A stretch of 64,000 bases of DNA from the NCBI GenBank assembly GCA_032250835.1, contig JAVVEA010000012.1:1-64000 (forward strand), in the 5' to 3' direction. Under the pieces are notes generated by a model that saw nothing but the letters and a program-made list of their open reading frames with translations, was not told the DNA's origin and did not search any database. Position numbers and translations under genes: made by a program. Shown in pieces: positions 1 through 64,000 of this stretch (position 1 is the stretch's first letter; each line of letters begins with the position of its first letter). This DNA is from a bacterium (GTDB lineage: Bacteria > SAR324 > XYD2-FULL-50-16).

Positions 1-954
1 CACCTCCTGCTGATCCTTCGGCTCAGCTGGCCTATATTCCAGCCACCAACGGGGGGAACGACCCCTTTGGTTTGAGCAAAAAAACGGGGCCTAAGCCCAC
101 AGAAGGGAGATGAACTGGTCGCAGAGTTCACCTCGGTAGGGCGGGCACAGAAGCCACTGGCCAGGGAAAACCGGTGGCTCTGCGCCCGGTCGCCTTGGTT
201 CCAAGCGCTGCCTTGCGGTATCTCCAAGGCAACGCCTGAAAGGGTGGCATCCTGGGGGGAGTGGACGCCACCGTTAAGCACCTTCTGCTGATCCTTCGGC
301 TCAGCTGGCCTATATTCCAGCCACCAACGGGGGGAACGACCCCTTTGGTTTGAGCAAAAAAACGGGGCCTAAGCCCACAGAAGGGAGATGAACTGGTCGC
401 AGAGTTCACCTCGGTAGGGCGGGCACAGAAGCCACTGGCCAGGGAAAACCGGTGGCTCTGCGCCCGGTCGCCTTGGTTCCAAGCGCTGCCTTGCGGTATC
501 TCCAAGGCAACGCCTGAAAGGGTGGCATCCTGGGGGGAGTGGACGCCACCGTTAAGCACCTCCTGCTGATCCTTCGGCTCAGCTGGCCTATATTCCAGCC
601 ACCAACGGGGGGAACGACCCCTTTGGTTTGAGCCAAAAATAACAGGGCCTAAGCCCACAGAAGGGAGGTGAACTGGTCGCAGAGTTCACCTCGGTAGAGT
701 GGGCGCAGAAGCCACTGGCTCAGGGAAAAACCAGCTTTCTGCGCCCTGTCGCTTGAAAAGGGGTCCAAGCGCTGCCTTGCGGTCTCCCAACAAAGCAACG
801 CCCGGAACGGTGGCATCCTGGGGGGAGTGGACGCCACCACTAGGAACCTTCTGCTGGCGGTTCGGCTCAGCTGGCCTATATTCCAGCAGCCATCGGGGGG
901 AACGACCCCTTTGGCTTGAGCCCAACCAGACCGGGGCCTAAGCCCACAGAAGGG
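1..954 (-). repeat. Tandem array of ~278-289 bp hairpin-rich non-coding units (3 full + 1 partial, truncated by window start)
   Basis: The anchor cctaagcccacagaaggg ends at 107, 385, 665 and 954 (periods 278, 280, 289). Units 1-278 and 279-556 are near-identical and the rightmost copy is diverged. None of the periods is a multiple of 3. Most stem mismatches are A-C on + (G-U on -), which points to the minus strand. Confidence 0.95.
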
Positions 955-1360
955 GGAAAGTGTTCGGGGGCCCCCGAGACCCAGCCAAAGGGGCCGGAGC
1001 AGACGAGCGCTTGAGCTGCACCGGGGGAAGGTGCGCCCAGGCAGAAGCCCGGTAGAGCTTGAAATTCAAGTCTGCCGTGACCGTTCCCCAACCATGACTC
1101 AAGGTGCAATAGGTGCAGCTTTTTAGGTCAGGAGAAACGTCGGCTTTAGGTTGGTTTCCCGGACGCTCCGGCGCGGGCTGCTCGCCGCAAAGTGCGGACC
1201 ACTGCGCCAGCATCGAAGGGGGGACTTCGAAGCGACGGCAATGCACCGAGAGGCCATAAGCCTCCGCAGCAATCAGCACAGAAAGGAGCAGCCCGAGAAC
1301 GGGCCGAATTGTCCAAGAAACCAAAGGTAACTTCCAGTCTAGGATCTTCCGAGGGACCAA
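938..1360 (-). CDS. DUF2946/CutF/CruR-like small protein with CxxC and C-terminal RGPP arrest-type motif
   Basis: N-terminal hydrophobic segment, CTYC, Pro-rich tail ending SRGPP. The start codon (TTG) is uncertain. Confidence 0.65.
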   Translation of the reverse strand: MVPRKILDWKLPLVSWTIRPVLGLLLSVLIAAEAYGLSVHCRRFEVPPSMLAQWSALCGEQPAPERPGNQPKADVSPDLKSCTYCTLSHGWGTVTADLNFKLYRASAWAHLPPVQLKRSSAPAPLAGSRGPPNTFPLLWA

Positions 1361-1439
1361 AACCGCCTATATTTCAGTTCTGGGTCTCAAGAAGATCGAA
1401 TTTATCCGATCGGGATGGGTCGATACAGACGAAGCTAGA

Positions 1440-1796
1440 CTAGACGGGAGGGGCTCTCGGAGGCAGTTGCTGGCGAGGAGCTGGAGTGCCGGTAAGCTCT
1501 ACCGCAGAACTCTGGGCCAAAACCGCCAAGAAGGCGGGGCTGACCAGTGGAGCGTTGGAGCCAAAGGCAAGGTGGGTATTGGTCAGACTAAAGCAATGTT
1601 CGCAGCCTTCTTGAGGGTCCCGGTCGCTGCTCGTCTGGCCCTCATCGCCCAGGTGGGCACCGCAGATCATCTGCAATGCCGCCAAGCCGTCGGATTCGAC
1701 GAGCAACTCGCTAGATAAAGTACAACCGTAGACCGAAAGGCCCAGGTTGACCATCAAGGCGGTCAGCGCAAAAAGGGAGGCAACATACTTAAACAT
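1440..1796 (-). CDS. DUF2946/CutF/CruR-like small protein with CxxC and C-terminal RAPP motif
   Basis: Signal-like N-terminus, ICG, CEHC, ends PPRAPPV-stop. Confidence 0.8.
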   Translation of the reverse strand: MFKYVASLFALTALMVNLGLSVYGCTLSSELLVESDGLAALQMICGAHLGDEGQTSSDRDPQEGCEHCFSLTNTHLAFGSNAPLVSPAFLAVLAQSSAVELTGTPAPRQQLPPRAPPV

Positions 1797-1903
1797 CTAA
1801 TCCAATCATTGAGGAAAAATCCTGTTCCTACCTAGCAAAGGCTTAAAAGGCTGGCAACCCACAATATTCACCCGAGGCCTCTCAGCCCTTTGTTAATAAG
1901 CCT

Positions 1904-2137
1904 TTATGGCCACTTCTGTCCGTGGCAGCTATAACAACTGGGCGCTTCGCCTCCGCCGCGCAAATCCGAGCCATGGCAAGAGACGCAGTAGGTTCGGGGC
2001 TCATTCAGATTGGGTGCGTGATAAGAGCCGTTTTTGTTGACTGTATGATCCGCCGGGCGCTCGTCGTCATCTTCCTTACAGCCCATCAAAGCCGCTGCCA
2101 GCAACAGGATCAAAATGACTTTAACCAACTTCATCAC
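1904..2137 (-). CDS. Small dihaem c-type cytochrome lipoprotein
   Basis: Lipobox LMGC, two CxxCH motifs (CVSCH, CYSCH), and a Shine-Dalgarno (SD) aaggggg upstream. Confidence 0.85.
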   Translation of the reverse strand: MMKLVKVILILLLAAALMGCKEDDDERPADHTVNKNGSYHAPNLNEPRTYCVSCHGSDLRGGGEAPSCYSCHGQKWP

Positions 2138-2229
2138 TCCCCCTTGAGTCTAACGAGTGTCAAAATGCTAAAAAATTGAGTCCTTGATAACCCAATGTCC
2201 TCTGACTTGGAAAGAGGCGCAGCCCCAAA

Positions 2230-2269
2230 TTCACGGAAAGTTCATGGTTGCTTCATGGTCCGTTCATGT
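2230..2269. promoter_or_regulatory. Four direct repeats TTCAYG at exact 11-bp spacing (OmpR/PhoB-type operator)
   Basis: ttcacgg 2230, ttcatgg 2241, ttcatgg 2252, ttcatgt 2263, in the divergent intergenic region. Confidence 0.7.
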
Positions 2270-2448
2270 ATGCAGGCCCTTTGACCTGGGGCAATGGATC
2301 AAATAGGCTTGTTTTCAAAGAAAATTCTGGGGTTTCGACAAAGCGAAAAAAAGAAGATTTTGGCCGCCTTAAAGCTTGCACTCGGCTATTGGGGGCTGTT
2401 AATCTAGCCACAACAAAATATCTCTTCCCCTCTCTGCTTGCAAACCAA

Positions 2449-4440
2449 ATGGGCGCTTTGAAGTCTGCAGCAATCTTTTTGTGGGCGCTGATCCTGTTTT
2501 GCCAAGCCCCGCTTACCGGGTTCGGTGCCCCAGAGATTCTACGTCTCCAGGCCGAAAGCGAGCGCGTGCCGATCGGCTTACAGACCCTATATCTGCGCGA
2601 CGATGCCGGGGCCATGCGGATTGAGGAGATGCTCAACCCGTTGGTGCGGGAACGATTCAAACCGCTAGGTTCCAATCACGTCAACTTCGGCCAGGAACAC
2701 CGCCCCCATTGGTTTTGGTCTCGAATCCAAAACTACTCAGACCAACCTCGGGAGTTGGTGCTGCAAATCTACGGCGTACAACCCACTGCCGGGGCTTTTT
2801 TACTGCCCATCGATGCCACCGAGGTTTCCCAAATCCGACGCATTGCCCAAGACAGCAAACCCCACCGGTTTATGCTGCTGCATTTTACCCTCAAGCCCTT
2901 TGAAACCAGGGACTTGGTGTTATTTAAACAATCACCCAACAACCTAAGTTTCAACGCGACCCTTTGGAACAACGAATCCTTTTTTAGTTGGGACGCCAAC
3001 GACCGCAGCCTCCATTTTTTATATTACGGCGCGGCTTTGGTGATGTTGATTTATAACCTCTTTTTATTCCTCTCGCTGCGCGACGCCGCCTATTTCTATT
3101 ATGTCTGCGTGATTGCGGCAGTTATCCTTTTCCTCTTAGGCATGGACGGGATCGGCCGCGCGCTGGTCTGGCCTCAGTTTGCCGAATACAACCATTGGAT
3201 TGCTGGGTTTATGGCTGGCTGCGTGCCCTTCTCCTTGACGCCCTTTACTATCCGCCTGCTCGATACCAAGCGTCTCTTGCCGGGGTTCCACAAAGTCCTG
3301 CTGGTTTATTACGGATACACCATCTTGGTCTTGGCCAGCGCCTTGGTGTTGCCCTTCGCGGTCTTTAGCGCTTTAATCGGGAGCCTCGGGGCCTTGTTCT
3401 TGTTTATCTACCCTCCGGCGGGTTTGATGGCCCTGATCAAAGGGAACTTGTCGGCGCGCTATTTTGTGGCCGGGTGGGTGATCTACGAAATCGGCGTCTT
3501 TTTGATCACCACCGCCCACTTTGGCTGGGGTAACTACTACGAAGCGCTGGCCTACTTTAAAATCGGTTCTTTCTTCGAGATCAGCCTATTCAGCCTAGCT
3601 TTGGCGGACCGGATCAACCTTTTGCAGTCCGAAAAACAAACCGCCCAGGCAAAGCAACTGCAACAGGAACGCAACTTCCGGCAGTTGCTGCAAAAAGAGG
3701 TGGATAGTCAGACCGCCGAGCTGAAGCAAAAAAACCAAGCGCTAGAGCACATGAACCTAGAAAAAAGTGAATTTTTGGGCATTGCGGCGCATGACCTTAA
3801 ATCACCCTTAGGTGGGATTCTCGGGTTTACTCAGCTAATCGAGATGGAGACGGCGACCCAAAATATGGAGGAAATCCTCATCTACAACCGCATGATCTCC
3901 AGCGGAGCGCGGCATATGTTGGAATTGGTGAGCAACTTTTTAGACGTCAGCGCCATCGAGTCCGCCACCTTACCTCAGTTAGAAGAGGTGGATTTGCGCC
4001 AAGTGGTGCAAGATACCTTGGAATACTTCAAGCCCCTGGCGGCGGCAAAACAAATCCGGTTAACGGTGCGCCTAGACGGAGAAATCCCCAAAGTTAAGGC
4101 CCACCCCAAATGGGCCGCCGAAGTGGCCGGTAATTTAATCTCCAACGCCGTCAAATATAGCCCCCAACAAAGAGAAGTGACCCTGCAATTGGACTTTGAG
4201 TCCCCCTGGGTCCGCTTGGTGGTGATCGATCAGGGGCCGGGCCTTTCTTTAGAAGATAAAAATAAGCTATTCCAGAAGTTTACCCGCCTTTCGGCCAAGC
4301 CAACGGGCGGAGAGTCCTCGACGGGCTTGGGTCTTTATATTGTCAAGCGCATGACCGAACAGATGGGCGGTCAGGTTTGGTGCGAAAGCACCATGGGCAA
4401 GGGGGCTACCTTCGTCATCCAACTGCCCTCAGCCAGTTAA
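2449..4440 (+). CDS. 7TMR-DISM sensor histidine kinase
   Basis: Signal peptide from ATG 2449, DISMED2-like periplasmic domain, 7TM block (YYGAALVMLIYNLFLF), H-box AAHDLKSP, HATPase N/G boxes. Confidence 0.9.
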   Translation: MGALKSAAIFLWALILFCQAPLTGFGAPEILRLQAESERVPIGLQTLYLRDDAGAMRIEEMLNPLVRERFKPLGSNHVNFGQEHRPHWFWSRIQNYSDQPRELVLQIYGVQPTAGAFLLPIDATEVSQIRRIAQDSKPHRFMLLHFTLKPFETRDLVLFKQSPNNLSFNATLWNNESFFSWDANDRSLHFLYYGAALVMLIYNLFLFLSLRDAAYFYYVCVIAAVILFLLGMDGIGRALVWPQFAEYNHWIAGFMAGCVPFSLTPFTIRLLDTKRLLPGFHKVLLVYYGYTILVLASALVLPFAVFSALIGSLGALFLFIYPPAGLMALIKGNLSARYFVAGWVIYEIGVFLITTAHFGWGNYYEALAYFKIGSFFEISLFSLALADRINLLQSEKQTAQAKQLQQERNFRQLLQKEVDSQTAELKQKNQALEHMNLEKSEFLGIAAHDLKSPLGGILGFTQLIEMETATQNMEEILIYNRMISSGARHMLELVSNFLDVSAIESATLPQLEEVDLRQVVQDTLEYFKPLAAAKQIRLTVRLDGEIPKVKAHPKWAAEVAGNLISNAVKYSPQQREVTLQLDFESPWVRLVVIDQGPGLSLEDKNKLFQKFTRLSAKPTGGESSTGLGLYIVKRMTEQMGGQVWCESTMGKGATFVIQLPSAS

Positions 4441-4535
4441 ACAATTGCACCTTGCCCAAAAGGCACGGTCTTTTGTAACATCAGGCTGCCGCCTCTTGAT
4501 TACTGTCTCTGAGGCGAACCCAAACCAGGTCTTTC

Positions 4536-5072
4536 ATGCTGTCCAAAGAACAAATCAATGCTTTTTGGGATAACATCTTCCACCGCGAAGATGATCCCAG
4601 CAAACGCGATATACTCAACATCTTAGCTCATATCCCCCTTTTTTCGAAGCTAAGCCGGGGCGAACTCAAAAAGGTCGCAAAAATCATCCACGAACGGCAC
4701 TACGCTGCCGGGGAAAGCCTTTTCCGTATGGGCGAACCGGGGGCTGCCATGTTCATTGTCAAAGCCGGGCAAGTAGATATCGTGATGCCTAAAGAAGACT
4801 CCAACGGCTTGATTTTGGCCTCCTTGGGGCCAGGGTCCTTTTTAGGTGAATTGGCCTTGCTCGATGACTCGCCCCGGTCCGCCTCGGCGGTAGCCCCCAA
4901 AGACACGGTGGCCATGGCTTTTTTCCGGGCGGACTTAAACAAATTGATAGAAACCGAAGCCCACATTGGCAGTAAAATCCTCAAGGAATTGGCTTTGATC
5001 ATCGGCCAACGCCTAAAGCTCACCAACGAACAACTCTACAGCACGCCCAAACCTGCGGCTAGCGGATCATGA
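4536..5072 (+). CDS. Cyclic nucleotide-binding domain protein
   Basis: IPLF..., GEPG, LGELALLDDSPRSASA motif. Confidence 0.9.
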   Translation: MLSKEQINAFWDNIFHREDDPSKRDILNILAHIPLFSKLSRGELKKVAKIIHERHYAAGESLFRMGEPGAAMFIVKAGQVDIVMPKEDSNGLILASLGPGSFLGELALLDDSPRSASAVAPKDTVAMAFFRADLNKLIETEAHIGSKILKELALIIGQRLKLTNEQLYSTPKPAASGS

Positions 5073-6373
5073 AGCGCGAGATCGGCAAAAGCCGCTTGAA
5101 ACGGCGTATCTGGGTCTATTCAGTAGCCAGTGTCTTAGGTCTAGCACTTGCGTTTAGCTTGCTTTGGGCGTTACGTGAATTGCTTCTGCCGAGCATTGTC
5201 GGTGCTTTGGGGGCCTATCTTTGCCGCCCGATTTTAAACCGGCTCAAGCGCATGGGCATGTCGAACCTCTGGTCCATTGTCTTGCTTTTTGCGGGCTTCT
5301 TTTTGGTGATCCTGCTGGCGACCATGCAACTGAAGTCCGTCATCCCCGACCAAAAGGGCAAATTGGAATTGCGGGTACGCATCCAATACAAGCTCACCGA
5401 GCAGTACAACGACCTGATGGGGCTCAAGAACGGGGCTAAGGGAAACCTAGTTTTCGAGATGTTCGGCGGCGAGGTGCAGCCCTTTATGGACAAGTTAAAC
5501 AACATGATCATGCTCTCGCCCGACGAGCGGCGCGATTTTGTTCGCCTCTATGTCTACGCCTACGGTAATCAGATGGTGGACCAGAAGTATTTTGAATACT
5601 TCCTTAGAAACGTAGACCACGACAAACGGCGGCTAGGAAAGCAGTACGTGGGTGAACAGGAGACCAACCCCGAAAAGATACCTCCCAAGGAACTCCTGCT
5701 GAGACAGCCCAACCAAGGCAATCCAGACAACATGCTGGCCCGGGTTGGGAACGTGATTTCGCTTTGGTTGGCTTCGCCCTTTGTCTTTTTATTCCTGCTG
5801 ATTGATGAAGGGGAGATCAAGAAAAACTTGGTCACCTTAGTGCCCAACCGATATTTTGAGATGGTCTTGACGGTGATCGACAACGTAGACCAATCGATTG
5901 GCAAGTACCTGCGCGGTACGTTGATCGAATGTTCGCTGGTGGGACTGACCTTTGTGGTTTGTTTGTTTTTAATCGGGATCGAGTTCCGCTGGGCTATGGT
6001 GATCGGGATTGTGGCGGGTATTGCCAACGCAATCCCTTTTTTGGGCCCGGCTATCGGCTTGGTGGTGGGCTTAGGCTATACCTTGGTGGTCGAGCAATTT
6101 TCGCCCCTTTTGCCTTTCGTAGACGCCCACAACATGATCTTTTGGGTTTTGGCGACTGTCGCCATCGCGCAAGGGCTCGACAACGCGGTATTCCAGCCGG
6201 TGGTTTTGGGTAGCGCCGTCAGCCTACACCCCTTAGTGGTGGTGATCGGGGTGATGGGTGGATCGATCCTTTTGGGTTTTGCCGGAATGCTTTTTGCCAT
6301 CCCCGCCATTGTCGTCTCCAAGGTGATCGTCACCACCCTTTTTAAAGAGATGAAAGCTTACCGCATTATCTGA
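5069..6373 (+). CDS. AI-2E family transporter
   Basis: Membrane protein with IPFLGP and QPVVLGSAVSLHPLVV motifs. ATGA overlap with the upstream gene. Confidence 0.9.
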   Translation: MKREIGKSRLKRRIWVYSVASVLGLALAFSLLWALRELLLPSIVGALGAYLCRPILNRLKRMGMSNLWSIVLLFAGFFLVILLATMQLKSVIPDQKGKLELRVRIQYKLTEQYNDLMGLKNGAKGNLVFEMFGGEVQPFMDKLNNMIMLSPDERRDFVRLYVYAYGNQMVDQKYFEYFLRNVDHDKRRLGKQYVGEQETNPEKIPPKELLLRQPNQGNPDNMLARVGNVISLWLASPFVFLFLLIDEGEIKKNLVTLVPNRYFEMVLTVIDNVDQSIGKYLRGTLIECSLVGLTFVVCLFLIGIEFRWAMVIGIVAGIANAIPFLGPAIGLVVGLGYTLVVEQFSPLLPFVDAHNMIFWVLATVAIAQGLDNAVFQPVVLGSAVSLHPLVVVIGVMGGSILLGFAGMLFAIPAIVVSKVIVTTLFKEMKAYRII

Positions 6374-6388
6374 CTTTGAGGCTCCGGC

Positions 6389-7024
6389 ATGGCTCCTACC
6401 TTCCAAATTTACTTTGCCGGAGCGCTCTTTTCCCATAAAGACTTAAGTGGAAACCTGCGGCTCGCCGCAGCCATGGAGGAACACTCAAGGGGTCGCTTCC
6501 GGGTTTTCCTGCCCCAGCAAATCTCCCACCAAAGCCTCAACCCCCAGGCGATCCGTGACGCCGATTTTGAAGCGCTGCTGGGGGCGGATCTGGCCTTGTT
6601 TAACTTTGATGGCGCTGAGCTGGACTCTGGAACGGTGGCGGAATTTATGGCCGCCAAATTTGTGGATCTTCCGGCGGTACAACTGCGCACCGATTTTAGA
6701 GCCGCCGGGGATCAGGGCCAGGGGGGGGACCCCTGGAACTTGATGTGTTCTTTTTATCCCCGCAGCCGCCCGCTTTGGTTACCGGTCGGTACTTGGATGG
6801 GCCAGTCAGACTTAGACAGCGCCTACCAAAATTTGGCCCGACAAATCAACCAAGCCTTTGAAGAACTTTTGGCCGAGCCTTCTATCTTCGGCGGGGATCA
6901 GGCCCAGGCAAACAGGGGGTATCAGCAGGCCGTTAAGTCGCTAGGCGGTATGCTACCCAACCGTTTAACCCCTGACCGGTTAGAGGCGCTCTTAAAAGTC
7001 AAGGCCTCAAAGGGCCTGCTTTAA
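6389..7024 (+). CDS. Nucleoside 2-deoxyribosyltransferase family protein
   Basis: IYFAGALFS N-terminus and DSGTVAEF catalytic-Glu motif. Confidence 0.85.
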   Translation: MAPTFQIYFAGALFSHKDLSGNLRLAAAMEEHSRGRFRVFLPQQISHQSLNPQAIRDADFEALLGADLALFNFDGAELDSGTVAEFMAAKFVDLPAVQLRTDFRAAGDQGQGGDPWNLMCSFYPRSRPLWLPVGTWMGQSDLDSAYQNLARQINQAFEELLAEPSIFGGDQAQANRGYQQAVKSLGGMLPNRLTPDRLEALLKVKASKGLL

Positions 7025-7144
7025 TAACGCTATACCCGAATAGGGTATGCCCGATAAGACAAGGGTCTATTAGGTTCTGCTGGCTAAAGGAGTCAAATTA
7101 GCGATATATTGAATAAAGAGATTTCTTCTGCCCCCAAGGGTCTT

Positions 7145-8152
7145 ATGAAGCCAATTTACTGTTTTATTGCGCTATTGATTTGGGCTCCCAGCCTTTTTGC
7201 AGAGCCCCCTCAACGAATCCTGTTGATCGAAACCATGCCCGTTGAGGCGGTGATTGAACCGAGCCGGCATTTTGTGGAGGAACTGCGCGCTCGAGGCTGG
7301 ACGCCTGAGCGCTTAAGCATCCAAAAGTTCCAGGCCCAAGGCAGCCGGGAGCGGGCCAAAGATATGGTGTTGCAAGAGATCCGCAAACAAAAGCCGGACC
7401 TGGTGGTGACCGTGGCGACCTTTGCCGCACAAGGCGCCTTTGAAGCGCTAAAAAAGCGCAATATCCCGCAGCTTTTTTTCACCGTCGCCGACCCGGTCGG
7501 TGCCGGTTTGGTCGAACAAGTAGGGGTCCCCAGCGGCACCAACATCACCGGGCTGGTTTACACCGTACCGCGCAGCACCAAGCTCAAGGTCATGTTGCCG
7601 CTCCTCAAACAGGCCTATAAAAGCTCCCCCATCCGGATTGGCTTCATCCACACCGACTACCCCTCGGAATTAGACGATATGCGCCGTTTAAAAGCTTTGG
7701 AGAAAGAAATCCCGGAGTTGGAGTTTGTCTTCAAAGAGATCAAATACCACAAAGTCCCCGAACAGGTGGACCAGATGCAGGCAGAGCTCAGGACGGCTTT
7801 AAAGTCCTTCAAAGGCACAGTTGACGGATTTTGGGCTCCCCAAGGGGGACTGGGACAGACTCGGATGTATAACCAGACGGTGGTAGAGGAAGGATACGTA
7901 GTGATTTATGCGGTCAACCCGCAGTCCGTTCAAGACGGAGCGCTGCTCTATTTAGACCCCGATTACAAGGCTACCGGGCACGATGCCGCCTTTTATGCCG
8001 AACAAATTTTAAAGGGTAAACCAGCAGGTGAGTTGCCTGTGTCTTACCCCACCAAATTCAAACTAGCGGTCAACCTCACCACGGCCCTCAAAATGGGGAT
8101 CGTATTGCCGCGTAACCTCTTGGAAATGGCCGGAGACAACTTGTATCGCTAA
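7145..8152 (+). CDS. ABC-type substrate-binding protein (ABC_sub_bind), probably the sensory partner of the downstream kinase
   Basis: Signal peptide, VADPVGAGLV, NITG, ILKGKPAGELPV and VNLTTA motifs. No permease is adjacent. Confidence 0.85.
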   Translation: MKPIYCFIALLIWAPSLFAEPPQRILLIETMPVEAVIEPSRHFVEELRARGWTPERLSIQKFQAQGSRERAKDMVLQEIRKQKPDLVVTVATFAAQGAFEALKKRNIPQLFFTVADPVGAGLVEQVGVPSGTNITGLVYTVPRSTKLKVMLPLLKQAYKSSPIRIGFIHTDYPSELDDMRRLKALEKEIPELEFVFKEIKYHKVPEQVDQMQAELRTALKSFKGTVDGFWAPQGGLGQTRMYNQTVVEEGYVVIYAVNPQSVQDGALLYLDPDYKATGHDAAFYAEQILKGKPAGELPVSYPTKFKLAVNLTTALKMGIVLPRNLLEMAGDNLYR

Positions 8153-8161
8153 CCTAAGGGA

Positions 8162-10492
8162 ATGAAGCTTCAAACCAAAATCCTGCTCACCTTGACCCCG
8201 CTTTTGGCGGTGATCATCCTAGTCTTAGGCCTGCTCTCGTTCAGTGCCGCACGCCAGGGGGTGTATCAGTCTACCCAGCAATATATGGGGTTGGTTTTAA
8301 AGCAGCGGGTCCAGGAACTAACAGAGACCCAGCAGCTATTGGAGCGCACCGGGTTGGTCCAGGTTCCAGCCTATATTTCCCAATACCAATCGGAGATGTT
8401 AACCCACTTCCGCCAGCGGTCCCAAGAGGAGCCTAGCCTCTACGTTTTGGTGCTCGACTTCCAGGGCCGTGTCCTCTTTGCCAACCACGGCGCTCAAACC
8501 GCAACCTTGCAAGGGGCCTACAGCCAGCTGATCGATCGTTTCACCAAAAGCAATCAATTCGTTAACGGCGAAGTTAGCAGTAACCAGCTCCATCAGGTCT
8601 ACACCGCCCAGCGGTTTTTGCCTTGGCGTTGGGTGGTGGTGGTCGCGACACCGGCCTCTGAAGTGCTGGCTTTGATTAACGAAATCCGTAATCTGACTTG
8701 GATTGCCTCGGGGAGTTCCTTTTTGGTTTTGATGCTGGTGGTTAGCGTCTTCACCCGTAAGTTTCTGGTCAAGCCGATCGACCAACTAAAGACCTCGGCC
8801 AACCGCATCGCCCAAGGGTTAGACCCCGCTGAGCACCTGCCGGAATCAGCCGATGAGTTAGGCGAATTGGCCCAGTCGATCCAACAGATGGCCTATTCGA
8901 TCCAAACCGCCCAAGCCATTTCAAGTGACCTGACCGATGGCTTACAGCGCTCTAAGGAATTCTTAGAGGCAGTCATGCAGAACAGCCCCGATGCTATTTT
9001 CATCTGCAACCGCACCCGCCATATCCTCAATTCAAACATGGCCGCGGTCGAGCTTACGGGGCGCAAGGCAACTCAATTAGAAGGCTTGACGCTAGAACAA
9101 TTATGCTTGACCCCCGAAGCCTCCGAAGCCCTCAAAGAGGCCTTGGATCAAGTCTGTTTCAGCGCAACGGCGCTACATGGTTATGAAGTCGAGCTGGCAG
9201 ACCGGCAAAACCACCCCGTGCCCACCATGTTGGGCGCTTCGGTGGTGGATGACGGGCCTAGGTTGAGGATGGTGGTCAGTCTGCAAAACATCTCCACCCG
9301 GGTCGCAGCTGAAGCCGCGTTACTGCGCGCCAAAGAAGAAGCTGAGGCGGCGGCCAAAATCAAGACCGAGTTTTTGGCCAATATGAGCCATGAAATCCGC
9401 ACCCCTTTGAACACCATCTTAGGCTACGCCGAACTCCTCGACCAAGAGGTGTTCGATCCGCGCCACAAATCCCACCTAAGCTCGATCCGCTTAGGGGGCA
9501 ACAATCTCTTGACCTTGATCAACGACATCTTAGACCTCTCTAAGATCGAGGCAGGCCGGCTTGAGCCTAAGCGCCAGGCCCTCTCCATCGAAAAACTACT
9601 CTTTGAAACCCGCCAAATCTTCGCGCTTTCAACGGAGTCGAAGGGCCTCTATTGTGAGGTGGAACTAGATACCCCCCTACCGCCTTGGTTGATGTTAGAC
9701 GGAGCCCGTATCCGCCAAATCCTGGTCAATCTAGTGGGCAATGCCGTCAAGTTCACCAAGACCGGCGGGATCATCCTTAAAGCCCAGTTTACGGGCAAGC
9801 TCGATGGTCGGGGCCGCCTGGAGATCGCCGTCATCGACACCGGTATCGGCATCGCCGAGAACCAGCAACAACGCATCTTTGAATCCTTCCGCCAAGGGAG
9901 CACGGATATTACGGTAGAATATGGCGGGACGGGCCTCGGCTTGGCGATCAGTTCCAAATTGGCCCAGTTACTCGGCGGTGACCTAGTGTTAGACAGCCAG
10001 CCCGGCCAGGGCAGTCGCTTTACGCTGGTTTTAGAACAAGTCGAATTGGCCGAACCGCCCACCCAGGAAGAGAGCGCCCCGCAAGCCTTCGACCTTGCCA
10101 ACTACCGCTTCCAACCAGCTACGCTCCTGGTGGTGGACGACTCGGAGATGAACCGTACTCTGCTGCGGGGATTTTTAGAAAAGGTGGGTCTGCAAACCCT
10201 AGATGCCGCCAATGGTTTGGAGGCCCTCGAGGTGGCCAAACGCAACCGACCGCAGATGATCTTAATGGACCTCAAGATGCCCTTGATGGACGGCTACGAG
10301 GCCACCGCCGAATTAAAACGAGACCGCTCAACTGCCCCGATCCCGGTACTGGCCGTGACCGCCTCGGTACTACAGCCCGATTTGGACCAAATCGATCAAT
10401 TAGGATTTGAAGGTTACCTGCTCAAGCCAGTGGGCATGCAAGCATTGTTTGATGTGTTAGCCCGGTACCTACCGCTCCACACTGGGATATAA
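8162..10492 (+). CDS. Hybrid sensor histidine kinase (Cache-HAMP-PAS-HisKA-HATPase-REC)
   Basis: FLANMSHEIRTPLN, GGTGLGL, receiver MDLKMP. Confidence 0.95.
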   Translation: MKLQTKILLTLTPLLAVIILVLGLLSFSAARQGVYQSTQQYMGLVLKQRVQELTETQQLLERTGLVQVPAYISQYQSEMLTHFRQRSQEEPSLYVLVLDFQGRVLFANHGAQTATLQGAYSQLIDRFTKSNQFVNGEVSSNQLHQVYTAQRFLPWRWVVVVATPASEVLALINEIRNLTWIASGSSFLVLMLVVSVFTRKFLVKPIDQLKTSANRIAQGLDPAEHLPESADELGELAQSIQQMAYSIQTAQAISSDLTDGLQRSKEFLEAVMQNSPDAIFICNRTRHILNSNMAAVELTGRKATQLEGLTLEQLCLTPEASEALKEALDQVCFSATALHGYEVELADRQNHPVPTMLGASVVDDGPRLRMVVSLQNISTRVAAEAALLRAKEEAEAAAKIKTEFLANMSHEIRTPLNTILGYAELLDQEVFDPRHKSHLSSIRLGGNNLLTLINDILDLSKIEAGRLEPKRQALSIEKLLFETRQIFALSTESKGLYCEVELDTPLPPWLMLDGARIRQILVNLVGNAVKFTKTGGIILKAQFTGKLDGRGRLEIAVIDTGIGIAENQQQRIFESFRQGSTDITVEYGGTGLGLAISSKLAQLLGGDLVLDSQPGQGSRFTLVLEQVELAEPPTQEESAPQAFDLANYRFQPATLLVVDDSEMNRTLLRGFLEKVGLQTLDAANGLEALEVAKRNRPQMILMDLKMPLMDGYEATAELKRDRSTAPIPVLAVTASVLQPDLDQIDQLGFEGYLLKPVGMQALFDVLARYLPLHTGI

Positions 10493-10613
10493 ACCCTAAG
10501 TACCCTTTCGGAACCTTCTGTTTTTCCAGAATTTAGCTTGCAATTGCTCGGCATCGCAGAGAAAATAAGGGAAACCTCACGCCTGTCACCTTGATGCTAC
10601 CGGACCCAATCTA

Positions 10614-12092
10614 GTGGAAAACCCGAGCCTGCAAGAGCTGTCGCTCAAAATACACCACCTAGAGCCGGGGATGCTGCTGGTCAAGTTTCTAGACGTCCCG
10701 CCTAAGCTCCGCCACACCACCGGTAAGACCATCGCTTTTTTAAGGAAGTTCGAATTCCGCAACCTCACGGTGCGGCGCTTTGACCGAACCGAAATACTAG
10801 ACGCCGACGAATTGGAAGAAGGGGATTACCTGCTGGCCTTTGGACGCCTAGTTGCGCCGGTAACCATCAAAAACGCCTTACATGTAGAGGTACTCAAACA
10901 GGTGGGCTTTGAGCAGGCCCTGGTGCTTAAAAAGGTACCGGCCAAAAAGGTTAAAACCATTCCCGTTGCCCAGGAATTAAGCCGGATTCCTATAAGCGAG
11001 CGGAGCCAGTTTGACCCCAACTGGAAGCTGGGCGGACGTAAGACCACCGGCGTTCAAGCCGACAAAAAGCGGTCTCAATTTGACAACTTCGGGCCCGAAC
11101 CCGCCGCCTCGACCCCGAGCCGCAAAGACCCAACGGCAGCTGGCGAGTTACACGCCATCCAAGACCATTTAGGCTGGGCCCAACGGGTGACCGAAGAGGG
11201 AACCCAGCTGCTCGACGAGCTATACTCCACCAATTTCATCAACCAGCAGGCGATCAAGGGTTCCTTAGAGCTAGGGGCCGAGTTGGTCCGGCTGGTGGAA
11301 GCCAATCCGCAAGCCGGGCAGGTGATGAGCCTGCTGCATGATGAAGACCGCTATACTTACCGCCATTCGGTAGATGTGGCTCATTATGTGATCAGTGCTT
11401 GCCACGTTATGCGCGGGCTGGGCGGTGAACGTTTGGCGGCGGTAGCCTCGGGCGCTTTATTACACGATGTGGGCAAGTCTAAACTCCCCAAGGCCCTGTT
11501 GCTAAAACAGGGCCGCTTCAATGAGCGCGAAAGGGCGCTGATGCGCCAGCACCCCGACCTGGGTGCCGAATTGCTGGGCGGGATGGGCTTTGGCTCTCTC
11601 CAAATCGACATCGTGCGCCACCACCATGTCACCCGCATCGGCGGCTACCCCAATTTCCCCTACCAGAAAACCACCAATTTGGCCCGACTGACCGGCGTGT
11701 GCGACATCTACCAAGCACTCACCACCAGACGCCCTTACAAGGAAACGGAACCACCCAATCAAGCCTTACGCAGCCTGCTGCTGCTCTCGAAAAGCCAAAT
11801 CGACCCTGAGGTGGTGCTCTTCTTTATTAAAGCCCTAGGCGTCTTCCCGGTGGGTAGTACTGTCTTGCTGAGCAACCAGCAGGTCGCCTTTGTGGTGGGC
11901 CGCAGCGAAAACTCGGCAAGGCCCAAGGTGGTCCCGGTAATTGATGCCCAGGGTGAACCGATCATCAACCATGACTTGATCGACCTAAGTCTGCCCGACT
12001 TCGCCGAGCTATCGATCCAAACGGCGGTGGACCACCATGACTATTTTAAGGACCAAGCTTTGGACCTCTTTCAAAACCTCTCGGTTCTATGA
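10614..12092 (+). CDS. HD-GYP phosphodiesterase
   Basis: YTYRHS, LLHDVGK, GGYP, DIYQALTTRRPYK, FPVGSTV. Confidence 0.9.
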   Translation: MENPSLQELSLKIHHLEPGMLLVKFLDVPPKLRHTTGKTIAFLRKFEFRNLTVRRFDRTEILDADELEEGDYLLAFGRLVAPVTIKNALHVEVLKQVGFEQALVLKKVPAKKVKTIPVAQELSRIPISERSQFDPNWKLGGRKTTGVQADKKRSQFDNFGPEPAASTPSRKDPTAAGELHAIQDHLGWAQRVTEEGTQLLDELYSTNFINQQAIKGSLELGAELVRLVEANPQAGQVMSLLHDEDRYTYRHSVDVAHYVISACHVMRGLGGERLAAVASGALLHDVGKSKLPKALLLKQGRFNERERALMRQHPDLGAELLGGMGFGSLQIDIVRHHHVTRIGGYPNFPYQKTTNLARLTGVCDIYQALTTRRPYKETEPPNQALRSLLLLSKSQIDPEVVLFFIKALGVFPVGSTVLLSNQQVAFVVGRSENSARPKVVPVIDAQGEPIINHDLIDLSLPDFAELSIQTAVDHHDYFKDQALDLFQNLSVL

Positions 12093-12149
12093 GCTTGCCC
12101 CGGTGTATCCTAGGCGGTAGAATGACACTCATCCTTTAAAAGGGTTTCG

Positions 12150-14081
12150 ATGCGCCGTCTGCTGCTGTTTTTGCTCTTCTTAGTTCCCTTCGGCGGCCTC
12201 TGTGCCGCGCCCGTTGAATTATACCTCAAATGGAAACACCAGTTCCAATTTGCCGGGTTTTACGCGGCTATCTCACAGGGATATTACCGCGAGGCGGGCC
12301 TTGAGGTGACCTTAATCGAGCGGCAAAAAGACCTCGCTCCGGTAACGGCGGTGCTTGATCAACCGGCGCGCTACGGGATTTCCGATTCCAGCTTGGTCTT
12401 AGACCGGATGCAAGGTAGGCCGGTGGTGGTGGTTGCCGCTATCTTCCAGCACAGCCCCCTTGCCTTGGCGACCCGAGCCGCAGACCGATTGATCAGCCCT
12501 TTAGAGCTCAAGGGAAAGCGGGTGATGCTGCAAGACAACGTGGACGACGCGGTCTTAACGGCCATGTTCCACGAAATGGGCCTAGAAAAGTCCGACTTTG
12601 TTTTGCTGCCCCATGCCTTTAATGACGATCTTTTGATCGACAAAAAGGTAGACGCCCTTTCGGTCTACGGCTCCAATCAGCCCTTTTATTATAAACAAAA
12701 GGGGATATCTATCCATCTGATCGAGCCGATCAACTATGGAATCGATTTTTACGGCGACATGATCTTCACCTCCCAAAGGGAAGTGGAACAAAACCCCGAG
12801 CGGGTTCAAGCCTTCCGTAAGGCCAGCTTAAAGGGCTGGGACTATGCCCTCAAACATCCCGCCGAGGTGGTGGATTTGATTCTGAGCCGCTACGGTCCAG
12901 ACAAAACCCGCGAGCACTTGCTCTTTGAGGCCGAAGAATTGCGCAAGATGATCCGGCCCGATTTGATCGAGTTAGGCTACACCAGCGCCTCCCGCTTCCA
13001 GCGGATCGCCGACATCTACACCAAAGAGGGATTTGCGCCTCAGGTCGAGTTAGAGGGCTTGCTGGTAGAGGACTACCTAGGCGGCAAACAAAGATCACAG
13101 CGGGTCTTGTTGGTCTTAGCCACCCTGGCCGGGGTAGCCATAGTCTTAGCGGTCTTGCTGGCCCTATTCAACCGCCGCTTAAAACAACGGGTGATCCAGC
13201 GAACCCGTAACCTGGTCGAAGCTAAGGAGGCGCTCAATCAGTACGTGGGGATCGTAGACAAATATGTGATCACCTCGAGCACCGACCGGCACGGCGTGAT
13301 CACCGATGTGTCCGAGGCTTTCTGCCATATTAGCGGCTATTCCAAAGACGAATTGCTGGGCCGAGCGCACAACATCGTCCGGCACCCCGACATGCCCCAA
13401 AGCCTGTACCAGGAGATGTGGAAGGAGCTAAAAGCTGGTAAAAGCTGGTGTGGAGAGATCAAAAATCTAAAAAAAGACGGCGGCTTTTATTGGGTCTTGG
13501 TCAACATCGAACCGGTTTTAGAGGCCGGGCATGTGGTCGGTTACACCGCCATCCGCCAAGACATCACCGACCGCAAGGAGGTAGAGGCCCAAGCGGTAAC
13601 CGACCGACTGACCCAGTTGGCCAACCGGATGAAGCTGGATCAGGTCTTTGAACAGGAAATTGCCCGAGTCCGCCGCTACAACCACCCCCTTTCGGTCATC
13701 CTCTTTGACTTAGACCACTTCAAATCGGTCAACGACCAATGGGGCCACCAAGTCGGTGATTTGGTGCTGCAAGAGGTCGCCCAGATCGCTCAGCTGCGGG
13801 TGCGCGAGGCCGACACGCTGGGCCGCTGGGGCGGAGAAGAGTTTATGGTGATCTGCCCCGAAACGGACTTGGAGGGTGCCCGGCAACTGGCCGAAAAGCT
13901 CCGTTCGGCCCTAGAGGAACACCAATTCCCCAAGGTGGAACGTAAAACCGCCAGCTTTGGGGTCGCCCAGCTGGCGGGCGATGAAGAAGGACCCGAGGCA
14001 CTAGTCAAGCGCGCAGACGATGCGCTCTACCAAGCCAAAGAGTCGGGCCGTAATCAGGTCAAGGCTCAGGCGACTCCTTAG
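12150..14081 (+). CDS. Diguanylate cyclase with NMT1-like periplasmic domain and PAS
   Basis: LKWKHQFQFAGFYAA, PAS (HNIVRHPD), WGGEEF. Confidence 0.95.
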   Translation: MRRLLLFLLFLVPFGGLCAAPVELYLKWKHQFQFAGFYAAISQGYYREAGLEVTLIERQKDLAPVTAVLDQPARYGISDSSLVLDRMQGRPVVVVAAIFQHSPLALATRAADRLISPLELKGKRVMLQDNVDDAVLTAMFHEMGLEKSDFVLLPHAFNDDLLIDKKVDALSVYGSNQPFYYKQKGISIHLIEPINYGIDFYGDMIFTSQREVEQNPERVQAFRKASLKGWDYALKHPAEVVDLILSRYGPDKTREHLLFEAEELRKMIRPDLIELGYTSASRFQRIADIYTKEGFAPQVELEGLLVEDYLGGKQRSQRVLLVLATLAGVAIVLAVLLALFNRRLKQRVIQRTRNLVEAKEALNQYVGIVDKYVITSSTDRHGVITDVSEAFCHISGYSKDELLGRAHNIVRHPDMPQSLYQEMWKELKAGKSWCGEIKNLKKDGGFYWVLVNIEPVLEAGHVVGYTAIRQDITDRKEVEAQAVTDRLTQLANRMKLDQVFEQEIARVRRYNHPLSVILFDLDHFKSVNDQWGHQVGDLVLQEVAQIAQLRVREADTLGRWGGEEFMVICPETDLEGARQLAEKLRSALEEHQFPKVERKTASFGVAQLAGDEEGPEALVKRADDALYQAKESGRNQVKAQATP

Positions 14082-15867
14082 CCCAATGGGCCAAAAACCG
14101 CTGGGCCGCTTCTTGACCCATGTATTTTTGCAGCTGCTTTTGGGGCGTTTTCAGGAGGTCGACCACCAAGAAGGCATCCGCGACATCCGAGAAGTCTGGG
14201 TCTAGATTAAAACCCAAGATCTTCCCGCCTAACTTAAGGTATTGCTTGAGTAAAATGGGTACCCCCCGCTGGCCCTGTTCCAACTCCAAAACCAACTCAC
14301 CGAGCTGATCAAAGTCTTCCACACCCTGCAGCAGAGCGCGCTCGTCAGGGTTCAGGTTCAACTTGAGCGGCCTACGCGGCTTGGCCCCTTTGGCCAAATC
14401 AGCGTCCCAGAGGCGGTCTTTTAAAAAGGCCATCATCAAGCTGCGCGAACGGGCGTTGTAGTCCGCCGAGATACTCACCGGACCAAAGAGAAAACGACAC
14501 TCTGGGTGCCCAGCCACAAAAGCGCCGATCCCCTTCCAAAGCAACATAAGCGGTAAAAAACTCTTTTGGGCTTCTGGGCGAACGAAGCTGCGGCCTAGTT
14601 CCAGGCCGGGGCTAAGATGCTGTAACAGTTGGCTGCGCATCGTGAAGAGGCTAGAAAGGTAAAACCCCTTTTTACGGAATCGGCGGTAAATCTCTTGACC
14701 CAAGCCGATCCGGTAGGCACCCAAAACCTGTTGGGCCTCTTGGTCCCACAAAAAGAGATGGTGGTAATATTCGTCAAAAAGGTCCAGGTCGCGGGCCTTG
14801 CCGGTGCCTTCGCCCACAGCGCGGAAGGACAACTCCCTTAAGCGCCCGATCTCGGCTAAAACCTTGGGGATCTGTTGGGCCTGGGCACAAATCACCTGCA
14901 CCGGGGCTTTCTCGCTCAAAAGAGCCGCTGGGCCCAGGGCGCTCACTTCGGCCTGTAGGTCTGCCGGGTTTTGGGCCTCGGCTAAAGGCTCGGCTGGCTG
15001 ATTGGGCGCGAGCCGTCCCTTGGGACTGGCCCGGTGGCCCAACAACAGACAGCGTTGGCGCAGATAGTCCATCAGCGCTTGGTCTTCGGGGTAACGCTCC
15101 AGCTTGGTGGGCTCTAAGGGGCTGCCCAGCTGCAGTTTAAGCTTAAACTCTAATTTATTGAGCAGTTCACGGGCCAGCAAGGCCGTCTTCAGGCGGGCGT
15201 TGATCGCGGCGGCTAATTGAAACCACAGGCTGTTGCGCCCTTCGAAGTGGACCAACAACACCTGGGCCCCGGTTTTGCGGACCAACCGGGCCAGGTTGGC
15301 CTGCCAAGGGGCTTCGGTCAGGCGTCCACTGACCCAGTCCATCTGCGCCACCTCGCCCGAAGGGAAAAGCCCCAAAACCCCGCCGCCCTTGACCCAGTCC
15401 ATCGACTGTTTGAGGGCCCGAAGATTGCCGCGAGCCGCCTCTGGGCCCCCGTAGGGGTCTACATAAAAGCAACGTTCAGAAGTGTCCGGCAGATGCCCCA
15501 AGAAATGGTTCACCAGCAACCGCAAGTCCGGCCGCTTGCGAGCAATCACCTGGGCTAAAGCCATTCCTTCTAGGGCCCCAAAGGGGTGGTTAGCCATTAC
15601 CAGCAAGGGACCTTCGGCGGGAATCCGGTCCAAGTCGGCGTCCGAAACCTCAATGTCTACCTTGAGGTGCTTGAGCACCTGTTCGAAGAAATCCTCGCCC
15701 CCTTCACGTTCAAATTCCTCATAATATTGCCGCCCCATCTCACTCAGGCCCGTGGCTTTCTCGACCAACGGGGTCAACTGCCGCAACAGCGCGGCCTTAA
15801 AACCGGTGCCCTGAGTGATGGGAAGGCGGAACAGACGCTTGGGCCGGGGATCGGAAAACTGGTTCAT
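14059..15867 (-). CDS. Bifunctional PlsC-type acyltransferase + GNAT N-acyltransferase (OlsF-like ornithine lipid synthase)
   Basis: ANHPFG and LFPSGEV (acyltransferase); EIGRLRELSFR, DLDLFD and LELGRSFV (OlsB-like GNAT). Confidence 0.8.
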   Translation of the reverse strand: MNQFSDPRPKRLFRLPITQGTGFKAALLRQLTPLVEKATGLSEMGRQYYEEFEREGGEDFFEQVLKHLKVDIEVSDADLDRIPAEGPLLVMANHPFGALEGMALAQVIARKRPDLRLLVNHFLGHLPDTSERCFYVDPYGGPEAARGNLRALKQSMDWVKGGGVLGLFPSGEVAQMDWVSGRLTEAPWQANLARLVRKTGAQVLLVHFEGRNSLWFQLAAAINARLKTALLARELLNKLEFKLKLQLGSPLEPTKLERYPEDQALMDYLRQRCLLLGHRASPKGRLAPNQPAEPLAEAQNPADLQAEVSALGPAALLSEKAPVQVICAQAQQIPKVLAEIGRLRELSFRAVGEGTGKARDLDLFDEYYHHLFLWDQEAQQVLGAYRIGLGQEIYRRFRKKGFYLSSLFTMRSQLLQHLSPGLELGRSFVRPEAQKSFLPLMLLWKGIGAFVAGHPECRFLFGPVSISADYNARSRSLMMAFLKDRLWDADLAKGAKPRRPLKLNLNPDERALLQGVEDFDQLGELVLELEQGQRGVPILLKQYLKLGGKILGFNLDPDFSDVADAFLVVDLLKTPQKQLQKYMGQEAAQRFLAHWAKESPEP

Positions 15868-16140
15868 CGGTCTCCTGGGTTGTGATGGATTTCACCGCTA
15901 ATCTAGAGAAGGGAAGGGTAGGGGACATCAGAGAGCTGTAAAATCTTGATCAAAGCCATTTACCTACATTTTTTTCCATTTGGGGGGGCTTTAGGGCGCA
16001 GCTGCTACAAGGTTTTTGCGGGCGGCAGGGGGTATAGGCCCTAAAAAAAGCCTTTAACCACGTTCAATTATTTAGTATGATCGGCCACAGCTTGATCCAA
16101 CTTTGGATCACCAAGGAATCACCGACACTGAGACCTGAAT

Positions 16141-17389
16141 ATGAATCAAACTGTAAGGCCTGCGGGCTACCGGGGCACTAAGCTTTGGCTATTGTCCCTG
16201 CTTTTTTGGGGCCTCTTGACCGCCCCGACGGCCCAGGCCGCAGACATCCTGATTTATTCATCGAGCCACAAAAACCAAGGCACGACCCAGGTAAAACAGC
16301 CCAGCGGGACCTTGGTCTTGCAAGTCAGCAGTTTTTCTAAAATCTTGCAGGTCACCCTAAACGGGCAACCGGTACCCTTCAAAGGCACCGATGTGGCCGA
16401 GGTGAAAGCCCCCTACCAACTAGAAAAAGGGATCAACCGGTTAGAAATCGAGGTGAGCACCGAAGAGGGAAGCTTAGATAAAACCTTCATTCTCGCCTAC
16501 GGAGAAGCCCCCCAACGCCAAGCCAGCCCCCCAACGCCAAGCCAGCCCCCTACGCCTCAACCTAATGGGCGGTTTAAACTACAGCGACAACGTGGCGCTG
16601 GTCCCAAGTGACCAAAAAGAAAGTGGTACTTGGTTTGATCTGGTCTTTTTGCCGGGCTACCGGTTTGATCTGGGTTCCTCACAGTTGGACCTATCGGGAA
16701 TTTTTCTTTGGGAAAAATACACGAAGAAAGACCAAGCTCCCGAAGAAATCCAGCTGAATCAAGTCACCTTGGGCTACTTGAACCCAGGCATGTTGGGTAA
16801 ATGGAAGCTTGAAGGCGGCTACCGAACCTTTGGTACCGAAAACGATGGCTTAGTGGCCAAAAGCCAAGAGGGCAACGAGCTTTTCTTTGGCGGCAACGGC
16901 CCCTTGGACCTAGGGGTGCCTTTGATCGTTACGGCCAAGTTCACTCAGCGGGTTTTAACCAACGGCGGCACCGAAGGCTACGACCCCGACGGGAACCTCT
17001 ACCAAGTTTCGGCCCGTTGGACCCTCAAAGGCAACGGCCTGAGCCAAAACGTCTCGGGCGGGTTCGACCTGATGGACGCCAAAGGCCAATATAAGGACAA
17101 CCAAGCCCTACGCTTAGGTTATGGATTGGACCTACCCTTGAGCCAGACGATGGGCCTTAAAACGGCCTATGACCTAAAAAAGACGGACTACTCCAAAGCT
17201 GACCCGGCCTATGGCGTTGCCGAATCAGACCTACGCCACCGGGTTTCGGCCGAGGGGACCTACCGGTTCGGGGGTATTGAGGGATTAGCGGCTCTGGGCG
17301 AGGTCGCCTACGAGACCCGCAGTTCGAACCTGGACGCCCGAACGTATACAGCCAGTTTGTTTAAGATTTCCGCATTATACAGCTTTTAG
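16141..17389 (+). pseudogene. Exported protein (Ig-like N-domain + outer-membrane beta-barrel) split by a 19-bp duplication
   Basis: ORFs 16141-16611 and 16565-17389 join in frame (409 aa) if one 19-bp unit is removed. Only the first has a signal peptide and only the second ends in YSF. Confidence 0.8.
16506..16550 (+). repeat. 19-bp perfect tandem repeat (2.4 copies)
   Basis: agccccccaacgccaagcc at 16506 and 16525, followed by agccccc. Confidence 0.95.
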
Positions 17390-17398
17390 GAGTAGGAG

Positions 17399-18205
17399 AT
17401 GAGTAATCGTAAGACCTTATTGACCTTTTGGGTTCTCCTGCTCGTTGGCCTGATCAGCGCCCCCAGCCTTTGGGCGGCTGATCAAGGAGAATTGTTTTTG
17501 ATCCGTGGTAAGGTGAAGATCACCTTGGGCGGGGAATCTAAAATCTTTACCCAAGCCAACCAAACCACCCCGCTGGCCCAAGGGGCCCAGGTACAAACCG
17601 CCGAAGACACGCGGGCCCGGGTGGTGCTTTATAGCAGCGATACGGTGGAGCTATACGCCAATAGCCTAGTGAAGTTGGATCAACTGAACCAAAAAAACAC
17701 CCGCATCGACCTGCCCTTAGGCAAAGTCCGCTTTACGGTCAATCCCCAGAGCGGCGGGCGGCGATTTCAGGTGCGCACCCTCAACGCCGTCTTAGGCGTC
17801 AAAGGTACCGACTTCTTGGTGCAGAGTATCGGCGGAGCCACCCAGGCGATGGATATAGAAGGTTTGGTCTCGCTGGCCAATGCCCAGGGCGGTGGCTCCG
17901 TAGACCTCGGCCCCAATAGCGCGTCCCAAGTACTGGGCAACCAACCCCCAGCCAAGCCCGTTAAGGTAACTAAGGAACAACAAACAGCCATCTTGGCTCA
18001 GGACGAAGCCGAAAGCTGGGATCAATTGGGCTTAAGTCTGCCCGAAGAAGCAGTCCCCTTCGAAGTTGGTACCGGAGGCATCGACGAAGCCCTTGATAGC
18101 CTAAAGGATGTGCGGGAAAACCTCGGCAGCCTCAAAGACACCCTAAACGTTACGGACCGCGAATTAAAGATCACGGTGACCACGGACAACGAGCCCTTTG
18201 AATAA
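17399..18205 (+). CDS. FecR domain-containing exported protein
   Basis: Signal peptide, FQVRTLNAVLGVKGTDF and IEGLV FecR-type motifs, strong SD. Confidence 0.85.
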   Translation: MSNRKTLLTFWVLLLVGLISAPSLWAADQGELFLIRGKVKITLGGESKIFTQANQTTPLAQGAQVQTAEDTRARVVLYSSDTVELYANSLVKLDQLNQKNTRIDLPLGKVRFTVNPQSGGRRFQVRTLNAVLGVKGTDFLVQSIGGATQAMDIEGLVSLANAQGGGSVDLGPNSASQVLGNQPPAKPVKVTKEQQTAILAQDEAESWDQLGLSLPEEAVPFEVGTGGIDEALDSLKDVRENLGSLKDTLNVTDRELKITVTTDNEPFE

Positions 18206-18231
18206 TCAGACCCAAAATCTGTGAGCAGACC

Positions 18232-20567
18232 ATGATGCGTACCCTTTGGTTTTTACCCCTTTTGTTGCTGGCCTTAGCTGGCTGCCTCGACAATGGCGGT
18301 GGTGCTTACGTCACCGCCAATATCCAGCTAGAAGACGCTCCCGGCCAAGCTGCGGTGGCTCCCGCTGGAGCCCGTGCGGCGGCCTTAAAAACCTCGCTGA
18401 TCATGGTGGTCCCCTCTACGGTGACCGCCAGCGAGGCGCTGCACTACAGCCGCCCGACCCAGGTCTTTGATCAAGCCTTAGAAGAGGTCGGTAGCGGCAG
18501 CGTGACGCTGCGCCTGCCAGTCGGTGAGTCACTGAAGCTGATCAAATTCACCTTCGCCGAAAGCCTAAGTATCGACCAAATCTTCGCCAACCAGCCCATT
18601 CCCTACGGCACCGCCACGAGCGCCGCCTTCGAGATCACCGCGAAGACCAGCGACCTGACGGTGACCCTCTTCGCCGAAGATTTGGTCCTGAACCAACCGC
18701 TTTACAGCACCGCTGCGGGCCGATACAAACTGACCCTAACCGGCAAGCAGGCCTTTGATGCCGGGCGGGGGTTTTCAGGACAATTCACCCAAAACTCTGG
18801 GGAAACCAGCATGGGTGACTATCTTTTATGGGTTTATGGGGCAGAGAGCCCTACCGAAGCTGTCCAATTCTTGGAAAACAGCAACCGGACCTTGAGCCTC
18901 TACGCCAACATGCTCTTTCCGAATCCCGCCAATGCGGCGCTGTTCGAACTCTTTGTGCCCTTTGCCGACGCCACGCTCCCCGCGACCACAACCAGCAGTT
19001 GGATCGAGCCCAAACACGCAACCGCTTGGACTATGGCTTTTTATGACGCCTCGGGCAACCCAGTCACCCCCAATTGTTACCAAGTTGATCCTACTTTGTA
19101 CGGCACCGGTTGCCCCGAAGCGAGCGAGCATTTTTATGAGGAAATGGCGATTTCTTGGACCGCTGGCATCCCCACGGTGACGCGGACCTTTAAATCGGCC
19201 AACCGAAGCAAGTACCAACTGGTCGAAACCTACGCCGCCCATCCAGGTGCTGACATACCCAGCATCTGGGCTTGGTCTAGCTTCAAGCCAAGCCATAAAT
19301 ATTATAAATCCAACGTGACGCTGTACCAAAACACCGCCGCCAACACCGCGACCACCACCACCTGGACCGCCCTGGGCAGCCGCACCACCAGTGTCACTTG
19401 GACCCCTTCAAGCACCGGTTTGACTACGGTCACGACCAACAGCTGCCTCAACGCCAGCGGAACCGAAGCGACCTGGAGCGCGGCGTTAAACACCAATGGC
19501 ACCTCCTACGTTGCCGCTCAGTTTACCGGTTTCAGCACCGCCCAAGTGGGCTATACCTTCAACTCTGCCGGTGATTGGGCTGCTTCAATAAGCTGTAGTT
19601 TCAGCGGCTCGACCAGCCGGCAGGTCACCACGAACGATTATAGCCAATCTGCCACCACCGAAGAGGTGACGCTCGATTCGTCAGACGTCTATTATCTGGC
19701 TTCGGGTAGTCTTTCAAGCGCCACTAAAGCCACCTTTGTCTATGCTGATTGGGGGGCTTTAAGACCTAAATCGCTTACTTACAAAAGCTATAGCGATCTT
19801 TTCACCACTTACGATCTAAACGGCTCTTTTTTTGACTATACCTACAATAACCTAGGCCTGATCACGGGGATCACCAATTACCAAGCGACCAGCACTGCGG
19901 TGTTGGGTAAGACCTCTTCTTACGCCTATGAATATGACGCCCAGGGCCGGTACACCTCTTTCGCGGCTTCCACTTGGAGCAACGACGTAGAAGCACCGCT
20001 GTATAAAGTGGTGTTTGGGCGCGACGCCAGTGGCCGGATCTCCAGCGAGCGGTCTTACGCCTATTCAGGCACGACCCTATCCACCACGGCCACCTGCGCC
20101 AGCGGCTACAACCGGGCTTTGGATTATACCTACAGTTTCCCTGATACCGGCGGCATGACGGTGACGGTACAGAGCTACTGTAGCAACTCGGTCTTATCCA
20201 CCGCGGCGCAAAACCAATGGACCGTGGCCTATGACTCCAATGGGTTGATCACCCAAATTGTGAATTATCAGCTGGTCAACGCCACCCTGACCAAGTCCCT
20301 ACAGGTAGATTATAGCTACGACAGCAACCTTAACCTGACCTTAAAGAAAACCACCACCTACAACACAGCACGGGAGTCGCTTCTGGAGCCTCAGGCACTG
20401 GATACGCCTATGATGCCCAAAACTTCCGCACCGGGGAGTGGAGCATTAGCTACGGTGGCACCAACTTGGCGACCGAGACCATCAACACCACCAGCAATTC
20501 GTCTTTCCACAATTCAGCCGGTACGGTTCTGAGCTTCAATACACGCGGGGTCTATACCTATGAATAG
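18232..20567 (+). CDS. Large Thr/Ser-rich lipoprotein with YD-like repeats; 1-bp frameshift near 20366
   Basis: Lipobox LAGC; YEYDAQGR, AYDSNG and SYDSNL repeats. The alternative frame from 20367 continues STGVASGASGTGYAYDAQNFRT...YTYE to a stop at 20567. Confidence 0.75.
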
Positions 20568-20585
20568 CCCCCAGGACTAGGGCCC

Positions 20586-20632
20586 AAACAAAAAGCCCCG
20601 GCACTCAGGCGAGTGTCGGGGCTTTTTTGTTT
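20586..20632 (+). terminator. Rho-independent (bidirectional) terminator
   Basis: gccccggcactc-aggc-gagtgtcggggc stem flanked by A and T tracts. Confidence 0.9.
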
Positions 20633-20710
20633 GGGGGTGATACGCTTTAGGGCTTGGATAATCTTGAAAGTCATGAATATCTATGTATAGGAGAGCCCAA
20701 GGAGTATAAC

Positions 20711-21588
20711 ATGAAGCTGTTCGATCTGGTCAAAAAACTCGGGACTCAAGAACAATGCCTTTCTTTGCTCGAAGAGGTGCGCTGGGGAAGCAGCCATCCG
20801 ACCTGTCCTTATTGTGGCAGTAAACAAGTTAGTCGGCACAAAGAAAAAGTGAGGCAGTCACGTTGGCAGTGTTCAGGCTGCCAAAAGTCGTACAGCGTGA
20901 CCGTGGGGACTATCTTCCACAGAACCCACCTGGAACTTCCCAAATGGTTTGCCATCCTTTCCTAAGTGCTGAATGCCAACAAGAGTTTGGGCAGCCATCA
21001 AATATCCAGAGACATTGGGATTCGGCAACCAACTGTTCTGAGCATCCAAACCCGGATTCGCAAAGCTATGTCCTCCGATCAAGCTCAACTGCTTCAAGGT
21101 ATCGTCGAATTGGACGTAACCTATACTTAGAGAAAAGCCTCGCAAGAAAGGCGAATCAAAACGAAGTAGGGGGGACCAACAAAATGGCTGTTGTTAGTGC
21201 CGTCGAGCGAGGCGGCAAGGTCCTAGCCAAGCCGGCAAAGGAAAACAAGTTGAATTTCAAGATTCTTAGTGGTTTCGTCCGTGAAACCGTGGACACCGGG
21301 AGGGCTGAACTGCTAACGAATGAATACAAAGGCTATGGTGGTATGACGGTTGTTTTACCTCATTCAGAGATCAATCATAATTTGGCGTACTCGTTCATGA
21401 ACGTTCACACCAACACGATTGAGGGATTCGGTTACCTGCTCAAGCGGGCGTGGTTCGGCCAACATCACCACTATAGCAGAAAGAAAGCCCATCTATACTT
21501 TGGGGAAGCCTGCTACAAGTACAATAACCGGAAGAATGGGAACACCTTCTTCGATATAATCCGCAACCTTCTTTCCGGCTCAAAATAA
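20711..21588 (+). pseudogene. IS1595-family (ISXO2-like) transposase, inactivated
   Basis: Zn ribbon CPYC...CSGC, GTIFH, GIVELDVTY, LLTNEYKGY, HTNTIEGF. In-frame TAA at 20963-20965, then a further stop/frameshift near 21127. Confidence 0.9.
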
Positions 21589-23924
21589 TGGCCAACGAAG
21601 CAAAGACTATAGACCTTACCGGCAAACTGCTTGCCGGTCATGGGTACAGCGATTCTGGGGTGACTATCGAGCGGGAGCTATCGGATTCTCCGAAGATCAA
21701 AAAGCTATTAGCCAACGCATCCAAGAAAGGAGCGGGGTTCGGTAAGCCCGACTTCATTATCCGATCCGAAAACTACCCAGAGTTACTACTAGTTATCGAA
21801 TGCAAGGCCGAAAACAAGTTCCACGAAAGCGCAACGGGCGACCAATACGCCGACTACGCCGCTGATGGAGCCAAGCTATACGCCTCCTTTCTGGCCAAGG
21901 AATATGACGTTATCGCGATTGCAATCAGTGGTCAGGATGAAAAGGAGTTTCGAATTTCGCACTTCTTGAACTTGAAGGGCCAAGACAAGGCCTATCCGAT
22001 GGACTGGCAGGGGATCATGGCTTTGGGTGGCTACCACACCGCCTACATGAAGACTGACCTGAAATTCAACCAGGACTATGATGCCCTATTGGTCTATTCC
22101 AAGAAACTCAACGACAAGCTGCACTCCAAAAAGATCAAGGAATCACAACGAAGCCTGCTGATCAGCGCTGTTCTAATTTCGCTAGGAAATAAAGCGTTTC
22201 GGCTCGCCTATAAAGCCTATGACAAAGCTTCTGAAATTGCCGCCCAACTGTACAATACCGTCAAACTAGAGTTAGACCGATCCGAGATACCCAAGGAAAA
22301 AGTGAAGAACATCCTTCACGCCTATTCCTTCATTCAGGTCAATGCCAGCCTGACCGGGAACAAGGAATTTGTGTTGGAACTGATTGATGAAATCGATGAG
22401 AATATCAACGGATTCATCAAGACTCACGCCTACTTTGACGCAATCGGCCAATTCTATATCGAGTTCCTCCGCTATGCCAACGCCGATAAGGGGCTAGGAA
22501 TCGTCCTGACCCCGCCTCATATCACTAAGCTGTTCGTGAAGCTTGCCGAGATCGACAAAGACAGCGTGGTCTTGGACAACTGTTGCGGGACCGGCGGATT
22601 CCTGATCAGTGCCATGCACCGAATGGTCCAGGATACTAAAGGCGATCAAGCAAAGGAAGCGGCAATCAAGGAAAAGCAACTGGTTGGTATTGAATGGCAA
22701 GACGATATTTACGCCTTGGCCGCCTCCAACATGATTCTGCATGAAGACGGCAAAAGCAACATTTTGCAGGGTGACTGCTTCAAATTGGTTGATGAGGTAA
22801 AAAATAGGTTCAAGCCCACGGCGGCATTGCTGAACCCACCGTATAAGAGCCAATCCTCGGACCCGGAAGAATTGGAGTTCGCCTTGAACGCCTTGGAAAT
22901 GATCGAAAAGGGCGGAAAATGCGTGATAATCCTCCCCATGAGTTGCGCCCTGGCCCAAAGTGGAGTCCGCTTGGAGAAAAAGCGAAAGCTTCTGGACCAG
23001 CATACGCTGGAAGCGGTTCTGTCTATGCCGGATGAGCTTTTCCATAACTCAAAGGTGGGCGTAGTCACTTGCGTTATGGTCTTCACGGCTAATAAGCCGC
23101 ACCCTAAAGACAAAAAGACTTGGTTCGGATACTGGAAGGATGATGGATTCACCAAAATCAAGAACAAGGGCCGAATCGACCAGCTCAACAAATGGGATGA
23201 GATCGAGAAGACGTGGCTTTCGGCATATCAAAATCGGGACGATGTTCCAGGCCACAGCGTCAAGCAAGTGATCACACACGAAGACGAGTGGTGCGCTGAG
23301 GCTTACATGGAGACGGCGTATGAAGACTTGAATCAGGAGTCTTTTGCGGCCGAGGTTAGGAAATACATTGCCTTCAAAGTGATGAATCATCTCAGGTTCG
23401 AATTCGGTACTCTGCCGATCACTTCGCCAAAACGGAGCTCTCCCGCGCCGCCGATCAACCTCGAAGCTTGGCGTTGGTTCGAGTTGCAAGAAATTTTCGA
23501 TCTGAAAAAGGGAAAACGCCTGACCAAAGAAGCCATGCAGCTAGGCGAGACTCCTTTTATCGGAGCGATCGACTCGAACAATGGGTATCGGGAGTGGATT
23601 GCCGACCTGCCAAACCATCAAAGCTGTACCTTGACGGTGAACTACAATGGATCGGTGGCCGAAGCCTTTTACCAGCCCGAACCCTTCTGGGCCTCGGACG
23701 ACGTGAACGTGCTGTATCCGAAGTTCGCCATGACTCCGGCAATCGGCCTGTTCATCTGTGCGATAATTCGCATGGAAAAGTACCGGTTCAACTATGGGCG
23801 CAAATGGCACCTTGAACGAATGAAGGAGTCCAGAATCAAGCTCCCCGTCGATCCCGACGGCAATCCAGATTGGGACTATATGCAAAACTACGTCGAGTCG
23901 CAGCCCTTTAGCTCACAGATTTAA
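21588..23924 (+). CDS. Single-chain restriction-modification enzyme (PD-(D/E)XK nuclease + N6-adenine MTase + TRD; BcgIA/Type IIG-like)
   Basis: PDFII...VIECK, LDNCCGTGGFL (motif I), NPPY (motif IV), C-terminal HsdS-like domain. Confidence 0.9.
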   Translation: MANEAKTIDLTGKLLAGHGYSDSGVTIERELSDSPKIKKLLANASKKGAGFGKPDFIIRSENYPELLLVIECKAENKFHESATGDQYADYAADGAKLYASFLAKEYDVIAIAISGQDEKEFRISHFLNLKGQDKAYPMDWQGIMALGGYHTAYMKTDLKFNQDYDALLVYSKKLNDKLHSKKIKESQRSLLISAVLISLGNKAFRLAYKAYDKASEIAAQLYNTVKLELDRSEIPKEKVKNILHAYSFIQVNASLTGNKEFVLELIDEIDENINGFIKTHAYFDAIGQFYIEFLRYANADKGLGIVLTPPHITKLFVKLAEIDKDSVVLDNCCGTGGFLISAMHRMVQDTKGDQAKEAAIKEKQLVGIEWQDDIYALAASNMILHEDGKSNILQGDCFKLVDEVKNRFKPTAALLNPPYKSQSSDPEELEFALNALEMIEKGGKCVIILPMSCALAQSGVRLEKKRKLLDQHTLEAVLSMPDELFHNSKVGVVTCVMVFTANKPHPKDKKTWFGYWKDDGFTKIKNKGRIDQLNKWDEIEKTWLSAYQNRDDVPGHSVKQVITHEDEWCAEAYMETAYEDLNQESFAAEVRKYIAFKVMNHLRFEFGTLPITSPKRSSPAPPINLEAWRWFELQEIFDLKKGKRLTKEAMQLGETPFIGAIDSNNGYREWIADLPNHQSCTLTVNYNGSVAEAFYQPEPFWASDDVNVLYPKFAMTPAIGLFICAIIRMEKYRFNYGRKWHLERMKESRIKLPVDPDGNPDWDYMQNYVESQPFSSQI

Positions 23925-23987
23925 CCGGAAATGAAAAAGCCCTAAAACGTATCATTCCCTTTGTTTTAGTCGGTTTGTTATAAGTCC

Positions 23988-24308
23988 CTAATCCAGTATC
24001 CCCGGCAAGGGATAGTCACCTCGGCGTTTTTTGAAGGCTTCAGCATCTTCAAAGGGGCGCTGGTAGTAACAACTGCGGATCGTCTCTTTGGTCTCGCCGC
24101 GGTGTTCTGCTTCAGCCAGTTCGTCCATCTCGTAGCGGAATTCCTCCAGATGGCGGATCACTTCGGCTAGCTTTTTATGGCAATAAGCGCTTTGGCCGTA
24201 GCGGGCCGTAAGGAATTCTAAAGAGCGCGAGAGGAACTCGGCGCTGCGTTGGACCTCTTTGCCGAATTCTTGGTGTTCGGCCAGTTTCAGACCCCGGGTA
24301 TCCTTCAT
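23988..24308 (-). CDS. Hypothetical helical protein
   Basis: 106-aa ORF 10 bp downstream of the response regulator, with gene-like composition. Confidence 0.65.
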   Translation of the reverse strand: MKDTRGLKLAEHQEFGKEVQRSAEFLSRSLEFLTARYGQSAYCHKKLAEVIRHLEEFRYEMDELAEAEHRGETKETIRSCYYQRPFEDAEAFKKRRGDYPLPGILD

Positions 24309-24318
24309 GATGATTCCA

Positions 24319-24960
24319 TTAGGGCGAAGCGATACCGCGTTCGAGGGCGTAACGGATCAACCCCGCAAGGTTTTCAATATGCAACTTTTGCATGATCCGG
24401 CTGCGGTGGGACTCCACGGTACGTACGCTGAGGTCGAGGTGGTCGGCGGCTTCTTTGCTGGTGAGGCCATCGGCGATCAGGCGCAGGACCTCTTTTTCCC
24501 GCCCCGTCAGCGGGAGGGTTTCTTCGGGAGCCGAAACCACCTGATTGCTGAGTTTTTCGCTAACATAACGTTCGCCGTGGATCACCGAGTCAATGGCGCG
24601 CAGCAGCTCGTCGAGGCTAGTGTCTTTGGTTAGGTAGCCGTCACAGTCGAGCTTAAACATCTCTGTTTGGTACTGTTCACGCCGGTGCATACTGACGGCG
24701 ATCACCCGAACTTGGGGGTAGGTCTTTTTGACCTGACGCACCAATTCAAAGCCATCTACCCGAGGCATGTCGATATCGGTCAAAACCACGTCGGGAGCCC
24801 GCTGGGCGATCAATTCCATCGCCTGTTGCCCATCTTCAGCGACCCGGATCTGTGCTTCACCAAAATGCCCGGCCAGCAGGGCTTTCATACCCAACCGGAA
24901 GAGGGCATGATCGTCAGCGATCAGGATTTGCAGGGTTGATTCGGCTTTACTCATGTCCAT
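24319..24960 (-). CDS. NarL/LuxR-family response regulator
   Basis: ILIADDH, DIDMP, LTGREKEVL...SVRTVESHR. Confidence 0.95.
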   Translation of the reverse strand: MDMSKAESTLQILIADDHALFRLGMKALLAGHFGEAQIRVAEDGQQAMELIAQRAPDVVLTDIDMPRVDGFELVRQVKKTYPQVRVIAVSMHRREQYQTEMFKLDCDGYLTKDTSLDELLRAIDSVIHGERYVSEKLSNQVVSAPEETLPLTGREKEVLRLIADGLTSKEAADHLDLSVRTVESHRSRIMQKLHIENLAGLIRYALERGIASP

Positions 24961-25055
24961 TCCATCTCTTGTTTACACGCCACCTCGAACCCTAACATAA
25001 CCGGTTAAAGACAGACCTGCCAAGGAGAAAGGGCACTAGAAAATAAACCAGCCAG

Positions 25056-25128
25056 AAAAAAAGGAAATCCACCGGCGGAACCACTTGGCTCGAAAGAGCC
25101 AAGTTACGGGGGAGGTTCCGCCGGTGGA
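25056..25128 (-). terminator. Branched GC-rich hairpin with U-tract (terminator or 3'-derived sRNA)
   Basis: 15-bp perfect stem 25068-25082/25114-25128 enclosing a 9-bp stem. A T-run follows on the minus strand. Confidence 0.65.
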
Positions 25129-25166
25129 AGGTTAACGAACAGGGGATAACGAGAAGATTGCAACCC

Positions 25167-25601
25167 TTAGGAACTCTCGTTATCCCCTGCCCGCATTTGG
25201 GCGCCTACTTTTAAAAAGCGGGCAAAGGGGCAGCTTTCCACCGCAAGGTGGTGGTTGAGCCAATCACGTAGCAGGCGTACCGCTTCAACGCTGATCAAAA
25301 AGTCGGCCTCAAACTGAAAGCGGTGGTGCAGCTGGCGCGCCTTGACCGCAAAGGAATGGTGGGCCAACTGGTGGACCTCTATTTCCGGGCAAGCACCAGC
25401 CACCAACAGCGCCCGCTCCACCTCAAAATGCCGCTGGGCATAATCTAAAAACTGCTCCAACAAAGGCCCCAACACTTGGCGGCTGTCCCCGTAAGACATC
25501 GCCACTTCCAGCCCGTTGAGCAAATTAACCAGCGCCTTGTGTTGCTTATCGACGCTACTGACGCCGATCTCAAAGGTTGATTCCCATTGGATCGTATTCA
25601 T
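25167..25601 (-). CDS. Bacteriohemerythrin family protein
   Basis: W...IGVSSVDKQH, HFEVE, HQLAH, WLNHH; SD before ATG 25601. Confidence 0.85.
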   Translation of the reverse strand: MNTIQWESTFEIGVSSVDKQHKALVNLLNGLEVAMSYGDSRQVLGPLLEQFLDYAQRHFEVERALLVAGACPEIEVHQLAHHSFAVKARQLHHRFQFEADFLISVEAVRLLRDWLNHHLAVESCPFARFLKVGAQMRAGDNESS

Positions 25602-25626
25602 TGGGCCCCCTCCGGCCAAGCTGCGA

Positions 25627-27321
25627 TTAGGTAATCCCATTTTGCATATTCTCTAAGGCCGACTTCCAACGGCGCATCAAGTCCCCTAAGGCCCGCTGGT
25701 ATTTCAGTCGCTTGTAGATATTGGCCAAATAAACAAAGACGTCTTTATCTAGCTTCATCTCAAAGGCCAACTCAAAGTAGTGGATCGCCGACTGGAAGTT
25801 TTGCTGGGCTAGGTGGTCTTTGGCCGTTTGGATATGCCGCTGTCGCTTGGCTTCAAATTGGCTGTTGCGGTCTAGGCCCAACAGTTGGTTGAGTTCTTCT
25901 TGATAACTGGCCCCCCGAAAGACCTCGCCGCTCGCCTGGGCGGCTTTAGCGGCAAGTTCCAAGACCGACTGGTTGCGCTCAAAAAACAAGGCATGTTCGG
26001 CGAGGCTATGGGCCTTTTCAGCCTTTTTTGCCTTCAGCGCGTGCCCGGCCTCTTCCATATAAAAGCTTTGGACCTCGTCGATAAAGTCCCGTTTATCTTG
26101 GGCTTCCATTTCGATTTCAAAGCCCTTTTTGAAGGCCCCAAAGGCGTCTAGTAGCCGTTTTTTGTAGTACAGACACTGCCCCAATCGGATTTGCAACTGC
26201 GGGCTGGGTTCGTTGTCGGCGACGATCTGGAACAAAACCTGGGCTTCGTTGTATTTGCGGTGGTTAAAGTAACGTTCGGCCTGGTTTTTTATCTCGACCA
26301 TGCAATAATGACCGCGCGAGCGCTCCAACAAAAACCCCGCGCGGATCAAAAAGACAGAGGCCAAGAAATGTTTGCCCAGCCGCTTAAAAAGCAGCCCTAA
26401 GTTGGCGTTATAATACCGATCCGCCGGGTTGGACTTCTGCAAACGGCGCAGCGTCGCTTCGGCCCCTTCGGTTTCGCCCCGGTCTGCGTCCACAATCGCC
26501 TTCAGTAGCTCGCGGTAGCGGTATTCAAAACCCAGTTCTTGGAGCCGCGACAAGGCCGAATCCAAGCCATGCTGGTCCTGTGCTCTGGTGGCAAAGATCG
26601 CCTGGTTGATCAATAATTCGCGTAGTTCCTCGCGTTGTTCTTCGTCGAGCAGAGCCAGACCTAACTGCAAACAGAGCTGGATCCGGCTTTCCAGTTCGGT
26701 CACCATCTGCTCCGGGGCCACATGGTTTTCGGGCAGTTGGTCAAAGGCCTTTTCGTCGCCTAGTTGTTCTAGTAGCTCACGGGCCATTAAGCGGATATGG
26801 GTCGGCTCTCCCACCGGGTTGGGCACTACCAAGGACTTCAGGCCAATCAAGGGCTTAAGCAAACCGTTGATTTCATCATCGTACCTTTCTACGCCAGCTT
26901 CTAGGGCCGCCAAATTGAGCATCGCCCGCCGATTCCCTGGCGACTTTTCCAGGGATTTTTTATAACAGCCCGCCGCCTCGGCGCGGGCCCCGGTCATCCG
27001 GTATTGATTGCCCAAGGCGCAAAACAGAGCGGCGTCGCGCTCAAAAAAGGTCATCAGCGGCTTGCCGATGGTGATCGCCTCAGCGTGCCGGTTGTTGAGC
27101 ACAAAACCGTCAAAGAGATTGCGCATGTAAGGAGCAATCTTATCTTGACCTAAAATCAGTGCTTGGTTGAAGAGGCTGCGGGCTTCATCGTTGTTTTTAT
27201 CGTCAAGACGCACCAGAGCCTGAACCACCATCTGCTCGGCTTTTCGCTTTTTGCGCGATGGCAAGTGCACCTTACTCATCATGTTGCTTGAGCTTTCTGC
27301 CATCGATTTTTGGAAATTCAT
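25627..27321 (-). CDS. Tetratricopeptide repeat protein
   Basis: Repeated TPR-like helices (ALGNQYR...A...YKKSL, NLGLLF, LGQCLY). Confidence 0.8.
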   Translation of the reverse strand: MNFQKSMAESSSNMMSKVHLPSRKKRKAEQMVVQALVRLDDKNNDEARSLFNQALILGQDKIAPYMRNLFDGFVLNNRHAEAITIGKPLMTFFERDAALFCALGNQYRMTGARAEAAGCYKKSLEKSPGNRRAMLNLAALEAGVERYDDEINGLLKPLIGLKSLVVPNPVGEPTHIRLMARELLEQLGDEKAFDQLPENHVAPEQMVTELESRIQLCLQLGLALLDEEQREELRELLINQAIFATRAQDQHGLDSALSRLQELGFEYRYRELLKAIVDADRGETEGAEATLRRLQKSNPADRYYNANLGLLFKRLGKHFLASVFLIRAGFLLERSRGHYCMVEIKNQAERYFNHRKYNEAQVLFQIVADNEPSPQLQIRLGQCLYYKKRLLDAFGAFKKGFEIEMEAQDKRDFIDEVQSFYMEEAGHALKAKKAEKAHSLAEHALFFERNQSVLELAAKAAQASGEVFRGASYQEELNQLLGLDRNSQFEAKRQRHIQTAKDHLAQQNFQSAIHYFELAFEMKLDKDVFVYLANIYKRLKYQRALGDLMRRWKSALENMQNGIT

Positions 27322-27880
27322 GGTGACCTCAAAGCCGTAGTTACGGCTGGTGGTACGTTCGTAAGTTCAGTCCTAGTAACTAAGCAGGAGTTTCGAACTT
27401 TGTTGATTATACCATCGTAGATTCGCCCTAGGCCGTCAAAGGATGAGTCGGAAAAAGATGGAAAATCTCTCTAAAACCCCTTAAACAAAGTTAAGCCATT
27501 ATAAATACAGCGATAATAGAATATACCTAAGACATTAACCCTACCAAAATAGTAAAAAACAGGGATTTTACCTTGTTTTTACCAAATTTATATGTTGTTG
27601 TTTTATTGAAGAATCGTTAGATTACCCTGTAAGTTCGGCCAAAATCGGTCAAAAAGTCTTCTTTTGAGTAGACCTCAAAAAACGCGGTCCTCTGCTATGC
27701 TAGGCCCAGAACAGGCCGAAAGGGCAAGGGTAGCTTTCCTCTAGGTAGGTCATGGCCCTGTGTTTGAAGGATTTTTACCAACATTTACCATCTACTGATG
27801 CAGCAGCAGACCAAAGGGCGTGATAGAAGGGGGGCTAAGGTGACGGGGACCGAACCATCTATATTATTTATTGAGCTGTA

Positions 27881-30800
27881 ATGAGGCTACTTAGTAAGGC
27901 TTTTGTCTTGTTCGCATTTTTCTGGGCCCAGGGATCGGCACCCAGTTTATTTGCGGTGCCGGGGCTCCAAGAGGTTGAAGTTTTAAGCCAGCGCGACCAA
28001 GACCTGGATATTTCCCAAGTCCTTAGCTTAGGTACCGAGCAGTTCCGCCCCTTGCCCGTTCAGAACTTGGGCTTTGATCAACGTCCCCTTTGGCTCAAGG
28101 TCCAAATCCCGGCCCACCAAGCGCCCCTATTTCTGGCGCTGCCCTATGCGCCCTTGGACTGGGTCACCTTTTTTGCGCCCGGCAGCCAAATCGGCCAAAC
28201 TTCCGGTGCTTCGGTGCCCTTGGATCTTTGGCCCATCCCGCACCGCTATCCGATCTTTGAAATCCCCCCGGGGACGCAAAACCAATGGGCTTACCTAAAA
28301 ATCCGCTCAGATAAAGCGCTGATCTTCCCGGTGCGTGTTTGGGATCAACAAGAACTCAACCGGCACACTACCCTCGACGCAGTCTTGTTTGGGGCCCTCT
28401 ATGGCGCTTTGGCCATCATGTTCCTTTTCAACGGGCTGATTTACTTAAGCACCGGCCAAAAAGCCTACCTCTATTACCTCACTTCCTTGGTGGGTTTTGG
28501 GTTGTTGGTGGGCAGTTTGGAGGGTTTTGGACAACAATACTTCTGGCCCGCCTCGATCCACGCCGAGATGTTACCCTTCGGGGCGACGATGGCCCTTTGG
28601 GGTTCCTTGGGTTTCGCCCGACTTTTTTTAAAGAGCCAAAAATACCTACCTAAGCTGGACCGGGTGATCCGGCTTTATATGGCCAGCTGCTGGGTGTTGG
28701 CCCTTGCCGGGCTGGCCTTTTACTCGCGCGGTCTGCTGTTGGGGGTGGTTTTTTGGGTGTTGCCCGGATTGCTGTTGGTCTTGGCGACCGGATTGCGCGC
28801 TTGGCGCAAGCAAGTGGATGGGGCCCTTATTTTCTTGGGCTCCTGGGCGCTGTACGCCGCTGCTTCCTTATATGTGGCGCTGATCCCCCTCTTGAGATGG
28901 CCTTATCCGGTCCATTCTGAGTTGGTCATGTACCTCGGCATGACCCTCAACTTAGCCTTCTTGTCGCTGGCTTTGGCGCGCCAAATCAACCGCCTCAAAC
29001 AAGAGCAGGAAGCGGCGCAAAGGGAACTACTGCAGACCAAAGAAAACCTGATCGATCAATTACAACATACCCAGGAAACCAAAGATCGGTTTTTAGCCTC
29101 CACATCCCACGAGCTCCTGACCCCTCTGTCGGGAATCAACGGTTTAGTCGACATCATCCTGCACGAGCGCAGCCAAAACCTTGACTTGTCCGTGATCCGC
29201 GACCTTAAACTGGTCCAGGCCAACACGGCTAGGTTAGAGCATTTGGTTTCGGATATTTTGGATTTTTCCAAACTCTCCGAAGACCGCCTTAACCTCAACA
29301 TCCAGCCGCTGTCGCTGTGGAAATGCGCGGAATTTGTGTTGGCCAGTTGCCGCCCGTTGGTTTCAAACCACCACCAATTTCTAACCAACGCAGTACCCAC
29401 CGACTTCCCGAGCGTCTTAGCCGACGAGCGGCGCTTACAACAAATCCTGTTTAATTTAGTCGAAAATGCGATTAAATACAGCGAACAAGGTGAAATTTGC
29501 ATCCATGCGATTGAAGAGGAGGAGGAAGCTATCATCGAGGTGAGTGATCAAGGGCCCGGTATTCCCGCTGGGGAATGGGAGCGGCTCTTGATGCCCTTTG
29601 AGCGCGGCCGCCAAGTCGAGGCTTTAGGCCACCCCGGAACAGGTTTGGGCCTATCCTTAGTCAACCGACTGACCGAACTCCACCAGGGAAAACTCTCCTA
29701 CCACCGAACCCAGGGCCCTGGGGCCACCCTGCGCTTTACCCTCCCCTACAGCCAATCTGATGCGGTGAGCCCAAATCTAGCCGCCGAAGCACAACCACAA
29801 ACCGATCAGTGGGTGGTGTCCCGCGAAAGTCTGGGTTCGAAGATTTTGGTGGTCGAAGATGAACCCCTAGCTGGTGAATTGGTCGCCCGGATCTTAAATA
29901 AAAACGGCTTTCAAGCAATGGTAGTCAGCTCAGGGATCGAAGCCTTGGAGACCGTGGCCGAAGATCCGGCCATCGAGATGGTCTTATTGGATATCATGAT
30001 GCCCCATATGGATGGGTTTGAAGTTTGCCGCCGTCTGCGCGCCGAACATAGCGCCACCAATTTACCGATCCTGTTCTTGACCGCCCGTACCGATGTGGAA
30101 GATGTCGCCGAAGGTTTTGAGTCCGGCGGCAACGACTATATCACCAAGCCGGTCCGCCACACCGAATTACTCGCGAGGGTCACCAGCCACCTCAAAAGCC
30201 GCCAGTTGGTGGTGGCGCTGCAAGAAAACCGGATGCTGCAACGGGAAGTAGAACGCCGCCAGCGGATAGAAGGGTTATTAAAATCCATGCGGACTAGGTT
30301 GACCCGCGTCTTAGACGCCATCCCCAGCCCTTTTCTGGTCTTTGACCACCGGGGCTATCTTAGCTTCATCAACGCCGCCGGGGAAAGCTGTTGCGGTTTG
30401 GAGCTAGACGGAAAAACCACCCTACCCTTCGCGGAGTTGGCCCCTGGGATCAGTTGGGATCAGGCGATGGCCGGAAAACTCCCCGAAATCTCTTTAGACA
30501 AAAAGGACGGCAGCCAATGCAGGGCAATGGTTCACTGCCTTCCGCGCCACGGCGAAGCCGAAGCAGCCATGATTTTGACGTTGGTCGATGAAGAAAACCC
30601 GGAATCGAACCGTTGGCCGGTGCATCTGGGCTTCGACGCAACCGGGAACTTCCTGGGAACCCAGGACATCAAAACACGCCAAGAAACGCGGCTCATGCCC
30701 GAGCGCTTGGACGGCCTTCAAAACGCCCCCAACATCAGGCCCCAAGACTTGGCCGAAAAAAGTGCTGAGTTGATGAACGGTTGCCTCAATCTCTGGACCC

Positions 30801-31057
30801 AATACAGTGGCAAAGACAAATTGCAACTAGCCGAGGACAGCGGCCTTTGGACGGTCACCGCAGAAGCCAGCGGAACCTACCGCACCCGCACCCTCGACCG
30901 TTACCTTAAGTCCAGCACGCTGCCCAAGCGCCCCCGTTGGCGCAATGTGCTGCAAACCGCCTACTTTGTGCGCCAGCATATCCCCGAAGGCAGCGACGAC
31001 CGCAAAATACTTGACCAGCAATTAGAACAGCTAGAGGCCCTGCTGATCCACCAGTAG
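27881..31057 (+). CDS. 7TMR-DISM hybrid histidine kinase with REC, PAS-like and C-terminal ChiS-type DNA-binding domain
   Basis: TSHELLTP, GTGLGL, LDIMMP; C-terminal LAEDSGLW...RTRTLDRYL...LPKRPRWRNVL. Confidence 0.85.
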   Translation: MRLLSKAFVLFAFFWAQGSAPSLFAVPGLQEVEVLSQRDQDLDISQVLSLGTEQFRPLPVQNLGFDQRPLWLKVQIPAHQAPLFLALPYAPLDWVTFFAPGSQIGQTSGASVPLDLWPIPHRYPIFEIPPGTQNQWAYLKIRSDKALIFPVRVWDQQELNRHTTLDAVLFGALYGALAIMFLFNGLIYLSTGQKAYLYYLTSLVGFGLLVGSLEGFGQQYFWPASIHAEMLPFGATMALWGSLGFARLFLKSQKYLPKLDRVIRLYMASCWVLALAGLAFYSRGLLLGVVFWVLPGLLLVLATGLRAWRKQVDGALIFLGSWALYAAASLYVALIPLLRWPYPVHSELVMYLGMTLNLAFLSLALARQINRLKQEQEAAQRELLQTKENLIDQLQHTQETKDRFLASTSHELLTPLSGINGLVDIILHERSQNLDLSVIRDLKLVQANTARLEHLVSDILDFSKLSEDRLNLNIQPLSLWKCAEFVLASCRPLVSNHHQFLTNAVPTDFPSVLADERRLQQILFNLVENAIKYSEQGEICIHAIEEEEEAIIEVSDQGPGIPAGEWERLLMPFERGRQVEALGHPGTGLGLSLVNRLTELHQGKLSYHRTQGPGATLRFTLPYSQSDAVSPNLAAEAQPQTDQWVVSRESLGSKILVVEDEPLAGELVARILNKNGFQAMVVSSGIEALETVAEDPAIEMVLLDIMMPHMDGFEVCRRLRAEHSATNLPILFLTARTDVEDVAEGFESGGNDYITKPVRHTELLARVTSHLKSRQLVVALQENRMLQREVERRQRIEGLLKSMRTRLTRVLDAIPSPFLVFDHRGYLSFINAAGESCCGLELDGKTTLPFAELAPGISWDQAMAGKLPEISLDKKDGSQCRAMVHCLPRHGEAEAAMILTLVDEENPESNRWPVHLGFDATGNFLGTQDIKTRQETRLMPERLDGLQNAPNIRPQDLAEKSAELMNGCLNLWTQYSGKDKLQLAEDSGLWTVTAEASGTYRTRTLDRYLKSSTLPKRPRWRNVLQTAYFVRQHIPEGSDDRKILDQQLEQLEALLIHQ

Positions 31058-31140
31058 GGCAGCCTCTTGGGCTGGCCAACCTTGAAGAAGCCCATTTTAT
31101 TTGGTAGCGTAGGGGTTTTAGCCATCCCTCTACGCCAGCC

Positions 31141-31983
31141 ATGATCAACAAACATCTTGTTATCTTTAGTCTTATTGCCCTCTTTTGGGTTCCTGCTGTC
31201 CAGGCGGCAGATTTAACCGAGCTGCGCTCACAGGGCTTTGTCCGCGTGGGCTTCGGCAACGAAATACCCTATGGTTACCTGGACGAACAGGGCCGCCTGA
31301 CCGGTGAAGCGCCCGAAGTGGCCCGTGCGGTCTTTAAGCGACTGGGCGTGCCTGAGATCCAAGGCGTGATGACCGAATTCGGGGCCTTGATCCCTAGCCT
31401 CAAAGCCTCGCGGGTAGATGTCATCGCTGCGGGGATGTACATCACTCCGCGCCGCTGCGCTCAAGTGGCCTTTTCTGAGCCCAGCTACCAGATTGGCGAA
31501 GCCCTGGCCGTACCGCTGGGCAACCCGAAAAAGATCCATAGCTATGATGATTTGGTCCGGGCCAAAGACCTCCGCTTAGGGGTGATGGCCGGTGCCGTAG
31601 AGTTGGGCTATGCGCGCAAATTGGGGATCGGGCTGGGCCGCCTTTCTATTTCTTCGGACATCCCCACCGGGATCAGCGACTTAACCAGCGGGCGGATCGA
31701 CGCCTACGCCGGTACGGCACTGACCATCGAGCAGGCAGTCCGCCAAAACCCAGAGATCGAGCGGGTCGAACCCTTTAAGCCTTTGGTGATCGACGGAAAG
31801 CAGGTAAGCGGTTACGGGGCCTTTGGCTTTAAGCGGGCGGACAAAGAGCTACGCGATGCCTTTGATAAAGAACTAAAGAATTTTTTGGGCAGCAAGGAAC
31901 ACTTGGACCTAGTGCGGCCCTTTGGGTTCACCGAGAAGGAATTGCCCAACCGCAGCCGCGCCCAACTCTGTGCGGGGCGCTAA
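31141..31983 (+). CDS. ehuB: Ectoine/hydroxyectoine ABC transporter substrate-binding protein
   Basis: GFGNEIPY, GEAPEVAR, TEFGALIP, AAGMYITPRRC; operon order. Confidence 0.85.
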   Translation: MINKHLVIFSLIALFWVPAVQAADLTELRSQGFVRVGFGNEIPYGYLDEQGRLTGEAPEVARAVFKRLGVPEIQGVMTEFGALIPSLKASRVDVIAAGMYITPRRCAQVAFSEPSYQIGEALAVPLGNPKKIHSYDDLVRAKDLRLGVMAGAVELGYARKLGIGLGRLSISSDIPTGISDLTSGRIDAYAGTALTIEQAVRQNPEIERVEPFKPLVIDGKQVSGYGAFGFKRADKELRDAFDKELKNFLGSKEHLDLVRPFGFTEKELPNRSRAQLCAGR

Positions 31984-31986
31984 GCC

Positions 31987-32643
31987 ATGGAGTTTACCTT
32001 GGCGGGAGCGCTCCCGCTCCTGTTAAAAGGCTTTTGGGTGACCTTAGAAGTCTCTGCGGGGGGCCTGCTCTTGGCGTTGGTGGTGGCTTTCTGGGTGGGC
32101 ACCGCAGGGCTGATGCCCTGGCGTAGTTTGCGCTGGTTGGCTTGGGGTTATGTGGAATTTTTCCGGGGCACCTCGTTGCTGGTGCAGCTCTTTTGGCTCT
32201 ATTTTGTGTTGCCCTTCTTCGGCGTGGAGTTGAGCGCCCTGTTGACCGCTATCCTGGGGTTGGGCCTGCATATCGGGGCTTACGGTGCCGAGGTGGTGCG
32301 CGGAGCGCTGCTTTCGCTACCTAAAGGTCAATTTGAGGCCGCCCAGGCCTTGGGGCTAAATTTGCGCCAGACCATGGTCCGGGTCATCTGGCCCCAGGCT
32401 TTTCCGGTCATGTTGCCTTCACTGGGCAACCTCAGCATTGAGTTAACGAAGGCCAGCTCGCTGGTTTCGCTGATCACCCTGGCGGACCTGACCTTCCAGG
32501 CCCAAAGCTTACGCAACGCCACCTTTGCTACCGGGCCGATCTTTGGTTTGGTCTTAGTTTTCTATTTCCTGCTTTCCTCGCTGCTCGCTTGGGGCAGCAA
32601 AAAGGCCGAAAGGCAGTTTGCCTGGAGGCGTCATGGTCTTTGA
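31987..32643 (+). CDS. ehuC: Ectoine ABC transporter permease
   Basis: YVEFFRGTSLLVQLFWLYF, GAYGAEVVRG. Confidence 0.85.
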   Translation: MEFTLAGALPLLLKGFWVTLEVSAGGLLLALVVAFWVGTAGLMPWRSLRWLAWGYVEFFRGTSLLVQLFWLYFVLPFFGVELSALLTAILGLGLHIGAYGAEVVRGALLSLPKGQFEAAQALGLNLRQTMVRVIWPQAFPVMLPSLGNLSIELTKASSLVSLITLADLTFQAQSLRNATFATGPIFGLVLVFYFLLSSLLAWGSKKAERQFAWRRHGL

Positions 32644-33307
32644 TTGGGGCTTTGCAGCCGAAATCTTGCCCGAGCTGGTGGACGCCTTGGGCCTCAGTTT
32701 GCGGGTCACCGCGCTGAGCTTTACCCTGGCGTTATTGCTGGGGATGGTGCTGGCCTTGGGCCGCCGGGCGCAGTCGGGCTGGGTTGCCAGACCCGTCAGT
32801 TGGTTCGTCGAGTTCATCCGGCGCACCCCGCCGCTGGTGCAAATCTATTTGCTCTATTTCGCCGCGCCCGCCTGGGGGCTGCAATTAAGCCCCTTTTGGG
32901 CCGGCAGTCTCGCTTTGGGCCTGCATTACAGTTGTTACCTCGCCGAGGTTTACCGCGCCGGGATCGAGTCCATCCCCAAGGGGCAGTGGGAAGCTGCCCA
33001 GGCTCTAGGAATGCCCAAAGGTCTAGTCTACAAGGATGTGATCTTGCCCCAGGCGCTGCCGCCGGTCTTGCCCGCTATGGGCAACTATCTGATTGCGCTC
33101 TTTAAAGACACCCCTCTGCTCTCGGCGATCACGCTGTTGGAGTTACTGCAAGCGGCCAAGATTCTGGGCGCGTCTTACTTTCAATATCTTGAGCCCTTGA
33201 CCCTGGTGGGCCTGCTCTTTCTGGTGGTGAGTTTGACCTCTTCGGTGGGGTTGAGGCTGCTGGAACGCTGGCTTCCCCAGGCGGGCCTACCCATGAGGCA
33301 CCGATGA
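32633..33307 (+). CDS. ehuD: Ectoine ABC transporter permease
   Basis: MVFDW start, [26 protein letters not shown]. Confidence 0.85.
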
Positions 33308-34065
33308 TCCAAATTGAAGGACTAAAAAAGCGCTACGGCTCTAAAGAAGTGCTCAAAGGCCTCGACCTGAACATCCCCGCCGGAGAGCGCCTTTCGATCA
33401 TCGGGCCTTCGGGCTCAGGCAAGTCCACCTTGCTGCGTGTGTTGATGGCTTTGGAGCCCTATCAGGAGGGTCAAGTGCGGGTCGATGGCGAATTGCTGCG
33501 CTTCCCTAAAGTACAGCCGAAGCTCCCCTTTTGGGACTCTAAGGACCTGCGCCGCTACCGCCGAAATCTGGGCATGGTGTTCCAGCATTTTAATCTCTTC
33601 AACCACATGACGGTCTTACGCAACCTAACCGAGGCGCCCTGCCGGGTTCTGGGCTTAAGCGCCACCGAGGCGCGCCAGCGGGCCGAAGAGTTGTTGGAGA
33701 TGGTGGGGTTGCAGGACTTTGCCCAGCGCTTTCCGGGCCAGCTTTCGGGCGGGCAAAAGCAACGGGTGGCGATCGCCCGTGCCTTGGCCATGCGCCCCAA
33801 GGTGATGCTTTTTGACGAAGTCACCTCCGCCTTGGACCCCGAACTAGTCGGTGAGGTCTTAGGCGTCATCCAGCATCTCGCCGAAGCCCACGAACTAACG
33901 ATCTTGATGGTCACCCACGAGATGAGCTTTGCCCGGCGCATCTCCGACCGGGTCCTATTTTTTGATCAGGGGTTAATTGTGGAGCAGGGCACCCCCGAGC
34001 AGATCTTCGACCACCCCCGCCATGAGCGCACCGCCCAGTTTCTTTCGGCGGTACATAGCCCCTAG
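33304..34065 (+). CDS. ehuA: Ectoine ABC transporter ATP-binding protein
   Basis: [28 protein letters not shown]. Confidence 0.85.
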
Positions 34066-34508
34066 GTTTCTAAATAGACCACCAAGTCCACCAAGGTCAG
34101 TTCGCCGATCACTTTGCCTTGGGCGTCTAAGACCGGGACTTCCTTGACGTTGCTGTCGATCATGCGGCGCAGAAGGGCCCGCACCTCCTCTTCGGGCGTG
34201 CAAAACAGCGGGTGCTGGATCATCAATTCTTCGGCCCGCTCTCCGGTGATCAACGAAAGCAACCGGCGGCCATGGACCTGGGGCAAGTGGTCTTGGGCCA
34301 AAAGAAACCGGACCAAGTCCTTGACCGCTAGGGCTCCCTTGAGTCGGTTTTGTTCGTCGACTACATAAAACAACCGGTTGCAACGGTAGCGGTCTAAGGC
34401 CCGGACCCAATCGGCCCGTTCGGCCTGGGTCGGGAGGGTCGGGATTTCGCGGTGCCCGATGCGCTCCAGCAAATCGGACACGCTGCTACGTCGGTCCTTT
34501 TTACTCAT
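34062..34508 (-). CDS. CBS domain protein
   Basis: [11 protein letters not shown] and [15 protein letters not shown] pair, coupled to the antiporter gene. Confidence 0.85.
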
Positions 34509-35778
34509 CTTCACCTCCCTTAGACCCTCTCTGGCCCGCTTCGCCAGCCAGATTCAACGCAAAGCGGATGAAGAAGGGGCTGATCAATTCGTTTAAGACC
34601 ACCGTAGCTAAAATACCGTTAACCAATAAAGAGCCCACGGGGCCCGCTGGCAAACTGGCTTTGGCCGAGAGCACTAAGCCCACGGCCACCCCCGCCTGGG
34701 GCGTCAGCCCCAAACCTAGATATTTGACCACCTGCGGCGGGCTTCCGCTAACCTTGGCGCCCAACCCGGCCCCCAATAACTTACCTAAAAAACGCGCCAG
34801 CAGGATCAATACCGCTAGGGCCCCGGCCTGAGGCAAAACACTCAAATCCAGATGGGCCCCGGCGAGCAGAAAAAACATCCCGAAGATCGGCTCTTCGATC
34901 TCTTCGACCACCGCAAAAAGGTCTTGGTGGTGCTGTAAGAAGTTAACCAAAACAAAGCCCAAGGTCATGTTGGCCAGCAGGGGCGAAGCCCCTAAACTAT
35001 GGGCCAATCCAGCACAGAGAAAGAGCGCGCCCCAGGCGACGCCAAAAAGCCCCAAACCGGGAGAAAAATGACGCGCCACCAGGGCCATAGCCCAACCAAG
35101 CACCCCGCCCAGCAGCAGGGCCAGACCAATTTCACGCCCAATAAACCCGAGTGAGGCACCCCAAGAAACCACCCCTACGCCCACCAAGGCCAAGACCCCC
35201 GTTTTGGCCAAGGCAAAGGCGGTGATGCCCAGGGCATCGTCGATAGCCACGACCCCCAACAACAATTGGGTCAAAGGGCCATCGGCACGGACCTCATGGA
35301 TCACCGCTAAAGTCGCCGCCGGGGCGGTAGAGACGCAGAGCGCTCCGATCATGATGGCCAGAGGCAATAATTCAGTGCGCCAGTCCAAAGAAGGATCGAC
35401 CACCTGACCCAACCCATAGGCGGCGACCACCGCCAAAAAAGGAAACAACATGGCCCCAAAGCCTTCGGCCAAAGTCACCGTGGCGATCTGAAGCCCTAGT
35501 TTTTTAAGCTGTTTCCAGCGCAACACCCCGCCGATGGAAAAGGCAATCGCCCCCAGGGCAATGTCCGTGATCAGGCCCAAACGCTCCTCGACCACCGTTG
35601 CCGAAAGCAGTCCGGTCACCGAAGGGCTAGCCAGCATCCCCACCACCAGATAACCGGTTACCTTAGGTGAATGGAGGCGGTGGGCCAAGAGCCCCGCCGC
35701 ATGGCTAAGCAGCAGCAACAGGCCGACAAAGACCAGCGGATGGGCCGATTGGAAGGGAACCAGAAAAGACGAAAACAT
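34501..35778 (-). CDS. Cation:proton antiporter (CPA family)
   Basis: STAPAATLAV, VVAIDDA, PQAGVAVGL; about 12 transmembrane segments. Confidence 0.9.
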   Translation of the reverse strand: MFSSFLVPFQSAHPLVFVGLLLLLSHAAGLLAHRLHSPKVTGYLVVGMLASPSVTGLLSATVVEERLGLITDIALGAIAFSIGGVLRWKQLKKLGLQIATVTLAEGFGAMLFPFLAVVAAYGLGQVVDPSLDWRTELLPLAIMIGALCVSTAPAATLAVIHEVRADGPLTQLLLGVVAIDDALGITAFALAKTGVLALVGVGVVSWGASLGFIGREIGLALLLGGVLGWAMALVARHFSPGLGLFGVAWGALFLCAGLAHSLGASPLLANMTLGFVLVNFLQHHQDLFAVVEEIEEPIFGMFFLLAGAHLDLSVLPQAGALAVLILLARFLGKLLGAGLGAKVSGSPPQVVKYLGLGLTPQAGVAVGLVLSAKASLPAGPVGSLLVNGILATVVLNELISPFFIRFALNLAGEAGQRGSKGGEDE

Positions 35779-35969
35779 AAAGATGTCCTGAAAGCCTGGG
35801 GCAAATGTTTGTTTTCATATTGTCATAAATTGCGCTAAATTGCAGTTAAATCCCGAATCAAGAAGGGATTTTTCTCAAATTGTTTAGTAAAATAGACTAC
35901 AGTCTTACCTACCACCCTGAAGGCCAACTAGTGAACTACTTTGCGAACGACCCATTGAAAGGGGGAAAC

Positions 35970-37210
35970 ATGGGCAGTCTTCCCAAACTATTTTATTGGC
36001 TATCACCCTACTGAGCCTTTCGTTGCCTGCCTCGGCCATCGAACGACGACAGAATCAATTTTTAAACGAAGAAAGTTATATGTTTGTTCCGCTGCCCTAT
36101 TCGATTCCGGGCATCGGCCAAGGCGTCATGTTTACCGGGCTGGCGGGCAACGCGCTGGGGACCTATACGGACCTTTACCTGTTGGCTATCACCGGTGACG
36201 CCAGCGGACAAATCTTGGGCCTCGAAGACATCCATCTGGTGGATGAGACCTTAATTTTCAATTATTTTTATCAAGGCCTCAATAAAGCATCGGTGCAAAT
36301 GTACGAAGCAAGGGGGATGGATACCCAAAAGGACGACTTTCAATTCATCGTCTTAGATAAGGTCACCGGCACGGACACCAACCTATGGTTGACCCTTTGG
36401 GAGCGCCGGATTGAGGCCTATATTGGCCGCTGGAGTCAGGGCGTGGGGGTGACCGCTATCAACGATGCCGAAGGCAACCTGCTAGCCAGTTACGACGAGT
36501 CCTATACCTTCGAGAATCAAACCAACTATTATGGCTTGCGCCTGGACTATACCGACGACCGGCAAAACCCCTTCGCCGGAGTTCGCCTTGAGGCCCTACG
36601 CACCTCGAGCCCGCCGAGTAACGACTTACAGCCGGACTATTATGTAGTCACCAAGTCGGCCTCCGCTTACATCCCCATTGGCAAAGCGAGTACCTTCGCC
36701 TTCCACCACCGGGTTTCCGATGCCATCGTCAACCGCGAGGGCGAGACCGACCCCTTGGCCATTGCCGCGGAGCAGGGAGTGACCTGCAACGACGCAGATG
36801 CAGCCTGCTTAGCGGCCGTTGAGTCGCTAACGGCGACCACGGCGGCAGAACGTAAATACGGCACCGCCGAAGATCTGGGCGGTCAGAACCGCCTGCGGGC
36901 TTATCCCCAAAGCCGGTTTAAGGGTGCCCATTCGCTCTATCAGTCCGCTGAACTACGGCTCACCCTTTTTGACGAAGTGACCCCCTTTAACTTCTGGATC
37001 TGGAAAGACGTCAGTACCGGAATCCAACTGGCCCTCTTTTATGAACAAGGTGCCGCCAGCGACGACGCCAGCGAACTGACCTCCAAGCTACGTACCTCTA
37101 ACGGAGCCGGTATTCGGATGGTTTCTGGCTCGGGCTATGTCTACCGCTTCGACTTAGCCCAAGGCGACGAAGGCAGCCAGACGACCGTCATGTTCGCTTA
37201 CCCCTGGTAA
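35970..37210 (+). CDS. Omp85/BamA-like outer-membrane beta-barrel; 1-bp frameshift in the signal peptide
   Basis: GGQNRLRAY loop motif and aromatic C-terminus. The SD-supported ATG at 35970 is out of frame with the 35996 ORF; one extra T at 35991-35994 gives MGSLPKLFLLAITLLSLSLPASA. Confidence 0.7.
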
Positions 37211-37223
37211 CCCCCAACGGACC

Positions 37224-37892
37224 ATGTCAAATCCCCCGGACCTAACCGCCCCCGCCCAAACACCACGCCAGGAGCTGGCCAACTGGCTTTTGCACGGCTT
37301 AGGCTTAGTCTTAAGTACCGCCGGGGCGGCGGTGGCCATCACCTTCGCGGGGATTTACGGTAACCTTTGGCATATTGTGGGCGTTTCTATCTACGGCGCG
37401 ACGCTGGTCATCCTCTACGGTTCTTCGACGCTCTACCACGCCGCCCGCTCCGAGGTGGCCAAGCGGCGGCTGAGGATTGCCGACCATATCGGCATCTTCT
37501 TGTTGATTGCGGGCACCTACACCCCTTTCACCTTCGTGACGCTACAAGGAGGCTGGGGTTGGAGCATTTTCGGGGTACAGTGGGGGCTGGCTTTGGTCGG
37601 TATCTGCTTTAAGCTGTTTTTTGTGGGCCGGTTCCAGCTGATGTCCACCCTGGCTTACTTGGGGATGGGTTGGATGATTGTGGTGGCGATCTATCCTTTG
37701 TACCAAGCCCTGGCCCATTGGGGCTTGTTTTGGCTAGTCGCCGGGGGGCTGGCCTATAGCCTGGGCACCCTTTTCTTCCATAAAGAAGAGTATGGATACA
37801 ACCACGCCATCTGGCATGGTTTTGTGATGGTTGGGTCGGTTTGCCATTTCATGGCGATCTTCTTTTTTGTGATCCCTGAAGTGACCCAATAG
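37224..37892 (+). CDS. Haemolysin III / PAQR family membrane protein
   Basis: ELANWLLH, SSTLYH, DHIGIFLLIAGTYTPF, HAIWHGFV. Confidence 0.95.
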   Translation: MSNPPDLTAPAQTPRQELANWLLHGLGLVLSTAGAAVAITFAGIYGNLWHIVGVSIYGATLVILYGSSTLYHAARSEVAKRRLRIADHIGIFLLIAGTYTPFTFVTLQGGWGWSIFGVQWGLALVGICFKLFFVGRFQLMSTLAYLGMGWMIVVAIYPLYQALAHWGLFWLVAGGLAYSLGTLFFHKEEYGYNHAIWHGFVMVGSVCHFMAIFFFVIPEVTQ

Positions 37893-37987
37893 GGAAACTT
37901 GTCAGATGATTTTACAAGAATAAAACATCCCCTTGATTAGCCAACTCCTTTTGTCCTCTAGTTTGGGGCCATCAGAAGGAGTTGCCC

Positions 37988-40387
37988 ATGGACCTCAAGA
38001 AGCGTGCCCTCTCGCTCATCCCGCTAGACCGGATACTGCGCTGGTATCTGCGCCACAAAGACAAAGAATATTTACTCCGCTTCATCGACGGAATGGCCCA
38101 CATCGGCCAGCCGAGCCAAGTCTTTTTTCCGCCCGAACTATTTGAGCAAGGCGCTTCGCTCCTGCTTTCGGGCTTAAACAACACCCTGGCGATCCAATCA
38201 AACCCCAACTGGGTTTGGCCCTATTGGGTCGAGCGGCAGCAAGATCCCGAAGGGGACGACTTCGTGCCCACCGGGGTGAACTTGGTCTTAGGCAACCTGA
38301 CCCACCGTAACTGGACTTCTATCGGCATCAAAGGCAGCCGCCTCGAAGCGATGGTCGATCCAGTCGGGATGACCACCATAGAGCCCTTTGGTTGGTCGGT
38401 AATGCCCTTTGTGCGCTACCAAGACCAACTGGCCTTACCGCCCCGTCTAGCCGAGCAGAGCCAGCAAAAACTGGGTCCCGACCAGATTCCGGTGGTGGTT
38501 ACCTCATATAACTGCTTTAAAGACCTTGAATGGAGTTTCGAGGCTCAAGCGCTCTTGACCCAAGGCGAAGAGCTGGTTTGTTTCGCCCAGCGGTTTACCA
38601 ACCGCTCAAAGCAAACCCTCCGATTCACCGCCGGATTCGCCCTGCGGCCCTACAACGCGCTGACCATCGGGCACATCAACAAAATCAAATACAAAAACCA
38701 GCTTTGGCGCATCAACCGCCGCCCTGCGCTGTGGCTCCCGCGCCCGCCGGACCGTAGCTTTGCCGCTGGCGGCACCGAGCCCGACCCGCTCTTAGGCCAG
38801 ACCCAGGTCCCCCAAGTCAGCAAACTCCGCAGCCTTTCGGGCCTCTTGGCGGGCCAATCGGAATATGACCTCACCTTAAAACCCGGCGAAACCTTGGTGC
38901 TACGCGCGGCGGCCCCCATGGCCCGTCACGGGGCCTTGGAAAAACGCTTTGAGCATTTAAGCGAAGCGGCTCTGGCCCAAGCGGTGGACCGCTCTGTCGA
39001 TTTCTGGCAGCTGAGCCAGCGCCGGGGGATGAACTTAACGGTCCCTCGCCATGACCTGCAAGAGGCCTTCGGGGCGGTTAAAAACCACCTGCATGTCTTT
39101 GACGATGGGGACCGCTTCACGGCGGGTACTTACTTTTACCATTTTGAATGGCTGCGCGATTCGGCCTTTTTGGCGCTAGCCTTTGAGAACTTGGGCTTTT
39201 CTAAAGAAGTGGCCCAAAAGGTTCCGGGCTTTTTGAAGTTCCAAGACAAAGAAGGTTGTTTTAAAAGCCAAGACGGCGAATGGGACGGCCCCGGTCAAGC
39301 GATGGTTACCTTGATCCGCCACTTCACCCGCGCCGGTGACGACGAATCCCTGAAGCGGTATTTCTCTAAGCTCTACAAGTCCGCCCAGTGGATCGAAAAA
39401 ACCCGCCAGCTGAGCGCCAATGGCCCCGCCCCTCATGGCGGCCTGTTGCCTGCCGGGCTTTCGGCCGAGCACTTCGGCCCCAACGACCATTATTTTTGGG
39501 ACAACTTTTGGGGTTTAGCCGGCATGATGGCGTTGCTTGATGTAGCCCGGCGCTTAAACCTACGGACCGAAACGGCCTGGCTAGAAGATGCCTCAGGGCG
39601 CTACCGTGAGCGGATTTTTCAGGTCGCCGCCCAGGCTTCGTCCAAGGCTCCCGAAGGCGGCCTGCCCTGTTCCATCTACCGGCATTTAGACACCGCCGCC
39701 ATCGGCAATTTGGTGGCCCTTTGGCCGCTGGATTTGATCAGCCCCTTTGAATCCTGGGTGGGTCCGACGGTAGAGTTTTTATACCGCAACAACCTCAAAC
39801 AGGGACTCTTTTACCAGCAGATCATCCACACCGGCCTCAATGCCTACCTTTCGGTACAGTTCGCCCAGGTATTACTCGCCCGGGGCGACGAGCGGGTTTG
39901 GGAGGTGATCGAAGCGCTCTTGAAAATGGGCGGCCCGACCTACGTTTGGCCCGAGGCGATCCACCCCAAAAGCCACGGTGGCTGTATGGGCGACGGGGAC
40001 CATGGCTGGGCGGCGGCCGAGTTCGCCAACCTGATGCGCTGTCTTTTGGTGAAGGAACAACAAGGGGAATTGCTCTTCGGGTTGGGCTTACAGGCCGACT
40101 GGCTGAGTGAGGGCGCAAAAATTTCGATCCACGAGGCCCCCACCGATTTTGGCTTGGTTCATTGGGATCTGACCTGCAAACAAGAGCTCATGACCTTGAC
40201 TTGGTCGATCCAACGCGGCCCCTTGCAAACGCGTGCTTCGGCCTATTTGATGCTACCGCGCGGGCTGGTGAAGGGACCCCATTGGGGTCAAAATAAAACC
40301 CGGATCGCCCTTGAAGGCGAACAGGGCCAACTGACGCTGCTCCGGGCCGATGGCCTAGCGGCTCCACTCCAATCAAAAACGGCATGA
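37988..40387 (+). CDS. Six-hairpin glycoside hydrolase-like protein
   Basis: YHFEWLRDSA, EWDGPGQ, YFWDNFWGLAG, WPEAIHP...GDGDHGW. Confidence 0.75.
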   Translation: MDLKKRALSLIPLDRILRWYLRHKDKEYLLRFIDGMAHIGQPSQVFFPPELFEQGASLLLSGLNNTLAIQSNPNWVWPYWVERQQDPEGDDFVPTGVNLVLGNLTHRNWTSIGIKGSRLEAMVDPVGMTTIEPFGWSVMPFVRYQDQLALPPRLAEQSQQKLGPDQIPVVVTSYNCFKDLEWSFEAQALLTQGEELVCFAQRFTNRSKQTLRFTAGFALRPYNALTIGHINKIKYKNQLWRINRRPALWLPRPPDRSFAAGGTEPDPLLGQTQVPQVSKLRSLSGLLAGQSEYDLTLKPGETLVLRAAAPMARHGALEKRFEHLSEAALAQAVDRSVDFWQLSQRRGMNLTVPRHDLQEAFGAVKNHLHVFDDGDRFTAGTYFYHFEWLRDSAFLALAFENLGFSKEVAQKVPGFLKFQDKEGCFKSQDGEWDGPGQAMVTLIRHFTRAGDDESLKRYFSKLYKSAQWIEKTRQLSANGPAPHGGLLPAGLSAEHFGPNDHYFWDNFWGLAGMMALLDVARRLNLRTETAWLEDASGRYRERIFQVAAQASSKAPEGGLPCSIYRHLDTAAIGNLVALWPLDLISPFESWVGPTVEFLYRNNLKQGLFYQQIIHTGLNAYLSVQFAQVLLARGDERVWEVIEALLKMGGPTYVWPEAIHPKSHGGCMGDGDHGWAAAEFANLMRCLLVKEQQGELLFGLGLQADWLSEGAKISIHEAPTDFGLVHWDLTCKQELMTLTWSIQRGPLQTRASAYLMLPRGLVKGPHWGQNKTRIALEGEQGQLTLLRADGLAAPLQSKTA

Positions 40388-43062
40388 GCGCAAACTTCCA
40401 CAACCGAAATGCCTTGGCCTTTCAGGCCTATTTGGACCGGGCCCAGGGGGACTTCAAGCCCAGCGAGACGTTACGCTTCGACCCCCACTGCCACGACTTC
40501 AACTCCTCAGAGCCCGACGAGCTTTGGGGCCGCATCTTGCGGCTGCCTGAAACCTGGCTCTCTAGCGAAGACCTGCTGCGCAACCTGACGGCTCAGGGCT
40601 GCCAAGCCAAAACCATCACCAACCACAACAACGCGCTGAGTTGTTGGCAGATGATGGATAAAGGGCATGACATCTTGCCGGGCGCGGAGTTTACCTGCAC
40701 CTTCCCTGAGTGGACCTTAAAAATCCACGTGCTGGTTTATGGCTTCACGCCGGACCAGGAGGTCCGGTTGGCCAAGTTACGCAAGAACGTTTACCGCTTT
40801 GCTGCTTACTGCCGCCAAGAAAACCTCCCGACCATCTTGCCGCACCCCTTGTTTTTCTACCGCGAGGGCCAACAACCGCCGCCGGACCTGTTGGAAAAAT
40901 ACGCCATGCTCTTTGAGCGCTTTGAGGTGCTCAACGGACAGCGGGACGTCTGGCAGAATCACTTGACGGCCCGCTGGGTGGCGGGGATCGACGACGAAAA
41001 AATGCGGCGTTGGTCCAAAAAACATGGCCTGGACCCCGCCGAGTTTTGCAGCCATCCCTTCAAAAAGTCGGTTACCGGTGGCTCAGACGACCACATCGGG
41101 GCCTTTGCGGGCTCTTGCGGGACCTTGCTTGAAGTGCCCAACTTGGCCGAACGCTTAAAGACCGAGAAAGCCAGCGCTTTGGCTTTAGAAGCGTTGCGCG
41201 CAGGCCGCACCCGGCCCTTTGGCTTGATTGCCGAAGAAGAAAAATTGCACTTGGCGCTGCTCGATTACTTTGCCCAGGTGGCCCGTAACATCAAGGACCC
41301 CGGCATGCTCCGCTTGCTGCTGCACCGGGGCAGCACCAGCGACAAGCTTTCTTGTCTGGCCTTAGGCAACTTGATGATGGAGTTGCAGCGCCATAAATAC
41401 ACCATGAAGTTCTTCACCGTCTTCCACCAAGCCTTAGCGGGCAAAAGGCCGAGCTTTTTGCTCAAGCACAGCGTGGCGAAGGACTACAAACCCGCGATCC
41501 AGTGGATCGATCAATTGGCCACCGCCAAACAGGCGGGGATGGAGCCCTTCCAAAAGAGCCTTAAAAAGGTCTTGCCGGGCCTGTTCCGCAGCTTAGAGGA
41601 CATCTTGGTGCGCCGGGTCAAAGAAGAAGTATCCGGCGGTTTGGACCTTGAGGCCTTGACCCAGTTGGACGCCGAAGACTTGATCTTGCGCTTTGAAGCG
41701 CCCAGCCGCTTAAGGAGTTTGTTGGGCAGCGAGCCGACCCAGGGACGGCGCATGAGCGAGGTACACTTAGCCAAAACCTTGGACCGCCTGTCCTTCCCGG
41801 CCTTGGCATCTTTGGTCTTGGCCGGTTCGCTTTTGGGCAGCAGCCGGGCCCTTTACCAAAACCGCGAGTTCCTCAACCAAGTGGCCGCGAAGATCGACGC
41901 GCCCCAACACCCCAAGCGGGTTTTGTGGCTGACCGATAGCTTGGGCGATAAAAACGGGGTGGCTAAGGTGCTTGAAGCGACGTTGGACGAAGCCCGGCGG
42001 CGCGACCTGCCGATTGATTTTTTGGTCTGCGACTCTGAGATGGAATCGGGCGAACACTTACATGTCTTAAAACCGCTGGTTGAGTTTGATTTGCCCCAGT
42101 TCGGGGGACAAAAGTTCCGCGTCCCGGACCTGTTAGAGGTCCACCAACTCTTCCAGGAAGGCGGCTATGACCGGATTGTCTGTTCTACCGAGTTGTTGAT
42201 GGGGCCGGTGGCGCTGTTCCTTAAAGAAGCCTTTAAGGTGCCCGCCCATTTCTTTATGCACACCGACTGGCTCGATTTCGCCCACCGTAGTTTGGGGCTG
42301 GACCAGCAGGGGCAAGACCGGGTCCGGCGTCTGCTGCGCGCCCTTTATTCGCGCTTCGATGGCATCTTTGCGTTAAACAAAGAGCATGGCGATTGGTTGG
42401 CCAGCAGCCAGATGGAGATCCCGGCCGATCAGATCCATTTAACCGCCCATTGGGTGGATCAGCGGTTCACCCCCCAAGCCGGTGCGCGGGCCCGCTTTTT
42501 TGGCGACCTGGACCCCAAGGCCCCGGTGCTGCTCTTTGCCGGGCGGCTCTCGAAGGAAAAAGGGGTGATGGACCTGCCTTACTTGTACGAGAAATTGCAG
42601 GAGCAGTACCCCAGCGCCCAGATGGTTTTTGCCGGGAGCGGCCCGGCTGAGGCAGCGCTCAAAGCAGCCATGCCCCAGGCCCGTTTTTTGGGCTGGGTCG
42701 ATTCCGCCCAATTACCGGAGCTTTACTCGGCGGTGGATTTGCTGCTACTGCCCTCTAGGTTCGACACCTTTGGCTGTGTCGTTTTAGAAGCACTCAGTTG
42801 CGGTACGCCCGTTGCCGCTTATGACACCAAGGGCCCTAGAGATATATTGTCACAAGGCGGGGGGATTTTGGCCGACAACGCGAAAGAATTGGCCGCTAAG
42901 ATTTTAGCGCAATTGCAAAGCCCCTCGGGGCTGAAGTCCCTGCACCGGCCTGCCTTGCAGCGTTCGCAAGATTACCAAGCCCAAGAGATTATGGACCAGT
43001 TGCTTAGCGACTTAGGCTTGCCACAAGAACCAAAGACCCAGAAGGTTTCGCTGGCAGGTTAG
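40384..43062 (+). CDS. PHP-domain + glycosyltransferase family 4 fusion
   Basis: DPHCH, TITNHN and GGSDDH (PHP); NGVA, AGRLSKEKG and PSRFDTFGCVVLEA (GT4). Confidence 0.85.
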   Translation: MSANFHNRNALAFQAYLDRAQGDFKPSETLRFDPHCHDFNSSEPDELWGRILRLPETWLSSEDLLRNLTAQGCQAKTITNHNNALSCWQMMDKGHDILPGAEFTCTFPEWTLKIHVLVYGFTPDQEVRLAKLRKNVYRFAAYCRQENLPTILPHPLFFYREGQQPPPDLLEKYAMLFERFEVLNGQRDVWQNHLTARWVAGIDDEKMRRWSKKHGLDPAEFCSHPFKKSVTGGSDDHIGAFAGSCGTLLEVPNLAERLKTEKASALALEALRAGRTRPFGLIAEEEKLHLALLDYFAQVARNIKDPGMLRLLLHRGSTSDKLSCLALGNLMMELQRHKYTMKFFTVFHQALAGKRPSFLLKHSVAKDYKPAIQWIDQLATAKQAGMEPFQKSLKKVLPGLFRSLEDILVRRVKEEVSGGLDLEALTQLDAEDLILRFEAPSRLRSLLGSEPTQGRRMSEVHLAKTLDRLSFPALASLVLAGSLLGSSRALYQNREFLNQVAAKIDAPQHPKRVLWLTDSLGDKNGVAKVLEATLDEARRRDLPIDFLVCDSEMESGEHLHVLKPLVEFDLPQFGGQKFRVPDLLEVHQLFQEGGYDRIVCSTELLMGPVALFLKEAFKVPAHFFMHTDWLDFAHRSLGLDQQGQDRVRRLLRALYSRFDGIFALNKEHGDWLASSQMEIPADQIHLTAHWVDQRFTPQAGARARFFGDLDPKAPVLLFAGRLSKEKGVMDLPYLYEKLQEQYPSAQMVFAGSGPAEAALKAAMPQARFLGWVDSAQLPELYSAVDLLLLPSRFDTFGCVVLEALSCGTPVAAYDTKGPRDILSQGGGILADNAKELAAKILAQLQSPSGLKSLHRPALQRSQDYQAQEIMDQLLSDLGLPQEPKTQKVSLAG

Positions 43063-43323
43063 GTCGCGCTCTAGGGCCCATTCGGGAAAAAGCGCCGGGG
43101 CTTTTTTGGGCTCTTAGCGAGCGCTAGGCCCCGGAAGGATAAAAAGACTTGGGGGGTGCGGTTATGCTGCGCCCCCTACCGAGAACTTTGAGAGCGAAGG
43201 GCGGGCACTGCGGGTTTGGCCCAGCCGCCGAACCCCTCTGCCCCCGGGGCACAAAATTACTGGAAACATTCAAGGAAAGGGCGTCTTTCTTTGGCTAGCA
43301 AAGCCGCTAAAAGGACCATTTGC

Positions 43324-44220
43324 TTAAGTCAGGTTGCGTTGCGGCGTCAAATTACGCACATCCACACTGACCTTGAGTTGGTGGCTTCCGCCGCCGTAGA
43401 TCACGCCTTTGAGCGGCGTTACGTCGGCGAAGTCGCGGCCCCAGGCGCAGGTGATGTGGCGGTCATTGGGGATCAAGTTGTTGGTGGGGTCGAAATCCAC
43501 CCAGCCTTCGTGGGGCACATAGACCGAGAACCAAGCGTGGGAGGCGTCCACCCCGACCAGCTTGGGCTTGCCGACCGGCGGTTGGGTTTCTAAATAGCCG
43601 CTCACGTACCTAGCCGCCAGCCCCATGGACCGCACGCAGGCAATGGCCAGATGGGCGAAGTCTTGGCAGACCCCTTGGCGCTTGGCCAAAACCTGGGTCA
43701 AAGGGGTGGAGATGGTGGTGGAGCCCGAAACATAGGCAAAATCTCGGTAGATCCGCCCCATCAAGTCCACCACTGCGTCCATTAAGATCCTCCCCGGCCA
43801 GAAGCTAGGCAGAGCGTACTCGTGCACCTCGGGGATTTGGGGCAGTTGGGGTGATGCGAAGGTGAATCCCTTGGCGTCAATCAGCTTGGCAGTGGTCGGC
43901 TTAGCTAAGATCGCTACCGCCTCTTCCCAGGGGGCTAGATGGTCGCCCGAGACGGGGGCGTCTAAGGTTTCGACGGTAACCAAGGAACTCATGGTGACCA
44001 TCATCTTCTGGTGCGGTTCTTGGAGCGTAAAGAAACTAACCTTATTGCCGAAGATGTCGCGCCGCTCGCTATAGTCCTGTGCCCTGGGCGAAACGGAAAT
44101 CTCGCTTTTTTGGCAAATCTGGTGGCTGAAACTGCGCGGGCAGAGCCTCGCCTCGTTGTAACTCTGACTGACCGGTTCGGCGTATTCGTATTCGGTGCGG
44201 TGGGTGATTTCGTAGATCAC
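43324..44220 (-). CDS. Transglutaminase family protein
   Basis: GVCQDFAH, ARYVSGYL, SHAW, FDPTN; GTG start overlapping the upstream stop. Confidence 0.95.
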   Translation of the reverse strand: MIYEITHRTEYEYAEPVSQSYNEARLCPRSFSHQICQKSEISVSPRAQDYSERRDIFGNKVSFFTLQEPHQKMMVTMSSLVTVETLDAPVSGDHLAPWEEAVAILAKPTTAKLIDAKGFTFASPQLPQIPEVHEYALPSFWPGRILMDAVVDLMGRIYRDFAYVSGSTTISTPLTQVLAKRQGVCQDFAHLAIACVRSMGLAARYVSGYLETQPPVGKPKLVGVDASHAWFSVYVPHEGWVDFDPTNNLIPNDRHITCAWGRDFADVTPLKGVIYGGGSHQLKVSVDVRNLTPQRNLT

Positions 44221-46760
44221 AGGGCTTCCTCCGTACCGGTCAACTGGTGGCGTTTGATGGCATGAGCAAAGTAGGCATTGTTGATGTAGTCCGAAGCCTC
44301 GGCAAGGCATTGGGCGATCTCGTCGCAGAGGGCATCCAGACCAGCACGGCGGCCATCCACCTCGCGGACCAACTCGTTCATGTCACTTAAGTTTAAGGCC
44401 GTATAGGCTTTCAGGATCAACTTGCCTTCTTCTTTGATGCCCTGACCAATCTTAAAGGGCGGAAGGAACTTTAGGTGTTCGGACAAGGATTCTAGCTGGA
44501 ACAACACCGAGCGCGGGTTTTGGCCGTTGATCAACAGAAACCTTAAGATGTCTTTGGACCCAAAATTGGTGTGGTGCAGCCTGCGGTAAGAGATCAGGCT
44601 TTCCATCGCGGTCAGCAGCGTCTCTTTGGCAATCTGGCCCACAATGGACTCATCAGCTTCGCCGACCATGCTGGGGATCAAAGAAACGGCCAAGGTAGCG
44701 CGCTCTAAGCGCCGCCCCAACATCAGCAAACGCCAACCCAGGTCTTGGGTCATGTTTTCAATGTTTTGGCCCGAAAAAGCGGCGAGCGGCACCACCGCAC
44801 GGTCGAGGTCGATCAACAGACGATTCAAACCAATCCGTTCGGTATTCGCCAGATGGTCCAGCGCCTGTTTGAGCTGGTTTAAGATGCGCCAGGTGTCGTT
44901 AGACCAACGCTCGCGCACCGAAAAGGTGGCCTGCATCAGTGAGCGTAGGTTATAAGCCAAGGTGCCGGGCCGGTTGGCGTTACCCACCACGTCCAGCAAT
45001 TCGGCCTTAGGGTGGGCCAATCGTTCTTCGGGCTCTTCTTCGACAAAGCCAGGGTAGGTATTGGTCAGGCGGGTTAGGGCCTGTAACATAATCGCCAAGG
45101 CTTCTTGGTCGGCCTGGGAATCAAAATCAGAAATCTGGTTGAAGTGCTGGACCACAATCCGGATGAACCGGACCGTCTGTTCGGCCCGCTCAGCGTAGCG
45201 CCCGACCCAAAATAGCTGCTGAGCGCTGCGAGAAGACAGGGTGGTCATCTGCTCGTTGATGCGCTCCGAGGTATCTAGTTGGGGGCGCGGGTTGAAGCTG
45301 AGCATGCGGTGACCCAAGACCCAGGTGTCTTTGGCGACTGCGTCGCTCTGGTGCGGGACCACCGTAACGTCTTGGTTGGTAGCGCAGCGCGAAAGCCCGC
45401 CGGGCATGACGTGGTATTCATCGTCCTTGGCGGTCAGGAAAAACCGGGTCATCAGGTGGCGCGGCTCGATCCCTTCGGCCCCTAAGATCGGAGAGGTCGA
45501 GGTATTGAGCACCCGCTGGCCCACGTAGCTCGAAGGATTGGCCTGGATCTTCGCCGCCCATTCGGCCCGCTCGGCGGGGCTGAGTGCAAAGCCAAGGGTC
45601 GAGGCCATGCCCACGGGACGGAAAACCGGCGAGAGCATCATTTGGTCCATCTCGTCCAGAACCGTCCGGAGGCCCTCAGGTTGACCGCACCAATAGGTAT
45701 CGGGCATGGGCAAAAGCAGATCTTCTCCCAGCAATTCCTTGGCAATTGCGGGCAAAAAGGGAAACAGGGCGGGGTTTTCTAAAATCCCCGCCCCGGCGGG
45801 GTTGATCAAGGTAACGGTCTTGCGACGCACCGCTTCGATCAAGCCGGGCACCCCATAAAAGGCGTCGGATTCGATTTCTAGGGGGTCCAAGTGGCGGTCT
45901 TCAATCCGCCGCAAGATGATGTCCACCGGCTTGAGGCCGTCTAAGGACTTCATAAAAATACGGCCATCACGGAAGATCAGGTCTTCGCCCTGAACCAACG
46001 TGATCCCCAAATAAGACGCCAGATAGGCGTTTTCAAAATGATTCTCTTGCTCGGGGCCTCGGGCCAACAGCACCAAGTTGGGTTCGCCCCGGGTTTCGGG
46101 GGCGTTCTCTACCATCCCTTCTTGCAGCAAGTTAAAGAACTCACTCAAGCGGCGGATGCGGTAGCGGGTGAAAAAGTCGGGCATCGCCTTGGCCATGGCC
46201 TTGCGGTTCTCGATGGCATACCCCGCACCGGGCGTTTCTTGGGTATGGTCGCGGACCACAAAAAATCGGCCATCGGGGCCACGGGCAATATCGGCGGCAT
46301 ACTGGATTAGAGGGGTGTCCCAGTTTTCGTACAGCTTGTCGCAGGCACGGATAAAATGAGAATGCTGGTGGACCAGTTCTAGCGGCAAGAGACCCAAGCG
46401 GATCAAGCGGCGCGGGCCGTATAGGTCTTTAAAAAGCTCGTTGAGAAGGCGGGCGCGTTGTTTGAGCGCCGCCTCTAAAAAGGCCCATTCGCCTTCTTGG
46501 ACCATCGAAGGGAGGCCGTCGAACTGCCAAGGGCGCATGCCCATCTGTTGGAAGTCTCCAACCTCATAGGTGACCCCGGTCTCACGTAGCAACAATTGGG
46601 CTTGCTGGTGGGTGCGGTAGAGCTCGTCAAAGCCCATAGACTCCCAATCGCCGACCATGTTCTTCCAGTGGTCGCGGAGGCTGCCATCAGGAAAAAACCA
46701 CTCGTCAAACCCACCGGGAGGTTGCCGGTAAGCCTTAAACAGTTTGGCGCCTTGATTCAT
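44217..46760 (-). CDS. Circularly permuted type 2 ATP-grasp + alpha-E fusion
   Basis: QRARLLN, PGAGYAIENR, DPLE, MPGGL, KDTWV; WVGRYAERAE and GRRLER (alpha-E). Confidence 0.92.
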   Translation of the reverse strand: MNQGAKLFKAYRQPPGGFDEWFFPDGSLRDHWKNMVGDWESMGFDELYRTHQQAQLLLRETGVTYEVGDFQQMGMRPWQFDGLPSMVQEGEWAFLEAALKQRARLLNELFKDLYGPRRLIRLGLLPLELVHQHSHFIRACDKLYENWDTPLIQYAADIARGPDGRFFVVRDHTQETPGAGYAIENRKAMAKAMPDFFTRYRIRRLSEFFNLLQEGMVENAPETRGEPNLVLLARGPEQENHFENAYLASYLGITLVQGEDLIFRDGRIFMKSLDGLKPVDIILRRIEDRHLDPLEIESDAFYGVPGLIEAVRRKTVTLINPAGAGILENPALFPFLPAIAKELLGEDLLLPMPDTYWCGQPEGLRTVLDEMDQMMLSPVFRPVGMASTLGFALSPAERAEWAAKIQANPSSYVGQRVLNTSTSPILGAEGIEPRHLMTRFFLTAKDDEYHVMPGGLSRCATNQDVTVVPHQSDAVAKDTWVLGHRMLSFNPRPQLDTSERINEQMTTLSSRSAQQLFWVGRYAERAEQTVRFIRIVVQHFNQISDFDSQADQEALAIMLQALTRLTNTYPGFVEEEPEERLAHPKAELLDVVGNANRPGTLAYNLRSLMQATFSVRERWSNDTWRILNQLKQALDHLANTERIGLNRLLIDLDRAVVPLAAFSGQNIENMTQDLGWRLLMLGRRLERATLAVSLIPSMVGEADESIVGQIAKETLLTAMESLISYRRLHHTNFGSKDILRFLLINGQNPRSVLFQLESLSEHLKFLPPFKIGQGIKEEGKLILKAYTALNLSDMNELVREVDGRRAGLDALCDEIAQCLAEASDYINNAYFAHAIKRHQLTGTEEAL

Positions 46761-49700
46761 CGAAGTCTAAGGTCCAGAGTGTAGGGGTATTCAGCATTGC
46801 GGACCGGTGGTTTGATCTCCACGGGATTGGGGTCAAAGGCTTTGGGCTCTACATAGTTCCCGCTTTTTATTTTTCCTGGTCCGGCGGGCATCTGAGGCAC
46901 CGCGGCGACTAGTTGCTCCGGCGTGTGGCCAAAGTCCCAGAATCGGTTGATCCGCCGTGACTCCGCTTCAAAGGAATTGACCGGGAAGACTTCATAGCTA
47001 CGTCCGCCGGGGTGGGTCACGAAATAATTGCAACCGCCCAGGATGGTCTTGTTACGCAGGTCCACTAGGTCAAAGGTCAGCTTGGGCTCCACCGGGATAT
47101 TGGGGTGCAACGCCGAAGGGGGATTCCAGGCCAAATGCCGGATGCCCGCCACATATTCGCCTTCCGTACCCGTCGAAACCATGGGCACCGGGCGTCCGTT
47201 GCATTGTAACTGGAAGCGCTCGGGGATGAACCCAAACAGTTTGACCTGCAACCGCTCGACCGAAGAATCCACAAACCGCGCGGTGCCTTGGCTGGTCACT
47301 TCTTCACCCAAAACGTTCCAGGGCTCAATGCCCATGGTCAGTTCCATCTTGACCTCACCCACCTGCACCCGGCCATAGAGCGGGAAGCGGAACTCCAAGA
47401 AGGGAGCCAGCCATTCTAACTGGAAGGGGAAGCCCGCCCGTTGTAGGTCTTGGGTTACTTCCTTCATGTCTTCCCAGATATAATGAGGCAACATGAACTT
47501 ATCATGCAGTTGGGTGCCCCACCGCACCAGTTGCCCTTCATAGGGCTTCTGCCAAAAGTGCGCCAGCAGAGTGCGGATCAACAGCAGCTGGGTGAGGTTC
47601 ATCTGGTAATGGGGCGGCATCTCATAACCCCTAAACTCCAAAAGCCCCAACCGGCCCGTGGGGCTGTCTGGCGAATAGAGCTTATCGATGCAGAACTCAG
47701 CCCGGTGCGTGTTGCCCGAGATGTCCACCAGCAGGTTACGCAGGATGCGGTCCACCAGCCAAGGCTGGGAGACGTTGCCTTTAGGCAGTTGCGAGAAGGC
47801 CAACTCCAACTCAAACAAGATGGCGTCGCGCCCTTCGTCCACCCGAGGAGCCTGAGAGGTAGGGCCCACAAAAAGGCCCGAGAAGAGGTACGACAAACCG
47901 GGGTGGTGCTGCCAATAGGTGATCAGGCTCCGCAACAGGTCGGGTCGGCGCAACAGCGGGCTGTCGGCGGGGGTCGCCCCGCCTAAGGTGACGTGGTTGC
48001 CGCCGCCGGTACCGGTGGGGCGGCCGTCGAGCATGTACTTTTCCGAACCCAGCCGGGCTAGCCGGGCCTGTTCGTAAAGCGACTTGGTCTTGTCGACCAA
48101 CTCCCCCCAAGAGCGGGAAGGGTGGACGTTGACCTCAATGACGCCAGGGTCCGGGGTGATCATGAATTTCTCGATCCGCCGGTCTGGCGGGGGATCGTAA
48201 CCTTCCAAGATCACCTTAATACCCGTTTCTTTCGAGGCCTGCTCCACCAACCGGACCATCGCCGCAAAGGGCTCAAGGTCCTTAAAGGGCGGCAAGAACA
48301 AGAACAGGCGGCCTTCGCGGACCTCTAGGGTCATGGCCGTTTGGATCGTTTCGGTCCAAAGGTCCACTTGGGGCGTTTTGAGGTAGTCGGCGGGATTTTC
48401 CAACAGCGGGGGGACCTCTTCGAAGAGGCTCCGTTCGGCTTCGATTTGCTTTTTTTCTTCTTCGGTCAGCGCCAAGCGGTCTAAGGGTAGTCGGAAGCCC
48501 GCCGCCGAATTGCCGGGCACCAAAAAGAGCTGTTCGGTGCGGAATTTCCATTTGGAACTTTGGAAACAGCTAAACTCGCGGTTCCATTTAAGCGGCATGA
48601 CCAAAGCCGCCTCTTGCCCCAGGTCGTCCATCAAGAGTTCGGCCAGTTTGCGCCGCTCCAGCGGATCTTTTAGCCCCGCTTTGCGGGGGTCTAAGTTGGT
48701 GGGGACGCGGCCCTCTTCCCAGGCAAAATAGACAACGTCTTCAAAGGCATCGATCCAAAAAGAATCGGGCACCTGAATGGCCTGGCTCAGCGCTTTCGCA
48801 AATTTGCGGGCCTGTTTACGGCCATAGTTTAATTCTTCGGTGTCCAAGGCTTGTAGGCTCGGGTCTTGCCAAAGCGGCAACCCGTCTTTGCGCCAATAAC
48901 AGGCCTTTTTCCAGCGGGGCAGCGGCTCGCCAGGATACCACTTCCCTTGGCCAAACTGCAACAAAGCGCCAGGGGCCCATTGCTCCTTGAGGCGGATCAG
49001 CAGGTCGTTAGACAGTTGGCGCTTGTGTTTGCCATCGGCGTCGGTATTCCACTGGGCGGCTTCGTAGTCGTCGACAGACACAAAGGTGGGTTCTCCGCCG
49101 ATGGTCAGGCGCACGTCTTCTTGTTCTAAAACGTGGTCGACCTGATAGCCCAATTGGTCGATCCGCGCCCAAGTGGCTTCGTCGTAAGGTTTGGTGATCC
49201 GGGGGTCCTCGTGGATACGGATGACCTTATTCTCAAAAGAGAAGTCTACCTCACAAGGGTCGGTCGCGCCGGTGATGGCCGCCGCCGATTGGGGGTCTGG
49301 GGTGGCCGAAAGGGGGATGTGTCCCTCGCCAGCGAAGAGCCCGCTGGTCGGGTCGAGCCCCACCCAGCCAGCACCGGGAAGGTATACTTCGCACCAAGCA
49401 TGTAAATCGGTAAAGTCCGCTTCGGGGCCACTAGGGCCGTCGAGCGACTTTTCGTCGGTCTTGAGTTGCACCAAATAGCCCGAGACGAAACGTGCCGCCA
49501 GACCTAAATGCCGCAGCACCTCCACCAGCAACCAAGCAAAATCGCGGCAAGAGCCCGAATGTTTGGTTAGAGTCTCTTCACAGGTCTGGATGCCCGGTTC
49601 CAGGCGGATATTATAAGAAAGGTCCTGATAAACCTTTTGGTTGATGTTCACCAAAAAGTCGACAATCGGCACCTTTTTATGCCCCTTGACCTGCAAAGCC

Positions 49701-50095
49701 TCGATCCAATGGAGCAGCTTTTGCCCCTGGTCCTTGATCTCTAGGTAAGGGGCTAGGTCTTTTTTCAGTCGGTCATCGTAGGCAAAGGGATAGGCTTCGG
49801 CCTCTTCGTCTACAAAGAAGTCAAAGGGGTTGATCACCTTTAAGTCGGCGATGACCTCAACCTCGATCCGGAATCGGTCGGTTGGCTCCGGGAAGACCAA
49901 CCGGGCAAGGTAATTGCCGAAGGGGTCCTGTTGCCAGTTGATGAAGTGTTCTTCTGGATAGACCTTAAAGCCATACCCTAAGATCGGGGTGCGGCTGTGG
50001 GCGGCGGGCCGCAGGCGGACTACATGCGGGCTCATCGCCACACGGCGGTCGAAGCGGTATTCGGTGTTGTGGATCAGTTTGATGCGGATGGTCAT
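46757..50095 (-). CDS. Transglutaminase + DUF2126 putative amidoligase
   Basis: GSCRD, DLHAW, GGEPTFVS, TPDPGVIEVN, GTGGGNH, GNTHRAEFCIDK. Confidence 0.92.
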   Translation of the reverse strand: MTIRIKLIHNTEYRFDRRVAMSPHVVRLRPAAHSRTPILGYGFKVYPEEHFINWQQDPFGNYLARLVFPEPTDRFRIEVEVIADLKVINPFDFFVDEEAEAYPFAYDDRLKKDLAPYLEIKDQGQKLLHWIEALQVKGHKKVPIVDFLVNINQKVYQDLSYNIRLEPGIQTCEETLTKHSGSCRDFAWLLVEVLRHLGLAARFVSGYLVQLKTDEKSLDGPSGPEADFTDLHAWCEVYLPGAGWVGLDPTSGLFAGEGHIPLSATPDPQSAAAITGATDPCEVDFSFENKVIRIHEDPRITKPYDEATWARIDQLGYQVDHVLEQEDVRLTIGGEPTFVSVDDYEAAQWNTDADGKHKRQLSNDLLIRLKEQWAPGALLQFGQGKWYPGEPLPRWKKACYWRKDGLPLWQDPSLQALDTEELNYGRKQARKFAKALSQAIQVPDSFWIDAFEDVVYFAWEEGRVPTNLDPRKAGLKDPLERRKLAELLMDDLGQEAALVMPLKWNREFSCFQSSKWKFRTEQLFLVPGNSAAGFRLPLDRLALTEEEKKQIEAERSLFEEVPPLLENPADYLKTPQVDLWTETIQTAMTLEVREGRLFLFLPPFKDLEPFAAMVRLVEQASKETGIKVILEGYDPPPDRRIEKFMITPDPGVIEVNVHPSRSWGELVDKTKSLYEQARLARLGSEKYMLDGRPTGTGGGNHVTLGGATPADSPLLRRPDLLRSLITYWQHHPGLSYLFSGLFVGPTSQAPRVDEGRDAILFELELAFSQLPKGNVSQPWLVDRILRNLLVDISGNTHRAEFCIDKLYSPDSPTGRLGLLEFRGYEMPPHYQMNLTQLLLIRTLLAHFWQKPYEGQLVRWGTQLHDKFMLPHYIWEDMKEVTQDLQRAGFPFQLEWLAPFLEFRFPLYGRVQVGEVKMELTMGIEPWNVLGEEVTSQGTARFVDSSVERLQVKLFGFIPERFQLQCNGRPVPMVSTGTEGEYVAGIRHLAWNPPSALHPNIPVEPKLTFDLVDLRNKTILGGCNYFVTHPGGRSYEVFPVNSFEAESRRINRFWDFGHTPEQLVAAVPQMPAGPGKIKSGNYVEPKAFDPNPVEIKPPVRNAEYPYTLDLRLR

Positions 50096-50248
50096 GGGCT
50101 CCCCTTTGGTGGCATCTGAAGTGTAATGCTCAAGACCCCCGAAATCAAGCAAGCAAATCTTTTCTGATCATTTTAACAGCCCTTGCTGGAACCCTTAGCT
50201 TCGATGGATTCCACGATCCTTTAAGAGGAAGGCTAAGTGGGTGGTGAG

Positions 50249-50270
50249 TGAATATTTTGGACAATATTCA
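50249..50270. promoter_or_regulatory. Perfect inverted repeat, candidate operator upstream of nap
   Basis: tgaatatt-N6-aatattca in the divergent intergenic region. Confidence 0.5.
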
Positions 50271-50337
50271 TTTTTTTCTTGGTGCAACCCCCTAGGTCTG
50301 TTACATTAGCGCAAAACCCTGTTTATGAGGACGATGG

Positions 50338-50568
50338 ATGTTGATTTCCGCCCTTTACTTGCTCTTTGATCCCAAATTCGATGCCCCCTTGCACCGGGAA
50401 TTGTCTGCGCAGCCGGGCTTGGACCTACAGACCGAAGAACCGGGCCGCATGATTTTGACCCTAGAAGCCCAAGACGAAGAGTCCTCAGCCCGTCGGCTCA
50501 GAGAACTGATCGGCTTGCCCGGTGTTTTGGACGTGCAGGTAACCGGATTTTATAGTGAACCCAGTTGA
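50338..50568 (+). CDS. napD: Periplasmic nitrate reductase chaperone
   Basis: MLISAL start, [15 protein letters not shown]; directly upstream of napA. Confidence 0.8.
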
Positions 50569-50603
50569 GCCTTGAAGACTCAGCCATGCCCCAGGGGAAA
50601 CAA

Positions 50604-53333
50604 ATGGAATGGAACCGACGTGAGTTTATCAAGCGCAGCCTCGCCGCCAGCGCGGCCTTGGCGGTGGGGATTGAGCTTCCGCTAGGCTGGTCTGAAGCCT
50701 TGGCCGCCCAGGCTGATTGGAACTGGGACCGGGCGGTTTGCCGTTTCTGCGGCACCGGCTGCGCCATCCAGATTGCCACCGAAGGAGACAAGGTGGTCGC
50801 CGTCAAGGGGGACCCTGATTCACCGGTCAACCGTGGCCTACTCTGCGTAAAGGGCTACCACAACGGCTCGATTTTATACGGCAAAGACCGCCTGACCGAG
50901 CCCATGCTGCGCATGAAAAATGGCAAATTCGATAAAAAAGGTGAATTTACGCCCGTCAGTTGGGACCAAGCTTTAGACCAGATGGCCACCCAAATTAAAA
51001 AGGTCTTGGCCACCGACGGACCCGCCGGGATCAGCATGTTTGGCTCTGGGCAATATACCGTTGACGAAGGTTATGCCGCCAATAAACTGATCAAGGCCGG
51101 CCTGCGCAGCAATAACCTAGAACCCAACGCGCGACATTGTATGGCCAGCGCGGTGGTGGGTTTTATCCAGACCTTCGGCATCGACGAACCGCCGGGAAAT
51201 TATGACGACATCGAGGCGACGGACACCCTGGTGCTCTGGGGGGCCAACATGGCCGAGATGCACCCGATCCTTTGGACCCGCGTCACCTCAGCCAAGTTAA
51301 AACGCCCCGAGCGGGTGCAAGTGGTCAACCTAAGCACCTACCGCAACCGTTGTTCGGACTTGGCGGATTTGGAGATCATCTTTGCGCCCAACACGGACTT
51401 GGCGATTTTTAACTACATCGCCCGCGAACTATTGCAGCAAAAGGCGGTGGACTGGGACTTTGTCAACCAACACTGCGTCTTCGCTGCTGGACCGACGGAC
51501 ATTGGTTATGGCTTGCCCAAAAAGGACCGGCGCGAACATGAGGTGATTCTTTCTAAAGCCGGGGCCATTGCGCTGGGCTTAGGAGCCGCCGGGGCCGGAC
51601 AGAAAGTGGCCCAAGAAAACACTGCCACGGCGGGCAAACATTGGGTGATCAGTAAAGAGGAGTTCATTAAGGGCTTAGAGCCCTATGATTTGGACTATGT
51701 AGCCAACTTAGCCAAAGGCGACGCCAGCGAATCGATTGAGAACTTTAAAGCCAAATTGGTGACCCTCGCCGGACTGTACGCCGAAAAAGCCCGCAAAGTG
51801 GTCAGTTTCTGGACCATGGGGATGAACCAGCATGTGCGCGGCAGTTGGGTCAACGAACAGGCCTATATGGTCCATCTGTTGGCAGGCAAGCAGGCGAGCC
51901 CCGGCAATGGGGCCTTTTCCTTGACCGGTCAACCTTCGGCCTGCGGCACCGCCCGCGAAGTGGGCACCTTCAGCCACCGCCTCCCGGCGGACTGGGTGAT
52001 TGCCAACCCGGCACACCGCCAAGCGACCGAGAAGATCTGGAACCTGCCCCAGGGCACGCTCAACCCGGTGCCCGGCAGCCACGCGGTCAAAATCATGCGC
52101 GAGCTAGAATCCGGCAAGATCAAGTTTTTCTGGTCTCAGGTAGCCAACCCCTTCCAGGACTACCCGAACCTCAACCGCGCCATCGCCGCGGCCCGCAAGC
52201 CCGATGCTTTTGTGGTGGTCTCCGACGTCTACCCCACCGTCAGTTGCAAAGTCGCCGATTTGATCCTGCCCTCGGCGATGATCTTTGAAAAATGGGGCGC
52301 ATACGGCAATGCCGAGCGCCGCACCCAGCATTGGCGCGAACAAGTCCCCCCGCCGGGCAACGCCAAAGGGGACACCTGGCAATACCTTGAGTTAGCCAAA
52401 CGCTTTACTTTAGCGGAAGTCTGGGGCGAGACGCCGCTGGCCAAGGCACCGGGCGGAAAATTGCCCAGCCTGTTGGGCCAATTGGGCGCTATGGGCTATA
52501 CCCCCGAAGATAGCCTCTTTGAGGTGCTTTTTAAACGCCCGGGCGCGGCCTTTCCTTGGGACGCCAAAAGCCCCTTGGCCAAGGGGAAGCGAAACCACAT
52601 CGCACAAGAGCAAGGTTATTTTGTGCAAAAGGCGCTTTGGGAGGAATACCGCCGCTTTGGGGACGGACATGGCCATGACCTAGCCCCTTACGATACTTAC
52701 TTTGAGGTGCCCGGTCTGCGCTGGCCGGTGGTGGACGGCAAAGAAACCCCCTGGCGTTACCATCAGGACTACGACCCCTATGTCAAAAAAGGTGAGGGCT
52801 TTAACTTCTATGGTCCCGCCTTTAAAGAACTACCCCAAGGCGACCTCCAGGGAGTGGACGCCAGCGCCCCGAAGGTCAAGCTGTTCGCCTCTAAAGACGC
52901 CCAAGGCCATATCCGAGGCGGCAAAGCCAAGATCTTCTTTCGGCCCTACGCCGACCCGCCGGAGATGCCCGATCAGGAATACGACCTCTGGCTCTGTACG
53001 GGCCGGGTCTTAGAACATTGGCATTCTGGCACCATGACCCGGCGCGTACCCGAGTTGTACCAAGCCGTACCCAACGCCACGGTGGCCCTACACCCCGAAG
53101 ACGCCAAATCTAGGGGACTAAAAAACGGCGATTTGGCCAAAATCGTCTCGCGCCGAGGTGAAGTACAGGCTCGGGTGGAGATCGGCGGACGCAACCAGAT
53201 GCCCCTAGGCAGCGTTTACGTTCCCTGGTTTGACGAACATATATTGATCAACAAACTGACGCTCGACCAGACCTGTCCCATATCAAAACAAACGGACTAT
53301 AAGAAGTGCGCCGTTAAACTGACCAAGGTATAG
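50604..53333 (+). CDS. napA: Periplasmic nitrate reductase catalytic subunit
   Basis: Tat motif [44 protein letters not shown]. Start chosen from the SD; alternatives are 50565 and 50586. Confidence 0.97.
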
Positions 53334-53338
53334 GAGGT

Positions 53339-53824
53339 ATGATGAAAGTTACCGCAACGATCTTCTTAGCCCTTGGATTTCTCTTGGCTGCCTGTTCGAG
53401 CGCCAATCAGGCGGGCTGTCAGTCCTTTTCCTTGCGCCAAGACTGCCTCAGCAAGACCGCCAAGCCCCTGCCTGCGCCGGTCTATAGCTCCCAAGGGGCT
53501 GGAGAAAGCCAGCTGCTTGTGCGCTCCTTTGCCACCGCTCCGCCCCAAATCCCCCATGACATGGAGGGATTACCGGTCACTAGAGAGGCCAATATGTGTC
53601 TGACTTGCCACTATCCGGGCGGCTCAGGGGTGCCGGGCCTGCCCGCTAGCCACCGGAGCCAGCCCAAGATTGCCTTAGGCCATACCCAAGGCTCACCCCA
53701 GTACACCCGCGTAACAGGGCGCGAACCGGCCCCCGAGGGCTTCGACCAAGCCCGGTATTTCTGCAACCAATGCCACGTCCCCCAAGCAGGCAACTTAAAG
53801 CCCTTGGTGGAAAACCAATTTTAA
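53339..53824 (+). CDS. napB: Nitrate reductase dihaem cytochrome c subunit (lipoprotein signal)
   Basis: APPQIPH, CLTCH, RYFCNQCHVPQ, PLVENQF; lipobox LAAC. Confidence 0.92.
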   Translation: MMKVTATIFLALGFLLAACSSANQAGCQSFSLRQDCLSKTAKPLPAPVYSSQGAGESQLLVRSFATAPPQIPHDMEGLPVTREANMCLTCHYPGGSGVPGLPASHRSQPKIALGHTQGSPQYTRVTGREPAPEGFDQARYFCNQCHVPQAGNLKPLVENQF

Positions 53825-53894
53825 CCCACCGGGCCCAGGCGTTAGCGGTTTCCTGGGCCTTGGGCTACCCTGGCGGTCGGGGGGCTTTATGGAG

Positions 53895-55643
53895 TTAGGC
53901 GGCGGGCTTGGGCCAAAGGGGGCGTAGGGCGGCCAGCAGCTTGTCTTTACCCAGCGGCTTGTTGAGGTAGCCGGAAAAAAGCTGTTCATCGGCTATAGAG
54001 GCCAGCTCTTGGGGGGAATAGGAACTGAGCGTTAAAATCCAGGGGGCAGGGGTCGGTAGACTTTTGATGCGGCGCGCCGCCTCGATGCCGTTCATTTCGG
54101 GCATGTCAATATCCATCAAGACCACCTCAAAGCGGTGGGCCTGCATTTTTTCTAGGGCCTCTAACCCGTTGCGAGCGGTAACGAACTCAAGGCCCAGGTC
54201 CTTTAGCTGAGAGCTGCTACTTTCCAAGTGCAGTGGGTTGTCGTCTACAATCAAAATCGGTCGTTGGGCGAGGCGCGCTAAAATCGCCTGGTCCGTTTGG
54301 GTGAGCGCCAGGGTATCGGCGTTGCCTTTAGGTAGGGTAAACCAAAACTGACTGCCCTGGCCCAGTTGGCTATCCACGCCGATTTGTCCGCCCTGACGCG
54401 CCACAAATTCAGCGCATAAGATCAGCCCCAAACCAGACCCGGCCTCACTCTGGGTGCCGAGACTCGAATGGGTTTTGCGGTCAATGGAAAAGAGGTCGGC
54501 CTGAGCCGTTGGCGCAATCCCTACGCCCGAATCAGCCACCGTCACCTTAAGAAAGTCCCCGCAGGCTTCCGCACTGAGCCGGATTTCCCCCTTTTGGTCG
54601 GTGAACTTTAGGGCATTGCCCAGCAGGTTACGTAAGATAGTGGTCACCATTTCCTGGTCCGCATAGGCCACCTGTGACGGGTCAATTTGGCCCATCAAGC
54701 GGACCTGCTTTTGCTGGGCGGCCTGTTGGTATAGGTCCAAACAGGCCTTTTGCGGCTGCGCTAAAGAGAAGTGGGTGGGCGCAAATTCAAGGTTCCCCTT
54801 TTGGCTGCGGGACCAAAGCAGTAAGTTTTCCAGTAATTGGTGGGTGCTTTTGGTGGTGCTGCGGATGGTTTGTAAGAGGTCCTCTTCTAGATCCTGGGCG
54901 TGATGGATCACGTCACTAAAAATCACTGCCAAGCTGCCGATAGGGCCGCGGAGGTCGTGGGCGATGATCGTAAAAAACTTATTTTTGGTGTCCACCGCCT
55001 CTTGCAGTTGGGCGGCGGTCAACGAAAGCCGCGCCTTAGATTCGATCTCCGACAAGGCCACGGTAGACACATTCCAGCCCTTCAGCACCACAATCCCAAA
55101 GCCCGCCCAAGTGGCCGCTAAAATCCCCAAGTAGATTGGGCTGTGGTGCAAGATCAGATAAAGGCTCCAAGGCACCATTACCGATATATCCAGCGCCAGA
55201 AAATAACCGGGCATGATGGCATAAGTCATGACGCCAACGGTGACCATCACCATCATGACGATCATCAGAAAAAAGATCCCTACCGATTGATTGTTGGGCA
55301 AAAAGAAGGGGCTGATGCCATATTGCAATCCAATCCCACAGCCGACCCAAACCCGGCGGCGGGCAAGGCGTAGCAGTTCAGCTTCATGTAGCTTTTGGGT
55401 GCTTTGGCGGCGAGAAAGCCAGAGCACAAAAACCACAAAGGCCAGCATCAAACCCAACAGCCCAGCCGCCTGATACCAAGGGGTACCCGAAAGATAGAGG
55501 ATCAGCGTCAAGGTAAAAGACCCAATGACCGCCTTAGACATATTGTCTGTAGAATGCCTAAAAAACTGGTCTACCCGCGCGTGGAAGATTTCTTTTTCCA
55601 GCGGGCTTTCAGGTAACCGAAGCAGGCCTTCTTTTAGCTTCAT
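53895..55643 (-). CDS. Membrane-bound hybrid histidine kinase
   Basis: Multi-TM N-terminus, IAHDLRGP, GSGLGL, MDIDMP. Confidence 0.92.
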   Translation of the reverse strand: MKLKEGLLRLPESPLEKEIFHARVDQFFRHSTDNMSKAVIGSFTLTLILYLSGTPWYQAAGLLGLMLAFVVFVLWLSRRQSTQKLHEAELLRLARRRVWVGCGIGLQYGISPFFLPNNQSVGIFFLMIVMMVMVTVGVMTYAIMPGYFLALDISVMVPWSLYLILHHSPIYLGILAATWAGFGIVVLKGWNVSTVALSEIESKARLSLTAAQLQEAVDTKNKFFTIIAHDLRGPIGSLAVIFSDVIHHAQDLEEDLLQTIRSTTKSTHQLLENLLLWSRSQKGNLEFAPTHFSLAQPQKACLDLYQQAAQQKQVRLMGQIDPSQVAYADQEMVTTILRNLLGNALKFTDQKGEIRLSAEACGDFLKVTVADSGVGIAPTAQADLFSIDRKTHSSLGTQSEAGSGLGLILCAEFVARQGGQIGVDSQLGQGSQFWFTLPKGNADTLALTQTDQAILARLAQRPILIVDDNPLHLESSSSQLKDLGLEFVTARNGLEALEKMQAHRFEVVLMDIDMPEMNGIEAARRIKSLPTPAPWILTLSSYSPQELASIADEQLFSGYLNKPLGKDKLLAALRPLWPKPAA

Positions 55644-55969
55644 TGCTTGTTAGTTTTTAGGGCGAACAAAAAAAGATTTGAGCCCAAACCTCATTAGCCG
55701 GGTCTTCCGGGTCCCTTCAGGATAAACCTACCTATAACCTAGTCATTTGGAGATTCCTATTGGTAGATGTTCTTAAGCTCAAAGTTGATTTTACGAGCCT
55801 AAAGCCCCCTACTGCGTTCCAACCATTATTGCGGACCAGGACTCTTTTTGTCTTACTTTTCTAGAGCAAAGCGGCAAAAGCCCTTTTAAAACCAACAAAT
55901 AACCATATAATCATTGACTTATAAAGTCTGCCGAAACGTCATTTGCCGGGCCCTTGATTGAATATAAAT

Positions 55970-56262
55970 CTAGCTGAAGGCCCCGCTTTGCGGGTCAATT
56001 CAAATCCGGCTAGGGGGCTCGGAGGACTCCACTCCTTTTTGGTTTTACCGAAAGGCCCAGGATTGGACCACCAAAGACCAGATGCCCGGGGCAGGCAACC
56101 CCCAAATCACTGGGGTAAAAGACCTATTTATTATAGCTTGGGGGCATACCTAAGGGGGTCGAGTTTACGGACCCAGGGTCTTTAAAAATAGCCCCCCTAA
56201 CCTTTACCATAGGGCAGCCTGCTTGAGACCCGCCAAGGGCCTTTTCTTTTGAACTCAGCTAG
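55970..56262. ncRNA. Candidate structured RNA in the 830-bp intergenic region upstream of the stressosome operon
   Basis: Nested complementary segments read by eye (see findings); no family recognised. Confidence 0.3.
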
Positions 56263-56471
56263 GGCAAAGCACCGGTAGTCTCCCGCTGTCCATTGCTTGA
56301 GGGAATATTTTGATTGTAGCTAGGGGGGAGTTGATCTACAATCAACTACATGGGTCACCGGCCCAATTACCTGATACCGCCTCAGCGCGCCCAACATACC
56401 CCTTTGGGGTATTCGGTACGAGACCGTCCGCTTGGTTTATCCGCAAGTTCAACACAATTGGAGTTTACCGC

Positions 56472-57374
56472 ATGATCACAATTTCCGTAAAAGAGTGGGA
56501 ACGACGCAAACACTTTGTTCAATTTGAAGAAGAAGACATCACTCGGCTCAAAGAGTTGCTTCCGGTGGTGGAGAAGCAGGTAGATAAAGTGGTCGAACAG
56601 CTTTACGAAAACTTTGAAGCTATCCCCGAGCTCTCTCGGATTTTGCATGCCGAAGAAGGCCGCCTTGAAAAACTCAAGCGGATGCAGCGCGCCTATTTTC
56701 TCCAACTCTTTGAGGGCGACTACGGCTCTGACTACCTGAACAACCGCCTAAAAGTGGGGATGGCCCACCACCGCATCAATTTAGGGGTCGATTGGTATCT
56801 AGGGGCTTACTCAATGTACATCCGCTTGGTGATGCCGATCATCTTAGATCACTACAAGAAAGACCCGGCCAAAGGCCAAGCGGCCTTTGCTTCGGCCATC
56901 AAAATCATCCACCTAGACCAAGACGTGGCCATTTCCACTTACCTCTCGGCCCGTGAAGAGGTGATTGCCGAACAGTCCGAAGAGATCTTAGAGCTCTCGA
57001 CCCCCGTAGTGCAGCTCTGGGACGGTATCGTCGCCGCCCCGATTATCGGCACCTTAGATAGCCAGCGGACCCAACTCTTTATGGAGCGTTTGCTGCAAAC
57101 CATCGTGGACACCAAGTCGCCGGTGGCGCTGGTGGACATCACCGGCGTGCCCGCCATCGACACCGCCACGGCCCAACATCTGATCGACACCATCAACGCC
57201 GTCAAATTACTGGGCTCTACGGTGGTGATCACCGGAGTCAGCCCCTCCATCGCCCAGACCTTGGTGCATTTGGGCATCGACCTTTCGGACATCTTGACCC
57301 GCTCGAGTCTGGCCGAAGGCCTCAAGGTGGCGCTCAAGCAACTTAATCTGGTGATGACCACCAAGGGGGCTTGA
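56472..57374 (+). CDS. rsbR: Stressosome sensor, protoglobin + STAS
   Basis: Globin-coupled sensor domain (RLKVGMAHHRINL...WYLGAY), ELSTPV, GTLDSQR, DITGVPAIDT. SD ggag before ATG 56472. Confidence 0.9.
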   Translation: MITISVKEWERRKHFVQFEEEDITRLKELLPVVEKQVDKVVEQLYENFEAIPELSRILHAEEGRLEKLKRMQRAYFLQLFEGDYGSDYLNNRLKVGMAHHRINLGVDWYLGAYSMYIRLVMPIILDHYKKDPAKGQAAFASAIKIIHLDQDVAISTYLSAREEVIAEQSEEILELSTPVVQLWDGIVAAPIIGTLDSQRTQLFMERLLQTIVDTKSPVALVDITGVPAIDTATAQHLIDTINAVKLLGSTVVITGVSPSIAQTLVHLGIDLSDILTRSSLAEGLKVALKQLNLVMTTKGA

Positions 57375-57375
57375 G

Positions 57376-57738
57376 ATGTACGAAGGTTCCATTTCGGTCA
57401 TTAAAATCCGCAATGTTTTGTTGGTCACCGTGCCCCCGGACCCGGACGACGAGCTGATCAACCAACTGCAAGAGCGGGTGTTGCAGATCCTAGATCAGTC
57501 CAAGGCCAAGGGCGTGATCATGGACATTTCGACGGTAGATATTTTGGATTCATTTTTCGCCCACACCTTGGTTGAGACGGCCAAGATGATTGCCCTGATG
57601 GGCGGTCGGACCATCATCAGCGGGATGAACCCCAGCGTGGCGGTCACGGCGACCCAACTGGGCCTAACCTTTGGTGATATCGATACGGAATTGGATGTGG
57701 ATTCTGCCTTAGACCGGATGGAAGCAAGCGAGGATTGA
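57376..57738 (+). CDS. rsbS: Stressosome scaffold STAS protein
   Basis: DISTVDILDSF, LMGG, SGMNPSVA. Confidence 0.9.
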   Translation: MYEGSISVIKIRNVLLVTVPPDPDDELINQLQERVLQILDQSKAKGVIMDISTVDILDSFFAHTLVETAKMIALMGGRTIISGMNPSVAVTATQLGLTFGDIDTELDVDSALDRMEASED

Positions 57739-57742
57739 CCCT

Positions 57743-58159
57743 ATGGCTTTTACTCCTCTCGAAGAGGGCTTTGAATTTGTGCCCATTAAGACCGAGTCGG
57801 ATATTGTGCGCAGCCGCAAGGTGATCCGCACTTTAGCCAGCAAGATGGGCTTCCGGTTGACCGATGTGACGCGCATCGTCACCGCCGCTAGTGAATTGGC
57901 CCGAAATATTTACAAATACGCCGATCAAGGGCAGATGTGTTACCGGGAATTGCAGATCAACGGTAAGCTTTGGCTTGAGCTGGTTTTCGAAGACCAGGGG
58001 CCGGGGATTGAAGACGTTGAAATGGCCATGGGCGAGGGCTATAGTAGCTCGGGTAGCTTGGGCCTGGGATTGCCCGGAACCAAGCGCTTGGTCGACGAAA
58101 TGGAGATTGAAAGCGAAGCCGGTGTGGGTACCCGGATCACTTTACGCAAGAAGGTCTAA
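57743..58159 (+). CDS. rsbT: Stressosome Ser/Thr kinase
   Basis: TAASELARNI, DQGPGI, LGLGLPGTKRLVDE. Confidence 0.93.
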   Translation: MAFTPLEEGFEFVPIKTESDIVRSRKVIRTLASKMGFRLTDVTRIVTAASELARNIYKYADQGQMCYRELQINGKLWLELVFEDQGPGIEDVEMAMGEGYSSSGSLGLGLPGTKRLVDEMEIESEAGVGTRITLRKKV

Positions 58160-59182
58160 TTGTCCGTTGAAAAAAGTGATCAAGTTATCTTTTTAATCAG
58201 CAATAAAGGGGAGGCCACCCTGGCGAAGCGCCGGGTGCGGTCTTTTGCCTTAGACTTAGGCTTTGCTGACGACCTAGCCGAAAAGCTGGCCATAGTGGTC
58301 GCCGAGTTGGCTTCGAACCTACTCAAACACGTCGGCGAAGGCCACCTGTTGGTTAGCCGCCTGCGTGAAGGCGAACAGTTTGGGATCGAGATCGAGTCGG
58401 TTGACCAAGGTCCGGGGCTCTCGGCGCTCGGTGACTCCTTTGCCGACGGTTTTTCTACGGCCGGTACCCTGGGCAATGGCCTAGGTAGCATCAACCGGAT
58501 CATGGACGATTTGGAAATGCTGCCGGGGCACCATAAGGGCTTAAGGATCATCGCGCGCAAATGGATCCACCGGCCAGGCAAAACGGCGGGGTTGGTTTGC
58601 CCCTTTGACATCGGCGTAGCCAGCCGCCCGCACCCCAAGATGAGTGTCAACGGAGACAACTTTTTGGTGCGTAGTGGCCCGGACTTTAGCTTTGCTTGTG
58701 TGATCGATGGGGTGGGCCATGGGCAATTCGCCTTCAAGGCGGCTATCTCGGCGCGCAACTATTTAGAAGGCCATTTCCACAAGCCTATGACCCAGCTATT
58801 CCAAGGTGCCGCTCGGGCCTGCGCCTCTACTAGGGGGGCGGTAATGGCCGCCTTGACGCTGGACTGGCGGACCCACCGGATTAGCTTTGCCAGCGTGGGC
58901 AATATCGAAATCCGCGTCAAGGGGCCCAAAAGTTATAGTTTTATCCACCGTCGGGGCGTGGTGGGCAGCCGGATGCCCCCCTTTAAGCCCCAAGAAGAAG
59001 TTTGGGAGCCCGGGACCTTGATGGTGCTGTTTTCCGACGGTATCCGAACCTCTTGGACCTGGGATGAGTTTGCCGACCTATATAACGAACCCTCCAGCAA
59101 GATCGCCTCAGCCATGCTCAACAAACTGGCCCGAGACAATGACGACGCGACCGTAATGGTGATTAAGGACAAAAAGTCATGA
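58160..59182 (+). CDS. RsbT-like ATPase domain fused to SpoIIE/PP2C phosphatase (RsbX-like)
   Basis: ELASNLLKH, DQGPG; NGD, IDGVGHG, FSDGI, DDAT. Confidence 0.88.
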   Translation: MSVEKSDQVIFLISNKGEATLAKRRVRSFALDLGFADDLAEKLAIVVAELASNLLKHVGEGHLLVSRLREGEQFGIEIESVDQGPGLSALGDSFADGFSTAGTLGNGLGSINRIMDDLEMLPGHHKGLRIIARKWIHRPGKTAGLVCPFDIGVASRPHPKMSVNGDNFLVRSGPDFSFACVIDGVGHGQFAFKAAISARNYLEGHFHKPMTQLFQGAARACASTRGAVMAALTLDWRTHRISFASVGNIEIRVKGPKSYSFIHRRGVVGSRMPPFKPQEEVWEPGTLMVLFSDGIRTSWTWDEFADLYNEPSSKIASAMLNKLARDNDDATVMVIKDKKS

Positions 59183-61314
59183 GAGACAACGTCAATCTTG
59201 AGGAATTACAAGAATACATTGCCTCCTTAGAACTAGAGCTCGAAGAGACCCAGGCGGGGTTGGTGGCCTTGACCATGGAGCTGACCAGCGCCGAAGAAAA
59301 GTACCGGGGCATCATCGAAAACAGCCTAGAGGGCGTGTGTCGGGTGGACCGCGAAGGGACCTTCGAATTGGTCAACCCCGCCTTGATCGAAATGTTGGGC
59401 TACCAAGACGAAGACGACTTGCTGACCCATTGCTCAAAGATCAGTCAGGTCTTAGAAGAGCCCGATTCGCACCAATTGCTGCTAACCTATTTGGCGCGCA
59501 AGAAGGTCCAAGCCAACTGGGAAACGAGGTTGCGCAGCAAAAGCGGCCAATTGATCTGGGTCAGTCAGAACATCCACCAAATCACCGACAAGAACGGCCA
59601 GTGCATTGGCTACGAGGCCTTGATCAGCGACATCAGCCGCCAAAAGTTTTATGAAGAAAAGCTCAAGCTGCTGGCGATGGTCTTTGAGCACAGCATCGAA
59701 GGGGTGGTGATCACCGACGACCACGAGACGATCTTAGAGGTCAACGCTGCCTTTAGCCAAATCACCGGATATACGGCCCACGAAGCGATTGGCAAGACGC
59801 CTCACCTACTCTTTTCAGGCTGGCAGGATAAGAACTTTTACCAAGACTTTTGGGACAAGATCAACGGCGAAGGGATCTGGCAGGGCGAGATGAACAACCG
59901 CCGCAAAGGGGGCGAGCTTTATAAAGAATGGCTGACGGTCTGCGCCATCAAGAGCGGGGGACGGGTCCAAAACCTCATTGGAATCTTCACGGACATCACC
60001 GAAAAGAAACGCGCCGAAGCCCGCATCCATGAGTTGGCCTTTTATGACATCCTGACCAAGCTACCGAACCGATATCTATTCCAAGATCGCCTGCGCCACC
60101 GCTTAGATACGGCCAAACGCAACGACCAACGCTTTGCGGTGATGTTCATCGATCTAGACAACTTCAAGCTGATCAACGACACCTTCGGGCACTTTGTGGG
60201 CGACCTTTTCTTGCAAGAAGTAGCCGAACGCATCAGTTCGGTGGTGCGCCAAGAAGACACGGTGGCCCGCCTGGGCGGTGACGAGTTCACCATCATTTTA
60301 GAACAACTGACCGCCCCCGAGCAGGCGGCGGTGATCGCCGAAAAGGTTTTAGAGCAGCTTTGTCTGCCCTATACCTTAGAAGGACAAGAGGTCTTCTCGG
60401 GCGCTAGTATCGGCATCGCGGTCTTCCCTGATGACGGAGTCTCGGCCCAGGAACTGACCCAAAAGGCCGATGCGGCCATGTACGACATCAAAAACAAGGG
60501 CAAAAAGGGCTTTCAGTTTTACACCGAAGAGATCAACACCAAGGCGACGCTGCAAATCCAACTAGAGTCAGACCTCCGCCGGGCTTTGATCAACGGGGAT
60601 TTTATCTTAAACTATCAGCCCCAGTTTGCCGTAGACTCAGACCAGATCATCTCCACCGAAGCACTGATCCGGTGGAACCATGCCGAACGCGGGGTGGTGC
60701 CGCCTTCGGAGTTCATTCCCTACTCCGAACAATCTTCGCTGATTGAGAATATCGGCAAGTGGGTCTTGTTTAAGGCCTGTGAACAGAACCAACGGTGGGT
60801 TCGATTGATCAACCGCCCGATCCGCATTGCGGTGAACCTATCGGCGCGTCAGTTGCGCCAAAAGGACTTGGTGGAAACTGTTGAGGAGGTCTTGAACGTC
60901 ACCGGGATGGAGGCCAAGCTGTTGGAATTGGAGCTGACCGAATCGACGGTAATGGACGACCCCGAAGAATCCATCAAGGTCTTAAAACGGCTTAAGGCGA
61001 TGGGCATCCGGCTGTCGGTAGACGACTTCGGTACCGGATACTCTTCGCTCAACTACCTCAAGCGGCTGCCTATCGACCGGGTAAAGATCGATTATTCCTT
61101 TGTCCGCGACTTAGTGGACGACAACGAGAACCAAGCGATTGTGCGGGCTATCTTGGCGCTGTCTAAGAGTTTGAACCTAGACGTGATCGCTGAGGGGGTG
61201 GAGACCGCCGAGCAACTGGAATTCCTGGCCCAAGCCGGTTGCGACGAGGTCCAGGGCTTCTTTTTAGGCCGCCCGGTTAGCGCCGAAGAAGTGACCCAAC
61301 GGCTGCTTTCTTAG
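59179..61314 (+). CDS. PAS-PAS-GGDEF-EAL protein
   Basis: Intact GGDEF, EAL and [10 protein letters not shown]-terminal coiled coil [12 protein letters not shown]. Confidence 0.95.
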
Positions 61315-62831
61315 GCGAGGCGGTCCGTGGAGATATGATAACGGGGGTCTTCCACTAGGTTGAAGTCCACCATGCTGCCCGCGTTTTCTAAGAGTTGGGC
61401 GCATTCGGGGCTCAGGTGCTTGAGCCGCAAAAACTTGCCCAACCCCAAATAACGCTCGGTCAGTGCGTTGATCGCTTCTAAACCCGAGTGGTCGTAAACC
61501 CTAGAATCTTGGAAGTCGATCACCACCTCAATGGGGTCCTCGTTAGGCGTAAAGAGGTCGTGGAAGCTGCGGACCGAGCCAAAAAATAACGGGCCCGACA
61601 GCTTATATATCTTCACCCCTTTAACATCGATCTCGGTACGCACCCAAATCTTTTGAGCCTGCTTCCAAGCAAAGACCAAGGCCGAAACGATCACCCCTAC
61701 GCCCACCGCCACAGCCAAGTCCGTGACCACCGTCACGCCCGAAACCAGGATCAACACAAAAGCGTCGGACTTAGGGATCTTGGGGATCAGCAAAATGCTG
61801 GGCCAAGCAAAGGTCCCGATCACCACCATAAACATGACGCCCACCAAGGCGGTCAAGGGGATCATTTCGATCAAGCTGGAAGCAAAAAGAATAAAGACCA
61901 ACAGGAACAAAGCCGCCAAGATGCCTGAGGCCCGGCCCCGTCCCCCTGAATTGATGTTGATCATGCTCTGGCCGATCATGGCGCAACCGCCCATACCGCC
62001 GAAGAAGCCGGTCACCACGTTGGCCACGCCCTGACCGATACATTCTTTATTGCCGCGCCCGCGGGTCTCCGTGATCTCGTCGATCAGGCTCAGGGTCATC
62101 AAAGACTCAATCAAACCTACTGCCGCCAAAATCACCGCATAGGGCAGGATAATCTTTAGGGTCTCCAGGTTCCAGGGGACATCAGGGATGTTAAAATCCG
62201 GCAGGCCACCGGCGACCTGGGCCAAGTCCCCGACGGTGCGGGTGTCTAAGTTGAGGCCGTGGACTAAGCCAGTGACCACCAGGATTGCCGCTAAAGACGC
62301 AGGCACCGCTTTGGTCAGCTTGGGCAAGAAGTGGATGATCGCCATGGTCAGCGCCACTAAGCCCAGCATCAAGTAAAGCCGCTCTCCGGTCACCCAGCCG
62401 CCGGTCTGACGGTCTTTGAAGTTCGATAGCTGGGCTAAGAAGATGATGATCGCCAAACCGTTCACAAAGCCCAACATGACCGGATGGGGGATCAGCCGGA
62501 CAAATTTCCCCATTTTGGCGACGCCCGCGCCGATCTGGATAATCCCCATCAAGACCACCGTAGCGAAAAGGTATTGGATGCCATGTTCGGCTACCAACTG
62601 GATTACCACCACCGCCAAAGCGCCGGTGGCCCCAGAAATCATGCCCGGCCGCCCGCCGATGGCCGCCGTGATCAGGCCGACCATAAAGGTGGCGTAAAGG
62701 CCCACTAGGGGCTCGACCCCGGCAACAAACGAAAAGGCTACGGCCTCGGGCACCAATACCAGAGTGACCGTCAGGCCCGGAAGGAGGGCATCTTTTAAAT
62801 GGGTACTACGGCGTAAGATATAGTCGAACAT
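61311..62831 (-). CDS. SulP family inorganic anion transporter
   Basis: [31 protein letters not shown]-terminal STAS domain. Confidence 0.95.
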
Positions 62832-63073
62832 CAAAGGTCTTTTGAGGAGGTTAAGGGCCGGGGGAAAAAGGTCCACATTAAAAGGCCCGAGAGAGGTTGT
62901 CAACCCAAAATTTTGTGAAACCCATTACACAAGCCTATGGATAGGGCCGCTTGCCTGCCCCTAACCCCCTCGAACAGGCTGGCCATGTAATCACTTATTT
63001 CAATTAGTTAACCAATATACCGGAGGGGTGCTGGAAAAGAGGGGAAAAAAAGTTACAAAAAAAATGGCGGTCA

Positions 63074-63103
63074 TTGACAAAGGGTGGCGGTCTGAAATAG
63101 ATT
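63074..63103 (+). promoter_or_regulatory. Putative sigma70 promoter for the RRM gene
   Basis: ttgaca-N18-tagatt with an A-rich upstream element. Confidence 0.55.
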
Positions 63104-63362
63104 CTACCTTAGCTAAGCCAAGAGGCACTAGAACAGATACCGTGAACGATTGGTTTCGACCAATCCTCACCACCATAAAAATGGGGATCCAGCTAGTTCT
63201 TGGTCCCCTTTTTTTATGACCTGATTATAGGTTACGACCTAAAAAAGGGACAAAGCCCAATAGTTGGACTCAACGTCCTGGGCTTTGGTTTTGGTGCATA
63301 TGGGCGGAAGAGCTGCCCGGCGGGCTTGGCTGTGAAACATCCTTTGAGAAAGAGAAGAAAGC

Positions 63363-63650
63363 ATGAATATTTACGTTGGAAACCTCCCCTATTCCGTGAC
63401 CGAAGCTGATCTGCGCGAGCTGTTTTCAGAATTCGGTGATGTCTCTAAAGCTACTGTGATCATGGATCGGGAGACCGGCCGCGCTAAAGGCTTTGGCTTT
63501 GTTGAAATGTCTGACGACTCGGCAGCTAGCGAAGCGATTTCGCAGTTGAACGAGACCAGCCTACAGGGTCGCAACCTGAAGGTCAACGAAGCTCGTCCCC
63601 GCGAAGAACGCCCCCGTGGTGGTGGCGGTGGCGGTCGCGGTCGCTATTAA
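63363..63650 (+). CDS. RRM RNA-binding protein with Gly/Arg tail
   Basis: RNP2 IYVGNL, RNP1 KGFGFVEM, tail RGGGGGGRGRY. Confidence 0.97.
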   Translation: MNIYVGNLPYSVTEADLRELFSEFGDVSKATVIMDRETGRAKGFGFVEMSDDSAASEAISQLNETSLQGRNLKVNEARPREERPRGGGGGGRGRY

Positions 63651-63708
63651 TAGCAACGGACCCAAAGTAGCTGCCTAGTCGCTTCGGTGGTTAGGTAAGT
63701 AGCCTGAG

Positions 63709-63744
63709 AGCCCGAGAAGATTCGTCTTCTCGGGCTTTTTTTTT
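63709..63744 (+). terminator. Rho-independent terminator
   Basis: agcccgagaaga-ttcg-tcttctcgggct followed by a T-run. Confidence 0.95.
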
Positions 63745-64000
63745 GCCTTGCCTCCAAGGATTGGGTGAAGGCATTAGAATTTTCTAATTTTGACTGGTAG
63801 CCAACATGATCCAACCCATCAAACTCACCCCAGCCCCCGAGCCGCCGCACCCCTCAAGGCCCCGACCAGCAGACTATGCCGACGGCTTCGCTCTAAACTT
63901 GATTGTTTCAAGTGATATCAGTGCATTGACTCTGGAGTTTTTAAAGTCGCTGCCCCTATGGGCCGCCAGACTGGTCGCGCTGCGTAATTATCTGGTTGCT

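Follow-up and report, generated by a model that had tools for sequence, protein, structure and literature searches.

A tandem array of folded ~280-nt units beside a DUF2946 gene cluster in a SAR324 bacterium is a candidate minus-strand structured RNA

In enterobacteria, REP elements are ~35-40 nt long and are scattered at hundreds of sites; ToxI-type repeats measure a few tens of nucleotides, and 6C is a single small actinobacterial RNA. As set out in the portions of the literature available to us, REP/BIME sequences are extragenic hairpin repeats that lie just after genes, sometimes in tandem, and they have been proposed to act in mRNA decay and termination (10.64898/2026.03.23.713779, PMC3479197). 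The same kind of partial source describes nsiR1 of heterocystous cyanobacteria as an array of 12 copies in tandem, every one of them driven by a promoter of its own (PMC4030482), and ToxI as tandem structured RNA repeats that are located upstream of a same-strand protein gene and processed into units (PMC3401426, PMC8860590). In the portions of the SAR324 literature that we could consult, no RNA of the kind reported here was found described.

Here we analyse a locus at the start of a 64,000-nt stretch of DNA from a SAR324 bacterium. This stretch, referred to as the window, comprises the first 64 kb of contig C3 in a genome (G000) of 3.66 Mb and 43 contigs. The locus is a tandem structured non-coding repeat without a sequence family. 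By analogy, it would work most like the hairpin repeats of the REP/BIME type in 3′ UTRs or like NsiR1 arrays, and it is ToxI-like in layout. The defining features of these systems that we tested are lacking, namely dispersal (REP/BIME), a ToxN-type neighbour (ToxI) and unit size, and no per-unit promoter of the NsiR1 kind was detected.

Like REP/BIME sequences, the array is extragenic, hairpin-forming, tandem and placed after a gene, but its unit spans 278 nt with seven hairpins and is found at one locus. With NsiR1 it shares non-coding copies arranged head-to-tail at a single locus, whereas NsiR1 is 60 nt long, has a promoter for each copy and is conserved across a clade; the array has no detected per-unit minus-strand promoter, and no relative has it. 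As in ToxI, a structured tandem repeat lies upstream of a same-strand gene. The neighbour of ToxI, however, is an endoribonuclease toxin, while that of the array is a lipoprotein-like MBL-fold hydrolase ~230 nt away, whose orthologues in two relatives stand without an array. Hairpins with six-C loops recall 6C RNA, which is not a repeat unit and whose model gives the array a score of 21 bits, where gathering requires 47. The regular periodicity and the 28-nt hairpin element (H4) at each junction are reminiscent of CRISPR, but here the stretches between H4 elements are copies of one sequence, and there are n-1 hairpins for n cores.

Tandem Repeats Finder placed the array at window positions 1-954 (period 278, 3.4 copies, 92% matches, 2% indels, score 1527). 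Used as a query, one unit matched five places in its own genome, four on C3 and one at the end of contig C18 (Table 1). A first-pass annotation of the window, made from the sequence without database searches, had reported periods of 278, 280 and 289 nt and a continuation past the window edge. The periods correspond to units of 289, 280 and 278 nt plus a 106-nt edge piece, and the continuation was located as a diverged partial unit (89% identity, same orientation) that makes up the final 95-100 bases of C18. Because unit matches lie at both contig ends, the array bridges C18 and C3, and the assembly break falls inside it. Followed leftward, the array enters C18, where the next gene is that of the MBL-fold hydrolase, ~230 nt off. 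At least five copies are mutually distinguishable, namely uA, uB, uC, uD and the C18 copy.

Beyond the array and its C18 continuation, blastn of the genome at word size 7 returned just chance matches of 17-31 nt. As genome matches are confined to these two places, a dispersed repeat of the REP/BIME or MITE type was rejected. A 17-nt stretch shared by H4 and C22:257229-257245 falls within a gene read as ribosomal protein L10 and was assigned to chance. The genome contains 27 other repeats with a period of at least 60, one of which is a CRISPR array on C4 and many of which have periods that are multiples of three; genome-wide, no second long-period repeat of the array's kind was found. The flanks hold no further degenerate units, with local alignment scores of 21 and 19 against shuffle means of 20.8 and 18.4. 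Elsewhere in the window, a perfect 19-nt tandem repeat of 2.4 copies occupies positions 16506-16550.

We cut the units in minus-strand phase, with the array starting at ~957 on the minus strand and ending in C18 after H3. When units follow one another, the closing helix has two options: its 3′ half may pair with a 5′ half from the same unit or with that from the next. This pairing is ambiguous, so that the phase is set by the array ends and not by folding alone. Every unit consists of a branched M domain, hairpins H1-H3 and the 28-nt linker hairpin H4, giving seven hairpins in total. All six stems named at first pass were found in every full unit, and the three loops called invariant there are unchanged in the copies containing them.

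H4 occurs solely between units and is missing both before uA and after the C18 copy; being confined to junctions, it makes the array one of n cores and n-1 linkers. By eye, it has two 11-bp arms that match at 10/11 positions around a 6-bp centre. In uA and the C18 copy, upper H3 pairs in a different register. Relative to uC, uA carries 40 substitutions and 13 indel columns.

Several short motifs recur within the units. At the junctions between M domain and H1 (window 1-10, 279-288 and 557-566, plus strand), the minus strand carries a strong Shine-Dalgarno-like word with a GTG 9 nt later, and the ORF that would open at this GTG is conserved between copies for just ~14 codons. At 2/4 unit junctions (window 1-7 and 557-563, plus strand) there is a seven-base match to what we take to be the anti-Shine-Dalgarno end of 16S rRNA. 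A GTTRRRY-like heptamer, presumably of the integron attC/Xer-type consensus and identified by eye, is present in uB and uC and is not kept in uA.

Table 1. Coordinates of the array, its units and elements, its genome matches and the adjacent ORFs. Positions are those of the window unless a contig is named; MFE is in kcal/mol; divergence is that of uA against uC.
Feature	Coordinates	Strand	Remarks
Whole array in window	1..957	-	runs off the contig start, resuming at G000:C18:23290-23389
Unit uA	665..953	-	289 nt; first on minus strand, most diverged; MFE -154.7 (minus), -130.3 (plus)
Unit uB	385..664	-	280 nt; 3 substitutions and 2 indel columns versus uC; MFE -144.1 (minus), -126.3 (plus)
Unit uC	107..384	-	278 nt; reference unit; MFE -140.6 (minus), -124.5 (plus)
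Unit uD	1..106	-	truncated at contig end; 1 substitution versus uC
M domain of uC	281..384	-	branched; 7-8 bp closing helix around three hairpins
M domain, other copies	847-953, 559-664, 3-106	-
Hairpin Ma of uC	376-365	-	divergence 0 in 12
Hairpin Mb of uC	349-323	-
Hairpin Mc of uC	321-304	-
Closing helix			divergence 0 in 16
M core			divergence 4 in 57
H1	243..272; also 521-550, 809-838	-	10-bp hairpin, C-rich 10-nt loop; divergence 0 substitutions in 30 nt
H2	204..236; also 482-514, 768-802, C18 copy	-	12-17 bp hairpin
H2 loop			divergence 3 in 9 and 2 indel columns
H3	143..187; also 421-465, 701-746	-	long hairpin, lower stem kept
Upper H3			divergence 8 in 26 and 3 indel columns
H4	107..134; also 385-412, 665-692	-	28-nt linker hairpin, 10 bp, 8-nt loop; divergence 1 in 28
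Linkers			divergence 11 in 32 aligned positions and 5 indel columns
Unit match	C3:1-278		100% identity
Unit match	C3:279-556		100% identity
Unit match	C3:557-838		88% identity
Unit match	C3:846-957		85% identity
Unit match	C18:23295-23389		89% identity; contig's last 95 bases, same orientation
Lipoprotein-like ORF	1904..2137	-	77 aa, two CXXCH motifs; heads the minus-strand cluster
DUF2946 gene	1440..1796	-	118 aa; Pfam E 1.2e-5, above cut-off
DUF2946-like ORF	938..1360	-	140 aa; Pfam E 0.0099, below cut-off

The array is non-coding, as indicated by unit lengths not divisible by 3, by indels between copies (1, 2, 2, 3 and 5 nt), and by ORFs that shift frame from copy to copy. A protein search with its longest ORF, a read-through frame of 176 aa, produced 86 candidates, none of them a relative at E up to 0.001. 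The units also lack a conserved small ORF per repeat, such as the long direct repeats of type I toxin-antitoxin systems (Ldr, Ibs) need.

The initial impression that the unit belongs to no recognisable family was upheld by Rfam and ARAGORN. Rfam 15 gave 0 matches at the gathering score over the whole window, and ARAGORN reported 0 tRNA or tmRNA genes in window 1-3000. With the Rfam search relaxed to E up to 10, window 1-1400 produced 8 matches, all far below gathering, with none to self-cleaving ribozymes or group II intron domains. The sole recurring weak match was 6C RNA (RF01066), which lay over H1 in three places on the minus strand; at 21.1-21.3 bits (gathering score 47, E 4.6-4.8), it was rejected.

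Other classes were tried and discarded. The absence of unique spacers noted at first pass was confirmed, as the 250-nt stretches between H4 copies are 88-100% identical, and CRISPR was excluded. A true CRISPR array is present at G000:C4:15100-16150, with a 32-nt repeat unrelated to the array and spacers of ~35 nt. A type III toxin-antitoxin system such as ToxIN, CptIN or TenpIN was rejected on a downstream gene of the Lactamase_B_2 family (E 4.6e-43), not ToxN-type, and on a unit of 278-289 nt. An anti-Shine-Dalgarno role for the C-rich H1 loop gained no support, the complementary heptamer occurring pre-start in 48/369 cases (13%) against 9-12% in controls, and a CsrA-type sponge was likewise set aside, with ~5 GGA per unit (hand count), as composition predicts.

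Searches for homologues covered relatives, mobile elements and metagenomes. With one unit as query, blastn against 40 relatives returned no homologue; with two units against 88 genomes of the phylum, it found the array in G000 alone. A 28-nt blastn match in G013 (E 0.0056) has no repeat around it and was taken as chance. A covariance model of the M domain (R1) gave 4 matches across the 88 phylum genomes, all of them in G000. Blank results were obtained with blastn against phages and plasmids, with two gapped patterns against genome contigs and metagenome contigs, and with four patterns against viral contigs, the pattern scans being ones that demand exact matches, may omit near-identical records and can detect close relatives only. 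Within the collections and sensitivities searched, the array appears to be an orphan of one genome. The idea of an amplified non-autonomous element, put forward in the first-pass annotation, is unsupported, with no dispersed copy, no nearby mobile-element gene and nothing in phages, plasmids or viral contigs.

The fold of the unit prefers the minus strand. For a single unit, the folding energy on the minus strand was -141.8 kcal/mol, with a z-score of -7.00; the plus strand gave -125.5 kcal/mol (z -3.16), and 0/200 shuffles folded as well as the real unit on either strand. In all three full units, the minus strand holds an advantage of 16-24 kcal/mol. Minimum free energy structures contain 11-14 G-U pairs on the minus strand versus 5-8 on the plus strand (14 versus 6 in uC). 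Counted by hand, the named hairpins of uC have 8-10 G-U pairs versus 1 A-C pair on the minus strand, which matches the earlier remark that imperfect pairs are mostly A-C on the plus strand and G-U on the minus strand, with one exception.

The multi-hairpin fold is retained through 12% divergence, and better on the minus strand. Despite its edits, uA keeps the architecture of uC and folds more stably. In a mutation test, the edits that separate uA from uC were placed at random positions in uC and the products refolded: the 500 mutants averaged -118.5 +/- 6.2 kcal/mol, with 0/500 reaching uA on the minus strand and 7/500 on the plus strand. The reverse test, in which uA was edited towards uC, yielded 0/300 mutants that reached uC on either strand. 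The C18 copy, which is shorter, keeps the fold weakly (mutants as good in 24/500 cases on the minus strand and 66/500 on the plus strand). The plus strand keeps structure too (7/500; 0/300), which is to be expected of any palindrome-rich DNA.

Base pairing was counted in a five-row alignment of related (paralogous) copies from one genome, covering 88 pairs in 9 helices. Standard pairs account for 98.2% of 328 pair cells; sliding the partners by 1-3 columns lowers this share to 36-51%. Double compensation is seen at three pairs (U-G to G-C twice, A-U to G-C once), and nine vary one-sidedly, each of them switching from Watson-Crick to G-U or back on the minus strand. Five of the six unpaired cells lie in upper H3, where uA forms an alternative 8-bp helix. 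The exchange of A45-T71 for G889-C915, singled out at first pass as compensatory, is real (alignment pair 39:65, AU in 3 rows and GC in 1), and the adjacent pair A49-T67 is broken in the copy with G889-C915.

The broader claim of RNA-like covariation rests on the three doubly changed pairs, and the signal is weaker than claimed: 32/500 column shuffles reach the doubly-changed count and 14/500 reach the covariation score, which is borderline. Such borderline controls are expected with five related rows, so that the mutation test, and not classical covariation, carries the argument. As far as one genome can provide it, support for the fold is strong. Divergence between uA and uC is distributed unevenly over the elements (Table 1). 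This patchiness fits constraint on particular hairpins, and patchy gene conversion could yield the same pattern.

On the minus strand, the gene order is a CXXCH lipoprotein-like ORF, a DUF2946 gene, a DUF2946-like ORF, the array, a ~230-nt spacer, the MBL-fold gene and the TetR gene. The DUF2946-like ORF has a CxxC motif in common with the neighbouring DUF2946 gene. No relative of it was found in the 18 other genomes of the family, nor in a large protein collection besides itself. The stop codon of this ORF sits within the first hairpin loop of the array, with the array start within ~20 nt, and the ORF's Pfam match extends up to residue 132 of 140, which places the start of the array where the gene ends.

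The MBL-fold hydrolase, downstream in the minus-strand sense, belongs to Lactamase_B_2, and by eye its N-terminus looks lipoprotein-like; the gene for a TetR-family regulator comes after it. The spacer contains a 23-bp palindrome (L005 1272-1294, G000:C18) ~15-37 nt upstream of the MBL-fold start, with 10+10-bp arms, one mismatch and a 3-bp centre. From its sequence, it looks like a putative operator of the nearby TetR-family regulator. By eye, the palindrome stands just after a possible promoter (hexamers matching at 5/6 and 4/6 positions, 17-nt spacer). A stacked regulatory leader, another of the options raised at first pass, is unlikely, with the array located at the upstream stop codon and the next gene ~230 nt off and preceded by its own palindrome-bearing region. 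No transposase, integrase, reverse transcriptase or recombinase was found among the neighbours scanned.

Orthologues of the MBL gene product, 58-59% identical, are encoded in G006 and G013 among other neighbours and with no repeat. In G006, the closest relative, the MBL gene is preceded, in the upstream region L030 2500-5700 (G006:C5), by ORFs that by eye are lysozyme-, LexA/S24-type repressor- and thermonuclease-like, and the region beside the MBL gene varies between genera. Adjacent pairs of DUF2946-like ORFs also occur elsewhere, at L039 136-979 (G000:C12) and L038 1435-2339 (G003:C5), with no array. By eye, the long ORF directly behind the C12 pair is that of a TonB-dependent receptor, and the 221-aa ORF directly behind the G003 pair is copper-chaperone-like. 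The pair on the array side is preceded by the two-CXXCH lipoprotein and is without a TonB- or chaperone-like partner gene.

A strict sigma-70-like scan of window 1-2300 identified no promoter on either strand. A looser scan revealed no minus-strand promoter-like site in the units or just upstream, in a lineage whose promoter types may differ. On the plus strand, it identified CTGATC-17-TATATT (8/12 consensus positions) at 10, 288 and 566; the site at 854 differs in its -35. This is the only promoter-like site on either strand, and its -10 element is the invariant loop hexamer TATATT. A sigma-54 promoter upstream of the array was rejected, as the one score-8 hit, at 1201, is no more than chance would supply (across the genome, such hits occur 0.55 times per kb of strand).

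Terminator-like sites numbered 6, versus 3.4 +/- 1.9 in shuffles. They include, on the minus strand of uC and uD, a short hairpin with seven U after it; uB has an interrupted run and uA none. Folding predicts that the seven-U run pairs inside the M domain.

Judged from sequence, the chances are about even that the locus is a lineage-specific array of minus-strand structured RNA forming the 3′ extension of an operon. Among the options raised at first pass, minus-strand structured ncRNA is the one favoured by the strand asymmetry, the excess of G-U pairs and the fold kept through 12% divergence. Under this reading, a ~278-nt non-coding unit would have been amplified in tandem at a single locus and would act as minus-strand RNA. 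Since the array lies at the stop codon of the last same-strand gene, we infer that it extends the operon at its 3′ end; transcription would then proceed by read-through from the DUF2946 cluster.

As a chain of very stable modules, such an extension may block 3′ exonucleases, and the array may also insulate the operon from the downstream MBL-fold and TetR genes. Cutting at the H4 linkers could release stable RNAs of ~280 nt, whose unchanged C-rich loops might bind protein or G-rich RNA. We rank 3′ protection and insulation as the likeliest roles and regard release of ~280-nt modules at H4 as possible. One stable hairpin suffices against exonucleases, so a stabiliser role leaves the 278-nt unit unexplained. 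If the hairpin with seven U terminates transcription, the distal units would not be read.

The foremost competing explanation, which we consider unlikely, is that an intergenic segment rich in palindromes was duplicated in tandem and has no function, its hairpins and apparent compensations being products of template switching inside quasi-palindromes during replication and of patchy gene conversion between copies, with no selection at the RNA level. Template switching creates and maintains hairpins with apparent compensatory changes, according to the portion of the source available to us (PMC8794818). This explanation accommodates an array present in one genome (G000) among 88 of the phylum, interior copies that are near-identical beside diverged edge copies, as unequal crossing-over predicts, divergence that is patchy like conversion tracts, and a plus strand that keeps structure too. 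DNA-level processes, however, predict equal G-T and A-C, against the 8-10 G-U and 1 A-C seen (few events). In addition, 9/9 one-sided stem changes still pair on the minus strand, and the compensated helix of uA is not a perfect reverse complement, unlike the outcome of a single templated event. We see somewhat less promise in a long precursor cut at constant H4 linkers into many identical, stable ~250-nt modules, a CRISPR-like layout with constant cargo; through their C-rich loops, the modules would titrate a protein or G-rich RNA sites as a bulk decoy or sponge, with copy number tunable. Less likely again are small-RNA genes independent of one another, as in NsiR1, with a separate promoter and terminator for every unit and higher dosage as the benefit of the array. 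The hairpin with seven U in uC and uD on the minus strand would suit them, as would a head-to-tail layout beside unrelated genes, which the accessible part of the nsiR1 report also describes (PMC4030482). Against them stand the lack of a minus-strand promoter-like site in any unit, a U run that is missing in uA, interrupted in uB and predicted to be paired in the M domain, and units of 278 nt, not ~60 nt.

Very unlikely, in our assessment, is a DNA-level element whose palindromes are protein-binding or recombination sites, for example with H4 as an 11-6-11 Xer/dif-like site between integrated small elements. H4 lies solely between cores and its two 11-bp arms (10/11 matching, 6-bp centre) presumably resemble the dif layout, a TetR-family regulator is encoded nearby, and the palindrome upstream of the MBL gene has a 5-base half-site in common with H4; but the spacing of the half-sites differs (3 versus 10 bases), the array flanks are without the half-site, no recombinase or mobile-element gene is nearby, and the G-U asymmetry is left unexplained. 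We give even less credence to a functional plus strand, on which a weak promoter per unit (-10 TATATT) would drive short RNAs or, from the last unit, antisense transcription into the DUF2946 operon. Recurrence of CTGATC-17-TATATT in each unit, as the sole promoter-like site on either strand, is what recommends it, yet the site falls under the strict-scan threshold, the plus strand folds worse, and a terminator-like hairpin lies ~10 nt past the predicted start. An assembly artefact, in which a graph cycle was traversed repeatedly, would explain why the array sits at a contig end and why two copies are 100% identical; five mutually distinguishable copies and the entry of a second contig (C18) into the array in the same orientation make it barely credible.

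The preferred reading, a minus-strand RNA array extending the DUF2946 operon, carries a weight limited by an array known from one genome and by covariation among paralogous copies within that genome. If instead the modules act as a sponge, the locus would represent a new kind of bacterial RNA locus. If transcribed, the array would constitute an unusually large and ornate bacterial ncRNA repeat unit, in which 278 nt form seven hairpins at about -140 kcal/mol, and it would offer a clean case for the origin and upkeep of tandem amplified folded RNA modules.
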